NCBI GenBank assembly: GCA_977017645.1
Contig: OZ360222.1
Span: 162,254,001-162,318,000, forward strand
From: Torpedo marmorata
Lineage: Eukaryota
Direction of reading: 5' to 3'
Length of the DNA: 64,000 nucleotides
The notes below the pieces were generated by a model. The model was given only the letters and a program-made list of their open reading frames with translations, ran no database searches and was not told the origin of the DNA. Made by a program: the position numbers and the translations under genes. How positions within the stretch are numbered: the stretch's first letter is position 1; each line of letters starts with the position of its first letter. This document shows positions 1-64,000 of this stretch, one piece after another.

Positions 1-657
1 CACCCCGAAGAGCATTAAATATATCAGAATATGTGCCTCTCTCAACTTCTTGATTTAAATGTTCCCCTTTTCCGAGACAGCTTGATAAAACTGACAACTT
101 AAATATCTTCTACTATCTGCACTCCTACTTGCAGTCACATCACTCAGGAAGTGATGCTGAGTGGGTGCACTGGAAAAGTAAATTTTTACAGACCTCTGTT
201 TTTACCAGGCTCACAACAGTGCAAAATGTGTTGCACATTGAGCGTTTATTTTAAGAACGCCAATATTTGTTCTTAGAACAGATTATTCTGTTTGCACTTA
301 AGTAATAGCTAAATTACATTTTCTAATGAATCATAACTGTCCATTTCCTTCCATTAACTCATTAAAGACAATGAGTACATTTCGGAATGTAATTTAATGA
401 AAGAATTTTTTTACTTATGAATATTTTTGTCCAATTACACTTAAAGGATGATCTTCTCTAGGATATCGCATAAAGTTACATTCCAAGTATGATTTGTACA
501 TTGCCTGTTTTGAAATTGGCCTTCCAGCAGTTATATTGGTACTTATAGTGATGAAATATTAGTTTGGAATTTAATTGTTTACCCCTACTTCAGCATTATC
601 AGATTGTAAATGTATACATAAATAATTCCAACTAATGTTTGTAATTTTTGCTTCCAG

Positions 658-812
658 AGATCCTTTCATCATTTTATCAGGAGGATTATCCTACGATACA
701 GTAGGTAGAAGACCATGCCTGACAGTGATGCACGGGAAGAGCACTGCGGTACTTGAAATGGACTACCCAATTGTTGACTTTCTCACCCTCTGTGAAACGC
801 CATATCCAAGTG
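658..812 (+). CDS. STXBP5: Tomosyn-1 internal exon (DPFIILSGGLSYDTVGRRPCLTVMHGKSTAVLEMDYPIVDFLTLCETPYPS)
   Basis: ttccag|A acceptor, G|gtgagt donor; peptide near-identical to recalled vertebrate STXBP5; phase joins the next exon (G+AT=Asp). Confidence 0.95.
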
Positions 813-1004
813 GTGAGTTTATGATCTTGTTTGCATCAATAGTGGCAGCTCTGTATTCGTCACTACCTGTCCTTGAAGTTCACATAAATATTAGTCACGT
901 GTATTTGCTCTATTAATATAAAAATTGCAAATGGAAACTGACTGTTGAAGCAAATTCTAGATATACAGTTAGCTCTTCACATGGAAAAATAAAGGACATT
1001 TATT

Positions 1005-1250
1005 TCTCTTGTGCTTTTCACAAACTCAGAATACCTCAAAGTTCTCTGAAGCCAGTGGGTGTTCTTGTTGAAGTATAATCACTCTGTAATTTATAATAAT
1101 ATGGCTGTCATTTTGCACAAGGCAGCTGCAACAGTAAGAAGAAAATGAAATAGATTATATGACTTTGATGATTTGTGGTTGAGGGATAAATATTGGTCCG
1201 GTCAGAATGAAGAACCTGCTCTTTCCTTTCATTGTGCCATTTTACATTCA
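1005..1250 (-). mobile_element. Degenerate Deu-domain SINE (SacSINE1/AmnSINE1-like)
   Basis: gttgagggataaatattgg, gaagtataatcactctgtaat and ttttgcacaag motifs; related to the copies at ~4495 and ~27740. Confidence 0.6.
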
Positions 1251-1374
1251 TAAAGTCATATAGAACAGAAACAGGCCCTTGGCCTCATCATGTCCATGCT
1301 GACCATCAAGCCTCCAGAATGTAATTTGAACCCATGACTCTGACTTAGTAGTGAATACTCTCTTGGTCTAAGCT

Positions 1375-1503
1375 TGAGCTTCCTGTAGCCAACCATTTCA
1401 ACTTCCCAACAATTCCTACATTGACATGTGTGACCTTGGTCTCATCCATTGTCAGGGGTAAAGCCAAACATAAACTTGAGAACAGCACATCATATTTACA
1501 TTG
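1375..1503 (+). mobile_element. Penelope-like element, GIY-YIG C-terminal remnant (5' part)
   Basis: decayed PVANHFN…GLIHCQG…KL.EQH.IF reading; cut off by the Rex1 insertion. Confidence 0.6.
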
Positions 1504-1510
1504 AAGATTG

Positions 1511-2485
1511 ATATTTACACCTATGACTGTGTGGCTCGTTACGACAACATCATTTACAAATTTGCTGATGATACCACGGCAGTGGGCTGTATAGAAAGTG
1601 GTGATAAGTCAGCATACAGGAGGGAGATTGTACACCATTCAGCTAAGTTTTCAATCTCGCACTCAATGTCACCAAGACCAAGGAGCTGATTGTAGAATTT
1701 CGGAAAGGAAAACCAGAGGTGTACGATTCAGTGATCATTGGGGGATCAGAGGTGGAGAAGGTGAACAAATATAAATTCCTGAGTGTCAATATCTTGGAGG
1801 ATCCTGGACCCATCATGCCAATGGCATCATGAAGAAAGCACGTCAGCGCCTCTACTTCCTCAGGAGTTTGCGGAGTTTAGGTATGTCATCGGAAACCTTG
1901 GCAAACTTCTGCAGATGTGTAGTGGAAAGTGTGCTGACTGGCTGCATTACGGTCTGGTATGGGGCACCAATACCTCTGAGTGAAAACCCCTGCAACAGGT
2001 AGTGGACACAGCCCAGTACATCACAGGCAAACTCTCGCCACCATTGAGAACATCTACATGGAACACTGCTGTCGGAGAGCAGCAGTAATCATCAAGGATC
2101 CACACCACACAGGACATGCTCTGTTCTTGCTGCTGCCATCAGGAAAGTGGAATAGGTGCCACAGGACTTGTCCCACCAGGTTCAGGAACAGTTGCTACCC
2201 CTCAACCATCAGACTCCTAAACAACAGACTCAATCAGAGACTCATTTAAGGAGTCTTACTTTGCACATTATTTATTACTGATTTTTTTTCTGTATTTGCA
2301 CAGTCAGTTTGCTTACATTTCTGTCTTTGCTTACATTTCTCACTTTTTTTATCCATATCTTTCTCTTGAGTGCAGTTTATAGTTACCGTTAAGTATAAAT
2401 TCTGCCTGGCCCGCAGGAAAAAGAATCTGAAGGTTGTCCGTGATGTCATGAAGTACTCTGACAATAAATTTGAATTTTGAATTTT
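1511..2485 (+). mobile_element. Rex1/Babar-type LINE 3' fragment
   Basis: YTYDCVA…YKFADDTT RT motif, KDPHH.GH.LF.LLPSG C-terminus, 3' UTR ending aataaa(tttgaa)n; frameshifted. Confidence 0.85.
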
Positions 2486-2818
2486 CAAATTTTAGGTAAT
2501 CCCCATCCACATCTGATTCCACTATTTCCATTGCTTTACCTACTGTACTTTTCTCTCTCTCTCTCTCTCTCTCTCAAACTTTACTTTCGCTAGCCCACTT
2601 CCTAATGGTTTCTTCATCCACCTGTCTCTCAATCTCCCACAGCTCTGTCCAAAACTCTTTCCTCTGGGGCCCCTCCCCCAGCTTCATTCCCCCTTTTTGT
2701 AGGTAATTTCACCAAACATATCTTAGTCTTGATCAGGTTCAAAGGCAAAATATTGATTGACCATTTCTGCCCATAGGTGCTGTGTGACCTGCTGAATTCC
2801 TCCAGCAATCGACGTGTG
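2486..2818 (+). mobile_element. Penelope-like element terminal repeat (continuation after Rex1), includes (CT)n at 2552-2575
   Basis: pyrimidine-rich UTR followed by gacctgctgaattcctccagca, shared with the other PLE termini in the window. Confidence 0.55.
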
Positions 2819-3699
2819 AGGTTTCCAGTTCAGCCATGGCTGAAATTAGAAATAAAGCCAAGTAGCTTTGCTGGGTATTACTTGTCCCAGAAGTAGGCTT
2901 GCTTTCTTTAGCTGCGCCTGCATTTCATTTTAACCTTTTTATTTATTTTTTTAATGTGAGAAAAAGAAATCAGGAAAAAATGTTATTCAACCCCAGTCGC
3001 TGTATACTAACTGTTATAGTGAAATATCAACCTGTGATTATATTGAGAGCCTGCTTGGGTCTAATAATTGGCATTACTGCTTTGCTGTATGGTGAACTTT
3101 CATAGATGTTTGTGCTTGAATCAAACTTGCTTTTTGATAGGAGTGTTTTTTGTAAACCTTGTCTTCCCAACTGCATGATCAAGGAGGATTTTGGAACAGG
3201 TGAATTGATATCTCACCAGGGACTTTACCCTTAACAATATGGGTTATGTAGTAATACATGCACTGAATTTTTGTTTGCATCTCTATCAGTGACTGAAAAA
3301 TTACTTGGTAATCAGAACCTTGTGTTCAGAACATTTTTTTTCAAATGACCTGGAATTTAATAAAATTATCTTAAGTTTTAGCCGCCAATTATATAATGTT
3401 AGTATTTTATTAAAGCCCTCAATTAGGATTACCAAGCATGAATCATTTTTAAGGTTTGATCAGAAGCTTGCCTTGGAGTATTAAATTTGAGAATATTCCA
3501 ATTCCGCCTCAGAGTTGCCAAGTGGAGGGATTTCTGTTCATAGGCTACCAAATTTCAGGCGAGAGGTTGTGATTTTTAGAGAGAAAGGTGAGGTTGAACT
3601 GGATAACATCAACTCAAATGTGGAATCTGATTGTCGGCAGATGGTGCCACCCAGAGAGAGCAAAGAGGAACAGGCAAAGGGTGGATCTTTGTGGAGTCA

Positions 3700-4135
3700 A
3701 CAGAAGTAATTGCAGAAACTGGAAAGGGAAGCCATGGCCTATGTTTGATTCCATGGTTGTAATAGGGTAGACAATATTGGGGGAAAAAAACTGTAGTCCC
3801 ATCAGCTTCATGTCAGCAGAGAAGCATTCTAGGAGAGAGGTGTGGTACTGTGTCATGGGCTGTGGACTTGTCGACAAAGGCAAAGAGAGGTTGATTACTG
3901 CTGTCACAGGCAGACAAAACATCATTTGATTTTGAGGAGTCTTTTTTTACTTTTACACAAAGGGTGGTGGGTGTATGGAACAAGCTGCTAGAGGAGGAGG
4001 TTGAGGCAGGTACTATTGCAACATTTAAGAAACATTTAGACGGATAAATCAAGAGGATAAGTTTCAAGGGATATGGGCCAAATGCAGGCAGGTGAGACTC
4101 GTGTGGGTGGAGCATTTTGGTTGGTGTGAGCAGGT
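3700..4135 (+). mobile_element. Degenerate CR1 LINE fragments with 3' end
   Basis: ttttacacaaagggtggtgggtgtatggaac (FTQRVVGVWN) and CR1-type 3' UTR. Confidence 0.7.
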
Positions 4136-4494
4136 TGCTCTATGACTACTTGTTTGGTACTAAAGCAGGAAGAATCCAAATTGAAAAATTCATAAAGTGT
4201 TCTGAGAAATATGAGCACAGAGTATAAAGGGTAAGGAATGAAAGGGCAAGTAGATTGGAGATGGACCTTTAGTTTGCAGAGACTGGAGTAGTGGAAGAGG
4301 TGGTCTAAGAGGTTCCTATTTGAAAAGAGGGGTCTTGAAGGTAGGTGAGGTTGAGAACTGGTTGGGGTGAGAGAGGGGAAGGTATTAACAACACTAGTTA
4401 GTGTGAATGCAGTGAAGGGAAATCAATGGCCATTCAAAACGGCAGGCCTGCATTTGTATTGTTCCACTCACAATGTTTGGAGGCAGGAAAGTGG

Positions 4495-4770
4495 ACATTG
4501 CAATACAGTTCGTTTTGTAATCTGGGAAATGTAGCATCCAATTTGTGCACAAGTTCACATAAGCATTAGTTTAATAATTGTCAGATAATTTTGTGATGGT
4601 CTTGACTGAGGAGTATAAGTTGGCCAGATAACTACTGTGAAAGATCTTTGCAATCTCTAATGTTGACTTGAGAGAGCAGATGGCCCTCAGTTTAATATCT
4701 CATCCAAATGATAGTACTTCCCACTGCAGTACTTTGGTATTGTCAGCCTGGGCTTCTGTCTCAACTCTGT
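4495..4770 (-). mobile_element. Deu-domain SINE remnant
   Basis: gagagagcagatggccctcagtttaatatctcatccaaa…gtcagcctgg matches the recalled DeuSINE reverse complement. Confidence 0.65.
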
Positions 4771-6138
4771 GTTGAGAGAATACAGGGTGTGTCTTTTATC
4801 TGGGATGGGCCTGGTAAGGACATGAGGGCATGAGAGATGATGAAGGAGAAAGTGAAGAAAGATGCAAATTCAGAGCAAGAGTGGAAAGGAATCAGAAATA
4901 AACTTAACAGACAAAGGAAAGGGGATGAAAGAGACAGCTGGATAGTTTATCTGCATGCACTTGTTAAAGAGGAAAACACAGAAAATTGGCATGACATCTG
5001 GGTGGATGACAGAGAAAGAGGGTGTTATGTGATGAGAGTTGTTGAACAAGGTGAAATGTTCAAAGGAATGGAAGCAGGACAGGACGGTGTTGAGAGCCAC
5101 ACTGCCACCGTGGTGGTTTTGGCACTGTGAAGGGAAAGAAGATATAGCCAGGCAGGGAAACTTCATTTTGAACTTGCATAAACATAAGCTTTCTGTGAAG
5201 GCTATGATGTTAAATCAATCACAGTTCAATGTAATATTTTACTCAGTTATCAAGAGCTGTGCAAGTACTGGAAATGCCTTTCTTTATGAAACAAACAATG
5301 ATTTCACAGGTGTAATAAAAGAAAGTTATGAAACAAATGTGGCACCATTTTAGAGAATGTGAGGCAGCACGCTCGTTTTGTTAGAGTAAAGGTCAAATTT
5401 TTGCTGTTCATGTAATCTAACCAGAAGTAGAATTGAGTTATTGAAGGAATCTGCCAATGAAAGTATGAACCACAAGATTGCTCTGAGACAATAAAAAATA
5501 TGGATGATCTCAGAAATAGAAATGGAAGTGCTGGAGTCCTTGTTGTGCACCTCAACCCTACCTTTGGGTTATTCCTTGCATATGGTGCAGTGTTGCTCAG
5601 ATCCCTTTGCATGCTTACCCATCCAATTCTGTGGATACTTACCTGATGCAAATATTCACCCTCTACTGTGTGCATGTGTATTAATGCCCACTACTTCCAG
5701 CTTTTTCCTGTGTTCTGAACAGTCTAGCACTGCCTTTTTTGTGGTTACATTCTGAAGTCTATGATGCAGAAACTATTAATCGGCTGTTATATTGCATGTG
5801 ATTGCTCTTTAAACAGAAACCCTGTGTTCCACCAGCCAAATTTTCTGCCTCTTCATTTCAAATGTACTGTCCCTGGGTACAATCAGATCAAGAGGTTTCT
5901 TGAACTGACACCACTTTGTGATGAACTTAAGATCATTTCTCCACTTTTTTTTAAATTTTAACCCCACTGGCATCATACTCTTTCTTCACACAAAATAATT
6001 TGCCTTGGCTTGACTGTGCAACCCCTTTAGCTCCATCAACTCCAACAGGAGCCAGATCAACAACTTCAAATGCTACTTAATGTGGAAACGATGGTTAATT
6101 CATTGAAAACACTGTTGGACTCAAAGTACATTGAAATA

Positions 6139-6865
6139 CAGTAGAATCCCCATTATCCGGAATTCAATCAACCGGAAACCCAAACAACTGGCAAAAAAGA
6201 AGAAAATAAATAAATAAATAAAATTTAGGATCGATAAGAATAAGTAAAAGTCTAACTAAAAGTTTAAAATGGTAAAAGTAAATGTTCTCCGAAGCAACAC
6301 ACAACCCCTTGGTGAAGGTGGGAGCTAACATTCAGCCAGCAGAGCGCCCCGGTCGTGCTCTGCCCGCAGCAGCTGTTTGAATAAAGTTGTGTTGAATAAA
6401 ATGGCGGCACCCAGGATGAAGAGCCGGCCGATACCACTCACCGTTGGGGCGACTCTCCCAAGTGTCTCCCTATCCCTGCCTAGTCAGAATCTTTTTCGAA
6501 TTAGGTATATTAGTAAGGCGTTATCTGTAAACTTAGGAAAGGGCGGGTTAATTATGACAGCGGCACAGTTAGCGTAGCGGCTAGCACAGCGCTTTTACAG
6601 CACCAGCGATCAGAGTTCGAATTTAAATTTTGCAAGTTATAGGAATTACCTGATGATTAAAGTGAACTTTACATAATTAAATATTACAATACTGATTTTT
6701 TTTTTTCAAATTACTTTACATTTTGCACTATCTTTTGTCTTTTAAACTGTGTATTAATGCAGGTGTATTAGTTAGGCATTGTAACAGTGTGTCTCAGTTA
6801 ACCGGAAAATTTGCATATGCGGCATCCGCGGACCCCGTAGATGCTGGATAATGAGGATTGTACTG
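6139..6865. mobile_element. Tigger/pogo-type non-autonomous DNA transposon with a tRNA-SINE head inside (~6558-6625)
   Basis: TIRs CAGTAGAATCCCCATTATCC / GGATAATGAGGATTGTACTG, TA on both sides. Confidence 0.85.
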
Positions 6866-7154
6866 TATATGAATGAAAATGTCAGTGCTCCTGTCTCTTG
6901 GTTCTTCCTGGTAAAGAAGAACTTTTAAAACTTGACTTCCGACAATTCCAGTTTCATTCAATGGAGAATTATAAAAGTGTTGATATTCTTTTCTACTTTT
7001 AGTGAAAAATTTCAGGATTAGAATTCAATTTTGCTTATTTAATATTAAAAAAAAGGAATTTGCAGTTCAATTATAGCCCAATTTCTGAAAATTGATTCAC
7101 CAGTCAGATGGTACGTTACTAGTTTATTTGATTTGTTTTTCATTTTTACTGCAG

Positions 7155-7227
7155 ATTTTCAGGATCCATATGCGGTCGTTGTCCTTCTGGAAAAGAAGTT
7201 GGTAGTTGTAGATCTTGGACAAAATGG
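7155..7227 (+). CDS. STXBP5: Tomosyn-1 exon (DFQDPYAVVVLLEKKLVVVDLGQNG)
   Basis: ctgcag|AT acceptor, GG|gtaaga donor; frame continuous with both flanking exons. Confidence 0.95.
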
Positions 7228-8449
7228 GTAAGATTCAATTTGGTATTGACATATATTGTAATGACCATTTATCGCTAGTTCACAAAAAATCGATTAAATT
7301 GTTCATGTGGCAGTTTACTTCATTTTTTTAACTTGGAGGTACCCAAATTGATGGGATATTGCACAAGCAGCTATTGTGGAGCTGTTGTTATTCAACTGAT
7401 TTAGACAATTCAATCATTGAGATAGGCAACTAAATTTCCAAGATTGGCAGTAACACAAAAATTGGCAACTTTGCAAGCAGTGTAGCTGGAAGCATTTTTA
7501 ACAAAGAAATGTCAATGGTTTCAAGGTGCAAAATAGCAAATGGATTTCATTTAGATCAAAAGTTTTACATTTGCAGGCAGAAGGATTAAACAGTTCTATC
7601 TAAATATAGAAAAGCTAAACGCAGTGGAGCATCAAAGATACCAGAGATTCCAGACATCATTAAAATGGTGCAGCTTCAGAAAATAGCATCAAGAAGTCTG
7701 GAGTACAAAGGGTTAGAAACTATGGTTCTAGATATACAATGGCCAGGTTTTATCACACCAGTGAAAAATTATGGGCCCTGTACTGAGGGTTCCACAAGAT
7801 TTATTTGAATGGTAACAATAGTAAATTACAAAGAGTTCTCACACCACTCGAGTGCTGCCTGTGGCACTTAAAGATTTATGGGAATTTAACTGAAGTTTTC
7901 AAGACATCATGGAATTGATGGAAGTTATTTTCACTGGTGTGGAGTCTAGAACAATGGGTCTTGGTTATTTAGGACTTAACTTTAAGAAATACTTCTATGC
8001 GCAGATGGTGAAAAAAATACTTAACTCTTTTCTGCCTTGGCCTGATGGTTTTGGTGTCACATTTTGTTCATCAATGTGAATTTAATTTTCTACCCATTAT
8101 TCAGTTAAACCTGAATATTTCAGTCTATTTGATAAGTGTTCGTGGTTCTTGAAGGCCTCATTTAAAAAGTGCTCGTAATAGTAGGAGGAAGTGTTTAACC
8201 ATTAGTTAGTGGAAGAAAATGGAAAACCTCAATTTATGGGCAAATCCTAAGCAAAAGGCACTCTAGATGTTTGCAACATTCATATTTTCCTATTTCAATA
8301 TTTGAAATGAATTCCTCTGAAAAGTCTAAATTAAGATCAAAGGTACTGAATTATTGACGCAAAGTAATTTAAGCATTTCATTTTAATGTAAAGCTTGACA
8401 CTGTTTCCTTTAAAACTAGTTAATGCATGTTGATATTTTTGTCTTCCAG

Positions 8450-8597
8450 TTACCCTATATTTGAGAACCCTTACCCTTTGGATATACATGAATCGCCTGT
8501 CACCTGCTGCGAGTATTTTGCTGACTGCCCTGTTGACTTAATTCCTGCACTTTATTCTGTAGGGGCAAAGCAGAAGCGGCAAGGATACAGTAAAAAG
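8450..8597 (+). CDS. STXBP5: Tomosyn-1 exon (YPIFENPYPLDIHESPVTCCEYFADCPVDLIPALYSVGAKQKRQGYSKK)
   Basis: ttccag|T acceptor, AAG|gtttca donor; strong STXBP5 similarity; overlaps ORF 8427..8624. Confidence 0.93.
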
Positions 8598-9379
8598 GTT
8601 TCAAATTTGTTTTTGTTATTCTAAAAGCACCATTGTTTGTTCAACTAAGCACTTCTCTTGTATTTTCAATCACTTTTACACAACTTTGCATGCAATGTCC
8701 TTGTTATTCAGAGTGCGTTATTGAAAGAGTAATATCTCATAAAGTATTCTGTGCTTCTGCCAACTTTGTGAAGAGGCAATCTCTGAATTTCTGATTACCC
8801 CAGTCTAATTTAGTTTATTTATATTCAGATCTTCTCTTCATTGTTCAGTAGTTTCTTCTTGAAAGTTGGTGTTTACTAGATTTAATTTTGATGGTCTTTA
8901 CACAGTACCTTAATTGTTACTGATGCACACAAAGTTATAAAGTGGACAAGTATCTTCTTCATGCATTAATATACTTACTGACTGCCTGTCTGTATCCAGC
9001 ATTTTTTTCTGCTTTCATCAACATTTTTTTGAATAAATCTACAATGTAGCACATGATCAAATAGGCTGAATGACCTCATGAGCTACACAGCCTTCCACTG
9101 TTCTGTTTCAGTTTACCTACGTTCAGTGCGACTTCACTTCTTGACTGAGAGCTTGACTGTGTCTTCTGCTACATTGTATTTTGTATTTGTTGTTTTCTAT
9201 AGAAAGTGAAATGGAAGCATGAACCTTCCTGCAGATCCCAGTGAGGAGTATAGTTCTCTTGTCCATTAGAACTATCCTTGATGGTTGGAATAGTTTCTGG
9301 TTCATATAATATGTGACGAGTCTCTTTTTCAACAAGAAATTATCATGCTTCCCATGTTTATTTTCATTATATCTTCTAG

Positions 9380-9447
9380 GAATGGCCTATCAATGGAGGA
9401 AATTGGGGTTTGGGCACTCAGAGCTACCCAGAGATAATTATTACAGG
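9380..9447 (+). CDS. STXBP5: Tomosyn-1 exon (EWPINGGNWGLGTQSYPEIIITG)
   Basis: ttctag|GAA acceptor, GG|gtaagt donor. Confidence 0.95.
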
Positions 9448-9809
9448 GTAAGTAAGCAACATTCAGTCCCATAGCAGATTTTATTTCAGTTTGAGTCGTA
9501 GTACTATTCTGTATTGTTTGTGCTTCAAAAAGAAAAAAAACAGACACTTGTAGATTGGTCGTTATTGGTTAAAATTAAGAAGTAGAAGTGGATTTAAGTC
9601 TATTCAGGGAATTGGTTGTATGCCTCCTGTCACACCTATATGCTGGTAGAGATTAAATGTATGTAGCAAAGGCAGTATTGTTTGAATGGCTGAGAAAAAA
9701 ACATTCTTGCTAGTATTTGAAAAGTAGTGTATTTCTTATGTGGTCCAGAGAGTTTTCTGTTGATAGTACAGACTGAAACTCTGTTACATTGCAGGCTCCA
9801 TTTTGACAT

Positions 9810-9960
9810 TTAAGAAAAATTTGGATAGGTGCATGGATGGAAGGAGTATGGAGGGTTATGGTCCGGGTGCAGGTCATAGGGACAAGGCAGAATAATAATT
9901 TGGCACAGCCTAGATGGGCTAAAGGGCCTATTTCTATGCTGTTGTGTTTTATGGTTCTCT
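9810..9960 (+). mobile_element. CR1 3' tail fragment
   Basis: tttaagaaaaatttggataggtgcatggat…gggcctatttctatgctg; similar to 27244-27400. Confidence 0.75.
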
Positions 9961-10680
9961 AGTCTGGTATCCTTGGGACCTGACAACAGAAATGTCCTTG
10001 CACACAAACATATGCCTCACCCCTAGGCTTGTATATTTACTCTGCATAAGTGGTCTACTGCTGTGAACTGGCAACTGCAAATATCAATAAATGAGGTTGC
10101 CTTTTCAGTTTCCAAAGCAAATAAAATCCTTTAGTGGTTCGCCTATTTGAACCAGTGGACTACGGAACGTTGTCCTTGATGAACTAATTCAATTTTCAGT
10201 ATTTTTGTGGTTTTTTTCCCACAGAAATTCCATAAGAGAACATTTTTATTCCATATCTCAAATTTTGCTCATTCTGAAATATTTTGCTGATACAAAATGT
10301 TCGAACAGCCACCCTGGAAACTTGTAGCTGCTCTGGAAATAAATGACACCAAATTCAAAACCTGCTGGACCACAGGAGTTGCCAGATCACAGAATGCCAA
10401 AGCACAGAGTTTCAACCTGTGTTCCTCAGAAATAGAAAAGAGGTAGATTAAATAATGGGAATAAAATCAAGGTAACAGTTTAAGGGTGCATGAATAGGTA
10501 TATCTGGTTTTTACACTCCCACTTACAGGCAAAATGCCAGACTCAATATGTGAAAGAGAGAAATGCAAAATAGCTCCAAAGGTTCTCAAGGTAAGAGGAG
10601 GTGTCGCAGAATATGGACAAACCAGGTGATCAGTAAATCATGAGATGATCAAAGAAGAACTTTTTATGATACAGACTGGT

Positions 10681-10920
10681 GGGTGGCACAGTTAGCATGG
10701 TGGTTAGCGCAATGCCATTACAACGTCAGCGACCCAGGTTTGAATCCGCCGCTGTCTGTACATTCTCCCCGTGTTTGTATGGGTTTCCTCCAGGTGCTCT
10801 GGTTTCCTCCCACGTTCCAAAGATGTACAGGTTTGTAGATTAATTGGTCACATGGGTGTATTTGGGCGGCGCGGGCTCATGGGCCTGAAGGGCCTGTTAC
10901 CAGACTGTATTCTCTAGATT
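10681..10920 (+). mobile_element. tRNA-derived V-SINE (HE1-like)
   Basis: A/B-box-like head, V-domain ttctccccgtg…gggtttcctcc…ggtttcctcccac, CR1-like tail gaagggcctgtt. Confidence 0.85.
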
Positions 10921-11229
10921 AAAAAAAATATATAGATCCATTTTGTACCCCTGAGAGACAAGAGCTCAGTTTCTTAAAAACAAAAACCATGGGTGACTCA
11001 AGACCTAAGAGACAACATGAAACAAAAAGTGCAGCTCTGGAAAAATATAAAAGCTGGCACACAGACTGTGGATGAAGACAGTTGGGGAAAAGAAAGCAAA
11101 AGTTAATGAACAATTAAGAGTGACGAAAACTCAGCAAAGGTGATCAAAATCAGCACAATTATTTTGAGTGTTTTCAGTAGAAGAAGAGAATATGATGTCA
11201 TTTATCTGGGGAACCTAATGTATTCACTT

Positions 11230-11890
11230 ACATTAAAGCAGTCAGGAAAGGCTGAAGAACGAGCAAGTCAGGCACCATCTATTGACAGAAACAGTCAATG
11301 TTTCCTGCCCATGCCCTCAATGTAAGAACTTAAAAATTGAGAAGACAAGTAAGTTATCGAGGAGGAGAGACAGAGTGAATCAAGGGCATGTCTGCGAATG
11401 CGTGTAGACTAAAGTTTTCAAAGCAACCGTTATTTTAAGTTCTTGCACTTAAAAGTGGAAGAGAAAACAAACATGGATTGAAAATGAAATATCCACCAAT
11501 ACATCTGAGGAGAAAAAAGTTGGTTTCTGAGTTTATTATTGAGTCCCAAGGGTTGCAAATTTCCCAGACTGATGATGAGGTGCTGTTCCTTGCATTTGTC
11601 ATCATTGGAATAAGAGGCAGTGGCATAGAAGTTTATTGTCTATAGAGTCATTGTGTGTGAGTGGGATGAAGAATTAAAATGAAGGCATCTGGAAGCTCAG
11701 GGTCACTGTTGTTGACAAAATGAAGATGTTTTGCAAATAAAGGTCACCCAATCTGGGTTTGATTTCTACACTGTAAAGGAGACGTCAACATAAGCACTAA
11801 ATTGGAATAAGTGCAAGTGAATAACTGCTTCACCTGAAAGGATAGTTTGGGTTCAGGGATGGTGGGAAGGGAAGGTGTAAAAGGGCAACA
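11230..11890 (-). mobile_element. Penelope-like element GIY-YIG remnant
   Basis: reverse strand reads a decayed QVKQ.FTC…RLGD.FAKHL…HFNSSHSH segment. Confidence 0.6.
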
Positions 11891-12442
11891 TTGATGTATC
11901 TAACATAAGCTCATATAATGGCACTGAAGTGTACCAGACACTGCCCAGATGATGTCAGGGTTTTATAAGAACTCAGTGAACGCATTCCAGATTGGAACAA
12001 TAATAGTTTCTTCAATTTGAAAACAAAAATGCCTATATACCTCGGTTGTTTCAGGGATTTGAGAGAAAGAAACCACTAAATCGAACATTTCAATAAATTA
12101 CTTGCAGCCACAACTAAAAATAGTGACAGAACAATTTGACAATTTTCAGCACATAAGAAGGAGCCAGAACATCAAGTTGATGCTTGTGTGCAACATTGAG
12201 AGTGTGCCTCATTGTTGGTGACATTGTTTGATATCACATTTTTACTGTGGTTTGCTCGCCGCCCTGTGTCATGGAAAGTAAAAAGCAGGAATTTCTGTCA
12301 ATGTCCTGACATTTTTTTCATAGGTTTGTGTTGTTTAAATAATATCCCTTCATTATACTTTAAAAGTAAGATGAGAAAGGGGTTGGAGTGTTGAAATAAA
12401 AGTGACACAATATTCATGCAAAATTTGAAGTAGTTAAAGGTA

Positions 12443-14068
12443 CAGTGCCCTCCATAATGTTTGGGACAAAGACACTTTTTTTCCTTTATTTGCCCCTGTG
12501 CTCCACAGTTTTAAATTTGTAATCAAACAATTCACATGTAATTAAAGTGCATATTCCAGATTTTATTCAAAGTTATTTGTTTACATTTTGGATTGACCAT
12601 GTAGAAATTACAGCACTTTTTATACATAGTTCCCCCAGTTCAGGGCACCATAATGTTTAGGACATTTGGCGTCAGAGGTGTTTGTGATTACTCAGGTATG
12701 TTTAATTGCTTCATTGGTGCAGGTATAAGAGAGCTAGACTTGCTTTTAAGCTTTTGATCACCTTTGGAGTCTGTAGTTGCCATTTTTCAACATGAGGACC
12801 AGAGTTGTGCCAATGAAAGTCAAAGAAGCTATTATGAGGCTGAAAAACAAGAATAAAACTGTAAGAGACATCGCCCAGACTTTAGGATTACCAAAATCAA
12901 CTGTTTGGAACATCACTAAGAAGAAAGAGTGTACTGGTGAGCTCAGTTACCGCAAAGGGACTGGTAGGCCAAGGAAGGCCTCCATTGCTGGTGACAGAAG
13001 AATTCTCATCATAATGAAGAAAAATCCCCAAAGGCCTGTCCGACAGATCAGAAACACTCTTCAGGAGGCAGGTGTGAATGTGTCAATGACTACTGTCCGC
13101 AGAATACTTCATGAACAGAAATACAAAGGTACACTGCAAGATGCAAACAACTACGGTAGTTAGCCACAGAAACAGGATGGCCAGATTACAGTTTGCCAAG
13201 AAGTTTTTAAAAGAGCCGACAGAATTCTAGAAAAAGGTTGTGGACAGATGAGACTAAGATTAACCTGTATCAGAGTGATGGCAAGAGCAAAGTGTGGAGG
13301 CCGAAGATCCAAAGCATACCACCTCAACTGTAAAACATGGTGGTGGGGGTCTTATGGCCTGGGCATGTATTGGCTGCCACAGGTACTGACGTACTTATCT
13401 TCATTGATGTAACTGCTGATGGCAATAGCAAAATGAATTCTGAAGTGTATGGTAACATCTTATCAGATCAAGTTCGAGCAAATGCCTCCAAACATATTGG
13501 TCGTCGCTTTATCCTACAGAAAGACAATGATCCCAAACATGCTGCTGAAGCAACAAAGGAGTTTTTCAAAGCTAAAAACTGGAAAATTCTTGAATGGCCA
13601 AGTCAGTCACCCGATCTAAATCCAGTTGAGCATGCCTTCCATATGCTGAAGAGAAAACGTAAGGGACAAGCCCCCGAAACAAGCAGGAGCTGAAGGTGGC
13701 TGCAGTAGAGGCCTGGCAGAGCATTTCCAGAAAAGATACTCAACACCTGGTGATGTCTATGAATCACAGACTTCAAGCAATCATTGCATGTAAGGGCTAT
13801 AAAACAAAGTATTAACCATTACTACTTTAATGTACATACCATTGCTATGTCCCAATTATTATGGCGCCCTGAAATGAGGGGGCTATGTATAAAAAGTGCT
13901 GTAATTTCTACATGGTCAAACCAAAATGTATACAAATAACCTTGAATAAAATCTGGAATGTGCACTTTAATCACATGTGAATTGTTTGATTACAAATTTA
14001 AAACTGTGCAGCACAGGGGCAAGTAAAGGAAAAAAGTGTCTTTGTCCCAAACATCATGGAGGGCACTG
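12443..14068 (+). mobile_element. Full-length Tc1-family transposon with ~220-bp IR/DR-type terminal inverted repeats
   Basis: TA|CAGTGCCCTCCATAATGTTTGGGACAAAGAC … GTCTTTGTCCCAAACATCATGGAGGGCACTG|TA; inner direct repeat at ~12642-12664. Confidence 0.95.
12792..13815 (+). pseudogene. Tc1 DD34E transposase, frameshifted
   Basis: paired-like HTH (IAQTLGLPKSTV), GRPRK, WTDETK, QKDNDPKH-…-SPDLNPVE with 34 residues between D and E, ends GYKTKY*; split over ORFs 12777..13163 and 13337..13693. Confidence 0.9.
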
Positions 14069-14119
14069 TATATATGTCCTTAGTAAACATAGGCCCTTTA
14101 GCCGAACTTTGGTACAAAA

Positions 14120-14555
14120 GTGAAAGGCTGCAAATGCCAGAAATTTGAAGTCAAAACCTGAAATGCTGGAAATACTCAGGTCAAATAGCAACTGTTTCGG
14201 GTCTATGACATTTATCAGTTCAGGTAAGCATGAAGATGGAGAAAAAAGTGATGGAAGGGAGCAGCCTGTGGTGGATTGGAAACAGGAGAATTTCAAAGAC
14301 AAAGGGTGTTTCTGAACCAGTGTCAGAGTAGGCTGTTCCAGGGCAAGCAAATGAACAAAAGATCAGGACTAGAAAATTGTGACTGAGAAAAGAGCTCATG
14401 AGAAAATAAGCTCATGCATTTATTTCCTGTTCTGATGAAGGGTCATCAATCCGAAATGTTAAACTTTGTTTTTCTTCCCTCAGATGTTCCCTGAGTAACT
14501 AAATTTCCCCTAGCATTTTTTGTTTTTATTTCAGATTTCCAGTTTCTGCACTTTT
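14120..14555. mobile_element. Penelope-derived element with inverted terminal repeats
   Basis: ctgcaaatgccagaaatttgaag…aaatgctgga on the left mirrors tagcatttt…ttcagatttccagtttctgca on the right. Confidence 0.65.
14427..14464 (+). ncRNA. Minimal type-I hammerhead ribozyme-like motif
   Basis: gtt-CTGATGA-a-GGGT(catca)ATCC-GAAA-tgtta-aac: conserved core, 4-bp stem II, short stem I; activity untested. Confidence 0.45.
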
Positions 14556-14782
14556 TGGGTTTATTTTTCACAAAAATTTAACTGGAGTAAGTGAGATTTC
14601 AGAACAATGATGTGAAATTACCAGCAGAATGTGGTTTATATGCTGGAGTCAAAAAGAAAAATACCAGAATTGCTGATTAACCAAAGTTGTTGACCTCATG
14701 GCAGAGTGATTTTTTTTTAAATTGAGCTCTCATTGGCATAGCTTCCACTTGGCTTGTAATACTTTCCCGTACATTCCTTGGA

Positions 14783-15035
14783 GTGAAACATAAAAGTCTG
14801 CAGATGCTGTGATAGTAGTAAAAACACAGAATTGCTAGAGGAACTCAGCCATTCTCTCAGTGTCCACAGGAGGTAAAGATATATGACCGAAGTTTCGGGC
14901 CTGAGCCCTTCCTTAAGCCATACGTCGAGGAAGGTTTTAGGCCCGAAATGTCAGTAATACGGGTATATCTTTACCTCCAATTGACGCTGCGAGACCAGCT
15001 GAGTTGCTCCAGCATTTGTGTTTTTACCCTACAGT
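14783..15035. mobile_element. Fold-back (palindromic) Penelope-terminus element
   Basis: aaaaacacagaattgctagaggaactcagc…ggaggtaaagatata / tatatctttacctcc…gctgagttgctccagcatttgtgttttt; same family as 55120-55318. Confidence 0.75.
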
Positions 15036-16094
15036 CCTTGACTTGATGTAACGCTACATCCTGCATTTTTGTTTCATTATTACAGTATCTGTTGTACTTA
15101 ACAGTGCATTGACTTGTCTTGTCTGGATTATACTCAAAACAATGATCGTTACTGTACTTCAGGACACATGACAATAAGCAATTTAATTCAATTTTGTGTG
15201 TAATAGATCTTTTTGGAAGATTGGGTGCTATTCCTCAAGCTTCTGTTGAGCTCCATTAGAAGCTCAAGGACAGAAAATTCAAAATTGGAGAGGGACTGAA
15301 TTAAACTGACACATGTCTGGAAGCTTTAGTGGTTGGACTTGTGAATTCAACGGGATCTTCTGCAAAGTGGTTGCCCAGTATTTATTTAAATTCCTTGTTA
15401 ATCAGATTACCAGAAATTTTGCAGCACCTTCTGCATATTACTCCTGGTAATTTCAGAAAATTATTCCACATTGATGCCTCTCAGTCCATTCATTTCCCTA
15501 TTCCTGCCATCTTTCACCTTGTATCATCACTTCCTTGTCTATTTAATCATTCCTAATTTCCTATAGTCACAGACCTTGGCATTCTCTCTTACTTTCCCTT
15601 CTATTCTTTTTCTGCGTCTTGTTTTCAGTTATTCATAGTTCTAATCGAAGGACTCTGACCTTGTACAATAGTCATTTCTCTCTCTACCTTTATTATTTAA
15701 TCAGTGCATTTCCAGCATAGACTATCCTAACATCAGCAGACTGAATATTGTGCAGAAATCAGGAGCTTACAATTCTGATTTGGGAGAGTTGGCATGATTG
15801 CTCGTCATTAGCTAGCTTATTGGTTCTTTCAGAAAGATTTTGACAAATCTTTGCATGAATTTCCTTTGAGTGAACCATGTGACAACAGTTTGTAGCATGA
15901 ATTGATGTGGTCTCATGAAAAATAAGAAATGCCAGAAACCTACAGTTGTGGAGGAAGGGGGATTGAGTACTCAAGTGTCTCGATGTCAAAATTATGAAAT
16001 GATGAGGCTAAGAAAAATAAAGTTGCACTTTGAAAAACCTATTAATCAGGCTGATGAGGACTTTATGTTCAATGTAGTCTGTGGATTGTAATGT

Positions 16095-17228
16095 GGCTGC
16101 TTAACAAGATGAATCCATGGAATTATAGGAAAGATACTGGCATGGGTAGAGCAGTGGCTGATAGGCATTAAACAGAGAGTGGGAATAAAGGGATCGTATT
16201 CTGGTTGACTACCAGTTACCAGTGGTGTTCTGTCGGGGTTGGTTGGTATTGGGGCAACTTCATTTTGCGTTGTATGTTAATGATTTGGATTGTGGAATAA
16301 ATGGCTTTGTGTCTAAGTTTGCAGATGATACAAAGATAGATGGAGGGGCAGGTAGTGATGAGGAAACAGAGAGGGTGCAGAGAGACTTGGATAGATTAGG
16401 AGATTGTATTTCATTGCACTTCTTTTCCCAATGTTGGAAAGTGTATGGTCATGCACTTTGGTGGAAGGAATAAAAGTGCAGACTATTATTTGGATGGAGA
16501 GGAAATTCAAAACTCAGAAGTGCAAAGGGCCTTTGGAGTCCTCATGCAGGACACCCTGAAGGTTAACCTCCAGGTTGAGTTGGTGATGAAGAGGGCGAAT
16601 GCAATGTTGGTATTCATATCTAGAGGAATAGGATGGATGTGATGTTGAGGCTTTATAAGGCACTAATGAGGCCTCACTTGGAATACGGGATATAGTTTTG
16701 GACTCCTTATTTAACAAACAATGTGCTGGCATTGGAAAGGGTTCAGAGAAGATTCACAAGAATAATTCCTGGAATGAAGGGATTAGCATATGAGGATCAT
16801 TTGACGGCTCTTGGACTGTACTCCTTGGAGTTCAGAAGAATGAAGGAGGACCTCTTTGAAGCATTTCAAACATTGAAAGGCCTGGATAGAATAGATGTGG
16901 CAAAGTTGTTTCCCATGATAGAGGAGTCAAGGATAAGAGGGCACAACTTCAGGATTGAAGGGCATCCATTTAAAACAGAGATGTGGAGGAATTTCTTTAG
17001 CCAGAGAGTGGTGAACCTCTGGAATTTGCTGCCACGGGCAGCTGTGGAGGCCAAGTCGTTAGGTGTATTTAAGGCAGAGATTGATAAGTATCTGAATAGT
17101 CAGGGCATCAAAAGGTTATGGGGAGAAGGCCGGGGAGTGGGGCTGAGTGGGTCAGCTCACAATCGAATGGCGGAGAGGACTCAATGGTCTGAATGGACTT
17201 CTTCTGCACCTATATCTTATGGTCTTGC
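16095..17228 (+). mobile_element. CR1 LINE 3' portion inserted into an older CR1
   Basis: SKFADDTK RT motif; ORF 16723..17319 (LERVQRRFTR…FFSQRVVNLWN); tail tatatcttatggtctt. Confidence 0.9.
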
Positions 17229-17239
17229 GGACGGGATTG

Positions 17240-18270
17240 GTTTGACAAGGTTTCACTGGTCAAAAAGGTTAAAAACCACTGGGATTCAAGGAAAAGTGTC
17301 AGATTGTGTCCAAAACTAGCTTCCTCTCAGGAAACAAAACGTAACAGTTGATGAGTGTTTTTGTGATTGGGAGGCTGTTACTTTGTCCAGTACTTTGACT
17401 CTTGCTTTCTGTAATATTTGTTAATGAGATGAACTTAGTTGCAGTGGGCATGATAAAGAAGTTGACGGGTGATACAACAACTGGCTGTATCGTTGAAAGA
17501 GTGGAGGAAAGCTTTCAAATGCCTGAAAAAAAGGTGGTCTGGTCATTTGGGCAGAAAAATGACAATGTATTTGAGAAAAGTCATCAAGGCAAAGGAATGC
17601 ACAATAAATTAGTGGGTATTGAGTGGTGTGATCAAACAGAATATGTCTCTCGATGCATGGGCAACAGTACATGTTGAAAAAGATGGCTGAAAAGCCATGT
17701 AGATGCTTTCCTTTCCTCAGAGGTGCAGAATATTAGAGCACAGAATGCTAGAACTGTATGTGGTGCATGTTAGACCAGAGCTTGAGTATGACATACAGTT
17801 TTGATCATTGTAATGCAGAAAAGTCGTGATTGCACTGAAGAGGATGCAGAGGAGATTTATAAGGATTTTGTCAGGGATGCAGAATTGTCAATGCGGAAAT
17901 GAATAATTTGCATTTGCTTTATGAGGTCAGTGGGAGACTTAATTGAGATGGACATGCTTACAATAGACCAAAATGAAATAAATAGGAGGGAACTATTTCC
18001 CATCATAGAAGGGGTCAAATACAGGGGACAAAGATTTAAAGTCAATGGTAGAAGAACTATAGGGGAGATGAAGGATAAAAAAAAGTTTTCATTCGGAGGA
18101 TGATGGAGATCCAGCTCACAAAATTGTTTGAAGCAGAAACTCTTATCACATTTGAAAGTAATTGGATATGTGCTTGGAGAACCATGATCTTCAGGGCGAT
18201 GGACCTCATACCAGAATGTGATTAGAGTGGGTAGCTTTATTTTTTGATTGGCACAGACTGAGAGTCATGA
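17240..18270 (+). mobile_element. Old degenerate CR1 LINE
   Basis: decayed RT and C-terminal motifs (GIQGKV…VQN, YRGQRFKV). Confidence 0.7.
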
Positions 18271-18994
18271 TTCTTTGTTATTAATTTTCAATGTCTTTTA
18301 TGTAAACTTGAGACAGGTTTAAGCTCTGGGGAGCCATCTGGCAAATGAATTTGAGAAAGAATGAATGTCAATCATTGGACACGAATTAGAAATGTTGATC
18401 ATAATTGCCAATAGCAAGTTTGAATTGTGAAGCATAAATGTATTGTGCTGGGTGGAATCCATGTGTGAGATACTCGATACATAAAAACAATAGGGCAGCT
18501 TAATGATTTCATCTACGAGGGAAGTAAGTAACTTGGAACTGTCAAAGAAATGAGCATTCCTGTTGGAGAAAATTAAATTGTAGGAATCTCATTTGTTTCT
18601 CAGCATATGCAGAGAATTGACAAACCAATTGTGAATATCATGATGCACTAAAGAATTGGGATTAAATATTCAAAGGAAGTGTGTGGCAGATTTTTTTATA
18701 GGTCACTCATTCAGTTGAATTTGGCAGTAATCTCAAGGAAGGTGAATAGTTCACATGTTTGAGATAATTAAATACACTTGGTGAGTGCAGAGAGAGTGAA
18801 GGAGAAAGTGAGTAATCATATCTTTAATAAGAAAATAGGACTGCAATAGTTTCCTCCTCATCCCAATATTCTTTCCAACTAGATCTTTGACAGTGACAAA
18901 GTTTCTTCTATTAGCCCTTTCTAAAACTTCATTCTGCTGTGCTGTTGATTGGGACAATTTATTTTGCCAATAAATACAAGCCTTGGCCTATACC

Positions 18995-19357
18995 AGTGGT
19001 TTTCAAGCTTTTTCTTTCCACTCACATACCATCTTAAGTAATCCCTATGCCATAGGTGATTAGTAAGGGATTGCTTAAGGTGATATGTGAGTGGAAAGAA
19101 AAAGTTTGAAAACCACTGTTTTGATCGTACCTAATTGACTCGTTATGTGCACGGTTTCATAACTCCAAAGGAAATGAGCCAATGACAATTTTTCTCAAGC
19201 AAAATATTTCAGTAACAATTGGGTCGAGAGCAGTGGTTTTCAACCTTTTTTTCCCACTCACATACCACTTTAAGTAATCCGTTACTAATCACAGAGCACC
19301 TATGGCATAGGGATTACTTAAGATGGTATGTGAGTGGAAAGAAAAAGTTTGAAAACC
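18995..19357. mobile_element. hAT (Charlie-like) composite MITE: two palindromic units plus a 114-bp spacer
   Basis: CAGTGGTTTTCAA…TTGAAAACC(ACTG) twice; flanking gcctatac / cctatac target duplication; second copy at 56839. Confidence 0.85.
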
Positions 19358-19921
19358 TATACCATGGAAAAATTGACGCTTTGATCAATAGCCCTTCTTG
19401 GCTTCTTTTGTAACAGTCTCGAGGATTGGTTACCCGCCAGGGTTAAATTTTGGTGCAGTCACCTCCATCTGTACCAGATAGGTACATGTTATAATGAATC
19501 CATTTTTTTTGTTCTCGATTCCAACATGTGCAGTCTCTAGTGTTTCCATGTTATAATGAATTGTAAAATGATGGCAATAACCTAAAATCCATGACCAATC
19601 AGTGTTGCCAGTGTCAGAACTAGTGTTGGGCTCAATGATGTCACTTCAGAGTAAATGGGGAAAAAAGCTACAAATATCAGCCACGTTCACATTTCAAGAA
19701 CAAATCTTTTGCAGAATCACACGAAGTTTGGGAGCAGATAGATGTGCAGCAAATAGTTTGACAGGATTTTATGGTGAATTTTGATCTACAAGGGTCATGT
19801 GCCTTTCTGTCAGTCTTCTGTTCAGGTGAAGACCTTGAAAAAAAATGCATGTGAACAAGGTATTAAATTCTCTTTCTATTCTCCCCCCACCCCACCCCCA
19901 TTGCTGCTGCTCCTCATTTAG

Positions 19922-19962
19922 GCATGCAGATGGATCACTCAAGTTCTGGGATGCTTCAGCCA
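19922..19962 (+). CDS. STXBP5: Tomosyn-1 41-nt exon (HADGSLKFWDASA)
   Basis: tttag|G acceptor, A|gtaagt donor; WD40 GH..G..KFWD motif. Confidence 0.94.
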
Positions 19963-20309
19963 GTAAGTTGTACAAAGTTCTTTAATTGTCAGGCATACAA
20001 TGCTGCTATCCAAGCATTTTTTTATTTTGAACATCAACGTGAAAGGATGACATAATTATAATTCCCAAGTTAGAGGCATCACATTGCTTCTCATGCACAA
20101 GTCAACATTGTCTTCTGCTAAATTAAATTAATTGTATAGATTGCCATCAAGTTAAGGATTTTCCAGCATGCAATTTATTAATAAAAACAACTGAATTATT
20201 TAAAGCACTCTTGGGTGGCAACTTAATCTTTCATAGTAACTGAACTTTTTAATGTTCATCATAAGGCTTTATATTACCTAAGTTATTAACATGGCAGGTT
20301 CAATACTGA

Positions 20310-20430
20310 CTGTGGTGTTGGCTGTGTGAATTTGAACATGCTCCTTGTGACTGTGTGGGTTTCTTCTGGGTATTTCTGTTTCTTCTCACATCCCATAGAT
20401 CTGTTGTTTGGTTGGTCACTGTAAATGACA
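20310..20430 (+). mobile_element. Degenerate V-SINE fragment
   Basis: ctgtgtgaatttgaacatgctcc…gtgggtttcttctggg…tttcttctcacatccc. Confidence 0.55.
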
Positions 20431-20452
20431 ACTGGGGTAGGTACGTGGTATT

Positions 20453-21620
20453 GATAATGAGTTTATTGTCATATAAATTGTACAATGTACATATGTATCG
20501 AAATTCTTACTTTGGCAGCTGAACAGGTACTTTTTAAAAAAAACTGAAAAACATATGAAAAAACAACTGCAAGAGTACACTTAATTGAATTAAAAATATT
20601 CAATAAAAACATTGATTATAAATATTCACAGTTATCCTGGTGCAAAAAAGTGACTAAGCAATAGTGCAGACAGTCATTTAGTGGTGTCTGAGCAGTCTAT
20701 GATTAGTACAACAAGGAGAGGTTCAAGAGCCTGATAGTTGTTGAAAAGAAACTGTTCTTGAACCTAGAGGGGCTGGTCTTCAGGCTTCTGTACTTTCTCC
20801 TTGATGATAGCAGTGAAAAAAGGCTGTGACCAGGGTGATAGTGGTCCTTTATGATGTTGGCTGCCTTCTTGATGCAGTGGCTCTCTTAGATGCATTCATT
20901 GGATGGGAGGTTCAAGTTTATTTTCATCCGATTGTATAAGTACAACCTGACGAAACAGCGTTCTCCGGTCCTCAGTGCAAAAACATGCAAACACACATAC
21001 AGATATAACACACATAAGGACAAACGATACATGTGCAGTACATATATACATATATATATATAAATAAATAAATATTGTTAAATAAATAGAGACACCAAGG
21101 GTTTGTATGAGCAGTTCATCAGTCATTCAGCAGTCTCACTATCTCAGCCTGGTGGTTCTGGCTCTGATACTCTTGTATTTCTTTACCGACAGGAGTAGCT
21201 GAAAGATGCTGCGTGCAGGGTGATAGGAGTCCTCAATAAATTTACAAGCCCACTTCAAACAACAATCCCAGTAAATCACATTGATGGTGGGGAGGGAGAT
21301 CCCAGTGATCCTCTCTGCCGCTCTTATGGTCCTGTGGATTGACTTCCGATCCAATGCTCTACAGCAACCGTACCACACTGTGATGCAGCCGGCCAGGATG
21401 CTCTTAATAGAGCTCCAGTAGAAAGTTTACAGGATGGTGGCCAGTAGCCTTACCCACCTCAATCTTCTCAGGAAGTGCAGTCACTGTTGCGCCTTCCTGA
21501 CAATTGGGGAGATGTTATGTGTCCAGGAAAGGTCTCTTTTTAAGTGGACTCTGAGGAACTTGGTGCTCTCCAATCTCTCCACTACTGAGCTATTAATGTG
21601 TAGTGGATGGTGGTCGTCCC
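20453..21620 (-). mobile_element. Two adjacent or nested Rex1/Babar LINE 3' fragments
   Basis: two separate tails (tttattgtc at ~20462, aagtttattttcatc at ~20915); minus-strand ORFs 21139..21378 and 21481..21702 encode Rex1 C-terminal peptides. Confidence 0.8.
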
Positions 21621-22329
21621 TGGAATTGTGGAATTCTATTTTGGTTTCAGCACAGGTATCATGGGCCGAAAGGCCTGTTCCTGTGCTGTGCCATTTTGCC
21701 ATTCAATGTTCTATCTGATTTAAAAAGGTAAAAAAATATATAATTAAAGCTGCTTGGTTCAATATACATTGATTTTTCTACATGCACATGTCACATGTTG
21801 GGCACGATGTTTCCACCATAAAAGTGCAAGGCCATGAAGAAGCAGGACAAAAATTGGATTGGGTTGTTGTCGACTTTTTAACTTTGGTTTAGATATTTCT
21901 GGCTTTGACGCATCAAATTGATATTACAAGTGAGTTATCACTTGCGTTCCATTGGCAGTATTGTCATCGGGGTTTATAAGCTGCTGTTTGTTTTGCCGCC
22001 TTTGGAAGGTGGCAGAATAGCAGTTTCTATCATGGACTGGAATTCACCACAATTGGAATATCATGTTGGGTTTTGGTACAATATTTAAATGGGTTTCCCC
22101 CAGCTATCTCTCACCCTCCCCACACCCCAGAATGGATTTATTGTGGAAGATGGTAAAATAATTCCTTGGAGTATATGTCTAGTATATGTCCTGATTAAAA
22201 AAATAAATAAAAATTCTTAACTTTCAACCAATTTCAGACAAATGGATTTAGTTTTGAGTTATTAGGCAAAAGACTTCCAGAAATAGGATGTTGGATCATC
22301 GCTTGGGATGCCACAGAATCTATAGATCA

Positions 22330-23135
22330 GTTTAGATACCATTTATTGTCATGTAATAAAACAGAAATGTCATTTTACACATAATTGCCTTTTGTCTGCC
22401 ATAAGCATTGCCTGGTGCCCCTTACAGTCAGAGAAAGAGAAGCAAAAGAGAGTCTCTCAGAGTTACCGAGTGTCCATGGATTCGCCTCCAGTGCTCCCAT
22501 AGCATCTGCAGCTGCACAGGACTCCAGTTCAAACCATCGGCATTCCAAGCCCAGATCCAAACCTCCGACACGATGAGGAAGTCTTCATGCCCCATCGGGA
22601 GCCCTTCTTTCCCTCAGCATCCTCTCAAATCCCGGTTCTGATACCTGGTTCTCATGAGCCAGTCTCCAGCAGCCCGCAGCCTGGTGTGAGTCCTTTGACC
22701 TCAAGTTACCAGCAGCCCGCGGCCTGTGTGAGTTCCTCGCCCGCAAGTCACCAACAGCTTACCACCTGTGTGTGTCTTTCAGCTGCAGAGCCCCTCATTG
22801 GTCCTCCACGTAGTCACTGTCCTTGGTTGTCTTCTCTGCTTCAACTTCTCAACAGGGGGTGTTCTCCCTGTGACTGGTGCCTTACGCCCATCCGCTGCTC
22901 CCCCGGAGCCTGCAACCCCTTGTGGCTGCTGCCATACCCCGCGGTCACAGGACTTTAAATAAAACACCGTCAGCTCCTTTAACAGGCCGTTTAAATCCTG
23001 TACGGAGCAGTCAGACTGGGCGGGAGGACCCTTCGGTGGAGCACTGTGTCTCTGTTCCCCGCTCTCCCCGGGTCTGCATCAGCGGCAGTGCTGCCGTTAC
23101 AGCATCTCCGGCAGTGACACCATTTTTTTTAGCAG
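22330..23135 (-). repeat. Unclassified interspersed repeat (LINE-like tail, GC-rich body)
   Basis: tttattgtcatg tail; block cagagaaagagaagcaaaagagagtc…gcagc recurs at 30296-30495. Confidence 0.6.
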
Positions 23136-23566
23136 TGTCTGGGAAAACAAATCCTTGACTTTTATTTCATGAATAGAGTTTATGGATGAACATTAAATTT
23201 GGTTACTGATAAATTCCCCTTTTTTTGTGGTAATATCCATGAAATGATTGAATGGTTACAAGTTACTTTGTCCTTTTATCATCCTTTGCATTAATTAGTT
23301 CCTGCTACTCAGGATACCGTGGAGCTTTTTTTGTGAACATCTGTCAAATATATCTAAGGGGTGTATAGCATATTCATTTGCCTTTTTGTGGACAATTGTT
23401 CCGTTTTTTTGGCACTTATCAGCTAAAAAGTGTAATGTTATCGAGAACCAACTATATATATTACAGTATGTCAAAGAACAATTGGGCAATATAAAATGTA
23501 TTTATTTTTAATTCGATCCAAACATGTCATTTTCATTTAATTTCCTTATTCACATTTCCATACTAG

Positions 23567-23787
23567 TAACGTTACAAGTTTTGTACAAGATGAAGACATC
23601 CAAAGTATTTGAAAAATCTCGAAACAAGGAAGAAAAACCATACACAGATATAGTGGATGAAGATCCTTATGCCATCCAGATAATCTCATGGTGTCCTGAA
23701 AGCAGAATGCTGTGTGTGGCGGGAGTGTCAGCACACGTAATTGTTTACAAATTCAGCAAACAGGAAGTGACAACAGAAGTCATCCAG
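23567..23787 (+). CDS. STXBP5: Tomosyn-1 exon (ITLQVLYKMKTSKVFEKSRNKEEKPYTDIVDEDPYAIQIISWCPESRMLCVAGVSAHVIVYKFSKQEVTTEVIQ)
   Basis: tactag|TA acceptor, CAG|gtgtga donor; lies within ORF 23524..23793. Confidence 0.95.
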
Positions 23788-23916
23788 GTGTGACATCAAT
23801 TAATATACTTGCATATATGCTGTGATACTAGTTAAATTGGACATAAGCTTGTCATTTGTCTTAATATTGATAATGAGGTTTAGAAATGTATTGTCAAACT
23901 ATATGCTACAGGAGTA

Positions 23917-24124
23917 CAGGTATACCCCACTTTATGAAAGTAGAGTGTTCCTATGAAACCTTTCGTAAGCCGAAATGGCGTAAAGCGAAGACCCATTCAC
24001 TACTATTGAAGGCTATTTTCGTAAAAGCGAAAACCCATTCAAATTTCTTTCGGATAGCGAACACAGGTTTCTTCGTAAAAGCGAATTTGCGTAAAGTGAG
24101 TATTCGTAAAGCGGGGTATACCTG
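23917..24124. mobile_element. Tigger-like MITE
   Basis: TA|CAGGTATACCCCACTTTA … TAAAGCGGGGTATACCTG|TA; internal tcgtaaa(a)gcg repeats. Confidence 0.9.
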
Positions 24125-24840
24125 TATGCCTTTACCAATTTTTTGAGGGAACTTTCCAATCAGCCCCACTCTCTCCCCATGTATTTTCTTTCCTTTGCAA
24201 GTGTATATCCAATGATCTTTTGAAGGTTGCTGTTGAATATGCTACCTTCGCCCTTTGAGACAGTATATTCTGGATCATTTTAACTCTGCAAAATTAAGGT
24301 TTTCCCAGGCTATTTTACCTATTATGCCAGTATGTCCTCTGGTTATTGACTGACACATCAGAGAAATGGTGCATGCTGTTTTACTCTCTATGAAAACTCT
24401 CCATCATTTTAAAAACATCCCAAAGACATTGAAAATTTCATCAATGAACATTGATAACGAAAAAGGGTACTATGAGAAATAGTTCCCTTGAAGTTTCTGT
24501 GGGATTCTCAACTGGTTTGATAATTCTCTGACAGGTGCTGACCAACTCTTGCGAACTTAAATCCAGCAAGCTTGAATGCTGAATTGAGGTTCATGAATTG
24601 TGAGCGCCCAAGTTGAACATGTGCCATTGTTCATCACAAAACCATTTAAAAACTTATATTGAGAACTCTGAAGCATTTACTAAAGCCATGCTCCATTGAT
24701 AGGATCACCAATGGGGGAGCAGTCATCTTTCACAGTGATGAATCAAAAGAAACTTTCCACTGTTGATGTGACAAAAATGATTCGTTCCTTCTTGTGTTCA
24801 TTTTAGAACTGTTTTGTGTGATAATGTGAATAGAATTTCA

Positions 24841-27202
24841 CAGATGTGTTCAGGAAAGTTTCTTGACACAATATGTGGATATGCCTACAAGAGGAGAGTC
24901 TGTACTTGATTTGGTATTGGGAAATGCACCTGGTCAGGCGTCAGATCTCTCAGTGGGAGAGCATCTTGGAGATAGTGATCATAATTCTATCTCCTTTACA
25001 ATAGCTTTGGAGAGTGATAAGAATAGACAAGTTAGAAAAACATTCAATTGGAGTAAGGGGAATTATGAGGCTATCAGGCAAGAAATTGGAAGATTAAATT
25101 GGGAACGGATGTTCTCGGGGGGAAAAGTACAGAGGAAATGTGGCAAACGTTCAGGGGATATTTATGTGAAGTTATGAATAGATATGTTCCAATGAGAAAG
25201 GGAAGTTATGGTCGGGTACAGGAACCATGGTATACAAAGGCTGTGAAAAGGCTAGTGAAGAAGAAAAGAAAGGCTTACAAAAGGTTAAGAGGGATAGGTA
25301 GTGTTAGAGAACGAGAAGAGTATAAGATTAGCAGGAGAGAGCTTAAAAAGGAAATTAGGAGAGCAAGAAGGGGCCATGAGAAGGCCTTGGCGGGCAGAAT
25401 TAAGGAAAACCCAAAGGCATTCTACAAGTATGTGAAGAGTAAGAGGATTAGACGTGAAAAGATAGGACCTATTAAGTGTGACAGTGGGAAGGTGTGTATG
25501 GAACCGGAGGAAATAGCGGAGGTACTTAATGAATACTTTGCTTCAGTATTCACTATTGAAAAGGATCTAGGGAATTGTAGTAATGACTTACAGCAGACTG
25601 AAAAGATTGAGAATGTATATATTAAGAGAAAGGATGTGTTGGAGCTTTTGGAAAGCATCAAGTTGGATAAGTCACCGGGACAGGATGAGATGTACCCTCG
25701 GCTGCTGTGGGAGGCAAGGGAAGAAATTGCTGAACCTCTGGCGCTGATATTTGAATCATCATTGGGGAAGGGAGAGGTGCCGGAGGACTGGAGAGTTGCA
25801 AATGTTGTTCCTTTGTTTAAGAAGGGGAGTAGATATAGCCCAGGAAATTACTTCGGTGGTTGGAAAATTGATGGAGAGGATCTTGAGAGACAGGATTTAT
25901 GAGCATTTAGAAACTTACAATAGGATTAGGAATAGTCAACATGGCTTTGTTAAGGGCAAGTCGTGCCTTACGTACCTGATTGAATTTTTTGAAGATGTGA
26001 CTAAACACATTGACGAAGGAGAAGCAGTGGATGTAGTGTATATGGATTTCAGCAAAGCATTTGATAAGGTACCACATGCAAGGCTAATTAAGAAGGTAAG
26101 GAGGCATGGAGGATGTTGCTTTGTGGATCCAGAACTGGCTTGACAACAGAAGGCAAAGAGTGGTAGTGGATGGGTCATATTCTTCATGGAGGTCGGTGAC
26201 CAGTGGTGTTCCTCAGGGATCTGTCCTGGGACCTCTACTATTCGTGATTTTTATAGATGACTTGGATGAGGAAGTGGAGGGATGGGTTAGTAAATTTGCT
26301 GATGACACTAAAGTTGGGGGAGTTATTGATAATGTGGAGGGCTGTCAGAAGGTACAGAGGGATATTGATAGAATGCAAAACTGGGCTGAGAAGTGGCAGA
26401 TGGAGTTTAACCCGGACAAGTGTGAAGTGGTTCATTTTGGTAGGTCAAATAGGATGGCAGAATATAGTATTAATGATAAGACTATTGGCAGCGTGGAAGT
26501 TCAAAGAGATCTTGGGGTTCAAGTACATAGAACACTCAAACCAACTGCACAGAGTCAGTGGTTAAGAAGGCATACGGCGTATTGGCCTTTTTTAAATCGA
26601 GGAATTGAATTTAGGAGTCGAGAGGTAATGTTGCAACTGTATAGGACGTTGGTCAGAGCTATATTGGAGTATTGTGTGCAGTTCTGGTCGCCTCACTACC
26701 GGAAGGATGTGGAGGCATTAAAAAGGGTGCAGAGGAGATTTACTAGGATGTTGCCTGGTTTAGGGAGCATGCCCTATGAAAACTGGTTGAGGGAACTAGG
26801 CCTTTTCTCCTTGGAAGGAAGGAGGATGAGAGGGGACATGATTGAGGTGTTTAAGATGATAAGGGGCTTTGATCGTGTAGGCAGTCAGAGGCTTTTTCCA
26901 AGGGCCGAAATGGTTGCTACAAGGGGACACAGGTTTAAGGTGTTGGGAAGAAGGTATAGAGGAAATGTCAGAGGAACGTTTTTTACGCAGAGAGTGGTGG
27001 GTGTGTGGAATGAGTTGCCGGCAACGGTGGTGGAGGCGGATTCTATAGGGACTTTTAAGAGACTTTTGGATAGGAACGTGGAGCTCAGAAATATAGAGGG
27101 ATATAAGAAAGTCTATCAATTTCGAGAGTAGTGACATGTTCGGCACAACTTTGTGGGCCGAAGGGCCTGTATTCTGCTGTCGGTTTTCTATGATTCTATG
27201 AT
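24841..27202 (+). mobile_element. CR1 LINE, most of ORF2, frameshifted
   Basis: LDLVL..SDHN endonuclease end, QHGF, DFSKAFDKV, GVPQGSVLGP, FADD motifs in ORFs 24863-27131; (ttctatga) tail. Confidence 0.95.
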
Positions 27203-27243
27203 ATATGGAATTTGGTCAAGAAGTGCAGGTTCAATTTTAATGT

Positions 27244-27400
27244 TTAAGGAAAAGTTGGATAAGTATATGGACGAGAGAGGTGTGGAGGGTTATGGGCCGG
27301 GTGCGGGTCAGTGGGACTAGGTGGGAGAAGGTGTTCGGCATGGACTAGAAGGGCCGATCTGGCCTGTTTCTGTGCTGTAAGTGTTATATGGTTATATGGC
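27244..27400 (+). mobile_element. Second CR1 3' tail
   Basis: CR1 3' UTR ending gttatatggttatatgg. Confidence 0.75.
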
Positions 27401-27495
27401 TTTGATATGCCAAAGTCAGATGCCAAAATTTAAAATGATTACTGTTGTAACCAGTTCCTTACCTCTTTTCTTTTACTGTGTTTCTTGCTGTTCAG

Positions 27496-27674
27496 ATGCT
27501 TGAAATACGATTGCATTATGAAATAAATATTCTCGAGTCACCAGAGACTGACCAAATACCACCAGTGGGAATTTCATGCCAGGGATCAAATTCTCAGACT
27601 GCAAACTCTCAGTCTCACCCTTCCACAAGCAGCACCTCATCAGATGGCCTCCGCGATAATGTGCCCTGCCTCAA
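27496..27674 (+). CDS. STXBP5: Tomosyn-1 exon (MLEIRLHYEINILESPETDQ…SHPSTSSTSSDGLRDNVPCLK)
   Basis: ttcag|ATG acceptor, AA|gtgagt donor; SHPSTSS.SSDGLRDNVPCLK matches STXBP5. Confidence 0.95.
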
Positions 27675-27739
27675 GTGAGTACCGAGCAACCCTTGAAACC
27701 AGCTTGATCCATCAGTATCATTTTCATAAAAAGAAAGAG

Positions 27740-28110
27740 TTGAATTTATATGTGGTCCTGCAAGACTTCATCAGGACCAATTACTAGAGTCTATGAAATA
27801 CTTTAAAGTGTAGTTATTTTTGCAATGTGAGGAAAGGTATAGCTAATTTGTAGACTGCTTTGAGAGTAAGTGAGTTGTGTTCTCTCATTCCACAAACGCT
27901 GCGTGATTTGTTAAAGGTGCCTGTTGAGGAATATCTGGAGAAAGTGTCCCGCTTCTTTCAGTATTGCCTAAGCATCACTTGAAAGACTAGGAGGGTTTTT
28001 GGTTCAGCATCTCATCTCAAGGGCAATGTCCACAGCAGTGCAGTACTCCATAGGTTCTGCGCTGGAATATTGGCTGGGAATTTTGCATTCAAAACTCAAT
28101 AATTGATCTT
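27740..28110 (-). mobile_element. Deu-domain SINE remnant
   Basis: tatgaaatactttaaagtgtagttattttt…catctcatctcaagggc…cagtgcagtactcc. Confidence 0.6.
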
Positions 28111-28254
28111 GAACACATATCCCATTTACCCACTTGCATTTACCAACTGCTGCTGTGCTACAGCTGTCAATTTAATGAGAGAGAGGGAGCTTATTGAATA
28201 AATTTATTTCCTCTATTAAAAGAATGGTAATAGTATTAATTGTAAATTGGCCTG

Positions 28255-28417
28255 TATGTGGCACTGTGGTTAGGGATGCTACCTCAGAACTCCAGCAGTC
28301 CAGATTTGATCCTGACCAAGTGCTTTTGCTTGGAGTTTGCATATTCTTCCCCCGATTGTGCGGGTTTCCCCCAGGTGCTCTGGTTTCCTCCCAAAATACT
28401 GGTTAGTTGGTTAATTA
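28255..28417 (+). mobile_element. V-SINE 5' part, interrupted by the pogo element (probably resumes ~29342-29510)
   Basis: tRNA head plus V-domain ggagtttgcatattcttcccc…gggtttccccc. Confidence 0.7.
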
Positions 28418-29339
28418 CTGTATATTTCAGCGTATAAGACGACCTTCAGATAAGACGGGTCCCCAATTTCAGCCTGAATTTCATGGTCTTATCATATATC
28501 GGGTGTATAAGGCGACCCCCCCAAAAAAATACGTGTGTTGACTGAGCTGGTGTCGCGTTGACCGAGCTGTTGGGCGTGGCCGGAAGGTGGGTGTTATCAT
28601 GGAGCCTCCAGCAAAACGAAGAAAGTATGAAGCAAGTTTTAAGTTAAAAGTCATTGAAGTGGCCAAGGAATCTACCAACTGTGCTGCTGCAAGGACATTT
28701 GACATAACTGAGAAGATGGTAAGAGAATGGAGAAAAAATGAAGATGTTTTAAGAAAAATACCAAAGAATCAATGTTCGATGAGAAGGGGAATCATTCGTT
28801 GGCCAGAGTTTGAAAATCACGTTGCAGAATGGGTACTCGAACAGAGTCACAAGAAATAAAATCAGAGCATATGCACTGAAGTGGGCAAGGTCAAACCCAG
28901 AACACAGTAGAGATTTTAAAGGTACAGTTGGCTGGTACAGCCGTTTCATGAACAGGAAAAATCTGGTAATACGACAAAAAACAAAAATTGCTCAGAATCT
29001 ACCAAAAGATCTTGATCATAAAGATTCAGTCTGGGACCCGTATGATGACAGTGTAAACAGTGAGACTCCGGATGTGCTTGCAGAGTTCTTTGCCTCAGAC
29101 GATGATAGTGATTTTGAAGGATTTTAGATGTGTTTTTTTACAATAAAATTTCTTTCTAATATACCGGTAGCTTAAAAGTTTGTTGTAGGGTTGGGTCTGA
29201 GTGGGTTATGGAACCAATCAAATGGTATTTTGAGTAGAATTTTAAGGTCACGTTTTTGTATCTGGCCTATAAGATGACCCCTGTTTTTGGCATGTTTTTT
29301 GGGTGCTTCAAGGGTTGTCTTATACGCCGAAATATAGGG
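28418..29339 (+). mobile_element. pogo-family DNA transposon, internally deleted
   Basis: TIRs CTGTATATTTCAGCGTATAAGACGACC / GGTTGTCTTATACGCCGAAATATAGGG, TA flanks. Confidence 0.9.
28599..29127 (+). pseudogene. pogo transposase remnant: Brinker-like DBD plus CENP-B HTH joined to the acidic tail, DDE domain absent
   Basis: KRRKYEASFKLKVIEVA…AAARTFDITEKMVREWRK; FKGTVGW..RFM.RK.L; terminal DDDSDFEGF*; one frameshift. Confidence 0.8.
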
Positions 29340-31503
29340 TAGATACTACAAACTTCCCTCAGGATAGGTAGGTGCTGATAAGATAAGTGAGGTGTGGGGG
29401 AGGCGAGGGAGAGTTGATAGGTATGTGTGAGAGAATAGATTACTGGGAAATAGTTGGGCGAAAGAGATTGCTTTGTGAACTGGCATTGACTCAATAGGTT
29501 GAATTTTCTCCCTAGTTGTCAGAAGTATTAGGTGTCTTGAGTATTAGGTTAATTATAAAATAACGTGTTTGTTTCTTGTTTGGGTGCATGGTGAGGGGGT
29601 GGTTTACAAAATGGTATGATAGTATTAGTCACATCATTAATGTCTATTACTGTTCCACCTGTATTTGGATAATTTTGCTTGTGCTTTTTATGCTCATTTG
29701 TGTGGTTTAGAGTTCTATAGTGGCCATTGAATACTGGAGTGACCACTGAGTCAGAAGGTTGTAGCACTGCTAACTCTCACCTTTCGCCCCACAGGAATTC
29801 TGTCATTCAGACTGCCTTGCTGCTATTTAATGCAGAGTTCTGCAGAAAGTTAGAGGAAAGAAGTTAAGAGAATACTATATTTGTTATTGGGAGCCGGAGA
29901 AACCCAGCAGGTCACGCAATATCCAAAGGAAGTAAAAGGCAGTTTACATTTTGGGCCTGAGGCCTTCATCACAAGAATTTTGCCATGTTGGGCATGATTC
30001 CAGGATGTCACCTTCCTGGTTCCAATATCAAGATATCACAAAGAGAAGGCAGGATATTTGGAGGAGGGCAGTGAGCAGCCATAGGTGTCTTCTCTTATTA
30101 GTACCAAAGTCAGAAAAAGGAGAGGCAAAGTCTTGCAGATTTTAAGTTGTTTGAAAGGAGATGAAGAAGCAGGCTCTCCAGATCACTCGTGGCACCGCAG
30201 AATACAGAAATGGGTGGGTGGTGCAGCTGAATGTGTGACTGGAGAAATGTTGCTGGAGGGAGGGCTTCAGATTTTTTGAGCATCAGTACTGGTTCCATAT
30301 CTCATGCAATAATATGCAAAATACGTCAACTTTTGCCTGCCGTAAAATCGCACTCAGAGGTGCCACTTACGTGGCCCAGCTCCTCCAACAATCAGAGAAA
30401 GAGAAGCAAAAGAGAGTCCCTTCAGAGACACCGAGTGTGCGTGGATTTGTCTCCTGTGCTCCCGCAATATCTGCAGCCGCACAGCCTTCTGTCTGATCCA
30501 TTGGTGAACCTGAGAACTGATTCTGGAAAAGGTGGGACTTGCACAGTGGCATCTCAACAGGGTGGGGACTGATATTCTCATTGGCAGGTTTGCTGCTTCT
30601 TTGAGGGAGGGTTTAAGTGATCTTGGCAGTTGGGCAGAAACTGAAGATGTATTCAGAAGGGAGAAAAACAGAGTTGAAATACAAATCAGAAAACTAATGA
30701 GAGAGTTTGGAAGACAGAGAAAACAAAAGTTGGAAAACAGACCAAAAAAAGGGAGTCTGGCTGTGTTTAATGGTACACTCCAAACTGCAAGGACTACTGT
30801 GAATAAGGATGTGTTATGGGCAAAAGAAACACTTGGAAGAATGGAGTTTCTCCAGCATCTTTGGGCACTATGCTTGGAAGAATAATATTTTAGCTTCTGA
30901 AGCTTGGTTGAACAAAGGCCAGGAAAGACCACTTAATGTCCATGAACACAAGGGTTTTGGAAGAGATAGTGGGATACACAAAATAAGGATCTGACAATAT
31001 TGGTTAAAGAAACAACTTCACTTATGGAAGGGATGATACATTCGAAGGATCATCAAAGGAGAGTGTCCTGTTGAAATAAACAAAATAGAGGCAGTGATAC
31101 TGGAAGTGCACGAAAGTTGTCCAAAAAGTACAAGGAGAAAGACTAAGAAATGTGCAGGTAAATGTGTGAAAATATTAGGGCAATGGTCGTGGGGAACTTC
31201 AATTCCTCAAATATCAACTGGGAGACCATCAGCATTAAAGGCACAGAGGACAGAGTAACTAAATTTGTATTTGGAGTCTGCAGGTTGTAAGCCCAGCAAG
31301 AAGAGGTGCTATCTGAATCTAATATTTGGCAGTTAAACTGGATAAGTGGAAGAAATAGCAATGGAGAAAGTTGGTAGTGATCATAATTCACTTAGATTCA
31401 GTGGAGTTATGGAAAGACAAAGGTGAAGAAATATACATTCTAAACTGGGGGCAGACCAATTTTAGTAGGTTGAAAAAATGATTCTGTAAAAATAGGCAGA
31501 GCA

Positions 31504-31872
31504 TAAATTCCCTTTTTTATATATAAGGGAATTTTATTTATAACTTTCCTTACCTTAAAAGAAAGTATATTTTGCCTCGGGATTTTATTGTTTTTTTTTT
31601 ACTCTTCCCCCCATTGAAGGGTTATCCTTTTTTTTCTCTTTTCTTTTTCTTTTCAATATTATCTTTAGATATATTATGAAGAATGTGTTAACTGTTAATT
31701 CAACCCAATCCTAGATTTAATGTTTTGGATAAGATTAAGTTAAGAAAATAATTATGGTTATGTTTTCGATTTACAATTTATGTTTGTTATGTATATGATA
31801 TGGTTTATGTCATTTACTAGATTATTATGTGTATAGGTTCTTTATTAAACTCAATAAAAATATTTTTAAAAG
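31504..31872 (+). mobile_element. AT-rich retroposed 3' UTR-like insert with 15-bp TSD
   Basis: aaaataggcagagca at 31489-31503 and 31873-31887; aataaa and A-rich end. Confidence 0.75.
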
Positions 31873-33188
31873 AAAATAGGCAGAGCAGATGTTTAGTAAA
31901 TCAGTCTGAGCAATGTCACGATTTAAGAGGGAGATTCAAGGGGCCCAGTGTAGACATTTTCCCCCAAAGAGGGACTGCAAATTTTGGAGGCCACTGGATA
32001 ACTTAAAATGGTGCGTAGAAGGTCAGGAAAGGAATGAAGCTTTTGTCAGCCACCCACGGCTTAGACTGCTGAAAGCCTGGAATAATGTAGAAAATGAAGG
32101 AGTGAAGTTAAATGGGAAATCAGGAAAGCAAGGAGGAGGCATGAAAAAAAAAATATTGGCAAGTCAAATCAAAAAAAATTCAAAAGTGTTCTTAAGAGGA
32201 TATCTCAGGAGAGCACAGGGCCTTTTCCGGACCAGAAAGTGATGTGTTGGGATATAGGATGTGGGTAATGTTCTTAATATCTCATGGCTTGCTTTTCCAA
32301 AGAAGGAGGGGGAATGTTGACCTGACAGAAGAGTGCAAAATATTGGATGGATGAACATGGTAGAAGAGGAAATATTCAATGGTTCAGCATCTTTGAAAGC
32401 ATTAAGTCCTCAGACCTGGATGAAATATACCCCAGGCTATTGAAGCAAGCAAGAGAGGAATCTGCAAAGGTTCTGACCATCTTCTCATCTGGCTACATGA
32501 TCAGTGCCAGAGAAATGGAGAGCTGCTAACATTGTAATGTTGTTTAAAAATGGAGGGAGGCATAAACCAAGTAATTTCAGGCTTTTGGAGCAAATTACAG
32601 GCATTGGTTTAAGTTTGGAATCAATTCAGTCAGGTGATCAGAACACTAAACCTTCATTTGGAAAGTTACAGATTAATTTAGTACAATCAAATTTCAGTGA
32701 AGATCATGCCTAGCAAGCCTGATTTAATTTTTTTGAGTTAGTAATAAGAAGAGTCAAAAATGGCAGAGGATTTAGTGTCCCTGTGGATTGTCCCACATGG
32801 CAGGCGTCAAAAATGTAAAAGCCAATAGAATCCAGAGTGACAAAATCTGTATCCAAAATTGTCTCAGTACCTCAAGGCAATAGGTAAAGGTTAACAGTGA
32901 CTGAAAGCTGTTAACAATAGGATGCCATGGAGCTTAGTATTCAGTCCATGATCCAGTCACTTGGGGTTAAAAAAAAACAAATAAAATTCATTCCAGAAAA
33001 GTGTGAGTTAATGCATTTGGGGAGGTCCAATGACGCAAGAGGATATGCAATAAATAGGAGTATACTGAGAGGGAAGACTTATGATGGATATTCCCTAAAA
33101 TCCTTCAAGGAAGGACAAATCAATAAAATGTTTAAAGAGGCATACGAGATGCTTTTCTTTATCAGCCAACATTGGAATATAAGATCAG

Positions 33189-33575
33189 GGAGTTTATCAA
33201 GTTCATTATCATCTGACTGTACGTATACAACCAGACAAAACAGTGTTTCTCTGGACCATGGTGGATGCACACAATGCACAGCACATAATAATCACACACA
33301 CACTATAAAATAAATGTACATAAATATTTTGGAATAATTTACTCGGTTACAGGATACTGTTCATCAATCTCACAGCCTGTGGGGAAAAAGCTATTTCCCA
33401 GCCAGACTGATGGCTTAAAAGTCCATCACAAGTCAGCTCTCTCAGTATGCTGATTTTAATGCTCCTGTACTTCCTTTCTGATGGAAGTAGGTCAGAGATA
33501 ATGTGTGATGGATGGAAAGGTTCCTCAATAATTCTTTTGAGCCCTATTTAGGCAACGCTCCCAGTGAATGCCTGC
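33189..33575 (-). mobile_element. Rex1/Babar 3' fragment
   Basis: tail similar to 20915-21140; ctcctgtacttcctttctgatggaagtagg (LLPSERKYRS). Confidence 0.7.
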
Positions 33576-33670
33576 CAAACACGAGTTAGACTGTAGCTTG
33601 AGTACTCCACATGGTTCTGGTCACCATATTGCAGGAGAAAGTGTTCGCACTGGAAAAGGGGCAGAGAAGA

Positions 33671-35590
33671 TTTTTTTTTAAATATTTTATTTAAAATTTT
33701 AAATCACAAAATACATAAAGTAAAATATAAAATTATCAAAATACTTGTGATACATTTTCATCCCCCTCCCTCCCTCCCCTCCCTAACCGTCCCATCCCTA
33801 CTAATCTAATAAAATAAAAAGGAAAAGAAAAAGATAGAATAAGGAGAATGTCAATCTAAAAAATACATCTATAACTAATTTTATATGGAGGATAGGTTCA
33901 CCAGTCAGATCCGATGTCCAGAGATCATCAAATCCTCAAACCAACAGCCTTCATATATGGGCTCCATATTTTCAAAAAGAAATGATATTTATTACGTAAA
34001 TTATAAGTAATTTTTTCAAGTGGTATGCATGAACGAAGTTCTGCATGCCATCTCTCTAACCCTAAATCTACATCAGATTTCCATGTAATAGCAATACATT
34101 TCTTAGAAACTACTAAAGCAATTTGCAAAAATTCTATTTGATACGTATTTAATTTCATCTTAATACTAACTCTTTTAATATCTCCAAACAAAAATATCAT
34201 TGGGTCTATTGGGAATGTAATTTTTAATACTTTATCTAAAAACTTTTTAACTTTCAACCAAAAATCATAAACCTTTGGACAAAACCATGTAGAGTGTTCA
34301 AAAGAACCTTCCTCTCTATTACATCTAAAACATAAGCCTGATAATGTCGCATTAAATTTCTTTAATATTTTAGGCGTTAAATATAATTGATGAAAAAAAT
34401 TATATTGAACTAATCTATATCTAACGTTAATAATCTTCGTCATACTTAGTTTACATAATTCTTTCCAATGTTCTTCATCTATTGTTACATTCAAATCTGA
34501 TTCCCATTTTAATCTTGATTTATGGATTCCTATTTTAGGGATTTTCCTCTGAAACAGTCTATACATTTGAGAAATAAATTTATTTACACCTCCGTTAGTA
34601 ACTAATAATTCTAATTCACTCTGTCTTGGTAAAGTCAAACTATAACCTAATTTCCCAACTAAAAATGCTCTAATTTGATAATAAGCAAAAAGTGTATTTT
34701 CAATACATTAAACTTATCTTTCATTCTTTGAAAAGTAATAAATTTACCAGCTTCAAAACAATCATTTATTTTCTTAATTCCCTTTTGGAACCAAATTTTA
34801 AATAATTGATTATCAACAGTAAATGGAATAAGTTTATTTTGATATAAAGGCATTTTTGGAGAAATCAACCCTTTCCCTCCTATCTCCCTATCCACTCTAT
34901 TCCATATTTCTAACAAATGTTTAAAAATAGGAGAATTTTTCCCTCTTGTTAATAATAATTTAGAATTCCATTTATAAATAACTTCTTCTTTCAGATCTTC
35001 TCCTATATTATTTAATTATATTCTAATCCAAGCAGAAGACTTAGCTAAATCAAACAATTCATTAACAATTTTTAATTGAGCTGCTCTATAATAATTTTGA
35101 AAATTAGGAAGTTGCAAACCACCCATTTCATACTTCCAAGTTAACTTCTCCATACCTACTCTAGCCAACTTTCCTTTCCACAAAAACTTCCTAATAATTA
35201 AATTTAAATCTTTTAAAAATTTCGAAGGGATTTCGTAAGGAATTGATTGAAAAAGATATTGAATTCTTGGAAAGACATTCATCTTAATACAATTTACTCT
35301 TCCTATTAGAGTTATAGGTAAATCCTTCCAACTTTCTAAATCTTTTTTAATTTTCATAAATAATGGTAAATAATTTAATTTATATAGATTAGTTAATTTT
35401 GTATCAATCTTTATTCCCAAATATGTAATTCCTTCCTTTGACCATTTAAATTGTGTAATTTCTTTACATTTACTATAATCCCCTTGTGTTAATGCCATAA
35501 TTTCACTTTTATCAGAATTAATCTTATAACCAGATATTTCCCCATATTCTCTCAATAAAACAGTCAATTGCATTAAAGAAGTAATAGGTA
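33671..35590 (-). mobile_element. L1-clade LINE, 5'-truncated, with TSD
   Basis: poly(T) at 33671; TSD ggggcagagaaga at 33658-33670 and 35591-35603; SGYKIN..KS, YLGI, GGL.LP and CFRC…H..W.C zinc knuckle in ORFs 33928-35573. Confidence 0.95.
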
Positions 35591-36391
35591 GGGGCAGAGA
35601 AGATTAAGGAAAAATTGTCAAGACTAGAATATTTTAGCTCTGAAGAAAATTTGAATAGGCTGAGTTGTTTTTCCTTTGAACAGAGAAGGATGAGGAGAGA
35701 CTTGACTGAGATGTTGAAAATACAACAGGCTGAAAAAGAGTTTGTGGAAAATATCTACCAGTATTTTCCTTTGTAAAACATTTTAAAAAAAATACTTGCA
35801 CAGAATTGAAGTAATTGGTAGAAGGATAAAGGAGAGAAGAAAGAAGAGAGAGATTTTTCAGCCAAAGGGATTTAAGGATTTTAAACACATCATCAAACGT
35901 TTCTTGGATATCTACATGGAACTTGTATATTCATGAAGCTGCGACCTTGAAGTTACAGTTAGAAAGTGACATTTTGATTGATAGTTCTCTTCTAATCAGG
36001 ATGATTACAATGGGTCACATGGCCTCCTGTGTTGTTAGTTTTCTTTGATTTGGGATAGGTTGGTGCTCGGATCGAATTTCATTTCTCCCACCAGTCCTTT
36101 TTGCAGACATCATACAGTCCTTGTGCAAAATACCTGAGGCAGATCTGTGCCTCCAATACTGTAGGCATATGAAGTATATCACATCAGAGAGAAGAAAGCG
36201 AGAAATATTGAGTAAAATTTAGCCCTACTGTATATACTGTAATTTAAGTGAGGATGTTGCATTTTGAAAATTGTACTTTACATGTAAAACTAAATCTATG
36301 TTGAACTTTTAATGTATTAAAAGATCTTTATGTATTTAACACAATTATGAAAGGTATCATATTTGTCATGTGCATGTGTTTCCTTCTTCAG

Positions 36392-36517
36392 AATTAGAAG
36401 TACTCCATTAAAACAAGGGGCAGGCTACCAGGCTGAAGTAGTCATTCAGTTGGTTTGGGTTAACGGCGAGCCTCCACAGCAGATAACCAGCCTAGCAATC
36501 AATTCATCATATGGACT
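36392..36517 (+). CDS. STXBP5: Tomosyn-1 exon (IRSTPLKQGAGYQAEVVIQLVWVNGEPPQQITSLAINSSYGL)
   Basis: cttcag|A acceptor, CT|gtgagt donor; frame continuous. Confidence 0.95.
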
Positions 36518-36544
36518 GTGAGTACTAGTGTCTTCTGCGAGCAA

Positions 36545-36582
36545 AACTCTGGTTTTCTCTACCAACTCTGGTTTTCTCTACC
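36545..36582. repeat. 19-bp tandem duplication at the CR1 5' junction
   Basis: aactctggttttctctacc x2. Confidence 0.9.
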
Positions 36583-39577
36583 AACAAGGGGGACTAACAT
36601 CCTTGCGGGTAGGTTTGCTAGTGCTGCTCCGGGGGGTTTAAACTAAATTGGCAGGGGGATGGGAATGAGAGTGTTAGAGCAGATAGAGAGGTGGAGGAGG
36701 ATAAAGGTCATGCGAGAACTGCATGTATAGACAGAAATCAAAGGTTTGTACGTGATAGAAATGTTCTCAGGTGTATTTATTTCAATGCAAGGAGTATTAT
36801 CGGAAAGGCAGACGAGTTTAGGCGCGGATTAGCACGTGGGATTACGACATTATTGCTATGAGTGAGACTGGCAGCTCAATGTTCCGGGGTTCTGTTGTTT
36901 CAGACGTGATAGAGGGGGAGGGATGAAAGGGGGAGGAGTGGCATTGCCAGTCAGGGAAAATATCACAGCAGTGCTCAGACAAAGCAGCCCAGAGGGCTCG
37001 TCTACAGAGGCCATATGGGTGGAGCTGAGGAACGGGAAAGGTGTGACCACACTGATAGGGTTGTATTATAGACCGCCCAATAGTCAGAGAGAATTGGAGG
37101 AGCAAATCTGCAGAGAGATAGCAGACTGCTGCAGGAAACATAAGGTTGTGATAGTAGGAGATTTTAACTTTCCACATATTGACTGGGACTCCCATACTGT
37201 AAAAGGGTTGGATGGCTTGGAGTTTGTCAAATGTGTTCAGGAAAGTTTTCTAAGTCAATATATAGAGGTACCAACGAGAGAGGATGCAATACTTGATCTT
37301 CTATTAGGGAACCAGATAGGTCAGGTGAGAGAAGTATGTGTAGGCGAACATTTTGGGTCCATAATGTCATTAGTTTCAAGTTAATTATGGATAAGGATAG
37401 GTCTGGTCCTCGAGTTGAGATTCTAAATTGGAGAAAGGCCAATTTTGTGGAAATGAGAAAGGATTGGGATAAGTTGTTTTCTGGCAAGGATATGTTCAGT
37501 AAGTGGAAGGCCTTCAAAGGTGAAATTTTGAGAGTGCAGAGTTTGCATGTTCCTGTCAGGATTAAATGCAAAGTTAACAGGCATAGGGAACCTTGGTTTT
37601 CAAGGGATATTGGCGATCTGGTTAAGAAGAAGGGAGAGGTGTATAGCAGGTATAGGCAACAAGGAGCAAATGAGGTATGAGAAGAGTATAGAAAATGTAA
37701 GAAAATAATTAAGAAGGAAATCAGGAAGGCAAAAAGAAGACATGAGGTTGCTTTGGCAGATAATGTGAAGGTAAATCCGAAGGATTTCTACAAGTATGTT
37801 AAGAGTAAAAGGATAGTGAGGGACAAAATTGGTCCCCTCGAAGATCAGAGTGGTCGTCTATGTGTGGAGCCTCACGAGATGGGGGAGATCTTAAACAGTT
37901 TTTTTGCATCAGTATTTACTCAGGAAACTGGCATAGTGTATAAGGAAGGAAGGGAAACAAGCAGTAGTGGCATGGAACATATAGAGATTAAAGAGGAGGA
38001 GGTGCTTGCTGCCTCACAGCGAATAAAGGTAGATAAATCCCCTGGGCCTGACATGATATTCCCTTGGACCTTGAGGGAGACTAGTGTAGAAATTGCAGGG
38101 GCCCTGGCAGAAATATTTAAAATGTCCTTAGCCACGGGTGAGGTGCCGGAGGATTGGAGGGTAGCTCATGTTGTACCGTTGTTTGAAAAAAGCTCCAAAA
38201 GTAAACAAGGAAATTACAGGCCAGTGAGCCTGATGTCAGTCGTGGGTAAATTATTGGAGGGTGTTCTGAGAGTTCGGATATACAAGTATTTGGACAGCCA
38301 AGGGCTGATTAAGGATAGTCAGCATGGCTTTGTGCGTGGTAGGTCATGTTTAACGAATCTTAGAGTTTTTTGAGGAGGTTACCAAGAAAGTAGATGAAGG
38401 AAAGGCTGTGGACGTTGTCTACATGGACTTTAGTAAGGCCTTTGACAAGGTCCCACATGGGAGGTTAGTTCAGAAGGTTCAGACATTAGGTATCCATGGA
38501 GAGGTTGTAAACTTGATTCGAAATTGGCTGAATAGGGGAAGACAGAGAGTGGTAGTGGATGATTGCTTCTTAGACTGGAAGCCTGTGATTAGTGGTGTGC
38601 CTCAGGGATCGGTGCTGGGACCATTGTTGTTTGTTGTCTATATCAATGATCTGGATGATAATGTGGTAAATTGGATCAGCAAGTTTGCTGATGACATTAA
38701 GATTGGAGGTGTTGTGGACAGCGAGGAAGGCTTTCAAAGCTTGCAGAGGGATCTGGACCAACTGGAAAAATGGGCCAGAAAATGGCAGATGGAATTTAAT
38801 GCAGACAAGTGTGAGGTGTTGCATTTTGGAAGGACAAATCAAGGTAGGACATACACAGTAAATGGTAGGGCACTGAGGAGTGCGGAGGAACAAAGGGATC
38901 TGGGAATATAGATACATAATTCCCTGAAAGTGGCGTTACAAGTAGACAGGGTTGTAAAGAAAGCTTTTGGCATCTTGTCCTTCATAAATCAAAGTATTGT
39001 GTGTAGGAGTTGGGATGTTATGGTGAGGCCAAATTTGGAGTATTGTGTGCAGTGTTGGTCGCCTAACTACAGGAAGGATATCAGTAAGATTGAAAGAATG
39101 CAGAGAATATTTACTAGGATGTTGCCGGGTCTTCAGGAGTTGAGTTACAGGGAAAGATTAAACAGGTTAGGACTTTATTCCTTGGAGCGTAGAAGAATGA
39201 GGGGAGATTTGATAGAGGTTTACAAAATTATAAGGGTATAGACAGAGTAAATGCGAGTAGGCTCTTTCCACTTAGATTGGGAGAGATAAATACAAGAGGA
39301 TATGGCTTTCGGGTGAAAGGGGAAAGGTTTAGGGGGAACATTAGGGGGAACTTCTTCACTCAGAGAGTGGTGGGAATGTGGAACGAGCTGCCATCTGACG
39401 TGGTAAATGCGGGCTCACTCTTAAGTTTTAAGAATAAATTGGACAGATACATGGATGGGAGAGGTCTGGAGGGTTATGGAATGGGTGCAAGTCAGTGGGA
39501 CTAGCAGAATGATGTTTCGGCACAGACTAGAAGGGCCAAATGGCCTGTTTTCTGTGCTGTAGCGTTCTATGGTTCTA
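36583..39577 (+). mobile_element. CR1 LINE: ORF1 end plus near-complete ORF2 (APE and RT), frameshifted
   Basis: GTNILAGRFA ORF1 end; YFNARS, GGGVAL, YYRPP, GDFN, QHGF, GVPQGSVLGP, FADD; tail ttctatggttcta. Confidence 0.95.
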
Positions 39578-39965
39578 ACTTACCTGCAGCATGTTCCTAA
39601 TTCTCGGTATTAAACGTGGCACGTTACAATGATGAATAGATTTTCTGCTTGGTTAAACCAAACCTTTTGTCCCACAGATCAATTTTTCAGTTTTGTGCAG
39701 GTGATGGGAGTTGCAGTGGTTGGTTCCACATCAAGGTAATTCCTGGTCAAAACCGTTTACCTGTTCCTCGGCTGTTGCCATGAAGTGCGTTGTTCTCTAT
39801 CAATCAATAGAATATATCCATTATCTTTCTCGGCTAATGTATGTGTTTTGAATACACATTCCTGGAAAATACTGTTCGATTTTCAGGGTGGATTGTAGAT
39901 TTCGGTATGTAGAATTTATTTGCAGATGAAAGATAGTGTTTAATGCTATTTTTTTTCTCTTTTAG

Positions 39966-40117
39966 TTTGGTGTTTGGGAACTGTAATGGTATTGCAATGG
40001 TTGATTACATTCAGAAGACTATACTTTTAAACCTGGGCACAATTGAACTATATGGTTCGAATGATCCTTATCAGAGACAACCAAAGTCCCCTCGCAAAAC
40101 TCGACAAGCCTCAGGAG
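39966..40117 (+). CDS. STXBP5: Tomosyn-1 exon (LVFGNCNGIAMVDYIQKTILLNLGTIELYGSNDPYQRQPKSPRKTRQASG)
   Basis: long polypyrimidine tract then tttag|T, G|gtaagc donor; within ORF 39943..40161. Confidence 0.95.
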
Positions 40118-40969
40118 GTAAGCACAGATATTTTCACTTCCCTAATACCTGTAGGAAGTGAAATAGACTTGATATACTCAATGGATATTGCCACAGAATA
40201 CGGAAGATGAAATCTGTAGTGTGAAAGTATCTGTTTGATATCAGTGCAGTTCATGGCCAGCTATAGGAAGGAAAAATGAAGTACAACAGGTGTTACTGCT
40301 GCTAGAGGAACATTTTCCTTTCAAAAGAAAAATTATCATCATTTTGTGAATTGCTCCTTTATATTGATCCTGAGAATTGGTATGATACAATCTGGTCTGT
40401 ACACAGTATCTGTGGCGTAAAGTTTCTCTGGAATGACCCATGAAGTAAAATCAATGGACAAGGAATTGATTGAAAGAGAGCAAGATATCTTAATGATGCA
40501 AGAGAAGCAGGACTGAATTAAATGTCCAGCCTTTTGTTCTGAAGTTTCTAAGATTATGATGTGGCATTAACAATTCAGATTAATATACAAAAAAGTTAAA
40601 CATTGGGATTATAGATGTGGTGAAAATGCCCTAAAATTAGAGGCAGAGAAAATGTCATTGTCCAAACGAGTAGCAAGTGAAATTCAAGAGGTAAAGCTAA
40701 AAGGAAAAAAAAATTACTGGGTGTAATAAATGACCTGCCTGGTGGAATTTTACAATAATCAAAATTAACAGGCTTGTGAGATCGTGGAATAATTGAGAAC
40801 TGGAAAGATGGAATAATTTCTCAAGGTACAAAGTAGAGTATCCCAGAATTTGTGTCAACAGCTGACAATAATGCTCTCCATTGGCCTCATTGAGAGCTTC
40901 GCACAAAGATCAAGCAATTTATGGCGAGAAGGTTTTTTTTTAAGCTGATGCTGTCACACACCAGTTTAG

Positions 40970-41345
40970 TGCAATTCATGCTGTCCAGCAGCTGAACAGC
41001 TGGCCACATTGAACTGTTCCAGTAAAGTTATCACTCAGGCACCTATCTGACCATGTGGAAAATTATTTGGGTAACTCCTAATCATAAAAACTTAGACAAA
41101 TCCAGTTCAACTAATTACCGTGCAGTCAGTTTGCCCTCAATCATTGGTGAAGTGATTAAAAAGTGTTTCCAGCAGTGCCATCGAGCAGCATTTACAGTAC
41201 TTCTCATTTAACTGCTCACCATTGCTCATTTTAAGTTTCACGAAGATCACTCAGCTGTACAGCTCCTCACAGCCTTCGTTCACACATCCCAGAAATGAGA
41301 TGGGAGGGAATACACCTGAAATAAATGCAGCATGGGACACAGTGA
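40970..41345 (+). mobile_element. Old LINE RT fragment (CR1/L2 group)
   Basis: MWKII.VTP.HK…NYRAVSLPSII motif. Confidence 0.55.
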
Positions 41346-42451
41346 GAAGTTGTGAAAAAAATGGACTAAAGCAATGGAGTTCATCAGAAGGGCTGAACTT
41401 GCTGAGACTCCACTGCAAGTCTCTGGGAAGTAGACATTGATCCTATGGCATTTCAGGTGTGCCACAAGCTCGAAGACCTCAATGATTTAAATGGGGTTTC
41501 CAGGCATAGATTGAGGAAGCAACATAAAAGATGAGTTGCTTTTTCAAATTATTCTGTTATATTTAACTGTTTCCAACTTTTTTCACCTCGTTTGTTCATT
41601 TGGAATTTTTTTCGATTTCAATTTGAGTCATTTCCAAATAAATATTAGGCTCAGAGACATTTTTAAAAATATTTAAAATCATTGGCATCCTTGACAGAAG
41701 ACAAATCTCTGCCCCTATCTTTGCTTTCCAACGAGACATTTCTGGAGCCTGCACTTCCTGTAACCCAGTGTTATCTGAACCTCCCCACTGTCCTTCTCCA
41801 TGTGGAGCCAGAGTGTGGGCCCTCAATGCAAGGGGAGCCAGCAATTCCAAGTGGCATGGGATCGGGTCAGCACAATGAGAGCAAATGCCTATTGAAACTT
41901 TCTGGTCCAACATTCTGTGGTCCAGCAATTCCCTTGGTCCAGCATGTTTGGAATCTATATTACAGATCTGAACTACTTCTAAGTAATCTAAAATTAACTA
42001 AGATCTGTACTAACATGGCTAATTAACTCAACAGTGCAACTTTTATCATCTTAGCCAACAGCGTTTCTGATTAACAGAAACTTCGGGGAATGGATAGTTC
42101 TTGGAACCTTTGCATCACCCCAGGAAGTTTCTATATTTGGAAAGAACAGTTCTTCTGCTCAGAGGAAGATGATCAGGCGCAATTTCTGTCGTGGTACCAG
42201 ACTAGAATTTCAACCTGCAGTAACAATTTTAACTTTCTGAACATTATCCAAGGTCTATGCAGTGCTGATTAAGGTTTAAGCTGAAATATAAATATGAATT
42301 TTAATAATGTGTCCATAACTAATGTAATGAAGTGTAGGGTCTTTGTGGATTTTACACTGGCAGAACTAAATGGCATAAATTTGCATGAAATGATTTATTT
42401 TGTTTGTAATGGAGAAATCTGCAAAAAATGCACCATATGGAGGATGCTAAA

Positions 42452-43372
42452 TCATCAGAATCAGAATTTATTGTCATGAACAAGTCATGAAATTCGGTGT
42501 TTTGTGGCAGCATCATAGTGCAATTAACATTCACATTAACCATCTTACGACATTACTATAAAAATTATAAATAATAGTGTACGAAAAGTAAGGCAGTGTC
42601 TTTGGTTCATTGATTATTCAGGAATCTGATGGCAGCGGGGAAGAAGCTGTCCTTGTGCCGTTGAGTGCTCATCTTCAGGCTCCTTTTTCCCGATGGAAGC
42701 AGAGTGAAGAGGGCATGGCCTGGGTGGTGGGGGTCTTTGAGGATAGAGGCTGCTTTTTTAAGACACCGCCTCATGTAGATATCCTTGATGGAGTGAAGTT
42801 TGGTGCCTGTGATGTCACAGGCCGAGCTAACAACCCTCTGGAGTTTACTCTTGTTCTGGGAGTTGGCGCCTCCATACCAGGCAGTGATGCAACCAGCCAG
42901 AATGCTCTCCACGGTACACCTGTAGAAATTTACGAGAGTCTTCGGTGACATACCGAATCTCCTCAGACACCTCACAAAGTATAGCCGCTGACGAGCCTTC
43001 TTTGTGATTGCATCAACGTGGAGACTCCAGGACAGATCCTCTGAGATGTTGACACCCAGGAATTTGAAGTTCTTGACCCTCTCCACTACTGAGCCCTCGA
43101 TGAGGACTGGGTCGTGTTCCCCTGACTTCCTCCTGAAGTCCACAATCATCTCCTTGGTTTTGCTGACGTTGAGCTCAAGGTTGTTGTCGATACACCATTC
43201 AACGAGCTGATCTATCTCCCTCCTGTACGCTTCCTCATTGCCGTTTGTGATTCTGCCGACAACTGTGGTGTCATCGGCAAACTTGTAGATGGCATTGGAA
43301 TTGTGCCTGGCCACACAGTCATGGGTGTATAACGAGTAGAGCAGTGAACTAAGCACGCATCCTTGGGGTGCA
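42452..43372 (-). mobile_element. Young Rex1/Babar LINE 3' fragment
   Basis: uninterrupted 249-aa ORF 42607..43356 (LYSLYTHDC…KFADDTT…KARQRLYF); (attctg)n tail. Confidence 0.92.
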
Positions 43373-44844
43373 ACTTGAAATCATTGGCAGCAACTTGAAA
43401 ATTTTACAAATTAAATTCCGCATGTGGAGAAACTTTGTTACTATCTCACGGAAAAATGACACCTATGTTTGTTCTTCATTATTACCATAAGCTCCAGGCC
43501 AATAGATGTAACTAAAGCTACAGTGGAAAGTTAAATGTAACTTGCTGCAGGTGAATGCTCCACTGTAGGGTATCAATAAACATAATGAATAAAATTATGT
43601 TGTTTTATTCGTTGATTGAATGTATTATTGAGTTTGTGTGGAACAAAAACTCTGCAATATCCTGGATGTGATAGGAACTTAAATACCTAGGTTCAATTTA
43701 AGTCACCCAGGCAGACATTGCAGAGACGTTCTGCAATGCTAATCTGAGCCTTACAATTAAATAGATTGGGGAGTTGAACAAAGGAAACAAAATGGAAATA
43801 GGAAAGAGAAATTATGTCTAAAACATACTTTATTTTAAGCAACAATGTTGGAACAAGGGTCCACAGGTTAAAACCGGTCAAGACTATTAAGTGCTGATGC
43901 CAGGGAAGAATTCTTTGCAGAAAGGTTGGGCAAGACTTGTAATGGATTTAAGTAGGAGATTAGTGATTAACTGAGTCTTGTTCAGGACTGGTGTTTGGGA
44001 GAGTGCGCCAGGTCCAGTGATGGAGCAATGTTTTGGCATTTCAAAAATAAGGTAGGTTTAATTGCACTGAGTTATTTCTATTTGTTTTCTGTTGTACTTA
44101 CAGAATTTTGTTTGAAGAATAATGATAAGAAAATCTATATCTGAGCACACATTTCTTGAAGCCTAGTGTAGCAGTAATCTTATTTGATTTCATCATAATC
44201 CTATAACCACTAAAAATGGAAGGGTTAATGTAATTCTTGAAATCTTTTTGAAAGTTGTACTTAAATGACCCACTTGTTATGTAGAAATCTCATGTTCAAA
44301 AGTGACTTTCAGAATTTTTAAAGTTCAAATTGGTTTCCAACTTCCCAGCCTAATTGTCCTCTCCCAATACAGGACTCTTGGTCGTTGCTATTATAGAGGG
44401 CTTTTGGAAGCAGACATATTTTTAAATGGCCAAACTATAATATCATGAAATCTGCAGCACACTGTTGTTAATTTCATTTTATACTGACTTTCACCTTCTG
44501 TACTCCATAATTTTTACAGCAACTTTCTGAATAACCATGAGTTAGATGGATAGAATGTTTGTTGGCATTTATAATCTTAACTGCCTTACAGCCCTCCAAA
44601 TATCAGCATGTTTGTGTATTTTTGTCAAATGCTCTTTTTCCATAACATATAATTTTCTTATGCATCATGAGTATAGTGTTGAGATCACAAAAAGGTCATG
44701 TGAAAAAGTGATGTCTGCTTTTATTTTCCCATCTTTGTACAGATTGCATTATCTTTTGCTGTGTTCTGAGTTTTGTTCTGCAGGTTTTTACAGCTAAAAG
44801 ATTATTTTGGTGTTGTGCTCTTTCTTTTTCCATTACATCCTAAG

Positions 44845-44928
44845 GCATGCTGACGGTGACTTCTTGCATGTGTGGTCTTTCTAGTTTATATTCTGAGTCT
44901 GTGAAAAGACTTCGTTCTTCATATCTAA
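44845..44928 (+). CDS. STXBP5: Probable alternative cassette exon (GMLTVTSCMCGLSSLYSESVKRLRSSYL)
   Basis: tttctttttccattacatcctaag|GC acceptor, A|gtaagt donor; 84 nt, phase 1-1, no stop; resembles the recalled STXBP5L segment FCMRGLSNFYPDLTKRIRTSYQ at the equivalent position. Confidence 0.75.
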
Positions 44929-45817
44929 GTAAGTTATGATTATACTAATTTCTGTCTTGCTATTTGCTTTCTGATGTTACTAGATAACCTACAAAGCCCC
45001 TTTTTACAATAATACATTGGATGAGTTTTTATGAATATACAGTATTATCTTCATTGATTACATAATGCCTAGACACACTCAAAAGTCATTTTGTCAGTCT
45101 CTGTTGCATGAAAGTGCACTTATAGTAAGCGGTTTTTGAGATGGGCAGCTGACCTTTTGCTGGAGAAAATTTTACTTGACAGAAGAAATGTTCATAGGCC
45201 TTATCACATTGCACCTGGTCTGGTTGACGTCACCCCTGTCTGCATCACACCAGCCACATGCGCTGCAGTGAGTTAGTACCTCCACTGACCTACCAGCTAA
45301 CATTCGGTGTATTCTGTCGTAACATTTTGCTCAGGCTTGTTGATCATTATCATCAACGAAATTGACATATCACTCTAATCTATCATAACTCGCAGAACAA
45401 TGACCAAATGTACAAGTGGACACCCTCAACAGAGCATCAAAAGTTGGACAGTACATTAACATTTTAGCAGGATACATAGTGGCAACTGTACATTGTCAGA
45501 TGCTGATTTTCCCACATTGAAGGGGAATGCTTCATAATACATGAAGTTACTTTGATTCGATAGGAGTTAAACCAGGACAGGTCTGATAGCAGAGTCCAAA
45601 TTGGAAATGATGATAACTTAAATTTCCTTAAAATAGCTTTCTTTTTACATGATCAGAAGGTTAGTCATTTGGTCAATTTTTGACTCGTCCATTCAGAATG
45701 ACAAAGCAACTCACTCCCCTTTCCCATGAAAGGGATCCTGAAATGATTCCACAGTTTTCACCTTCATTATCCGACTAATCATGTACTGATATTTTTTTTT
45801 AAGAACTCTATCTGTAT

Positions 45818-46983
45818 TGTTACGAACTAACAAACCCTGTTAGTACTAACAAAGGAACAGCAATGGAATATGCACCAGACAATGGTAAATTCAAAAATAG
45901 TTTTTATTTAAACTATTAATAACATAACATATCTTACTTATCTCTAAACTTAACTCTAACTTAAACCCCACTATGCGCAAATGTAAATGTGTGTGTGTTA
46001 AAGTTCAAACTATTTCAATTTAAACTTAAATCTGAGAAAGTCAATATTTAAAGTCCAGTTTCCAACTTCTTTTGTTGAACTTCAGGATCCCTTTAAATTG
46101 TGATTCAGAAGTTATTATAAAGCAAGAATGGAATATTCGATTTCTGTCAAACTCACACGTCTGTTGATGAGTAGTCTTTCAGAGATAGTCTTCATACAGG
46201 TTTCCCCCTATCTTGTTAGGGTTACGGAACTGTGATTTTCACAATGATTTCTTTCTTAATCAGGAGTAACATACGGTGACGTCCTCTTTTCTTAGAAACA
46301 ATTTGAAAGTGGTCTTACTTATTTTAAAAGCCACTTATATGGTGTATCTCCTATGATAAGGATAATACACAGAAACAGCACCTCCATTCATTCAGAGATC
46401 ACTGCTCATAAAATGATTCTGCCTTCCAGAATATCAAAGTTCTTCACACCTTAAATCTTTGTTTTTCCAAAGTGTCAGAGTTTCTTCAGTCTGGTGCAGT
46501 CTGGTTCAATCTCAAAATGTCTCTCCTTCAGGAATATATCTCTCTGACATCATGTGACATTACATTACCACAGTTTTAGTTTAATTTTCAAAAGCATTAC
46601 CTCATGCCTTTCTTCAAAATCACTTACATCCACAAAAACATCTGACCTCATCTCTGTCCTAAGATTATAAGTGATTACGACTCCGAATAGTCTGGCACAT
46701 GTCACTCAAATTGCACTTGAATTTGCAACAGCTGCTATCATAAGGCTTTTAAAAACCACACATTGTTCTTAAATCACTTAAATGCACTTCTGTTTCATTA
46801 TTGGCTGTTGTCTTCTTAGACTCGGAGACTGCAAACTGAACTCTCTCTCTCTCTGAGTAATGGGTTTTTCATGCAAATGTGCTGTGACCTGTGTGTGACC
46901 CTGTACCAGCCCACAACTAACCTTACTAAGATATATAATTCTATAATTTAACTTTAAATATTAATATTAACACATCCGTTACA
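45818..46983 (-). mobile_element. Solo LTR (Gypsy- or ERV-type)
   Basis: TGTTACG…CGTTACA termini, 4-bp TSD gtat (45814-45817, 46984-46987), no internal ORF; minus-strand AATAAA near 45905 suggests the orientation. Confidence 0.75.
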
Positions 46984-48889
46984 GTATCTTAAATTTGCCT
47001 TCGACTGGTTTGTACCTGTTCTTTGTTCATAATTTTATAAAAGGAGTATTCCAGAGGAGGTCCATCCCAGAAACTATCCAAAAGTGAAAAGTTGCAGTCA
47101 GAATTTGGAATTATTACTGTTTATATTTGGGATGCTATGAATGTCCTTAAAGATCTAAAAAAAAAAGGTGTCCATGGCATATACCCACATTTAGGGGGTA
47201 AATTGTGCAAAATATCACTTTGATGAAATGAGTATTGCAAGTACAATGGATGTCTGGCAAAACTCTGCAAACCAGACTGATTAACAGTGCTGTTTGGATA
47301 CAAGCACTCTTTATTTTGAAGCTTGCACTGCATTCAGCAACTTCCCTTCCACGGCTTAATGTGCATTCAGCAACTGGAAGGACCCACTCCAGAAATGTTA
47401 TTTAAAGGAGCTCTATAATTTTACGTTAGTTGCAAGTTGATTTCTTCAATGTGTATTGGATGATTTCTGTAGTTTATTTCAAGTTGAAAAAGTTAAAGGT
47501 GGTAGCTGTTGGAGTTTTATGTTGACTTCAAAACTTATGAATTAACTGATTTGAGCATGGCATGGGCATATCACAAGACATTCCACTTGGATACAATATG
47601 AGCAGAGTGCCCACAGAACTAGAAGAGGGAGAAGAGTTCTCAATAGGAAACTATATTTGCTCCTGGTGTTAAAGAAGGATTTTGAGGGTAATCTTGAATC
47701 TCTGCATATATGGCCTGGCTGTGTGCTGCACGGCCTTAGCATGAGTGACAGCAACCTTGGTTAGGTGGCTGACAGGTAATAGAGGGGCAGCCCCACACTG
47801 ACAGGTCTGGGAGGGCATGCATGTTCTTGAGAGGAGCCACATGTTCATGTTCTATGGAACCATGCCAAAGCAGCACTTCAGCATTTATATTTTTGAGATT
47901 CCTGGACCATGTCAACTTCAAGTACCTAAACGTATTCAATTCTACACCATAGATGGCAGAGGCTGAAATTCCATGGCAGCAAGCTGATATTGTTTGATGG
48001 TAGTCTGAGCCTCCACTATGGTAACCTGACATTGAGTGGCTACTGCTTGTCATTGCAGTGGGAATTATCACATTGGCTACCAAGAATTGTTGGTTGGGAT
48101 TGCCATTGAGTTGATGAAATTAGTGATCACTTCCACACTAAAAAAGGATTGGTTCTAACATCTTATTGAAGCCCATGTTGGTGTCAGTAGCCTTCTGTGC
48201 TCCTTGATATTGAATTCAGCAGTTCTGACAGGTTTTCCAATGCACAGTGTTTCATCGTGCATACCCATTGGCTTTACTTTATAGCATGCGCGATGGAAGT
48301 ACTCATCTTAGCCCAATTCAGCAAAACCTTTATCTGGCTTCACCCTCTAAAGCAATGCTGTCCACGTTCTCTTTGTTCCTGCCCTGGCTGCAGACTACTT
48401 GTCTGGTGAGCTCTTTGGGACACATTCAGCCTGGATTCTTTACTCTAAATTACGTGCAGTGTCTGCATCCAAGCCAGTGACTCCATTTGTAAAATTCAGT
48501 GTGTACACCTTTGTTCACCATTGCCAAACCAAGTAGCACTTCTCAGACATCCAGAGGAGAAAGGTGCAGGGTAAGGTTGTGGTGAGGAGAGTGGAGGGAT
48601 GAGTGGGTGAGTATAATGAAGTAAGATGTGAATGCTATCATTCACCAGAGTTGGTGAAGCAGTTGAGGTTGGTGTGAGGAAGAAGATTAGATGTGAGGAA
48701 AATGTTGTCATTCATTGATTCAGCCCCTTATTGGCTGCAGGCTTAGCAATGACTTTTCCAATCAATGACGAGCACACGTTTTTCCTTGCATTTTGGAGCA
48801 AGCAGGCAGACCAGTCCCTCTCCAATTAACTCCTGACATTTACAGTTTTGTTGTCATCTAGTCCTGTAGGAGCAAGAGAAGTGTGTTAT

Positions 48890-50105
48890 TAGTTCAAAGT
48901 TCAAATATATTGTCAGAGTACATACATGATATCACATACAACCCTGAGATTCTTTTTCCTGCAGGCCAGGCAGAGTTTCTATTTAGTGGCAGTGCAAAAA
49001 ACTGTACTCAAGAAAAGATATGTATACAAAAGAGAGAAATATAAAAAAGAAAAAAATGTAAACAAACTGTGCAATGCAGAAAAAATAACCAATAATAAAT
49101 AATGTGCAAAATAAGAGTCCTTAAATGCATCTCTAATTGAGCTTGTTTAGGATTCTGAGGGTGAATAGGTAGCAAATGTTCCTGAACCTGGTGGAACGAG
49201 TCTCATGGCACCTATACCTCTTTGCTGATGACAGCAGCGAGAACAGAGCATGTCCTGGATGGTGTGGATGATTGCTGCTGCTCTCTGAAGACTGCGTTCC
49301 ATGTAGATTTTCTCAATGAAGGGGAGAGATTTGCCTGTGATGTACTGGGCTGTGTCCACTACCTTTTACAGGACTTTCTGCTCAGAGGTATTGGTGCTCA
49401 CATACCAGGCTGTGATGCTGCCGGTCAGCATACTTTCCACTACACATCTGTAGAGGTTTGCCAAGGTTTTCAATATCAATACAAACTCCTGAGTAAGTAG
49501 GAGTAGAGGCGCTGACATGCTTTCTTCACAATGACATTAGTGTGTTGGGTCCAGGAAAGGTCCTCCAAGATAGTGACTCCAAGGAATTTAAATTTGCTCT
49601 CGCTCTCCCTCAGATCCCCAAATGATTACTGGATCTTACACGTCTGTTTTTTCCCTTCCTGAAGTCCACAATTGGCTCCATGGTCTTGGTGACATTAAGT
49701 GCAAGGTTGTTGTTAGTACACCATTCAGCCAACTTTTCAATCTCCCTCCTGTATGCTGACTCATCGCCCCTTTTTGTACAATCCACTACGGTGGTATTGT
49801 CAGCAAATTTGTAGATGGTGTTATTGTCATACTGAGCCACACAGTCATAGGTGTAAAGCGAGTAGAGCAGGGGGCTAAGAATGCAGCCCTGTGGCGCTCC
49901 GGCACTAATGGAGATTGTGGAGGAGATGTTCTTACCAATCCTCACTGATTGTGGTCTGGTGGTGAGGAAATCCAGGATCCAATTACACAGTATTGAGGTC
50001 CAGGTCATGGTGTTTGCTGATCAGTTTTGAGGGGATGACGGTGTTGAATGCCGAACTGTAGTCAATAAACAGCATCCTGATGTATTCGTCTTTGCTGTCC
50101 AGGTA
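48890..50105 (-). mobile_element. Rex1/Babar LINE 3' fragment, same family as 1511-2485
   Basis: [20 protein letters not shown]…KFADNTT in ORF 49610..50008; 3' UTR is the reverse complement of 2230-2485. Confidence 0.9.
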
Positions 50106-51539
50106 TTGTGCAATGTGGCATTCTACGACAGTTGATTAAGTCGCAATAAGAGCAAACTCATATTTAGTGAAATTGTGCGAATATCATTGACAATTAGGTT
50201 TGAGCCCTGATTGATGGAGAGTGTTGGTTGATGAGTGACATAAGTATTTTTAATTGAGCATTGATTGACATTGATGTGCAGTTGGAAGATTGTGTTCACT
50301 AATCACCAGCTTCACATCGCCATCTACCAAAATCATGGATGCTTCAATTAATGGGCAAAGGGGTTTTGTATGACTCACCGAAGGGCATTTGCAGGATCAG
50401 CAATCCGAAAATTCCCCAGGGCTGTGATGTGGATATTCCTGTTGAGCCCCATTAACTAATCTTAATCATTCATGAGGTCATTGAACTTCATGTTAATCAG
50501 ATCACGATGATCTAATTGTAACTTTGACTCTGCATTCAAGTTTACCTTCAGAAATTTCCACCCCTTTTGCTTGTGAAGAATGTTCCAACCTTTGCTTTAA
50601 AAATATTCAAAGACTACTTATTCCTCTTATTGGGAAAGATCTAAAGACACACACCCTTTGGGTCTAGTCTAGCTTCATGGCTATCTTCTTTTTGAGTATG
50701 GGTCTGCAGGATATTATGACATTCTGTGGATGTTTTCAGGGTATTTCTTCAATGCTGCAATTCCTTTGCCTCAAAGCCTTCAGTGCAGCATCTAAAAGCC
50801 TTGGGTTCCACTCTTATCTATATGTAATGTTTCCCTGGTCATATTCATATACTGCGTGACTGCAAGCATTTCCAGCCACAGTCCACCTTGCCCTTCAGCA
50901 ACTCAGGTAGAGTTGGTGCAAGGGCCCCATGCTGAAGAAGTTGAATTGGACATGGATATTATTCAAATTAGTAGCTGCAGAATATATGTATTGTGTTCCC
51001 ATTCTAATTTGAGTAATTCCCATGCCAAATTCAACTTCTTCAGCATGGGGCATGAATTATGATTGTGATGAAATAAAATATGAAATATATGAAACTGCTT
51101 TGAAAAATCCATTATTTTCTATAAAAATCTCAACTTGATGGAAGCATTGCCTAACAACTATCTGATCAAATGTATACTTTTATTGTATAAAATGTATATT
51201 TTAATTTACCAATTAACCATATTCATGGACATGTTTGTTTTGCCATTTCTTCTAGAAACTGCCAAATTTTCAATTATATTCGGAATAGAAAAGAACATCA
51301 ATGGTTTTACAAAGGCCTGAAACAATTTCCAAGGGGCTCAATGAATAGCTGCCATCGCAGATGCAGAGTGCCGGCAATACCTGCCATACATATTTTTGTA
51401 ATACTTGTATTGATGCGCCCTGATTTTTGACCCAAGAATAGGAAAGGAAAGTGTTGGAAAATAACTAACTTTAGATTACTTAAAATTAATCTCATTTCAG
51501 ACGCAAGAATATTTTTGGAATGTATGAAACAGGAGCTAG

Positions 51540-52200
51540 AGTTCCTCAAATGTGCTGATCCAAACTTGGGCACAACACTGCTTTCCCATTCTCTCCACGT
51601 ACTCTTTGATTCCAACTTCCTTGCAATTTAAATGTCTGCTAATCGTTGAAGATGTTCAATATCTTCGACTTTATGGCTCTTTTGGACTTGAGAATTTTAA
51701 AAATTCATGACCCTCTGAGGGAAGAAATCCCTCCTCATTTCTATCTGAATCGGTGATTCTCTTCAATTAAAGCTCTGCCTTCTACTTCGAGATAATCCCT
51801 CTTGGGAAACATCATCTCAGCATCCATCACTCAGAATTTTATGCTTCAATAAGATCACCTCATTCTTTCCTCCAATTAAAATTTGCTTAATGTTTCTTCA
51901 TGTGTCAAATCCTTTATCTCAGGAATCAACCCAGTGAACCTCCTCTACACCAGCACCAATGCAAGCAGATTACTCCTAAAATATGGAAAACAAAACTGTA
52001 CATTGTACTCTATGTGCATTCATTAAAATTGCATAAAAACTTCCTTGCTTTGATGTTCCATAACCCTTGCAATTATACTGATATTTCATTGACCTTCCTA
52101 ATTACATTGTGTAGCTGCATGTTTTTTTTTAATCTTTCTATACTCAGATTCCCAGGACCCTTTCTACTGCCACATTTGGTCGTCTCATTCTGTTTAATTA
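51540..52200 (-). mobile_element. Highly degenerate CR1 3' fragment
   Basis: catgaccctctgagggaagaaatcc and gtgaacctcctctacac (reverse of FFPQRV and VQRRFT motifs). Confidence 0.55.
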
Positions 52201-52566
52201 ATAAAATTAAGTCAATTAAGTTAAGATGCACAATAGGATGAATGTCTTAATGGTAATAAATGGTAATTTTATGGGTTTCTGAGTTTCATATAGTCCAGAT
52301 TGTCACCTCAGTGATCCCACTTCTCGCTCAACATCCTGCCCATTAAGTGGTGTGCATCCCTACTTCATGATCTTGATGTCACTTGTGTAAGTTTCAGAGG
52401 ATCCATTGTTCTGAGAGATTGTTTGCAAAACTTGACGAATAAAAGATACTTTGAAAGAGATGGATTTGAGTGAGTGCTTTGGAGATTAGGCTTGAATGAG
52501 GGAGTTGATATCTAGAAAACTGCCCTTTGGGCCATCTCATGAAGTACAGTAAGTCTCACAACAATA

Positions 52567-52891
52567 CAGGTAGTCCTCGACTTAATTGGGACCAAAGGAT
52601 TGGTCGTAACTTGGATTGGTCATAAGTCGGGTTCACCCTACCGCGCATGTCTTAACGAGGTCTTAAAGCAATTTTTCAAAAGCATTTTCAACAAATGAAC
52701 CTTTAATGAAGAATCTCAACATATATACTGCACAGTACAGTACCTTTAATAAAGATACTCAACATATGAACTTCAAGTAAATACTGTAATAAAGAATCTC
52801 AACATATATACAGTACTTTTAATACAAAAAAAAATTCGGTCGTATGTGCGGGTGGACGTAACTCGCGTAGTCATAAGTCGAGGACTACCTG
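52567..52891. mobile_element. Tigger-like MITE
   Basis: TA|CAGGTAGTCCTCGACTTA … TAAGTCGAGGACTACCTG|TA, perfect 18-bp TIR. Confidence 0.92.
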
Positions 52892-53204
52892 TACTTGGGC
52901 TCCAGAAAGATTGACCAGTAATGCTCTCCATTAGTGTCAGACTTATGAGAAGGGAAACTGAAGTGTTTTACTCAGTATTTGTAGGAAATTTGCTCAAAGG
53001 GACTTGGGTGACTTTTTTCAAGAGATGTAAGAAGCATCTCTTTGGACTCTTACCACCTCCGAATAATGTGTTTCATATGTGTTGGTGTGGTCATCCACAG
53101 ATTTTTCCTTCTGTATTAAAGGCACTAAATATTACATTAATAAATATAAGCTGTCCATTATCATCATTTTGATCAAGTAATCACAAGCTTATTTTCTCTG
53201 CTAG

Positions 53205-53267
53205 GTCTCTGTGATATCAATGAAAGTTCTACAGCTGTGGATGACCGTTGCAAGTCTCCCACATCAG
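53205..53267 (+). CDS. STXBP5: Tomosyn-1 exon (GLCDINESSTAVDDRCKSPTS)
   Basis: ctgctag|GT acceptor, G|gtaagt donor; 63 nt; matches recalled GLCDISEG…DRCKSPTS. Confidence 0.93.
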
Positions 53268-55119
53268 GTAAGTCTGTCAATATGAAAGACTCCAATTCTC
53301 ATGATTGTGTTTTAGGATTTGGGGGCTCAATTTATTTCAGAAGGGTTACTTGCACATGAAATTGATATGAGAATAGCTTGGTCTAACAGTAAGATGTGAA
53401 TGTGGTATGTCTGTTATAAAATCCAGCGATAGGAATAGACCTGGATGATAGATCTCATTGCTCAACATTTTCAAGTGTAACAATGTGCAAAGTTAATGTG
53501 TAGGTAAATTGCATCTTTCCTGCTTCACATCAGTTTGAGTTTATGGTGGTTTTCCCTTAAAGGAAAAAAACTCAAAGCTGTCTGACCATTTTACAGCAGT
53601 GCAATTCAGAATTAGCTCCTCAATTCTGTAATTCAGATGTGTGCCCTCTGATCAAGAAACCAGTGGTGGTTTAAACATTCTTCCAACATCTTGACCAAGC
53701 CCTCGTGCGATGCTGTAACAGCTCATTGCCTAAGGTGTATTGTCAGATCACCATTGTTAATTTGTTAATGCTGCAGACCAGTGTAATGAAATTATATTTA
53801 ATTGGTGCAAAAAGTTGTTTGCAGTATTGTTTACAAAATTATCTGAAATGTGAACCCTTGTTTGTGCAATTAAAATACAGAGGATGTTGTATTGCAGGAG
53901 TTATTGCTCTTTAATATTACAAACAAATAATTTGTGCAGGTGAAGGGAATATCTGAGGCAGTGCATCACTCAAAGTTTTCATTCCAATATAGAATAAGAT
54001 GGAATAAATCTGTGACATGCACTTTCTGCATCATTAATTTGCTAATATGTCATTATCCTGTAAAACACTGTGCAATAAATTAGTTGTTTAAGTTATACTT
54101 CAGATTATGGTTATGTTTTATCATTTTTATCTGATCTACTTATGATAAAGCCTTTGGTTAAATTAGATAGTGCTGGAAAATGGGCACAGAGATCAAAACA
54201 GGCACAGAATTTGTGCTGCAGCCCAATTAATCTGATCTCAGTGATCTGCCAGTTACAGCTGTGTTTTGTGAATGGCTAGCACCCATTTCAACCAATTAAC
54301 CCTGATTAAACTTGGGCTTTCTTGGCTGCAGACAACAACAAACTAACAACACAGGTCCTTGGAGCTTAAAGACTTGACTGTTCAGAGCGAGCAGATCCCC
54401 CCGATTTTAGAACATAGAACATTACTGCACAGTATAAGCCCTTCGGACCACGATGTTATGCCAACCTATGTAAACCTACTCCACAACACTCTTATCCTTC
54501 CGTACCTCACAACCACAACCCTTTATTTTTCTTACATATTTTCCATTGTTGTTCTTGAGACTTTGTCCAGTGTGCTACTCAAACAGCTTCCTTTGGCCTG
54601 GATGATGTCAAGCTCTTTAAGAATTGTTGGAATTGCACTTTCCTGGCAAATGGAAGATAGACAATTGCACTCTTGACACGCCAATAGTTGAAAGACTCTG
54701 GGAATCTGTCAATAAATTTGTCACAGGCCATTCAGCATCTAACCTGCTGTTGCAGTCCCAATAATTTTGCGGCAGATCCAATTGACTTGATGGTCCTTTC
54801 TGAACACAAAGATATTGAAAGGAATTCAGTTACGGTCATCTGGATATTTATTCCAGTACATCTTGAAATGTTGATGTTCCTTATAACATAGGGAGCTGTG
54901 CATTCCTCAGATTTACATGCTTTGTTCTGCCTATTGATCTGTACTGTTGAAGGAGACCCACCTTGACATAGGCTAAGGGTTCAGCGTGCTACACGTTGTA
55001 AAATTTTTATGTCTCCAGTACCAGCTTGGAAAGAACGTGAGCCACGAATATAGAACTATTGCTGAATTTCCAATTGGCATAGTGGTTTTGGGCCTGTTCT
55101 GTAGATGCATCATGTGGTA

Positions 55120-55318
55120 TATCACAAAAATGCTGGAGGAACTCAGCAGTTCTCGCAGCGTCCGTAGAAGGTAAAGATATACAGTATAACCAACGTTTCA
55201 AGCATGAACCTTTGGTCAAGGTCTTTACCTCCTATGGACGCTGTGAAACCTGCTGAGTTCTTCCAGCATTTTTGTGTTTTTACTACAATCACATTGTCTG
55301 CAGATTTTTGTGTTTCAC
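55120..55318. mobile_element. Fold-back Penelope-terminus element
   Basis: cacaaaaatgctggaggaactcagcag / ctgctgagttcttccagcatttttgtg; inverted relative to 14783-15035. Confidence 0.78.
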
Positions 55319-56004
55319 TTCATGTGGTATATCACTGTGAAGACCTCCTTAAGGGGAGTCCACGAGCATTGTTCTTCTTGTGTTGGTGAAGGATAATAAC
55401 TTCCAGAAAACCTGTTTTGCTTCAGGCCTTTATTGACAAGTTTCTGTATAGCTTCTTCTTCCACTTCTGGCAGATAGCACTGTTCTATGAGCTCCCTCCT
55501 TGTCATCCCTGTCATGTTGATGACAGTACGTCTGACAGCAGCTGACGTAGGAGAAAGTTGGTGCGACTTCACCAATGCCACTCAAACTCATCAACAATCA
55601 AACTCCAGTAAATTGACAACCCTTGTTCCACTCTATCACCAATATGCCTGCATGCATTTGAGGATCCTTATCTTTAATACAGGTGCGAGAAGAGATTGAG
55701 AACATTTCTTCTCTGCTATTATTCATACTTGACAAATGGAACTAGCTGTATTGTCTTTGCCGACAAATTGGTATGATGCTAAAGATTGAAATCACAATTT
55801 GCTTTTTGTGCATGCTTATACAATGTCCTTTGTACAGATTTGTGCAAGAGATTCCTTGCTACATCACTCAAGCAATGGGTGTCACAGATCCCATTATTCT
55901 GGTCTAGCTCTTGAAGCCAGAAAATTGTGGATGATGATGGTGATTGATAAATCTGTTGACATTACTCTTGGTATAAAGTGGATGAGTTCTACTGCAGAAC
56001 TTAA

Positions 56005-56235
56005 TGTAAATGTAGACATAACAGCATGTTAACAGGCCCTTTCGGCCCACGAGCCCGTGCCGCCCAATTACACCCAATTGACCTACACCTCTGGTACGTT
56101 TTTGAAGGGTGGGAGGAAACCGGAGTATGGGGAGAACGTACAAACTCCTTACAGACAGCGTGCGATTCGAACCTCTGTCCCGGTCACTGGCGCTGTAACA
56201 GCGTTGTGCTAACCGCTACACCAACCGTGCTGCCC
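56005..56235 (-). mobile_element. tRNA-derived V-SINE
   Basis: reverse complement of the 10681 family; B-box ggttcgaatc on the minus strand. Confidence 0.85.
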
Positions 56236-56303
56236 TAATCTTACACTAAAAAGTAAAGCAAACAAAACTTCTTTTGGCAGAAAACAAAATTATGTTAGAA
56301 TCA

Positions 56304-56536
56304 GGCGACACAGTTAGCACAGCAGTTATTGCAGTGCCAGTTACCCAGGTTCAAATCTGCCACAGTCTGTAAGGAGTTTGTATGTTCTCCCCGTATCCAT
56401 CTGGGTTTCCTCTGGGTGATCTGGTTTCCTCCCATGTTTCAAAGACGTACGGGGTTGGTAGGTTAATTGGTCACATGGGTGTTTTTGGCCGGTGCGGGCT
56501 CGTGGGCCAGAAAGGCCTGTTACTGTGCTGTATCTT
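56304..56536 (+). mobile_element. tRNA-derived V-SINE
   Basis: ggcgacacagttagc head, V-domain, aaaggcctgttactgtgctg tail. Confidence 0.85.
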
Positions 56537-57138
56537 TAAATTTTAAAATATTAAACAATTTAAAGAATGTGGGAGCTGTAGGCACAAATGAAACTTGTGA
56601 CTGAATTGCAGCAATTTCTCCTGGTAAAAGTACAGTGAATTTTATTCCCAGGAAAATCCACTGAGTGGAGGATAGTTACCATTTGTGCTAAAAATCAATC
56701 CCAATTTTTTTTTTTTTTGCTGCATTGCTGATGGAATGACATCACCCTTTCTGGCTGGGATGGTGGTGTTGCCCTTTTCATTCGTACAATGTTTTTCCAG
56801 TGGATGATTCTGCAGTTTTGTTATGGTTTCTTGTAGAGCAGTGGTTTTCAAACTTTTTCTTACCACTCACATACCATCTTAAGTAATCCCTATGCCATAG
56901 GTGCTCTGTGATTAGTAAGGGATTACTTAAGGTGGTATGTGAGTGGAAAGAAAAAGTTTGAAAACCACTGTTTTAATTGTACCTGATTGACTTGTTATGT
57001 GCACGGTTTCATAACTCCAAAGGAAATGGGCCAATGACAATTTTTCTCAAGCAAAATATTTCAGTAACAATTGGGTCGAGAGCAGTGGTTCTCAACCTTT
57101 TTTCCCCACTCACATACCACTTTAAGTAATCCCTTACT

Positions 57139-58956
57139 GTGTCATTAATTTCTATTGGATTATATGAAACTGAACTCGTTTCAGTTTGAATTGCGTTAAT
57201 TGTCCTTGAACTTTCTTCTGTTCTCAGTGCCAGGACAAGACTTTGTGTGCCTTCTCTCCCAATTCATAATATATTTGTTTAGTTCTTAAAATGGCATTTT
57301 TCAATTCTATAAGTGTGTAATGTATTGTATTTGAGCTTTTTGTTTAAAAGCAATTGATATAATTCCTTGGAACCAGACTGTTAGAACTCCTTTTCCAATT
57401 TCAAAATTTCTGCTTCCATTTCTTCTATTTCTGCCATGTATTTCTTCTTAATACCTTTTGTATATAAGATTATTTGTCCCCTTAAATAAGCTTTTAGCGT
57501 GTCCCATAATATAAAACTATTGGGAGAGGAGGCACAGTTAGTCTCGCAGAATAGCTTTATCTGGTCCCTAATAAACTGACAAAAATCTGATTTTTGAATT
57601 AGGATGGGGTTCAACTATATCAGTGGTTCCCAAACCTTTTCTGGCTACCGCCCCCTTGGCTCCCAGGCCACATCCCTCGCGCCCCCCCCCCTACACACAT
57701 ACAACGAACACACACCTCTTTCTTGGTATTAGGTCTACTGCAAATTTAAAACAACAACTAATCTAACACTATAAACAAGCGTATGTATTTCACAAATAAA
57801 ACTTATCGTAAACCAATTTATTCAGCAATATGAAAGGGTAAATTTACATCTCACCTGTAACTACATTGTCTTCACAGTTTTCACACTATATTGCCTACAC
57901 TTTTTTGTTTGCTGCGCTGCAGCCATATTTTATTCTGCAACAAAAAATATAAGTTCTTTGTAAAAATAATGCCAATCACAACAAAATGCAGCAGAAAAAA
58001 CATAAGGAAATATAATAGCGATGCAATTACCAGGAAAATTACATGACACAATAATACAAGTACGAATGTGAAACTAAAAAATCAAATACTTAAGAACTAC
58101 TTAACATTAGAAGTTAGAGTTAGACATAAATACATAACGAAAACTACGACGTGTAGCCGGTAACACAACATAGCCTACATATGTATAACATGTATATGTG
58201 CATTCATGAAATATAAGTTAACGCTGCCTGATGTTATATAAATATAAATAAATGAATATATCATGTGCCGCTACAGAGGAGAACGACAAAACAAAGCATT
58301 TCTAGCAAAAAACAAATGTAAAAACCATGTAAATCACAGCAGAAAAACATAAGGGAATATTGTGGGGTCCTCCAATCAGATCTTTTATTATATTATCATT
58401 TAAATGTACATTACAAGACTGAAGATAACTTGCAATGCTTACAAACCTAGAGCCTTGGCCCTTGCAGATGTGAAAATGCGATTTTCACAGTTCCCACGGT
58501 GTCTGCTGCCTGATCTGGCTGGCATGTGGCGCGTGTCCTGTTCAGACCACGTCACAAAAATACAAATAAACATTCGGACCGCCCTCTTTTTCCTCACTGC
58601 CCCCTTTTTCCTCACCGCCCCCTTGGATCTTTCCACCACCCCCAGGGTGGCGGCACCGCCCACTTTGTGAATGACTGAACTATATGAATTAGTTGGTTTT
58701 TCTGGCATCAAGTTAGACAGGGTCAAAGGTGAATGATCCGACAGGGTTCTAAACAAATATTCATATTCTAATGTTCTATGAATTAGCTGTGTTGACAACA
58801 GAAAAAGGTCAATCCTAGTATGAGAGTTATGGGGGCAGGAATAGAAAGAATAGTCCCTGGTTTGAGGGTGCATTTGTCTCCACACATCTGTCAAATTTAG
58901 ATATTTCATAAAAGCCAAGGTAGTTTTGGCCGCTTTTATTTTGGACACTGTCGAAT
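57139..58956 (-). mobile_element. Internal L1 ORF2 fragment (endonuclease end and linker), split by a nested hAT
   Basis: LTDVWR…YSFYS..H.SHTRID…SDHSP in ORF 58439..58948 continues as LNP.L…WDTLKAYLRGQII in ORF 57381..57614. Confidence 0.88.
57621..58677. mobile_element. Non-autonomous hAT element
   Basis: CAGTGGTTCCCAAA / TTTGTGAATGACTG termini, perfect 8-bp TSD aactatat, subterminal ccgccccc repeats. Confidence 0.88.
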
Positions 58957-60224
58957 ACTTAAGGTGGTATGTGAGTGGAAAGAAAAAGTTTGAAAACCAC
59001 TGTTGGAGAGTCCTGTTATTGCCATCTTAAAACTTAGTGAAAGCACAGTCAAGCTGAAACTTTGCTGTAACCACTTTCTTTTTATTGTCTTTTTATACTT
59101 TTTAATCAACAGCTGTTTGAACTTGTGATGAGAGAGTTCTAGTTTGCTCGATTGAATCTTCAGGTTTAATATATTTTTGTTTTCTTCATAATGCATCCTC
59201 CTTCTCCCTGTCATCATGAGTTCCTGAATTTAATCAGCGGCACTTATAATGGTTATGTTGTTTTCAGAGTGACTGCTCTGTTTACATGTTCAACCTTTGT
59301 TCTGCTGATGCCCAATTTTGACCCATCATCAGCGGTGAGGAAGCCCTTGCAGCCAGGTAGATGTGAGAAGCCCCAGGCTGGGCTGCCTGTTGGATCGATG
59401 AGACAGGACAGACTAGCAGATTAACAGCAGCAAAGTGCCATCTTTGTTTTGGCAAGAATAGTGGGATGATATGACAACAATTTAACTTTAGATTAATTTT
59501 TTAACAATAATTCCACAAAATAAACATTTCAAGATGATTTAAATTGTATAAGTTGGATTGGGGCTTTGTTTACCAAAAACTACCCAAAGTTAGTGGACGT
59601 CTTTTTCCTTTCATATATTCATTTGATTCACTTTCAGGTGCCACAATTGAATATGCCTCAACCTCCTTGAGCAACATATTCCAGACACTAACTACTCATT
59701 GCTTAAAACATTTCTAACCTTTCTTCTCATTTCCCTTTTGCTTCCTTTGCTAATTATGTTCATCCCACATTCTCCGGTTTTTCTCTGTCTAGATCATTTG
59801 TGAAAGACTTCTAAGTTATGTGTTAATTACAAAACAACATTTTGTAATTCATAGATCTCCTAATATCAGTTTCTTTTATCATTTTCACAGAGATCCACAT
59901 TGTTTTCTAGCTGTACCTCTTTCATTCTGATTATTGCAATTCAAATTCTCCAGCATTATGGTTGCATCTTACAGGTTTATATTTCCCTCTTACTGTACTT
60001 TGTTTTCCACTCAGTTTGTTGCATGTCGTATTGATTTGTATCAATGTATAATAAGAACTTCCATTATGCAAAATCTTTCCTGATTTTGGCATGTTCCAAA
60101 TCACTTTACTGCCAGTAAAGTACGAGTGTACTGGAATCAATTTCCTTGAACAATATGGCAGCTGATTTGTGTGCACAAAATTTAGGCAAACAGCAATAAG
60201 ATAAACAACCTGATTATTTTTATG

Positions 60225-60362
60225 TAAGGAAACACAAGAATTTCAGGTGCTGGAATTTTGATCAAATAATGAGATGCTGGAGGAAATTAGCAGCTCATCC
60301 AGTTCTGACCCAAAATGTTGATTAACCATTTCTTTTCATCTGATCTGTTGAGTTTCTCCCTT
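60225..60362. mobile_element. Degenerate fold-back Penelope terminus
   Basis: gatgctggaggaaattagcag…gacccaaaatgttg…ctgttgagtttctcc. Confidence 0.55.
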
Positions 60363-60364
60363 CA

Positions 60365-61960
60365 AAAATCTTGCTCAAGTCCATATAAACAATGTCTACT
60401 GCCTTGCCCTCGTCAACCATCTTGGTCATCTCTTTAATTAAAAAACTCAATCAAGTTCTTAAGATGCAATTTTCCACGCACAAAGCCATGCTGATTATCC
60501 CGAATCAGTCCTTGCCTTTCCAAATGCATGTAAATCCTGTCTCAAAATGCCCTCCAGTCATTTACCCATAAGTGACCTAAAGCTCACTCGCCTGTCATAC
60601 CCTGGCTTGTCTTTGTTGCCTTTTGTAAGTAAAGGCACAACATTAGCGACCCTCCAATCTTCTGGGACCTCACCCATGCCTGACATGATGCAGATGTCTC
60701 TGCTAGGGATCCTGCAATTTCTTCCCAAGTTCCCATAATATCCTAGGATGCACGATCAGGCCCTAATGAATCTACCTGAATGTGTTTTAAGACCTCTAGC
60801 ATCTCCTCTTCTGTAACATGGACTCTCCTCAAGACATCACTGTTTACTTCCCTAAGTTCCCTCGCCTCCATCTCTTTCTCCACTCTAAATGCAGATGGGA
60901 AAGACTCATTTAGGACTTTGCTCATCTCCTGTGGTTCCACACATAGATGACTTGATGATTTTGAAGGGGCCCTATTCTCTCCCTAGTTATTCTTTTGCCT
61001 TTAAAATCTTGTAAAATCTCTTGGGATCCTCCTTAACTTTCTCTGCCAGAGCCATCTCATACCCCCTCTTTGCTCTCATTTCCCTCTTAAGTGAATTCCT
61101 TCATCCTCTATAGTATATACTGTTCAAAAGATTTTCTTGACCAGAGGCCCAATATCTCTGGTCATCCAGGGTTCCAAAATCTTTCCAGCGTTGCCCTTCA
61201 TTCCAACAGGAACACTGCTGTCCCTGTACTTTCCCTATCTTTTAAAAGCCTCACACTTGCCAGATGTCCCTTCACCTCAAACAACCTGTCCCAATCAATC
61301 CTTGCAAGTTGCTATTTAATGCCATCAAAATTAGCTTGCCCCAATTTGAGACTTTAATTTGTAACCCATCTTTTTCCATGACTGTTATAAAATGAATGAA
61401 GTTAAGGTCACTGGTCCCAAAGTGCTTTCTCAGTGACACCTCAGTCACTTTTTCTGCTGCATTTCCCAAGAGAAGGTCTGGTGTTGCACCCTCTCTAGTT
61501 GGAACATTGCCACATTGTTTGAGAAATTTTTCTTGGACACTTAATAAATTCAGCCCTGTCAAGACCCTTAGGATTGTGAGAGTCCCACTCAGTATGAGGA
61601 GAGTTGCAATCACCTGCTATTACGACCTTGCTATTCCTATGGCTGTCTACAATCTCCTTACACATTGGATCCTCGAATTCCCACCGACAATTGGAGGGAC
61701 CTGTAATACATCCCCATCAAAGTGATCAGCCCCTTCTTATTTCCAACATCTACCCATATAGCCTCACTGAACATTCCCCAAGTATATCCTCTCTCAGTAC
61801 TGCCAGGATGTTCTCCCTCATTACTACTACCTCTCGTACCTCCACCTCTCTCGCCTGTTGCATCTGTACCCTGGAACATTGAGCTGCCAGTTCCTGCCTC
61901 TCTCTCAGCCATTTTTCTGTCAGGGCTATAACATTGGAATTTGATATTCCTGATAATGCA
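60365..61960 (-). mobile_element. CR1 LINE fragment (endonuclease to RT start)
   Basis: ORFs 60743..60940 and 61272..61613 (PTREGA..DLLLGN); caaagccatgctg = QHGF on the minus strand. Confidence 0.85.
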
Positions 61961-62499
61961 CTCGTTCATGATATGTTGAATCTTGATAGAACTGTTTTTA
62001 CTGAATAAATTATAGAGGTCGTGGACAACTGCTCTCCAAACTTCTGGAAATGGACAAAACTGGTTCAATTATAATTTTCTGATGTATTTCTGGAATTGCA
62101 AACTAGGAGGGGAGCACTCTTCTAAATTACTTGGTAATTCATTGGAGGAAGGGGGTTATTTCTCAGGATGTGGCAAGGTCAGCATTTGTTGCCCATTTCC
62201 AGTTGCTCTGTGATAGTGGTTGCAGGCCGTCTTGAATGCTGTCGATCTGAATGGCATATGTAATTTTTCCTTTCCAAAGCATGTTAGTGAATCAATTGGT
62301 GTTTCAAATTACAATTGGTGTTTCAAATTACAATTTGAGAACTTTACTGATTGAATTTATTGGACCCATCCTTTGTGTTTTCATGTTTAAGGTGATTTTA
62401 AATTCTTTATTTGACATGGGATTAGAATTTGAATTGCCCAGTTGCACACACCTTACCCTGAGTCAACTTGCAAGTTGAGAATCTTGGATAAACAACTGA

Positions 62500-62662
62500 A
62501 ATATACAAAACCTGAAGATGCTAGAATCTTGAACAAATATTGAGCTGCTTTAGAGATATCAGTCTCAATAAAGGGTCCCAACCCAAAATGTTCACTGACC
62601 ATTTCTACCCATGTATGTTGCCTGATCTGCTAAGTTCCACCTGCAGCTCATTGTTTGCTTGA
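62500..62662. mobile_element. Degenerate fold-back Penelope terminus
   Basis: ctgaagatgctagaatcttgaacaaa…aagggtcccaacccaaaatgtt…ctgctaagttcc. Confidence 0.55.
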
Positions 62663-63730
62663 GAATCTGAGATGACCTTTGAGATGGACAACTAAAATAG
62701 GCAGCACTTCATTTGAGTAGCTTCAACAGCCTTCATTCTTTGATTCTGAGGTAACCTTTGGTCAAGAAAAGAAAGTTGATTTATTGGCAGATTTATATTT
62801 TAAAAAAATAATTGGTGTTGATTGGCAAATGAATGAGAATTGCTTTCCAGTCACAAATAAATAGATTTATATTGCAGAGGAAAGGTTTTCCCCAATTATA
62901 TTGCAGAAGAAGGGTGTCTCAATTGGTTGCAATGGTTCTGAACAGAATGCAGAGGTCACTGGTTTGATTTAGGGCCTTTGTTGAATAATCGGATCTCAAC
63001 CTGCGTGTAGCCTTCAAATTAACACTCCATTCTTGTGAGCAGACAAAAATTGCTTGTCTACTTTGCACTAAATGTACTTGGGTACAAATATTGGGGAGAC
63101 ATGATGGAACTGACTATTGACCCATTTTTTAATATTTATTGTGCCCTCACTGATGGAGGCATTCATTGTTGAGCCCTTACATAATCTGTGGGTTTGTGGC
63201 CAAGCTTGTAGATGGTGTTTGCAGGACTCCAATTGGTATAAAGACAATGCCTTCAATGTGGTTAAAGTTTCCCATAGCCAGATGTAACCTCAGTGCTTTG
63301 AACACAGTCTTCACTTTGTTCGGTTTTCATGTGTTTCTCTTATACAGGATGGCACTTTTCTGGGAACATTTTTGTACTTTCACTTCAGCAGAAGTTAGTT
63401 TGACGAATAACTGGCCATCGTTCGATATTAGATATCTGCTTTGGATGTGGCTAGGACTGATAATTGAAATGTTCTAAAAGAATACTTTTGTCAGCATTTA
63501 TTGTCCAAAATGCAGAGAGAGAAAGGGGATAGGGAGGGCCCAATTTCTGAATTACTCAAGTGTGTTCGTGTGTGGAGACAAATGGGCATTTTCCAGGAAT
63601 ATTCTGACTAGGAGCTGTTGAAATAAGTTAGTTGTTACACCAAAGACATTCAAATCTGGACTATGTTTGAGGACAATAAAATGTTCATGCCACTTTATTT
63701 TTAATTCTTTGTCAATGTATTCCTGTGTAG

Positions 63731-63790
63731 GTTCTGCCTCTTCGTGCAATTCTGAAGATGAACAGAAATTGCCTAACTTTATAGAAAAGG
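63731..63790 (+). CDS. STXBP5: Tomosyn-1 hypervariable-region exon (GSASSCNSEDEQKLPNFIEK)
   Basis: gtgtag|GT acceptor, G|gtatag donor; 60 nt, phase 1-1; resembles recalled mammalian GSSSPHNSDDEQKMNNFIEK. Confidence 0.88.
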
Positions 63791-64000
63791 GTATAGTATT
63801 ATGGTGCAATATAATTCAGTAATTGTTTTCAAAATTAAATTAATTTTGTTTATTTACATACATATCATTATGCTTTTCTAGTGAAAAACAAAAGCAGAAA
63901 ATTTTCCAAGATCATAGTGTCTGACATAGGTATGGTGGAATAATTCCATATTTAACTAATGCTTTTCTCTCTGAAGCACTAATAAAAAAACAGATGAATA

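What the first reader, a model, noticed from the sequence alone, without database searches (positions are those of the whole stretch)
44845..44928. Hidden tomosyn-2-like cassette exon inside a tomosyn-1 gene
Seen: a clean polypyrimidine/AG acceptor, a consensus GTAAGT donor, and 84 nt that stay open in phase 1-1 between exons 39966-40117 and 53205-53267. Knowledge (recalled): STXBP5L has an alternatively spliced segment FCMRGLSNFYPDLTKRIRTSYQ at exactly this position, while canonical mammalian STXBP5 runs directly from SG into (A)GLCDI. The local peptide SCMCGLSSLYSESVKRLRSSYL aligns to it. Inference: the exon predates the STXBP5/STXBP5L duplication and is retained here. It would add Cys residues and a basic KRLRSS kinase-like site to the hypervariable region.
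Basis: partly seen in the sequence, partly recalled or inferred. Interest (0 to 1): 0.75.

Follow-up and report, generated by a model that had tools for sequence, protein, structure and literature searches.

The report
Ancient optional exon in tomosyn-1
A short optional exon in a ray's tomosyn-1 gene, a brake on vesicle release, is real, is shared from rays to rats and has a counterpart in the sister gene tomosyn-2, but it is already in automated gene catalogues, so it is unstudied rather than hidden.

Summary
The 84-nt exon at 44845-44928 is real. It is open in phase 1-1 with a GTAAGT donor; the acceptor is AAG, not YAG. A 5.9-kb contig from a related organism joins it to both neighbouring exons by GT..AG splices, and two other runs show the skipped form.

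It is not hidden. 31 of 235 fetched STXBP5 proteins, from 13 species (rays, catshark, sturgeon, gar, amphibians, thrush, rat XP_063131071.1), already include it.

Homology to the 72-nt STXBP5L cassette holds. A profile built only from STXBP5L segments hits this exon alone among 3310 window peptides (E 2.5e-8, next 0.93), at the same position and with the same junction codon switch. An origin before the gene duplication is therefore likely, though no lamprey or invertebrate copy was found.

Most likely it toggles a short conserved basic, serine-bearing motif in the disordered regulatory loop, near the known PKA and SUMO sites; this function is inferred. Ten paper searches found no description; the key 2005 isoform paper was not readable. 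The scan had no earlier tomosyn note.

The parts
39966..40117 (+). Upstream flanking exon of STXBP5 (152 nt; last propeller strands before the hypervariable loop)
   Evidence: spliced contigs
44707..44844 (+). Upstream intron flank with polypyrimidine tract and AAG acceptor (AG at 44843-44844); alignable in related organisms; competing out-of-frame CAG with AG at 44782-44783
   Evidence: X2 record 17 (44707-44928: 20 other letters, 3 gaps) and X1 record 7 (44756-44982: 7 other letters, 4 gaps)
44845..44928 (+). The 84-nt phase 1-1 cassette exon; adds 28 codons (P0001 residues 694-720 plus one junction residue); begins with GCATG and holds TGCATG at 44865-44870 (the invariant Cys-Met codons)
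44929..44934 (+). Consensus donor GTAAGT
   Evidence: joint 44928>53205 GT..AG in X19 and X2
45105..45110 (+). Downstream intronic TGCATG (Rbfox-type motif by recall; untested)
53205..53267 (+). Downstream flanking exon (63 nt), counterpart of the STXBP5L exon that follows its cassette
63730..63928 (+). Two further alternative segments of the hypervariable loop (tblastn matches 63730-63789 and 63881-63928; b-tomosyn-type by recall; ends approximate)
   Evidence: present or absent independently of the cassette in gene models

Best explanation
This is a conserved, alternatively spliced, frame-keeping exon of STXBP5 (tomosyn-1) in a ray, and the paralogue of the 72-nt cassette of STXBP5L (tomosyn-2); both most likely descend from one exon in the gene before the duplication. 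SHOWN: it is both included and skipped in related organisms, and its peptide is kept from rays to rat. INFERRED (about 0.5 on its own): inclusion inserts a short linear regulatory module into the disordered hypervariable loop (loop 2). The module has invariant Cys-Met, Leu, Tyr and K-x-x-R-x-S residues and a weak helix, and lies about 30 residues upstream of the PKA site S724 and SUMO site K730 of rat m-tomosyn-1. It would tune how tomosyn-1 is regulated (basophilic phosphorylation or a partner that folds the helix), not whether it binds syntaxin or reaches vesicles. A non-consensus AAG acceptor, conserved flanks and GCATG motifs fit a regulated, often skipped exon.
For: Inclusion: X19 record 9 (5870 nt) covers 39968-40115, then 44843-44928 with 0 differences in adjacent record positions, then the joint 44928>53205 GT..AG; X2 has the same downstream joint. 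Skipping: joint 40115>53203 in X1 and X2. Annotated in 31 of 235 STXBP5-type proteins from 13 species (names). Identity to the window peptide 20-26 of 26, against 39-50 of 50 upstream and 13-20 of 20 downstream (thrush lacks that exon). Paralogy: STXBP5L-only profile E 2.5e-8, next 0.93, among 3310 peptides; STXBP5-only profile hits 3 of 150 representatives, two of them STXBP5L (E 4.6e-10, 6.5e-6), next E 0.2; 0 of 1000 shuffles reach the scores against P0193 and P0220; 11 of 20 core residues identical to mouse STXBP5L. Both paralogues switch Gly to Ser at the downstream junction on inclusion, and STXBP5L isoforms differ by 24 aa (1104 vs 1128). Trees built without the loop put the window in STXBP5 and P0193/P0220 in STXBP5L. 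AlphaFold: residues 682-780 have pLDDT under 50, and the only helix calls in that stretch (705-707, 710-717) fall in the cassette. S724 is the main PKA site (PMC2171531 passages); K730 lies in loop 2 (PMC5529015 passages).
Against: The spliced contigs come from related organisms, not shown to be the window's species, and the RNA label of the runs is a guess or unknown. None of 6 isoforms each of two skates (Amblyraja, Leucoraja) and none of the fetched isoforms of most sharks includes the exon. No lamprey or invertebrate copy among 150 representatives. The helix is low-confidence (block pLDDT 34 and 32), and the hydrophobic moment is not above shuffles (276-829 of 5000 reach it). No phosphorylation or binding data. 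The nucleotide-conservation contrast (pooled 2 of 174 vs 34 of 364, p 1.4e-4) is biased, because those runs were chosen by words from this region. Phase of the STXBP5L exon is inferred from proteins, not seen in DNA.
Confidence: 0.85

Rival explanations
1. The cassette is a membrane-targeting switch: S-palmitoylation of its cysteines plus a basic amphipathic helix tethers this tomosyn-1 isoform to vesicles or the plasma membrane.
For: First Cys invariant in all 16 cassette variants of both paralogues, followed by basic residues; weak helix in the model; tomosyn rides on vesicles without a membrane anchor (PMC5529015).
Against: Hydrophobic moment at 100 degrees not above shuffles in any of 7 variants; deleting loop 2 did not block vesicle targeting of tomosyn-1 (PMC5529015); second Cys absent in STXBP5L and toothfish; the palmitoylation paper search listed 5 of 7 papers, none on tomosyn palmitoylation by title.
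Confidence: 0.15
2. The exon is conserved mainly for RNA-level reasons (splicing-factor sites such as the GCATG motifs) and the peptide is a near-neutral spacer in a disordered loop.
For: Three GCATG within 270 nt from the exon start, reached by 1% of 270-nt windows (window chosen after seeing the motifs); the invariant Cys-Met codons spell TGCATG; intron flanks alignable in relatives; 0-2 nucleotide differences in the exon (biased).
Against: Seven residues are invariant across both paralogues over the whole exon, not only at the motif; the frame is kept in all 13 species plus STXBP5L; STXBP5L tetrapod variants differ at only a few residues.
Confidence: 0.12
3. In this species the exon is a remnant that is rarely or never included.
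For: AAG acceptor and a competing upstream CAG; no inclusion read shown for the window's own species; skate gene models lack it.
Against: Peptide identical (26 of 26) to stingray and catshark annotated isoforms; exon 0 differences from an included copy in X19; splice sites intact.
Confidence: 0.05
4. The likeness to STXBP5L arose after the duplication (gene conversion or exon transfer between paralogues) or by convergence, so the exon need not predate the duplication.
For: No copy found in the one lamprey protein or in invertebrate representatives.
Against: Same position and junction switch in both genes, and a second loop exon is also shared, which fits inheritance of the whole exon array; each paralogue has its own fixed version across tetrapods and fish. 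The lamprey model starts with a few STXBP5L-like residues at that spot and then diverges, so it may be a poor model.
Confidence: 0.04

Closest known systems
Predicted STXBP5 isoforms with this exon, e.g. Hemitrygon akajei X3 (XP_072907564.1), Scyliorhinus canicula X1 (XP_038661079.1), Lepisosteus oculatus X6 (XP_069035128.1), Rattus norvegicus X11 (XP_063131071.1)
   Same: Same exon, same position, same frame; 22-26 of 26 residues identical in these four species (gar measured on isoform X4, P0129).
   Different: Nothing material; rat is one codon shorter. These are automated models, not studied isoforms.
72-nt cassette of STXBP5L / tomosyn-2 (present in mouse isoform m, NP_001108085.1; absent from 1104-aa rodent isoforms)
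   Same: Same position after the SPRK-bearing exon, same Gly/Ser junction switch, 11 of 20 core residues identical, alternatively included.
   Different: Four codons shorter at the 5' end, one Cys instead of two; present in most fetched STXBP5L models (33 of 43) but in few STXBP5 models (31 of 235), though these counts are gene models, not expression.
s-, m- and b-tomosyn-1 splice variants of the hypervariable region (PMC3188574 passages, citing Groffen 2005)
   Same: Alternative exons in the same loop; carry PKA and SUMO sites.
   Different: This exon lies upstream of those segments; the rat residue numbers used by PMC2171531 fit only the form without it, so it is not part of m-tomosyn-1 (hand numbering).
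SLM2/Sam68-repressed Stxbp5l exon (PMC3636136, PMC5397175, PMC7409371 passages)
   Same: Regulated alternative exon of a tomosyn gene.
   Different: That exon is 171 nt, not the 72-nt paralogue of this one.

Membership tests
STXBP5 (tomosyn-1) gene | Exons encode the WD40/Lgl propeller of tomosyn | tested here: met
STXBP5 (tomosyn-1) gene | Groups with STXBP5, not STXBP5L | tested here: met
   quick tree: window nearest Narcine STXBP5, 99% over 287 columns; only 27% of columns filled
STXBP5 (tomosyn-1) gene | C-terminal R-SNARE motif | not testable with these tools
   gene runs past the window end; no genome held
Alternatively spliced cassette exon | AG/GT ends, length 3n, no stop in frame | tested here: met
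Alternatively spliced cassette exon | Transcripts that include it through both junctions | tested here: met
   X19 record 9 (1 of 4 runs shows both junctions; X2 the downstream one); related organisms
Alternatively spliced cassette exon | Transcripts that skip it | tested here: met
   joint 40115>53203 in X1 and X2
Alternatively spliced cassette exon | Inclusion in the window's own species, and tissue pattern | not testable with these tools
   runs are coded, contigs only, no tissue labels
Paralogue of the 72-nt STXBP5L cassette | Sequence similarity beyond chance | tested here: met
Paralogue of the 72-nt STXBP5L cassette | Same position between homologous flanking exons | tested here: met
Paralogue of the 72-nt STXBP5L cassette | Same intron phase (1-1) | tested here: inconclusive
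   inferred from the Gly/Ser switch and 24-aa difference; no STXBP5L DNA seen
Paralogue of the 72-nt STXBP5L cassette | Copy in an outgroup that split before the duplication | tested here: inconclusive
   no hit in lamprey P0211 or invertebrates among 150 representatives; one lamprey model only, long branch near STXBP5L
Poison (NMD) exon | In-frame stop or frameshift on inclusion | tested here: not met
SLM2/Sam68-regulated Stxbp5l exon | 171-nt exon | tested here: not met
   vs 84/72 nt here
Kinase substrate site | Phosphorylation of the cassette serines | not testable with these tools
   only motif conservation seen

The most novel reading that the evidence does not exclude
The tomosyn hypervariable region, titled a 'unique variable domain' in the 2005 isoform paper, is one ancestral array of alternative exons kept by both paralogues with opposite default use. 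This cassette is mostly included in STXBP5L and mostly skipped in STXBP5, while the exon that carries the PKA and SUMO sites of m-tomosyn-1 survives as a little-noticed option in STXBP5L (31 fetched proteins). Mammals would then make an unstudied class of tomosyn-1 isoform with a motif conserved across jawed vertebrates that changes how release is regulated in particular cells.
Probability: 0.5. Interest if true: 0.42.

Novelty: already known. Interest (0 to 1): 0.26.

Why it matters
Tomosyn work uses the s, m and b forms of tomosyn-1. A fourth alternative exon, conserved from rays to rat and shared with tomosyn-2, gives a concrete isoform and a handful of invariant residues to test for how the hypervariable loop regulates exocytosis. 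It is an ordinary kind of object (a conserved cassette exon with a paralogue), already in gene catalogues, so the gain is for tomosyn specialists only.

Tried and rejected
No whole genome was held for the window. Run search: no RNA holder listed on record; 4 of the 22 listed runs were laid, and most of the intron had no cover in them, which says nothing. X5's 143-nt contig fits an inclusion bubble, but no joint for it was among those shown, so it is not counted as a junction. Splice-signal strength as proof: rejected, 7 of 523 candidates pass. Amphipathic helix by hydrophobic moment: not above shuffles. Early idea that the exon excludes the b-type segments: rejected, models combine them freely. 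SLM2/Sam68 control by analogy: rejected, different exon. The first STXBP5 profile held only the rat variant through a pattern error; redone with 9 variants. The first tree is a quick tree in place of an unfinished careful one, dropped the gecko row and over-trimmed the lamprey row; redone without the window row. dN/dS was not run: no orthologous DNA was available. Human and mouse STXBP5 isoforms were not among the named proteins fetched, so nothing is claimed for them. Paper searches listed nothing on this exon; only listings were seen for most, and the library lacks subscription papers; Groffen 2005 was not held. Earlier scan notes: none on this genome, none with STXBP5 or tomosyn.

Full report
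Observation. The window holds the middle of an STXBP5 gene on the + strand, with exon matches from about 600 to 63928. In a quick tree built without the variable loop, the window's exons sit next to the electric ray Narcine STXBP5 (99% over 287 columns). Between exons 39966-40117 and 53205-53267, the segment 44845-44928 is 84 nt, ends in GTAAGT and keeps the frame open in phase 1-1. Its acceptor has 14 of 17 pyrimidines at -20..-4 but A at -3, and a CAG 61 nt upstream would give an early stop. Signals alone are not decisive: 523 frame-keeping candidates exist in this intron, 7 pass a simple filter, 2 of these with a perfect donor.

It is spliced. Of 22 runs listed, 4 were laid on 39900-53350 (assembled contigs; kind guessed or unknown; related organisms). 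In X19, one 5870-nt contig covers 39968-40115 at record positions 1770-1917, then 44843-44928 at 1918-2003 with no difference, and then joins 44928 to 53205 by GT..AG. The two-base offset is the AG shared by both ends, so this is the junction 40117>44845. X2 shows the downstream joint (depth 5.1) and the skip joint (depth 33). X1 shows the skip joint and an unspliced piece. X5 has a 143-nt contig over the exon with 2 differences, but no joint among those shown. So 1 of 4 runs shows both inclusion junctions, 2 of 4 the downstream one, and 2 of 4 skipping. Depths of contigs do not measure inclusion, and tissues are unknown. The intron flanks align too (X2 from 44707; X1 44756-44982). The exon has fewer differences than its neighbours (pooled 2 of 174 vs 34 of 364), but these runs were selected by words from this region, so that contrast is biased.

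It is already annotated. Of the 120 best of 831 relatives of the upstream exon, 8 carry the exon. An exon-centred search passed 9 of 12 candidates and added sturgeon, gar and rat XP_063131071.1. Cluster members added catshark, newt and a second frog. In all, 31 of 235 STXBP5-type proteins with the anchor motif include it, from 13 species: five rays, catshark, sturgeon, gar, two frogs, newt, thrush, rat. A toothfish protein has a diverged copy. These are isoform models, many per species, not independent events. Identity to the window peptide is 20-26 of 26, as high as for the flanking exons. Against: none of six isoforms each of two skates, and none of the fetched isoforms of most sharks, include it; this may be annotation depth or loss. 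No named human or mouse STXBP5 was fetched.

It is the paralogue of the STXBP5L cassette. All 120 listed of 628 hits of that region carry it (119 match the pattern used, one has a Ser-to-Thr change), as expected from the query. Among 43 STXBP5L cluster members 33 have it and 10 lack it, so it is alternative there too, with a 24-residue difference. A profile built from six STXBP5L variants only finds the window's exon as the one hit among 3310 six-frame peptides (E 2.5e-8; next 0.93). The reverse profile from nine STXBP5 variants hits 3 of 150 representatives: toothfish STXBP5, anchovy and squirrel STXBP5L (tree placement). In both genes the residue at the downstream junction is Gly when skipped and Ser when included, which fits an exon ending in A before a GT or GC in phase 1 (shown in DNA for the window, inferred from proteins for STXBP5L). 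Seven residues are invariant in all 16 variants: Cys, Met, Leu, Tyr, Lys, Arg, Ser. Presence in both paralogue clades makes inheritance from the pre-duplication gene the simplest reading. No lamprey or invertebrate copy was detected, so the exon looks vertebrate-specific and is dated only by that argument.

How it probably works. In an AlphaFold model of the stingray isoform P0001 (70-sequence alignment, mean pLDDT 78), residues 682-780 are disordered and the cassette (694-720) holds the only helix calls of that stretch, at low confidence. By hand numbering on the rat sequence, it inserts after G694 of m-tomosyn-1, about 30 residues before S724, the main PKA site that lowers syntaxin binding (PMC2171531, passages), and K730, the SUMO site in loop 2 (PMC5529015, passages). 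All four tomosyn-2 isoforms bind syntaxin-1A and -4 (PMC3188574, passages), and deleting loop 2 does not stop vesicle targeting. The cassette is therefore most likely a tuning module, a basophilic phosphosite or a helix that folds on a partner, and not a core binding or targeting element. This step is inference. The kinase-motif and Rbfox labels are recalled. Three GCATG motifs lie within 270 nt from the exon start (1% of windows, chosen after the fact). The Stxbp5l exon known to be repressed by SLM2 and Sam68 is a different, 171-nt exon (PMC3636136, PMC5397175, PMC7409371, passages).

Novelty. Papers describe three tomosyn-1 isoforms. Ten searches listed no description of this exon or of its paralogy; passages were also read in PMC5061411 and PMC13232099 without a mention; no supplements were read; Groffen 2005 was not held. 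The exon is thus known to annotation pipelines and apparently unstudied. A mirror case adds some interest: the exon with the PKA and SUMO sites has a counterpart in 31 fetched STXBP5L-type proteins, so the variable loop looks like one ancestral exon array. Verdict: a real, deeply conserved, already annotated cassette exon with a true paralogue; interest 0.26.

Noticed in passing
STXBP5L proteins P0213, P0461, P0463, P0485, P0487 and others (31): STXBP5L models from cichlid, Xenopus, turtle, birds and mammals carry a counterpart of the m-tomosyn-1 exon, with the RKLS (PKA-type) and LKxD (SUMO-type) motifs kept: the mirror image of this finding.
   Followed up: partly
window 44707-44844; X2 record 17: The X2 contig is spliced at the donor but runs on into the upstream intron to an AG at 44707-44708, with 74 further letters unplaced: a partly spliced precursor or an upstream acceptor; not resolved.
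   Followed up: no
window 53202-53207: The downstream acceptor is a single TAG here, whereas gar, amphibian, bird and rat models show a one-residue longer alternative at this junction (tandem acceptor), also when the cassette is included.
   Followed up: no
window about 7200-7210 and 27525-27535: Two Asp residues seen in the four shark and ray STXBP5 proteins compared read Lys and Ile in the window: real substitutions or assembly errors.
   Followed up: no
window 42500-43400 and 49170-50110: Two copies of an abundant repeat in the same intron (75-81% alike), covered at high depth by many contigs; probably a retroelement.
   Followed up: no
window 50924-51051: Inverted repeat, 48-nt arms, 90% complementary, 32-nt spacer; possibly a small DNA transposon remnant.
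   Followed up: no
lamprey protein P0211, residues about 250-260: Begins like the STXBP5L cassette for a few residues and then diverges; no significant profile hit. The gene model may be wrong there.
   Followed up: partly
P0114 (thrush) and P0121 (sturgeon): Both are named 'syntaxin-binding protein 5-like' by their sources but group with STXBP5 in the trees.
   Followed up: yes
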